Assembly: GCF_000181795.1 (NCBI RefSeq)
Contig: NW_003526945.1
Coordinates: forward strand, 235,123 to 255,122
Direction of reading: 5' to 3'
DNA: 20,000 bases
Source of the DNA: Trichinella spiralis
Taxonomy: Eukaryota
In this document: one piece after another, positions 1 to 20,000 of the stretch
Numbering within the stretch: position 1 is the stretch's first letter
Layout of the letters: each line of letters starts with the position of its first letter
Made by a program: the position numbers and the translations under genes
The notes under the pieces: generated by a model
Database searches by the model: none
What the model saw: the letters and a program-made list of their open reading frames with translations, nothing else
What the model was told of the DNA's origin: nothing

Positions 1-1
1 T

Positions 2-672
2 GCAATGTCAAATTATAAGAGAATAATGGTCATCTGCGGCCCAGATAACAACGGAGGAAATGGCCTAGTCTGTGCTAGGCATTTAAAAAGCCTTGTAAGT
101 TTAAAATATTTTATAAATGATGACTTAAATAGCTATTTTTGTCTATTTTGTTTATAGAATTATGAGCCTCTAATCGTTTATGCGGCGAAACCAAAGTCAG
201 CCATAATGAAAAGACTTTTGTCTCAAGCTAGGGAATTTCAAATTCCCATTTTTGAAACAACAGATGATATTGATTGGTCACATGTTGACCTAATTATTGA
301 TGCAGTACAAGGATTGCATTCAAATCCTCCTGTTAAGAAACCTTATAAACAAATTGTAGCCTCAGTCATTGGGTTTATTTCAATTCCTATTGTTAGCATA
401 GATATTCCATCAGGTATGGTTTTCCCTTTTACTATTATTGAATTTAACATAATGCTCGTTATTTAGGATGGCACGCTGATGAAGGGCCGATTGGACCAGA
501 CGCTTTGCAACCTGAGGCTATAATATCGCTCACTGTACCAAAAAAATGCGCTGAGAAATTCACTGGTGAAATGCACATACTAGCTGGTCGTTTTGTTCCT
601 AAAACGCTTGATAAACAATATGAATTGCATCTGCCACCATACTCTAAAGACCATGACTACGTTTTACTGTAG
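2..672 (+). CDS. NAXE: NAD(P)H-hydrate epimerase (YjeF_N / ApoA-I binding protein family), 5'-partial. Exons <2-94, 158-413, 467-672.
   Basis: Spliced translation: ...[61 protein letters not shown]...[20 protein letters not shown]...[77 protein letters not shown]. It matches the YjeF_N motifs VxCGPGNNGGDG, SIDIPSGW, ISLTAPK and GRFVP. GT-AG introns at 95-157 (63 nt, phase 0) and 414-466 (53 nt, phase 1) keep the frame. Stop TAG at 670-672. Confidence 0.93.
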
Positions 673-1271
673 AACTATTCTTGTTATCTTTGCGTGTTTG
701 AAAAGAGAAATGAAAGAAAGTTAATTTTCAGTTTTTATGCCATTTAATTTTGATTTCCATTATAAATTTAACTTAAACTCATATAATTTGCTGATGACAA
801 GAATATTCAAGATGAGAATTCATAAATACCATTATTTACGTATAATATGTTACTGTAATATCCTGTTACTTTTGCATTCTAATTTTATGATTTGAAAATG
901 TATTTTATTCAAAATTTCAAAAAAACTTCCAGTGACGGGATTTTAATAAGAATACCACACCACAATAAAGTATTTTGTCACAAATCCTTTTTTACAACTT
1001 CATTTTCTGATTTTACTGCAGTATACCATATAGTGAGCTGGTTTTGTTATGTGGCACGTGTGTTAATAGAACAGAGTTATACAAGTCTTGTCGTTACTGC
1101 ATGTATGGCAGTAAAAGTGGAGTCATGTTTTATATTTAAAAAGCCAGACTTTTTATAGCTCTGCTCTGAAACTAAATAAAAATAGAACTGTAAGACAGGT
1201 ATATGACAAAATCACAATTGATGTGATGAAGAGCGTTAAAGAATACTGATCATCACATAGAAAAACTAAGG

Positions 1272-2238
1272 CAGCGATTCCCAAAGTGGGAGATATCACT
1301 CCCTTGGGAGCGGTGGAAGGCTGGAAGGGGGCGGTGGAAGTAAGGGGCACTTGGGGGGAGGGGCGCTTGAACACAATGTTTTATGCTTTGTGTTTATGTT
1401 GATATTTAAGAATATTAATTAATTATTTTGTGCTTAATGTGAAATGTGTCTTCATCTTCTTCGCTCATATTTGTATTTACGGTGGTGGCTTGACTGCGCT
1501 CCTGATCGCCGTTGAGCGATTATGTATTAATTGTGGATATGGAGTTAATTAATTTGGCAGTTGTTAGTCCATGCGACTTTGCTGGTTGCTTTTATCTGAG
1601 TAGCCTGGAAATCAGTCACCGCACTGAAGTCACGTTCAACTAAGTAGGAAGATGGGAAGGCGAGTAGGAACCTACTAGGAAATAGTGCCGCATGTACTTG
1701 CAAATGAAGACTCTAAATTGGGTGATAGACCCATTTTCAAACACTGACGAAATCGAAATGGAATTAGAAAAGGAATTAATTGATTTACAAATCAATGAAG
1801 AATTAAAACGAAAGTTTAAGAACGATTATCATTCTTTCTGGTTGCAAAAACAAATATCTGATCTCTATCCCGGTTTATGGAGAATGGTAAGAAAGTTCCT
1901 ACTCGTCTTCCCATCTTCCTATTTAGTTGAGCGTGGCTTCAGTGTGGTCACTGATTTTCTAACAAAAAAAGAAGCTGATTGCAAATCGCCAAACGTGGTG
2001 ATTTACGACTGTTCCTTACCAACATTGAACCCAATGTAGACAGATTAGTCGCAATGCACCAACTTCATCCATCACATTAATTATTTTCTCACTATATAAT
2101 TCATTTTGAAAGAACACTCGATTTGAATAAATAGTCTGTTTAAAAATTCATTATTTTTTTGACAATAATTTAGGGGGGCGTTTGAAAAGTATATGTCTCT
2201 CAAGGGGGTGATAGACTGAAAAAGTTTGGGAAACACTG
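1272..2238 (+). mobile_element. Non-autonomous, internally deleted hAT DNA transposon, Buster/Charlie type (967 bp)
   Basis: The left TIR CAGCGATTCCCAAAG (1272-1286) matches the reverse complement of the right end, CAGTGTTTCCCAAAC (2224-2238). The 8-bp TSD is AACTAAGG (1264-1271) / AACTAAAG (2239-2246), 7/8 identical, with the central TA typical of Buster targets. There are G-rich subterminal motifs at both ends and a transposase C-terminal remnant inside. Confidence 0.93.
1704..2080 (+). pseudogene. C-terminal fragment of a Buster-type hAT transposase (dimerisation region; ZBED5/ZBED8/SCAND3-like)
   Basis: WVIDPF...ELIDLQINEELK...FW...LYPGLW...LLVFPSSYLVERGFSVV, which includes the catalytic Glu motif. 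A frameshift in the A-run at ~1964-1969 is followed by S*LQIAKRGDLRLFLTNIEPNVDRLVAMHQLHPSH* (TAA 2078-2080). The N-terminal and most of the catalytic core are missing. Confidence 0.9.
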
Positions 2239-4839
2239 AACTAAAGGATTGCATAAAAAAATTAAAAATGATTTTCTAAATGCAGAGCATAAATCAAAGG
2301 CTATTTTGAGTTGCCTAGTGTTGCAGATGTTGCAAAGTTTAGCACCTCACTGGAACTCGTGGAAAACAGCATGAGCATATAAAGTGAGATTCCTCAGAAT
2401 CAACTGATGAATTATTTTCAGCAAACGCTTGTGAAAATAAAGCATAAGAAAACTGTTGACAGAAATGATTTATTATGATGTAGATATAAATGTATATGAA
2501 TATGTCATGAAATAGATGAAATTTCCAAAAAGTCTGGATAAATAGCGTGATAAAATGATAGAAGCGGAAACGCTTCAATAAAGAATATCAGATTTAGTGT
2601 CGTTTCCCGTTGGAGAGACAATTTAGCTTTATTGCTCAGAAAGCAAGGAAGTTTTAAGGAAAAAGTTTGCTAGGCCCTGTAAACCTGGCCAAAATAAGCA
2701 TATTCATCAGGTGTGTCACACTATAGATATCAGCGTATCCTTTTTCCCATATTGATTTTACTTATTTTTATAGTTCTGTGTGATCATCTATAAAGTTTTA
2801 CGTGTTGTTTAACTTGTTACTGTTATACTCTTTTTCTTGTGATACTGGTAAATTTTTTGCATTTCATATTATTTACTTAGTTTATATATAATTTAAAATC
2901 GTAAATTATGCAAAATTATATTTATTAGCCTAACGTGTATTCTCAAAGTTAAAGTTCAAAAAATTAATTTGTTCTAGTTTTGCACTAAATTACATTTTAA
3001 TTTAATATATTTGAAACATTTGTTCTAAATAATTTTAATTAATTTTAATAATTTAATTTTTTTAATATTTTAATTTTAATAAATATTAATCATTTTTATT
3101 ACCTTTATTTTAGCCACTTGCAATGATATTTGAGTGAACAATATGTCACATTCTTGTCTATATGTGCTTTTCATAATTGAAACAAAACAGGAAAGGAAAA
3201 ACAATGATAGGGAATTAAAAAACAAATTATGACTATGTAAATTATGTTTATCAGTGAAAATTCATCTAACATGAGCTATACGACTAGCATCCCTTTTAGC
3301 GCAGCCAGCTGAGCGTTGTTTCGCTATAATGCCGTTTCTAACTGGCCTTACTCGTGAATCATTTTTGTTCACTCAACCGCAACTTGCATGTCACGTGATT
3401 TATATGTGCTTGTTTATCAGTAGCTTCCACGTCACTTGAAACTACACTTATTACTTTGATTGGAAGCTAGTTAGCGCCAAGTAATACCCCGCTCATTGCT
3501 CATGATATGATCCTGAACAAAAGCGCTAAGCAAAACATCATTAAACGGGGTGATTATCCAGAGAAATGCTTTTCCTTTGTATTTTGTGAGAAAACACTTT
3601 TAACTTTTTAATAACTCAAAGTACAACATGGTTTAGCAGTGGTACAGAGATTACAAAAAGGAGAGTTTTGAATTTAATACAATTTGATATGGAGGATTTA
3701 AAATCAGTAATAAACATTTTTTAGATTATTTGACGATCATTACATCCAGTGCGGCTGATAAAAAGTAATAAGGAAGAATTAGAAAAAAGCAAAATACAGC
3801 CATCACCAATGCAAGCATGTCATTTCCAATGATGACAATTAATGCATGTAAAATTATAAATTTAAATCACTACAGATTATAAATTGTAAATGCTTATTTA
3901 AATTACGGCGAACAAGTTTGGGAGTACGTATATGCTAAAGAACTTCAGTTCATCGACTCGGCTATCTATGCCTGCCTACTATTGTGTTTCGCCATTTGTG
4001 TTGACAATTCTAACAGTTAAATAGCTCATTCTGGAGATGGGCCTCAACAACAATCATCTACTGATTAATCTGAATTAGGTGCATATTACACTACATTACT
4101 TTTATTTGCCATTTAAAATTTTATAATGCATAAAATCAAAATTACACTTTTTAATGTAATTAATATTTATGCTAAAATGTATGTCATCTATTTTTAATCT
4201 ATAAGAGTAATGATGAAAATAACATTAAGTTTAATTTGATATAAGCATAACTTAATATGAATGATATAATTCATCATAAACAATATAACTCACTATATGA
4301 AAAAATTTTAGTAAAATTACTAAAAATTTTATTGAGAACATGTGAAACATGCGTGAATTTTATAAGCGCTAGTTAGCACAGATTAATGGAATAATATTGA
4401 TACTAGCAAAATTTAAAATCATTTCAGGTGAAAAAAATTAGGTTATCTTGTTAAAAAATAAAAGTAAACAAAACTTTAAAAAAATTATTTCACAAATAAT
4501 ATGAAGCTACAAGAAACAAAGCAATAACGGAAAGATAATCATCGGCAATGCAATGAGCAAGTAAAATCACCAGTTGCGCAAAGCAACAGAAATTGAAGTA
4601 TTAACTGCCATTAAACTGGTGACATAAGTACTGTAGTATTAGTCACATGGATGTCATTTGACAGATCAGAGCACAACAAACGTTGATACAATACCGTAAC
4701 ATGCATAAGCGCTTTTATACGCACCAATCAATTAATTTTGAAATAAATTTTTCAAATTTATTATATCAGTTTTAAAATTCAACCACAATGCAGATAAAAT
4801 ATCTTTTTACGCTTCTGCTGTAAGCATAAATATGATTGT

Positions 4840-4892
4840 AATAATAATAACAATATTATAATTATAATAATAATAATAATTATTATTATTAA
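4840..4892. repeat. (AAT)n/(ATT)n low-complexity microsatellite
   Basis: The sequence reads taataataataac...ataataataataataattattattattaat. Confidence 0.8.
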
Positions 4893-5353
4893 TGCAATGT
4901 CAAGAATTTTAGATTTTTTTAAATAAAATAATAATAGCATCCAACCACTTCTATAGCGATTTTTGGCAAAATCTGTTTTCAGATATTACTTGAAAATCAT
5001 TTCGATGGTAGTTGTTACAGTTACATCTTTGTTGTTTTTATTGTTCTTTGTTGCATGTCATGTAATTGAGAAAATAATGTATTTAATATGAGTTTTCAGT
5101 TAGGGCTTTGCATTTCTAATAGCAGTAAGCTGTTGATCCTTTTTATAAGTACTTTACGCCTGTTATCTCTTCTACTTTTGACAGTTTTAATCAATTAAAG
5201 TAAGCTTTTTAGGATGTAAGTTATAATGTTTTTTTAGCCGTTTCGAATTGTTCCTTGAGTTTATTTAATTCAGTGACTAATTTTTATTTTAATGAAATTT
5301 TTAAAGAAGTACTATAGACTGTCATATTTACTTATAAAGATTCCATACAAAGA

Positions 5354-6296
5354 ATGGCTAGAGAAGGAAGTGATATATATACGGCGGAATGCATCATGAA
5401 TGAACGAAAGAGAAAGGTATGTATGTATATTTGTTGTGCATTAATTAGGAAGTTTTATTTGTAGTTAAAGTAATTTTTATTGTCTTCAGTTAATAGAAAG
5501 TTGAAGAGGTTGATGTCACTGTTAACATTGTTAAAGTAATTTTTAAAGACATCAATATCTTTTTTTTCGAATTATGCTTTGCTTATTATGATGTTTTTAA
5601 ATGTACAGTTTTACTTAAAATTAAAGTATGTTGTGACCACCTTAGATTATCAGTTGCTTCTATCTATGTAATAAAAAAAGCAGTGAATTTTAAGGGAAAA
5701 AAAGAGTATTTGGTGCGATGGGAAGGCTATTCTGAAAAGTGAGTTCACTTTCATAATTATGGTTTTTCCAGTTGAAATTAAATTAAAATTTAAGATATGA
5801 CACCTGGGAACCGGCAAGCCACATATTAGGATATGAATTACTGCAAGAATATAATGAGGCGAAAAAGAATGGTTTTAAAAATGCGTTTGAATATAATAAG
5901 CACAAGGAAAATCAGTTGGGCAAATCAGCTGCAAAGAAAAGTAAGAAGGAATCGAATGCACCGCAAACGAAAAATGCAGGAGAACAAGTTCGTCGAAAGG
6001 ACAAAAGTGGCGGTGGGAAACAGAAAAGTGAATTAAATGCTTCTGGTGATGACAAGAAAGAAGACGCTTCGGTTGTAAATCAAGAAGCAGAAGGCAAAGA
6101 AGAATCTGAAGCGGCAAAAAAGTTTTGTGAGTGGATTAAACAACTGCCATTGTCAATGAATTCAGGCCCATCACCTGGCTTATACAGTCGAAGTAATTTG
6201 ACAATCGGTGAATTTGAAGAGAAACTGGAACGATTTCTGCAGTTGCTCCGAGACCGAAAAAAGACCTCGTTATTGCATAAACCGAATAAGAATTAG
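5354..6296 (+). CDS. Chromodomain protein of the Polycomb/CBX type, 202 aa. Exons 5354-5416, 5695-5738, 5795-6296.
   Basis: MAREGSDIYTAECIMNERKRK|GKKEYLVRWEGYSEK|YDTWEPASHILGYELLQEYNEAKK..., followed by a K/E-rich linker and a short helical-looking C-terminus. The aromatic cage residues Y9, W30 and Y33 are present. Introns 5417-5694 (GTATGT..AAG, phase 0) and 5739-5794 (GTGAGT..AAG, phase 2) join in frame with ORF 5916-6296. Confidence 0.92.
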
Positions 6297-7262
6297 GTTT
6301 TTTCAATTATGTTTAAACAGTTTCGACTATAACTACTCGCTTACGAATCATTTACAATTAGTAAGAAAAATATGCTGATGGTATAATATAGTAGTTATTT
6401 ATTTTCACTAGTTTTGTTATTTTTGTTATTTTATTTTTTTTAGTTTTGTTATTTTTTAAGTTATTTCGTTATATTATTCTACTGCGTGTTTACTATTATA
6501 TACTGTTGTTCAATGTTGATGTGAGCGAGCTGAGATGATATCGCATCAGTCACACTATAATGCTGCTTTTCTTTCATTGGGTGATGGTTCTCGTAAAATA
6601 AATTCAGCTATTATTTCTCTGTGCATGTTATCAATTTTGTTATGTAATAAAAATCTTTTTTCAATGATTTGTTTTATATTTGTGAAACTTTCCGCTTGTA
6701 TTGACAGAGTGACGGTTGTTGTCGCTGTAAATGTTCAATATTTGTAATAGAGTATGAGTTTTTCAAATTTAAGAAATTTACAATTCTTAGGTGAATTTAT
6801 AATATCGTAATAATGTCGGACAAAATTTAAAGAAAACCAGTAATGTGCATTACATAACTTTGCACACAATAATGGAATTTTGAATCATAAGTTGAAAGCA
6901 ATAAAAGATAAATTTATCTTAAAATACAGTAAGATGAGATACAGTATACTAAAATAAAGTTCTATTTAGGTTTGCATCTAGATAACCTATATTTGAAAAA
7001 TTGACAATTAATATTAGCAGCAATCACTTAACAGCATATTGAAGTTATTTTTGATACAATATGTGCAATTTTGAAACATAATTGATTCTATACCAAAATT
7101 ATTGTACGTTATTGTGTAATTACTCAAATGCTGGAGATCAGTTGATTCACAGAATGAATAAGCAATTCAGTTGATTAGTTCTCATTGCTGGCTTTGCCTT
7201 TAAATCCGCGCAGTTCTTCGTTCGTTAATATACTGTCTGATTTTCGTCAGTGTAGCGTTTCA

Positions 7263-7296
<34 letters not shown>
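7263..7296. repeat. (CT)n microsatellite
   Basis: About 16 CT units with one interruption. Confidence 0.9.
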
Positions 7297-10200
7297 TGCT
7301 CTGCGCATTCTCTACGTTGTTAGTTAACTGCTGTGAATTGTCGCGCACGATTATATCTGCAATCTTCTTTTCTAGTTTCAAAAACTGTTCTTTTAAATAT
7401 ACATAAAGAATAATGTAACTTTTTATATCAACGGTTAAACAAGACCAATGTTACATTTCCTTCGTACTCTTGCAAATTCTGCATTTACATTTTCTATTGT
7501 CCTCAACATCACTTGTTTTATATTTACACTGAACATGATACGTTCACTATTTTTGTTCAGTTTTATTACAATGCAAAGAATAATACAAAAGCCCTCCTGA
7601 CTTCCTGTGTCAAGCGTCAATCATCTTCCACAGATTGTTGATTTCTGTTTGTTCATATGCATGAACAGGATGAACAAGATGAACCTCAACAATGAGAGTT
7701 CAGCGGAGGTGAGTGAGCTTAAAATAGATTTCATTTTTCAATTTTTCACTTTCATCAGTTTTGTTTAACATTTACATTGAGAATGTGTTGTTTATAAATT
7801 TGTTCTTTGAGATCTATTTTTCATCTCGATATATAGTTATTTCTTTCTTCTTAGTATTTATATTATTACTTTTTGTATTTTATTTGCAGGCTTCCAATTT
7901 TTTATTTTTATTTATTAAAGTTATTTTTCTCATCAATTTATTTTTTTAAATTGTTTTTCTACTTTAAATTTGTTTATTGTTTGTTCTGTTTTTGAAATTT
8001 GAAGTCTGATAAAACCATCATCTCAACAAAGAAATAACAAACGTGAAATCTGATTTGTGGACTTCCAAACGTTATAAAAACTCACTGGTATATATGTCAG
8101 TTGACGTGAGTGAACAATTTATTTTTATACATGTTGAACCTCTATATTTTTTCTCTCTAATGCATTACTTTATGTTTTATTAACTTTGTTTTCTTTTCTT
8201 CTAATTTCAAATTTTATTTTTCAAATATACTATATTTCTCAATGCTAAATCCATTTTTCTTGTTCCATTTCTAAAATGTGTTTCATAATTTTCTCCAAAA
8301 TTGCAAAAATGCATGGACTATAGAATTGGTTGTTTTTGCCAAAATCGGCGAAAAAGGTTTTTCCAATATTCATATATATTTTTTTGGTTGAAAAATTGGA
8401 TGATTCCGTTGAAAAAACTTATGAAATCTTACCATAATCCCATTTTGTTAACGTTCCTTTTTAATTCCTTTCTGCTTCGACGTCTTTAAAATACTATGTA
8501 AGTTTTCAATTATTGCGTTTATCTCAAAAAATACGCACTTACCAGGGGTCCCGATACATTCAAAGTAGAAAGCAAATAATTTTCAAAAGATATAAATCAA
8601 TTGCTTTCATTTTTGGATTAAAAATTTTTCTCCAAAATTGCAAAATTTCATGGACTATACACTTGGTTGTTTCTGCAAAAATCATCGAAAAGGGTTTTCT
8701 GAATATTTGGACTTTTTTTCATTTTTGTAATTTTTCATTGAGGAAAGTAAGTATTCACGGGAGTTTAACCTTAAACTGCCCAGTAGTTTTTGAATAAATG
8801 GTTTCTAAAGTTTCTTTTTTCTAAACTTCTGCCCATTTTAACACATAGGGATGTCGCCAATCAGCAACTGTTCTCCAACCGCCGGAATGACTGACAATTT
8901 CTGCAAATGAAACATTTTAGACATCAAATCTATTAGATTTATCCACATGTATATTTTTTTGATTGAATTAAATTCAATTTTAGAGCTGTTAAATAATCAT
9001 TAATTGCTGCGAATCAAAACGAAAGTGTTTTAAGTGTTTACCTTGACAAAAAGTAAACATTTCCTTGCACCCAATCCCGTTTACCATCTTTGTCATTGAT
9101 TAAACTCCTAATATATCCAACATGAGTGGCTATTTGAATTTACTTTTGCTTACTAACAACGACGCAATAACGATTTGCATAATCAGTATAATATGTGGTC
9201 GCCCAGAGTTGAAATTCATTACAATTGATATGAAATTAAATAAATTCAAAATTTATGTCAAATTATTGAACTCATGCATGGTATTTGTTCGAATCTTTAG
9301 AGAAATTTACCAATATGGACAGTGGAAATTAATCTGCGCATATCAGAAACTACGGCGTATTGCAAAATAGTTTTGGGTTAAGAGCAAGCAGTTTTGTGCC
9401 AGTTGAAGGTATGTAAATTGGGAATAACCCGCAATCGATGATTTTTTGAGAAATTTCATAAAGTTGCCAGTTTGAGGATTTGGAATTTTCAGAAAAAAAA
9501 GACTGGCATATTGCACGAAAACAACATTCTAATCTGCCAATTTTGGATAGTACTTATATCTAATTTGGAATCAATTAAAAATTTCTGTCAACAGCGGTTT
9601 ATAAATTTGAAAGTTTTTGTAACATTAATGAAAATCAAGAACAATTCTTGTAAAAAAACATTTATTTTTTTGGGTAAAAAAATTGATGGTTCCGTTCAAA
9701 AAATCATTGAAACCATACCGTATTCGCATTTTGTTAACATTCCTTTTTCATTCCTTATTATTTCAACACATTTAAAACCATATACATGCCATAGTTTTTT
9801 CCGTATATCTCAACAAATACGCCATCACTAGGGGTCCATGTGCATTTATAGTAAATAGCAAATAATTTTCAAAAGGTATAAATCAATTGTCTTAATTTTA
9901 GATTAAAAAAGATTTCTCGAAAATTGCAAAATTTCACGGATTACAGACTTGTTTGTTTTTGCAGAAAAAAGCGGAAAGGGTTTTCATAATATTTGGATTT
10001 TTTTTATTTTTATCACTTTTTGATGATGAAAGATATTGTTTTGGAGACTTTAACATTGAACATTCCAGTAGCTGTGCAATAAATGGTTTCAAAAGTTGAA
10101 GTACTTCCTATTTTAATACATACGATAGTCGCCCATTAGTAAGTGTTTTTCAACGGAACCCTAGACTTCCAGTTTCTGCACATTATACATTTCTGGCATG

Positions 10201-10658
10201 AAATTTGTTCGATTTTTACTAATATATATTTTTTAATATTAATTTAGTTGAATTTCTGAAATTACTGCTGTTAAATAATCATTAGTTTGCTGCCATTCAA
10301 AACGAAAGTGTTTTAAGTGTTTACCTTGACAAAAAGTAAACATTTCCTTGCACCCAATCCCGTTTACCATCTTTGTCATTGATTAAACTCCTAATATATC
10401 CAACATGAGTGGCTATTTGAATTTACTTTTGCTTACTAACAACGACGCAATAACGATTTGCATAATCAGTATAATATGTGGTCGTACACAGTTGAAATTC
10501 ATTACAATTGATATGAAATTAAATAAATTCAAAATTTATGTCAAATTATTGAACTCATGCATGGTATTTGTTCGAATCTTTAGAGAAATCTACCAATATG
10601 TACAGTGGAAATTAATCTGCGCATATCAAACTACGGCGTATTGCCAAATAGCTCTGGG

Positions 10659-10671
10659 NNNNNNNNNNNNN
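10659..10671. other. Assembly gap (13 N) inside the array
   Basis: N run. The flanks duplicate the same ~40 bp (gcatatca...) with read-end-type errors. Confidence 0.99.
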
Positions 10672-13600
10672 GCATATCAGAAATTTACCGGCGTATTGCA
10701 AAAAATAGTTTTGGTTTAAGAAGCAAGCAGTTTTTGTGCCCAGTTGAAGGTATGTAAATTTGGGAATAACCCCCAAATCGATGATTTTTTGAGAAAATTT
10801 CATAAAGTCGCCAGTTTGAGGATTTGGAATTTTCAGAAAAAAAAGACTGGCATATTGCACGAAAATAACATTCTAATCTGCCAATTTTGGATAGTACTTA
10901 TATCTAATTTGGAATCAATTAAAAATTTCTGTCAACAGCGGTTTATAAATTTGAAAGTTTTTGTAACATTAATGAAAATCAAGAACAATTCTTGTAAAAA
11001 AACATTTATTTTTTTGGGTAAAAAAAATTGATGGGTGCGTTGAAAAAATTAATGAAACCATACCGTATTCCCATTTTGTTAACATTCCTTTTTCATTCCT
11101 TATTATTTCGTCGCATTTAAAACACTATTCATGTGTTAGTTTTTTGCGTATATCTCAATAAATACCCCATCACTAGGGATCCATGTCCATTTAAAGTAGA
11201 CAGCAAATAATTTTAAAAAGGTATAAATCAATTGCTTTAATTTCTGGATTTAAAAATGTTTCTCGAAAATTGCAAAATTTCATGGACTATAGACTTGTTT
11301 GTTTTTGCGAAAATCAGAGAAAAACGTTTTCTCAATATTTGGACTTTGTTTTTATTTTCGTATTTTTTTATTGATGAAAATTAGTATTTAAGAGACTTTA
11401 ACTTTGAAATTTCCTGTACTTGTGGAATAAATGGTTTCAAAAGTTGAATTCCTTCCCATGTTAATACATACGATAGTCGCCCATTAGTAACTGTTTTTCA
11501 ACGGAACCGGAGACTGCAAGTTCCTGCACATGATACATTTTTGGCATGAAATCTGTTCGATTTTCACTAATATATGTTTCTCAAGATCAATTTAGTTGAA
11601 TTTCTGAAATTACTGCTGTTAAATTATCATTAATTTGCTGCCATTCAAAACGAAAGTGTTTTAAGTGTTTACCTTGACAAAAAGTAAACATTTCATTGCA
11701 TCCAATCCCGTTTACCATCTTTGTCATTGATTAAACTCCTAATATATCCAACATGAGTGGCTATTTGAATTTACTTTTGCTTACTAACAACGACGCAATA
11801 ACGATTTGCATAATCAGTATAATATGTGGTCGCCCAGAGTTGAAATTCATTACAATTGCTATGAAATTAAATAAATTCAAAATTTATGTCAAATTATTGA
11901 ACTCATGCATGGTATTTATTCGAATCTTTAGAGAAATCTACCAGTATGTACAGTGGAAATTAGTCTGAGCATATCAGAAACTACGGCGTATTGCAAAATA
12001 GATTTATGTCAAAAGCAAGCAGTTTTGTGCCAATTGAAGGTATGCAAATTTGGAATAACCCGCAATCGATGATTTTTTGAGAAATTTCATAAACTTGCCG
12101 GTTTGTGGATTTGGAATTTTTAGAAAAAAAAGACTGGCATATTGCACGAAAATAACATTCTAATCTGCTAATTTTGGATAGTACTTATATCTAATTGGCA
12201 ATCAATTAAAAATTTCTTTCAACAACGGTTTATAATTTTGAAAGTTTTTGTAACATTAATGAAAGTCAAGAACAATTCTTGTAAAAAAACATTTATTTTT
12301 TTGGGTAAAAAAAATTGATGGGTGCGTTGAAAAAATTAATGAAACCATACCGTATTCCCATTTTGTTAACATTCCTTTTTCATTCCTTATTATTTCGTCG
12401 CATTTAAAACACTATTCATGTGTTAGTTTTTTGCGTATATCTCAATAAATACCCCATCACTAGGGATCCATGTCCATTTAAAGTAGACAGCAAATAATTT
12501 TAAAAAGATATAAATCAATTGCTTTAATTTCTGGATTTAAAAATGTTTCGCGAAAATTGCAAAATTTCATGGACTATAGACTTGTTTGTTTTTGCGAAAA
12601 TCAGAGAAAAACGTTTTCTCAATATTTGGACTTTGTTTTTATTTTCGGAATTTTTTATTGATGAAAATTAGTATTTAAGAGACTTTAACTTTGAAATTTC
12701 CTGTACTTGTGGAATAAATGGTTTCAAAAGTTGAATTCCTTCCTATGTTAATACATACGATAGTCGCCCATTAGTAACTGTTTTTCAACGGAACCGGAGA
12801 CTGCAAGTTTCTGCACATGATACATTTTTGGCATGAAATCTGTTCGATTTTCACTAATATATGTTTTTTAAGATCAATTTAGTTGAATTTCTGAAATTAC
12901 TGCTGTTAAATTATCATTAATTTGCTGCCATTCAAAACGAAAGTGTTTTAAGTGTTTACCTTGACAAAAAGTAAACATTTCATTGCATCCAATCCCGTTT
13001 ACCATCTTTGTCATTGATTAAACTCCTAATATATCCAACATGAGTGGCTATTTGAATTTACTTTTGCTTACTAACAACGACGCAATAACGATTTGCGTAA
13101 TCAGTATAATATGTGGTCGCCCAGAGTTGAAATTCATTACAATTGCTATGAAATTAAATAAATTCAAAATTTATGTCAAATTATTGAACTCATGCATGGT
13201 ATTTATTCGAATCTTTAGAGAAATTTACCAATATGGACAGTGGAAATTAATCTGCGCATATCAGAAACTACGGCGTATTGCAAAATAGTTCTGGGTTAAG
13301 AGCAAGCTGTTTTGTGCCAGTTGAAGGTATGCAAATTTGGAATAACCCGCAATCGATGATTTTTTGAGAAATTTCATAAACTTGCCGGTTTGTGGATTTG
13401 GAATTTTTAGAAAAAAAAGACTGGCATATTGCACGAAAATAACATTCTAATCTGCTAATTTTGGATAGTACTTATATCTAATTGGCAATCAATTAAAAAT
13501 TTCTGTCAACAACGGTTTATAATTTTGAAAGTTTTTGTAACATTAATGAAAGTCAAGAACAATTCTTGTAAAAAAACATTTATTTTTTTGGGTAAAAAAA

Positions 13601-13849
13601 ATTGATGGGTGCGTTGAAAAAATTAATGAAACCATACCGTATTCCCATTTTGTTAACATTCCTTTTCATTCCCTATATTTACGTCGCATTAAAACACTAT
13701 CCATGTGTAGATTTTTTGCGTATAATCTCCATAAATACCCCATCACTAAGGATCCATGTCCAATTAAGGTAGAAAAGCTACTATTCTAAAAAGATTAAAT
13801 CATGCTTTAATTCTGAATAAATGTTTCTCGAAAATGCAAAATTCCATGG

Positions 13850-13859
13850 NNNNNNNNNN
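13850..13859. other. Assembly gap (10 N) inside the array
   Basis: N run with low-quality-looking flanks. About 350 bp of the unit is missing here. Confidence 0.99.
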
Positions 13860-16800
13860 TTGCTCCATACAAAATGAAAGGTGTGCAAGTGCGTACCTTG
13901 ACAAAAAGTAAGCATTCAGGCATCCACTACCAGTTTACCATATAGTCATTGACTAATCTCCTCATATATCCAACATGAGTGGCTATATGAACTTACTTTT
14001 GTTTACTAACATCGACGCAATATCGATTTGCATAATCAGTATAATATGTGGTCGCGCAGAGTTGAAATTCATTACAATGGCTATGAAAGTAAGTATATTC
14101 AAAATTTATGTCAAATTATTGAAATCATGCATGGTATTTATTCGAATCTTTAGAGAAATCAACCAATATGTACAGTAGAAATTATTATGAGCATATCAGA
14201 AACTACGGCGTATTGCAAAATAGTTCTGGGTTAAGAGCAAGCTGTTTTGTGCCAGTTGAAGGTATGTAAATTGGGAATAACCCGCAATCGATGATTTTTT
14301 GAGAAATTTCATAAAATTTCCGGTTTGAGGATTTGGAATTTTTAAAAAAAAAGACTGGCATATTGCACGAAAATAACATTCTAATCTGCCAATTTTGGAT
14401 AGTGCTTATACCTAATTTGGAATCAATTAAAAATTTCTGTCAACAGCGGTTTATAAATTTGAAAGTTTTTGTAACATTAATGAAAATCAAGAACAATTCT
14501 TGTAAAAACACATTTATTTTTTTGGGTAAAAAAATTGATGGTTGCGTTCAAAAAATTAATGAAACCGTACCATTTTTTATTTTGTAAACCTTTTTTTCAT
14601 TCTTTACTGTTTCGACGTCTTTTATATACTATGCAAGTTTTAATTTTTTGCGTTTTTCTCTAGAAATACGGAATCCCCAGGATTCCAGTTGCATTTGAAG
14701 TTGATAAATAGTAGTTTTCAGTAAATGTTAATCAATTGCCTGAATTTTAGATTTCTTGTAAATTGCAAAATTTCATTCACTAAAGACTTGGTTGTTTTCC
14801 GAAAATCAGCGAAAAATGTTTTTTCAAAATTTGGATTCTTTTTTTCTTTTTATCATTTTTTATTGATGAAAAATAGAATTTTAGATATTCTAACTTTGAA
14901 TTCTCTCGTTCGAAAGCATTGTATGTGCTTGCTTTCCTAAAATTAAGCATTTCATTGCTTCCAATCCAATTTACCATCTTTGTAATTGCCTCACCTCATT
15001 ATATATCCCGCATGTGTATCTATTTGAATTCATTTTTGCCAAGTAACAATGATGAAGTGGTGATTTACATAATTATTATAATATATAGGCACCCAGACAT
15101 GAAATTCATTACTGCTGCTATTAAATTGTTATTGCGAATCTCTAATTATACACTTTCCGTTTCACTTCTATCCCATAATTAAATTTCTGTTTGCAGAGTG
15201 TGGTTCGGGAGACACAGGTTTCACAAAACGAATTAAGACATTCTATCATACATCATCCTCAATATCAGAAAATACGTACCATTTCAAGCACCTTCAGATC
15301 TTTATGAGAATGGCATTGACGTAAAAATCAGGAAATCAAAGGAAGCTGCTGAGAGCGACATTTCCTCCAGCAATATTATAAAAAATCGACTGTCTGACCC
15401 TGTGTGTGAGATGACAGTAGGGGTGGTGGATGGATGACGGATTTAACAGCTTAAATGGAGGTAAGGAAGGTGGAGAAGAGGCTTTTAGTGTTAGTGTAAG
15501 ATTTACATGGGAATGAAACAGGCAAGCAAGAGAAATGGACCGCGTCATAATGACAGCCATTAACGCGTTGACACTGAAATTTTCGCATGGGAAAGTAGGT
15601 ATATTTTTTGGAAAAATAGATACAAGATAGGGAAGCCGTTTAAAGGAAGTGCATTTGTGGCGGCTTCTGGAAAATTGAATCTGTTCATCAAGTTCAGCTT
15701 TTTGTTGGGTTGACGCGGGAATATGAATCTTGACAGAAAAGCATTAGACTTTTGGCTTTACTAACACAAGAACAAAAGGCAAAAATAACAATCGGCATTC
15801 AAATGTATGTGGAATGCATGCATCATTAATCAAGTAATATCAGCAGTATGAAAATCTGCAGATCTGAAGTATGAAAATCTGCAGGTATTAATGTAGCTGA
15901 TGATAGCCGACTAGGCTGCACAACATCTTCAATGTTTCACAACTCTTATTTCACATTAATGACGTAATTGCAGCCGACGGTTTTATCTTGCATGAGCACA
16001 GAACACAATGTATTAAAAAAATATGGGAGATAATATGCGGACATGAAAATGCATCTTTTAATATGAAAATCGAAACTAAAATCACTAAATGTGAATTAAT
16101 AATTGAAAATACAGTAATATACATTATTGAAATTGCCAAATTAATGATAATAAGGTTAATGAGTAATACATGAATGAGAGAAAAGCATAGGTAGTTTCAA
16201 TAGTTCTTATTTTATCAGAGTGCTGTTCGATAAACGATGGCGGTGAGTAACTAAATTGTAAATGAGCGATGCTTCATTCAGGTGAATACTGAAATACTTC
16301 AATACTGAATCTTTTTTTGCTGATGTTTTGCTATGCATGCATGTATGTTTAAGTATTTAAAAAACTATCAATTTGACCGCGTGTAAAACTTGAAATAAAT
16401 ACTTTTAAATCAGAATTCTCAATTACATTCAGATCAACGTTGAAAGATTTGAACAAATCCATATGTCATTTTGTTATTTAGTGTTATCATCTAGATTCAA
16501 ATGAAGAAGACGATAGAATTTTGAATTTACACAACTTTATCTGAACACTAAACAGGTCGAATATAACAAAGCGGATAGTGTTATATGTTATGCAGTTCAG
16601 AAAAATAGTGTTTTCATACGCACATCGTTTTCAATTTAATTTTATTTTCAGTTTATATTGTTTTCTAGATTTTACACCATGAAGACACAAGATAAATCAA
16701 AATTTTTACATAGTTAATTACGCTTGGCATAGAGCGCAACCAGTGTGCTCAATCATCGTTTATTTTTTGTTGACATTATGTTGTAATTCATATTTGAATA

Positions 16801-17333
16801 GCATATCCAACTTACATAAGCCGGCGTTTACGGCTACGTGCGCAGTGTCTGTCTTTTACGCCAATTGGGCCATTTGAAAATTAACTTTGTATTAGCAGTG
16901 CACCGGTTAAATTGGCTTTGTTGACTAACAGAAGCCTAGAATGATGTTTGCTCCATCTATTTTTGTTTCAACTACTGAGTAAGGTGTGTTATTAGATATA
17001 GAAGAATCTTATCTTATCAAACATGGGCGTTGTCTAGTTGGAATGAAAATTGAGTGCACTTGCAATTGCTTTGCTTCGATCTCATGCGCCCCCTGTATAT
17101 TATTTGTTCAACGAAACGAGAATACGATCCACATGATAATCAAACTAATGAACTTTATGTAAATTCTCCTGAGGCTACTATCAAATTGTTCTATCAATTC
17201 CATGCCACACGATTGTAGCGAATCATTGATCTTCAAATGAACATAGTCATTTAATTACTAACGATGGACTAATAAAACAAGAAACGGATTGGCATTGTTA
17301 TCATATTAAAGATTACTCCACTAATCAATCCTC

Positions 17334-18070
17334 NNNNNNNNNNNNNNNNNNNNNNNNNNNNNNNNNNNNNNNNNNNNNNNNNNNNNNNNNNNNNNNNNNN
17401 NNNNNNNNNNNNNNNNNNNNNNNNNNNNNNNNNNNNNNNNNNNNNNNNNNNNNNNNNNNNNNNNNNNNNNNNNNNNNNNNNNNNNNNNNNNNNNNNNNNN
17501 NNNNNNNNNNNNNNNNNNNNNNNNNNNNNNNNNNNNNNNNNNNNNNNNNNNNNNNNNNNNNNNNNNNNNNNNNNNNNNNNNNNNNNNNNNNNNNNNNNNN
17601 NNNNNNNNNNNNNNNNNNNNNNNNNNNNNNNNNNNNNNNNNNNNNNNNNNNNNNNNNNNNNNNNNNNNNNNNNNNNNNNNNNNNNNNNNNNNNNNNNNNN
17701 NNNNNNNNNNNNNNNNNNNNNNNNNNNNNNNNNNNNNNNNNNNNNNNNNNNNNNNNNNNNNNNNNNNNNNNNNNNNNNNNNNNNNNNNNNNNNNNNNNNN
17801 NNNNNNNNNNNNNNNNNNNNNNNNNNNNNNNNNNNNNNNNNNNNNNNNNNNNNNNNNNNNNNNNNNNNNNNNNNNNNNNNNNNNNNNNNNNNNNNNNNNN
17901 NNNNNNNNNNNNNNNNNNNNNNNNNNNNNNNNNNNNNNNNNNNNNNNNNNNNNNNNNNNNNNNNNNNNNNNNNNNNNNNNNNNNNNNNNNNNNNNNNNNN
18001 NNNNNNNNNNNNNNNNNNNNNNNNNNNNNNNNNNNNNNNNNNNNNNNNNNNNNNNNNNNNNNNNNNNNNN
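17334..18070. other. Assembly gap (737 N)
   Basis: N run. Confidence 0.99.
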
Positions 18071-18104
18071 AGTCCGATATTTCAAAGCTCACCTCTCCCT
18101 CTCC

Positions 18105-19933
18105 CGGGTGCGGTACCAGAGGCCTGCCGCCTGCTCGGATCCCAGCAATGGGATCTCAAGCAAGGTTTTTTTTTCAGGCCCGACCGCCCCCCGCGCCGCC
18201 CCCCGCCCTCCTGCCCGTTAACGGGGACTTTCCCTCGGCGGAGTCTCCTAGTCCCGTGCTGGCCAGAGACCGGTTTTAAAGAGATGACCCTGTCCATTTG
18301 TGTGGTAATGGACGTTGTTTGAAATCTTGTGCAATGGGATTTCAACACCTGTGTGAATTCGTAAGACGTATCTGTCCTAGAGGCAGTTATGCAAATTCGC
18401 AATTGACGTAGTGCCGAGACTCTGTTTCGGTGCCAATCTAGTGGTGATCGTTACTCCCCCAAGAGGAACGGTAAGCGTCGCTATGCGTTTGTGTTATTGT
18501 CTCGCTGGCTCTGACACTTGGCCAATGATTGACATTAGATTTGCCGTCACACCTTTAACTAGTTCATTTGGCGTTGCACCTTTCATCAGTTTAGGCATCA
18601 AACATTTGAAATTAATCTCCTTCGAGAGTTTCCCCTTATAATCATGCTAAATAGTTTAAATTTGCTAACGTTTTATACATTAATTTATTCATTTAGGAAC
18701 TTAAATGATATATAAAATATAATGTTCATTCATCTAATAATTGGGCAAATTCAGTTTTTGTTTACATTACACTGTTTTAAACTAAAAAAGTTTACCAGTT
18801 TTTCATTTACATTTCATCATATAGAAGATTTTAATTATTCATTAATCTTATACTGATAATAATATATTTTTAGTTTAAAGCAGTTTTCTACTTTAAAAAA
18901 TGTAATGTCACAGTAGATTTCTACTTTAAAACAGTGTAATGTAAACAGTTAAAAGGGATGTAATATAGTAAACATTAAATTAGCATAATTTTATTTAATA
19001 ATTATTAGTGAATTAGCTATTGTTTGAATATAAATTTTTTACGTATTAAAAATGTTAATCGGGGTCTCCTTTAATTAGGTAATGGGGAAAGAAAACTTGG
19101 TATAAATGAAATAAACGATTAGCTTAGCCAAGGTGCAACGAGATTAATCTTTTTATAAATAGGAAGTAATTTTCTATAAATAGAATGTTATTAATCCGTA
19201 ACATGTAGGAAAACAATGTATTAAATATGAGATTAATTTTAATATGCTAATTAGAAAGTTTAAAATGCAACGTAAATGCTTCACTGAGTATTTTAATTTT
19301 TAATTAGGTTAAATAACGTCATTCGTAACAACATATTTTAGCAGTAAGAGTTTTTTAATAAATGATTAACATACAATGTAAACACAAAAGTGGGTCATAA
19401 AATTTTCTAATTAGGTATAATAACGTCACTCGTAACTACATATTTTAGCAGGGTTTTTAATAGTTAATTAGAATGTTTTAAATGGAATGCAAAAAACAGC
19501 AACTTACAGTACTCAGTTTTATTTGAAAAGATAAGTAGGCATAATACATTAAATCAATAATGATGAGTTGTAAATCATACGGTAAGTATGCAAACATGAG
19601 TTGGTTCTGCAGGACAGTACATTAATATTGAGTATCAGGTGTGACGGCAATTTGATGTGCATGAGGCGGCAAGGCTTAGTAGGCGAGACGATTCACATTT
19701 GCCTGGCAACGCACGCCATCTGGTGCGGAAGCTACGTCTTCGGCGGATCAGAATGGCCATCTGGTCCGTCGAGGGTGGATCAGATGGATCCACCCATGGT
19801 CATCTCGGCCAAAATCGTGAGGCCAGCACGTGGGCTAGGAGGCGATGATGCCTTGGGGGTCCCCGGGGCAGGAGGGCGGGGGGCGGCGCGGGGGCGGTCG
19901 GGCTGACCGAAAGGCAGGCCTCCACCGCAACCG
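18105..19933 (+). ncRNA. Putative large structured RNA or fold-back element of unknown family (~1.83 kb or longer)
   Basis: Nested inverted complementarity, for example 18178-18216/19866-19903 (38 bp, one bulge), 18245-18264/19821-19841, 18541-18554/19637-19650 (14 bp perfect) and 18759-18781/18925-18947 (23 bp perfect). G-U pairs are biased to the + strand, and a GCAA-capped hairpin lies at 18137-18156. The fold-back itself is directly visible. Transcription and function are inferred. Confidence 0.6.
19301..19451. repeat. 44-bp direct repeat pair inside the fold-back element
   Basis: 19301-19344 TAATTAGGTTAAATAACGTCATTCGTAACAACATATTTTAGCAG versus 19408-19451 TAATTAGGTATAATAACGTCACTCGTAACTACATATTTTAGCAG, 40/44 identical. 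Confidence 0.85.
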
Positions 19934-20000
19934 AAAACTTTTTTTTAAAAAAATTCACAAAAAAAAGCAACCTTCCCCCCCGCTGAATCGACGAAAACGC

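Follow-up and report, generated by a model that had tools for sequence, protein, structure and literature searches.

A dispersed non-coding Trichinella repeat whose plus strand keeps a very large nested fold in its arms

A fold-back of about 1.8 kb lies at the right end of the window, the 20,000-nucleotide stretch of Trichinella spiralis DNA analysed here, and is one copy of a dispersed, protein-free Trichinella repeat whose plus strand keeps a 1.8-kb nested fold in its arms. The repeat, with a very large plus-strand fold conserved in its arms, is real and apparently undescribed: our literature search, which lay outside repeat databases and most of the older Trichinella repeat papers (published in subscription journals), returned no description of the element. 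At a probability of roughly 45%, we read it as a non-autonomous retroelement working in the manner of LARD or TRIM elements, with the fold as its packaging signal; membership of either class is not claimed.

Extent, coding capacity and copies of the repeat

The window is AT-rich and intron-rich, and the contig piece that carries the fold-back starts right after an assembly gap and runs to the window end, leaving both ends of the element outside readable sequence (Table 1). Contigs of public sequencing runs extend the view slightly, with one reaching 88 letters beyond position 20000 and a divergent variant carrying a loose end of at least 200 letters before position 18080.

Table 1. Features of the repeat copy and its immediate surroundings (window coordinates)
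Feature	Position	Strand	Basis
Assembly gap of 737 N, hiding the left end of the element	17334..18070	.	Sequence
Visible part of one dispersed non-coding Trichinella repeat copy, extending leftward into the gap and rightward beyond the window end	18071..20000	+	62 of 62 gene models map here (E < 1e-8); contigs overrun both ends
14-nt purine run followed by TG, possible polypurine tract	18092..18105	-	Longest run of purines found on the two strands
Nested fold, 5' arm; side hairpins at 18129-18166, 18292-18401, 18413-18431 and 18447-18472	18105..18600	+	Ensemble helices, substitution test
G-C clamp helix of about 38 bp, 5' strand (partner 19866-19903)	18178..18216	+	Duplex of -103 kcal/mol; 97% complementary over 39 columns
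Hairpin with compensatory pair 18415/18429, C-G here and U-A in other species	18413..18431	+	Both changes in 5 of 5 gene models checked
AT-rich interior, 22-25% GC, faster-changing	18600..19595	.	Composition; 30 of 40 displayed read variants here
Near-perfect inverted repeat in the interior	18759-18788/18918-18947	.	Alignment
Direct duplication in the interior, 106-nt offset	19295-19368/19401-19470	.	Alignment
Nested fold, 3' arm; side hairpins at 19740-19772 and 19773-19795	19595..19933	+	Ensemble, substitution test
G-C clamp helix of about 38 bp, 3' strand	19866..19903	+	Duplex energy; alignment to 18178..18216

The initial annotation had seen no credible open reading frame in the region, and the protein searches bear this out. 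Two frames of about 100 amino acids match only unnamed or mislabelled Trichinella gene models, grouped in 12 and 7 clusters of 'hypothetical proteins', and 14 of the matched models scanned against Pfam gave no hits. With cluster members included, the matches comprise 62 spurious proteins from nine encapsulated taxa (T. spiralis, T6, T8, T9, T. murrelli, T. britovi, T. nativa, T. nelsoni and T. patagoniensis), which fall within the arms, in several reading frames and on either strand. Public Trichinella protein entries contain at least 63 such spurious translations. Some carry misleading names: the T. spiralis entries P0026 ('PE_PGRS family protein'), P0027 ('putative autotransporter'), P0029 ('Helicase ARIP4') and P0031 ('autotransporter') are translations of the non-coding repeat.

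The 62 models sit on 27 scaffolds of distinct length, each of at least 50 kb. Nine of these scaffolds belong to Trichinella T6, while the five from T. spiralis come from several assemblies and may overlap. This spread over 27 scaffolds in nine taxa indicates a dispersed repeat family rather than a single gene, a property that the initial annotation had overlooked and that makes a single-copy scaffold RNA unlikely. Within the limited reach of the searches, none of 63 models came from a non-encapsulated species. The unmatched tails of the gene models mostly differ from one another; judging from one model each, copies also seem to occur as a direct tandem pair and as an inverted pair. The exception among the tails is a 24-residue peptide with purine-rich codons that follows the 3' arm in one T6 and one T. 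britovi model (P0011 and P0066) and may derive from the part of the element that lies beyond the window's right end. Compared with the window's right end by best-case back-translation, this peptide scored 15, a value equalled by 70 of 200 shuffles, and a protein search with the frame that runs off the right end matched one T. nativa model, which did not reach past the window.

The copy in the window is closest to T. spiralis models (98% for P0024). At one residue, all 10 T. spiralis and all 3 T. patagoniensis models have L and all 23 models from T6, T9, T. murrelli and T. britovi have V, while other sites are polymorphic across species; such a mixture of lineage-fixed and shared differences is expected from the recent spread of a few master copies or from gene conversion. 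Parts of the stretch also occur in 20 of the 24 public runs listed, under three organisms. Four runs were compared with the stretch, and the two deep DNA runs held thousands of variant contigs; the run contigs differ from it at 169 places, 40 of which were displayed. Run X16, one of six guessed to be RNA, covers all 30 bins with contigs that carry no strand, end or level information. Two of the four runs (X3 and X16) contain a divergent subfamily, with 22 differences and 9 gaps in about 180 letters and long loose ends at 18080 and 19749. This subfamily keeps 18080-18132, 18334-18595 and 19575-19749 and differs across 18133-18333 and after 19749.

No known RNA family was recognized, in agreement with the earlier claim that the region has no rRNA, SRP, RNase P/MRP or snRNA core. 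Rfam searches returned three matches window-wide at E ≤ 1, and in the fold-back region the covariance models for SRP, RNase P/MRP, 7SK, snRNA and ribozymes gave none at this threshold, at which a very large insertion could hide a core. Neither rRNA nor 5S was matched anywhere in the window by Rfam, ARAGORN found no tRNA there, and the element has no B box. Runs of five or more T number ten on the plus strand and six on the minus strand. A Pol III transcript or SINE was rejected as a candidate on the absence of a B box and a tRNA and on the ten plus-strand T runs. The hammerhead ribozyme, a mark of Penelope-like elements and retrozymes, gave no Rfam hit and one lone core heptamer on the minus strand, in a copy whose terminal parts lie outside view. 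CpG depletion does not set the element apart (observed/expected 0.88-0.95, versus 0.87 for the window). Pattern scans found no loci in metagenome contigs or viral contigs, and a second metagenome scan found six, all chance matches of 19-20 nt.

Several other features of the window were recorded. A tandem array at 8281-15127 comprises about five to six units of about 1.29 kb, with two small N gaps and no long open reading frame; its units are 85-98% alike in the middle and about 75% alike at the edges. A probable hAT transposon relic occupies 1270-2240. It matches part of the hAT dimerisation domain (E 0.014, below the cut-off) and has inverted ends that look similar by eye and an internal inverted repeat of 63-68 nt (1609-1676/1890-1957); a search for an 8-bp target duplication around this relic found none. 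Positions 159-673 hold the last two exons of a gene, which we take to resemble NAD(P)H-hydrate epimerase (YjeF N-terminal). A gene for a chromodomain protein has exons at 5690-6296; of these, the exon at 5796-6293 matched only Trichinella chromodomain proteins (4 of 4 hits), best at 93% to T. patagoniensis.

Fold and selected strand

All 19 helix pairs proposed in the initial annotation proved complementary, with duplex energies that are negative throughout (-3.4 to -103 kcal/mol). Its claim of a single nested fold held for 16 of the 19 helices, which have a mean pair probability above 0.5 in the plus-strand ensemble, but the remaining three (18395-18400/19743-19748, 18574-18588/19561-19573 and 18644-18650/18980-18986) lose to local alternatives. 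The side hairpins that were said to make the junctions multibranch are present in the ensemble, where most helices of the 5' arm exceed a probability of 0.8 and the two arms are for the most part above 0.9. Aligned to each other, the arms are complementary at 259 of 344 positions. The suggested outer extension, 18072-18088 with 19982-19992, does pair, but over only about 6 bp (p 0.76). Inside the 5' arm, the plus strand at 18166-18177 has a T run ending in CAG, which we take to resemble a nematode splice or trans-splice acceptor.

Folding energies set the region apart from shuffled sequence. The plus strand of 18104-19935 folds at -642 kcal/mol, compared with -461 (s.d. 13) for 14 global dinucleotide shuffles (z = -14) and -486 (s.d. 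7) for 14 shuffles within 150-nt blocks (z = -21); its minus strand folds at -583 kcal/mol. The energy gain of plus over minus is about 47 kcal/mol with G-U pairs and about 7 with G-U forbidden, when the strands become nearly equal (-539 versus -532). DNA parameters also favor the plus strand (-332 versus -307 kcal/mol). Across the region, segment 19738-19797 reaches z -6.6 on the plus strand, most of the signal in the first half of the interior comes from a single strand-symmetric inverted repeat (z -3.0 on plus, -5.8 on minus) and segment 19100-19600 of the interior has no folding excess of its own (z +0.2).

Substitutions between copies provided an indirect test of which strand is selected, with one compensatory pair, short of a full covariation analysis. 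Changes were deduced from amino-acid differences among the spurious gene models and accepted only where one explanation existed, giving 33 distinct sites and omitting 18 ambiguous ones. Twelve of these sites are unpaired or weakly paired and 21 fall at pairs with p > 0.8, where 11 changes turn a Watson-Crick pair into a plus-strand G-U pair, 2 turn G-U into Watson-Crick, 1 produces A-C, 6 produce other mismatches and 1 breaks a G-U pair. Transitions at Watson-Crick pairs thus gave plus-strand G-U in 11 of 12 cases, against 125 of 261 visible sites expected (48%; p = 0.002), and the sole A-C case is half of the C-G to U-A swap at 18415/18429. A T>G change at 19853, present in 24 models, closes a mismatch of the window copy. 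The six mismatches all arise by transversion, five of them as single observations, and a recurrent double change at 19686-19687 breaks two pairs with p = 1.0, unless matching partner changes are hidden in the 129 variants outside the displayed set. The 40 read variants that were displayed comprise 17 at unpaired positions, 9 that keep pairing and 14 that break a pair, 11 of the latter in the interior.

These patterns support the plus strand as the strand under selection and the GC-rich arms as a conserved plus-strand structure. Most pair-breaking read variants are in the interior, which appears to be a loosely constrained spacer whose pairings are not kept. The proposal of a single-stranded nucleic acid selected for structure is thereby upheld for the arms, through strand-specific G-U tolerance and the compensatory pair, but not for the AT-rich center.

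Candidate origins of the element

Among the options raised at the outset, a LARD-like element is the best fit, though unproven: the copies have no coding capacity, are dispersed and conserve RNA structure, in the arms only. Under this reading, Pol II would transcribe the plus strand from a promoter hidden in the gap, Pol III being excluded by the ten plus-strand T runs. The RNA would fold with its two ends clamped by G-C helices and its AT-rich middle as a loosely constrained spacer, and the fold would mark it for packaging or recognition by the Gag and reverse transcriptase of a helper, an autonomous retrotransposon for which an LTR, Penelope-like or DIRS-type element is a candidate. Every round through RNA would then spread copies and select for the fold. 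Such movement via an RNA copy that needs the fold would jointly explain the dispersal, the similarity within lineages, the lack of coding and the structure on one strand. LTR repeats reportedly make up 4.33 Mb in T. spiralis (PMC7846577).

In the visible sequence, which stops short of both ends, we saw no LTR, primer-binding site, target-site duplication or autonomous partner. A purine run followed by TG occurs on the minus strand only, with none on the plus strand inside the window. This run, next to the gap, is the only LTR-like signature and an equivocal one: translations across it differ in other copies, and it lies on the strand opposite the selected fold. On the plus strand, the gap and the sequence beyond position 20000 may hide a primer site and a purine tract; a stretch at 18101-18118, which we took to resemble a tRNA primer site, was dropped as a candidate. 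Also counting against the retroelement reading are the tandem and inverted arrangements, which simple insertion does not predict, and the pair-breaking changes (the six transversions, the one G-U break and the double change at 19686-19687).

Those same arrangements accord with the main rival, in which a large, structured non-coding RNA is encoded by a host gene whose many copies spread by duplication and were homogenized by gene conversion. Such a gene, representing a new class of RNA or a hairpin-RNA Dicer substrate that feeds endogenous siRNA, would explain the strand-specific structure signal equally well and would agree with arms more conserved than the interior. It is possible but on balance unlikely, given copies on many scaffolds in differing contexts, models confined to encapsulated species within the searches' limited reach, and plus-strand T runs incompatible with transcription by Pol III; it is also unusual for a large RNA gene to be both dispersed and multicopy. 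The Dicer variant gains from reports that T. spiralis uses Dicer-made RNAs of 23-25 nt, lacks piRNAs and silences transposons through Dicer products (PMC4323106), a setting in which Dicer would naturally act on a long RNA fold-back. A broader and rather unlikely idea is an abundant, intricately folded RNA of about 2 kb and of undescribed kind with many dispersed genes. This RNA would have been domesticated by the host or would spread itself by a mobilization route of its own, with a possible link to the upkeep of chromosome ends or to small-RNA silencing in a lineage that has lost telomerase as well as piRNAs. The telomerase RNA suggested in the initial annotation is itself a weak option, as the element is multicopy and contains no motif resembling a TTAGGC template, and Trichinellidae are reported to have neither TTAGGC repeats nor telomerase (PMC10844300).

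The remaining readings are less likely. The initial annotation held that the fold is not a decayed palindrome, and we agree, since decay would be strand-symmetric and the changes are asymmetric, with 11 G-U outcomes to 1 A-C where decay predicts about equal numbers. That ratio also makes a foldback or Mutator-type transposon with long decayed terminal inverted repeats, already disfavored, the most improbable account considered, even though inverted arms with the complementarity given above do flank an AT-rich interior; moreover, the arms are internal rather than at the element's ends, and bulges and side hairpins common to near-identical copies are not decay. A non-autonomous rolling-circle element of Helitron or Helentron type, whose displaced single strand would fold so that selection acts on single-stranded DNA and not RNA, would give both dispersal and one-strand asymmetry and accords with the internal duplications in the interior and the plus-strand advantage under DNA parameters. 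It remains improbable: G-T tolerance is weaker in DNA, and Helitron-type elements, which end in a 5' TC and a 3' hairpin-CTRR and make no target duplication, get by on short terminal signals and have no need of a multibranch fold of 1.8 kb. An rDNA transcribed spacer (5' or 3' ETS), or scattered orphan copies of one, is a shade more doubtful. Long GC-rich helices are typical of rDNA spacers, the arms are nearly uniform in a low-depth run and summed contig depth is very high in two DNA runs, a depth that is not a copy number and has no single-copy control. Against this option, which was also among those first raised, the window has no rRNA match and its gap is just 737 N, copies lie on nine different large scaffolds of one species (T6), an inverted pair is implied, and both universal Trichinella ITS1 primer sites given in PMC10734138 are absent as exact 12-letter matches.

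Known relatives and biological meaning

On published descriptions, the nearest animal-parasite precedent for a non-autonomous retroelement of this kind is ta-TRIM of taeniid tapeworms, a group described as lacking the canonical PIWI pathway, in which non-autonomous LTR elements have a non-coding interior proposed to hold a structured packaging signal (PMC4558846). Like the Trichinella repeat, ta-TRIM is described as non-coding, dispersed and lineage-restricted, with occasional tandem copies, in a parasite without a PIWI pathway (PMC4558846). The two differ, in a comparison by description only. In ta-TRIM, LTRs of 198 bp accompany a primer site and a purine tract, and the interior measures 590 bp (PMC4558846). 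In the Trichinella repeat the interior fold alone spans 1.8 kb and has an end-to-end G-C clamp, and the visible part showed no LTR, primer site or target duplication. Helenus, Ajax and Cassandra TRIMs are likewise described as animal non-autonomous retroelements that carry RNA-like sequence, but they have Pol III promoters (PMC10886601); the present element has no tRNA, 5S or B box and has T runs that would stop Pol III. Hairpin RNAs, the precursors of endo-siRNAs, are also reported as long one-strand fold-backs with imperfect helices (PMC3212509); unlike them, this element is multibranch, multicopy and dispersed. The 1.6-kb diagnostic repeat of T. spiralis, X06625, known here by description only, is likewise high-copy, of similar size and cross-reacting among species (PMC6432754).

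As a diagnostic marker, the repeat family described here may itself combine high copy number with the ability to tell lineages apart. Non-autonomous retroelements whose interior is structured have been described chiefly in plants and in a handful of animals. If the repeat is a retroelement, its end-clamped 1.8-kb fold would be an extreme case among them. The element would then offer a testable handle on how a helper recognizes its passenger and on how such an element persists in an animal that lacks piRNAs and depends on Dicer. Should the repeat prove to encode a host RNA, that RNA would represent a new large RNA class in a parasite of humans and livestock that also lacks telomerase.
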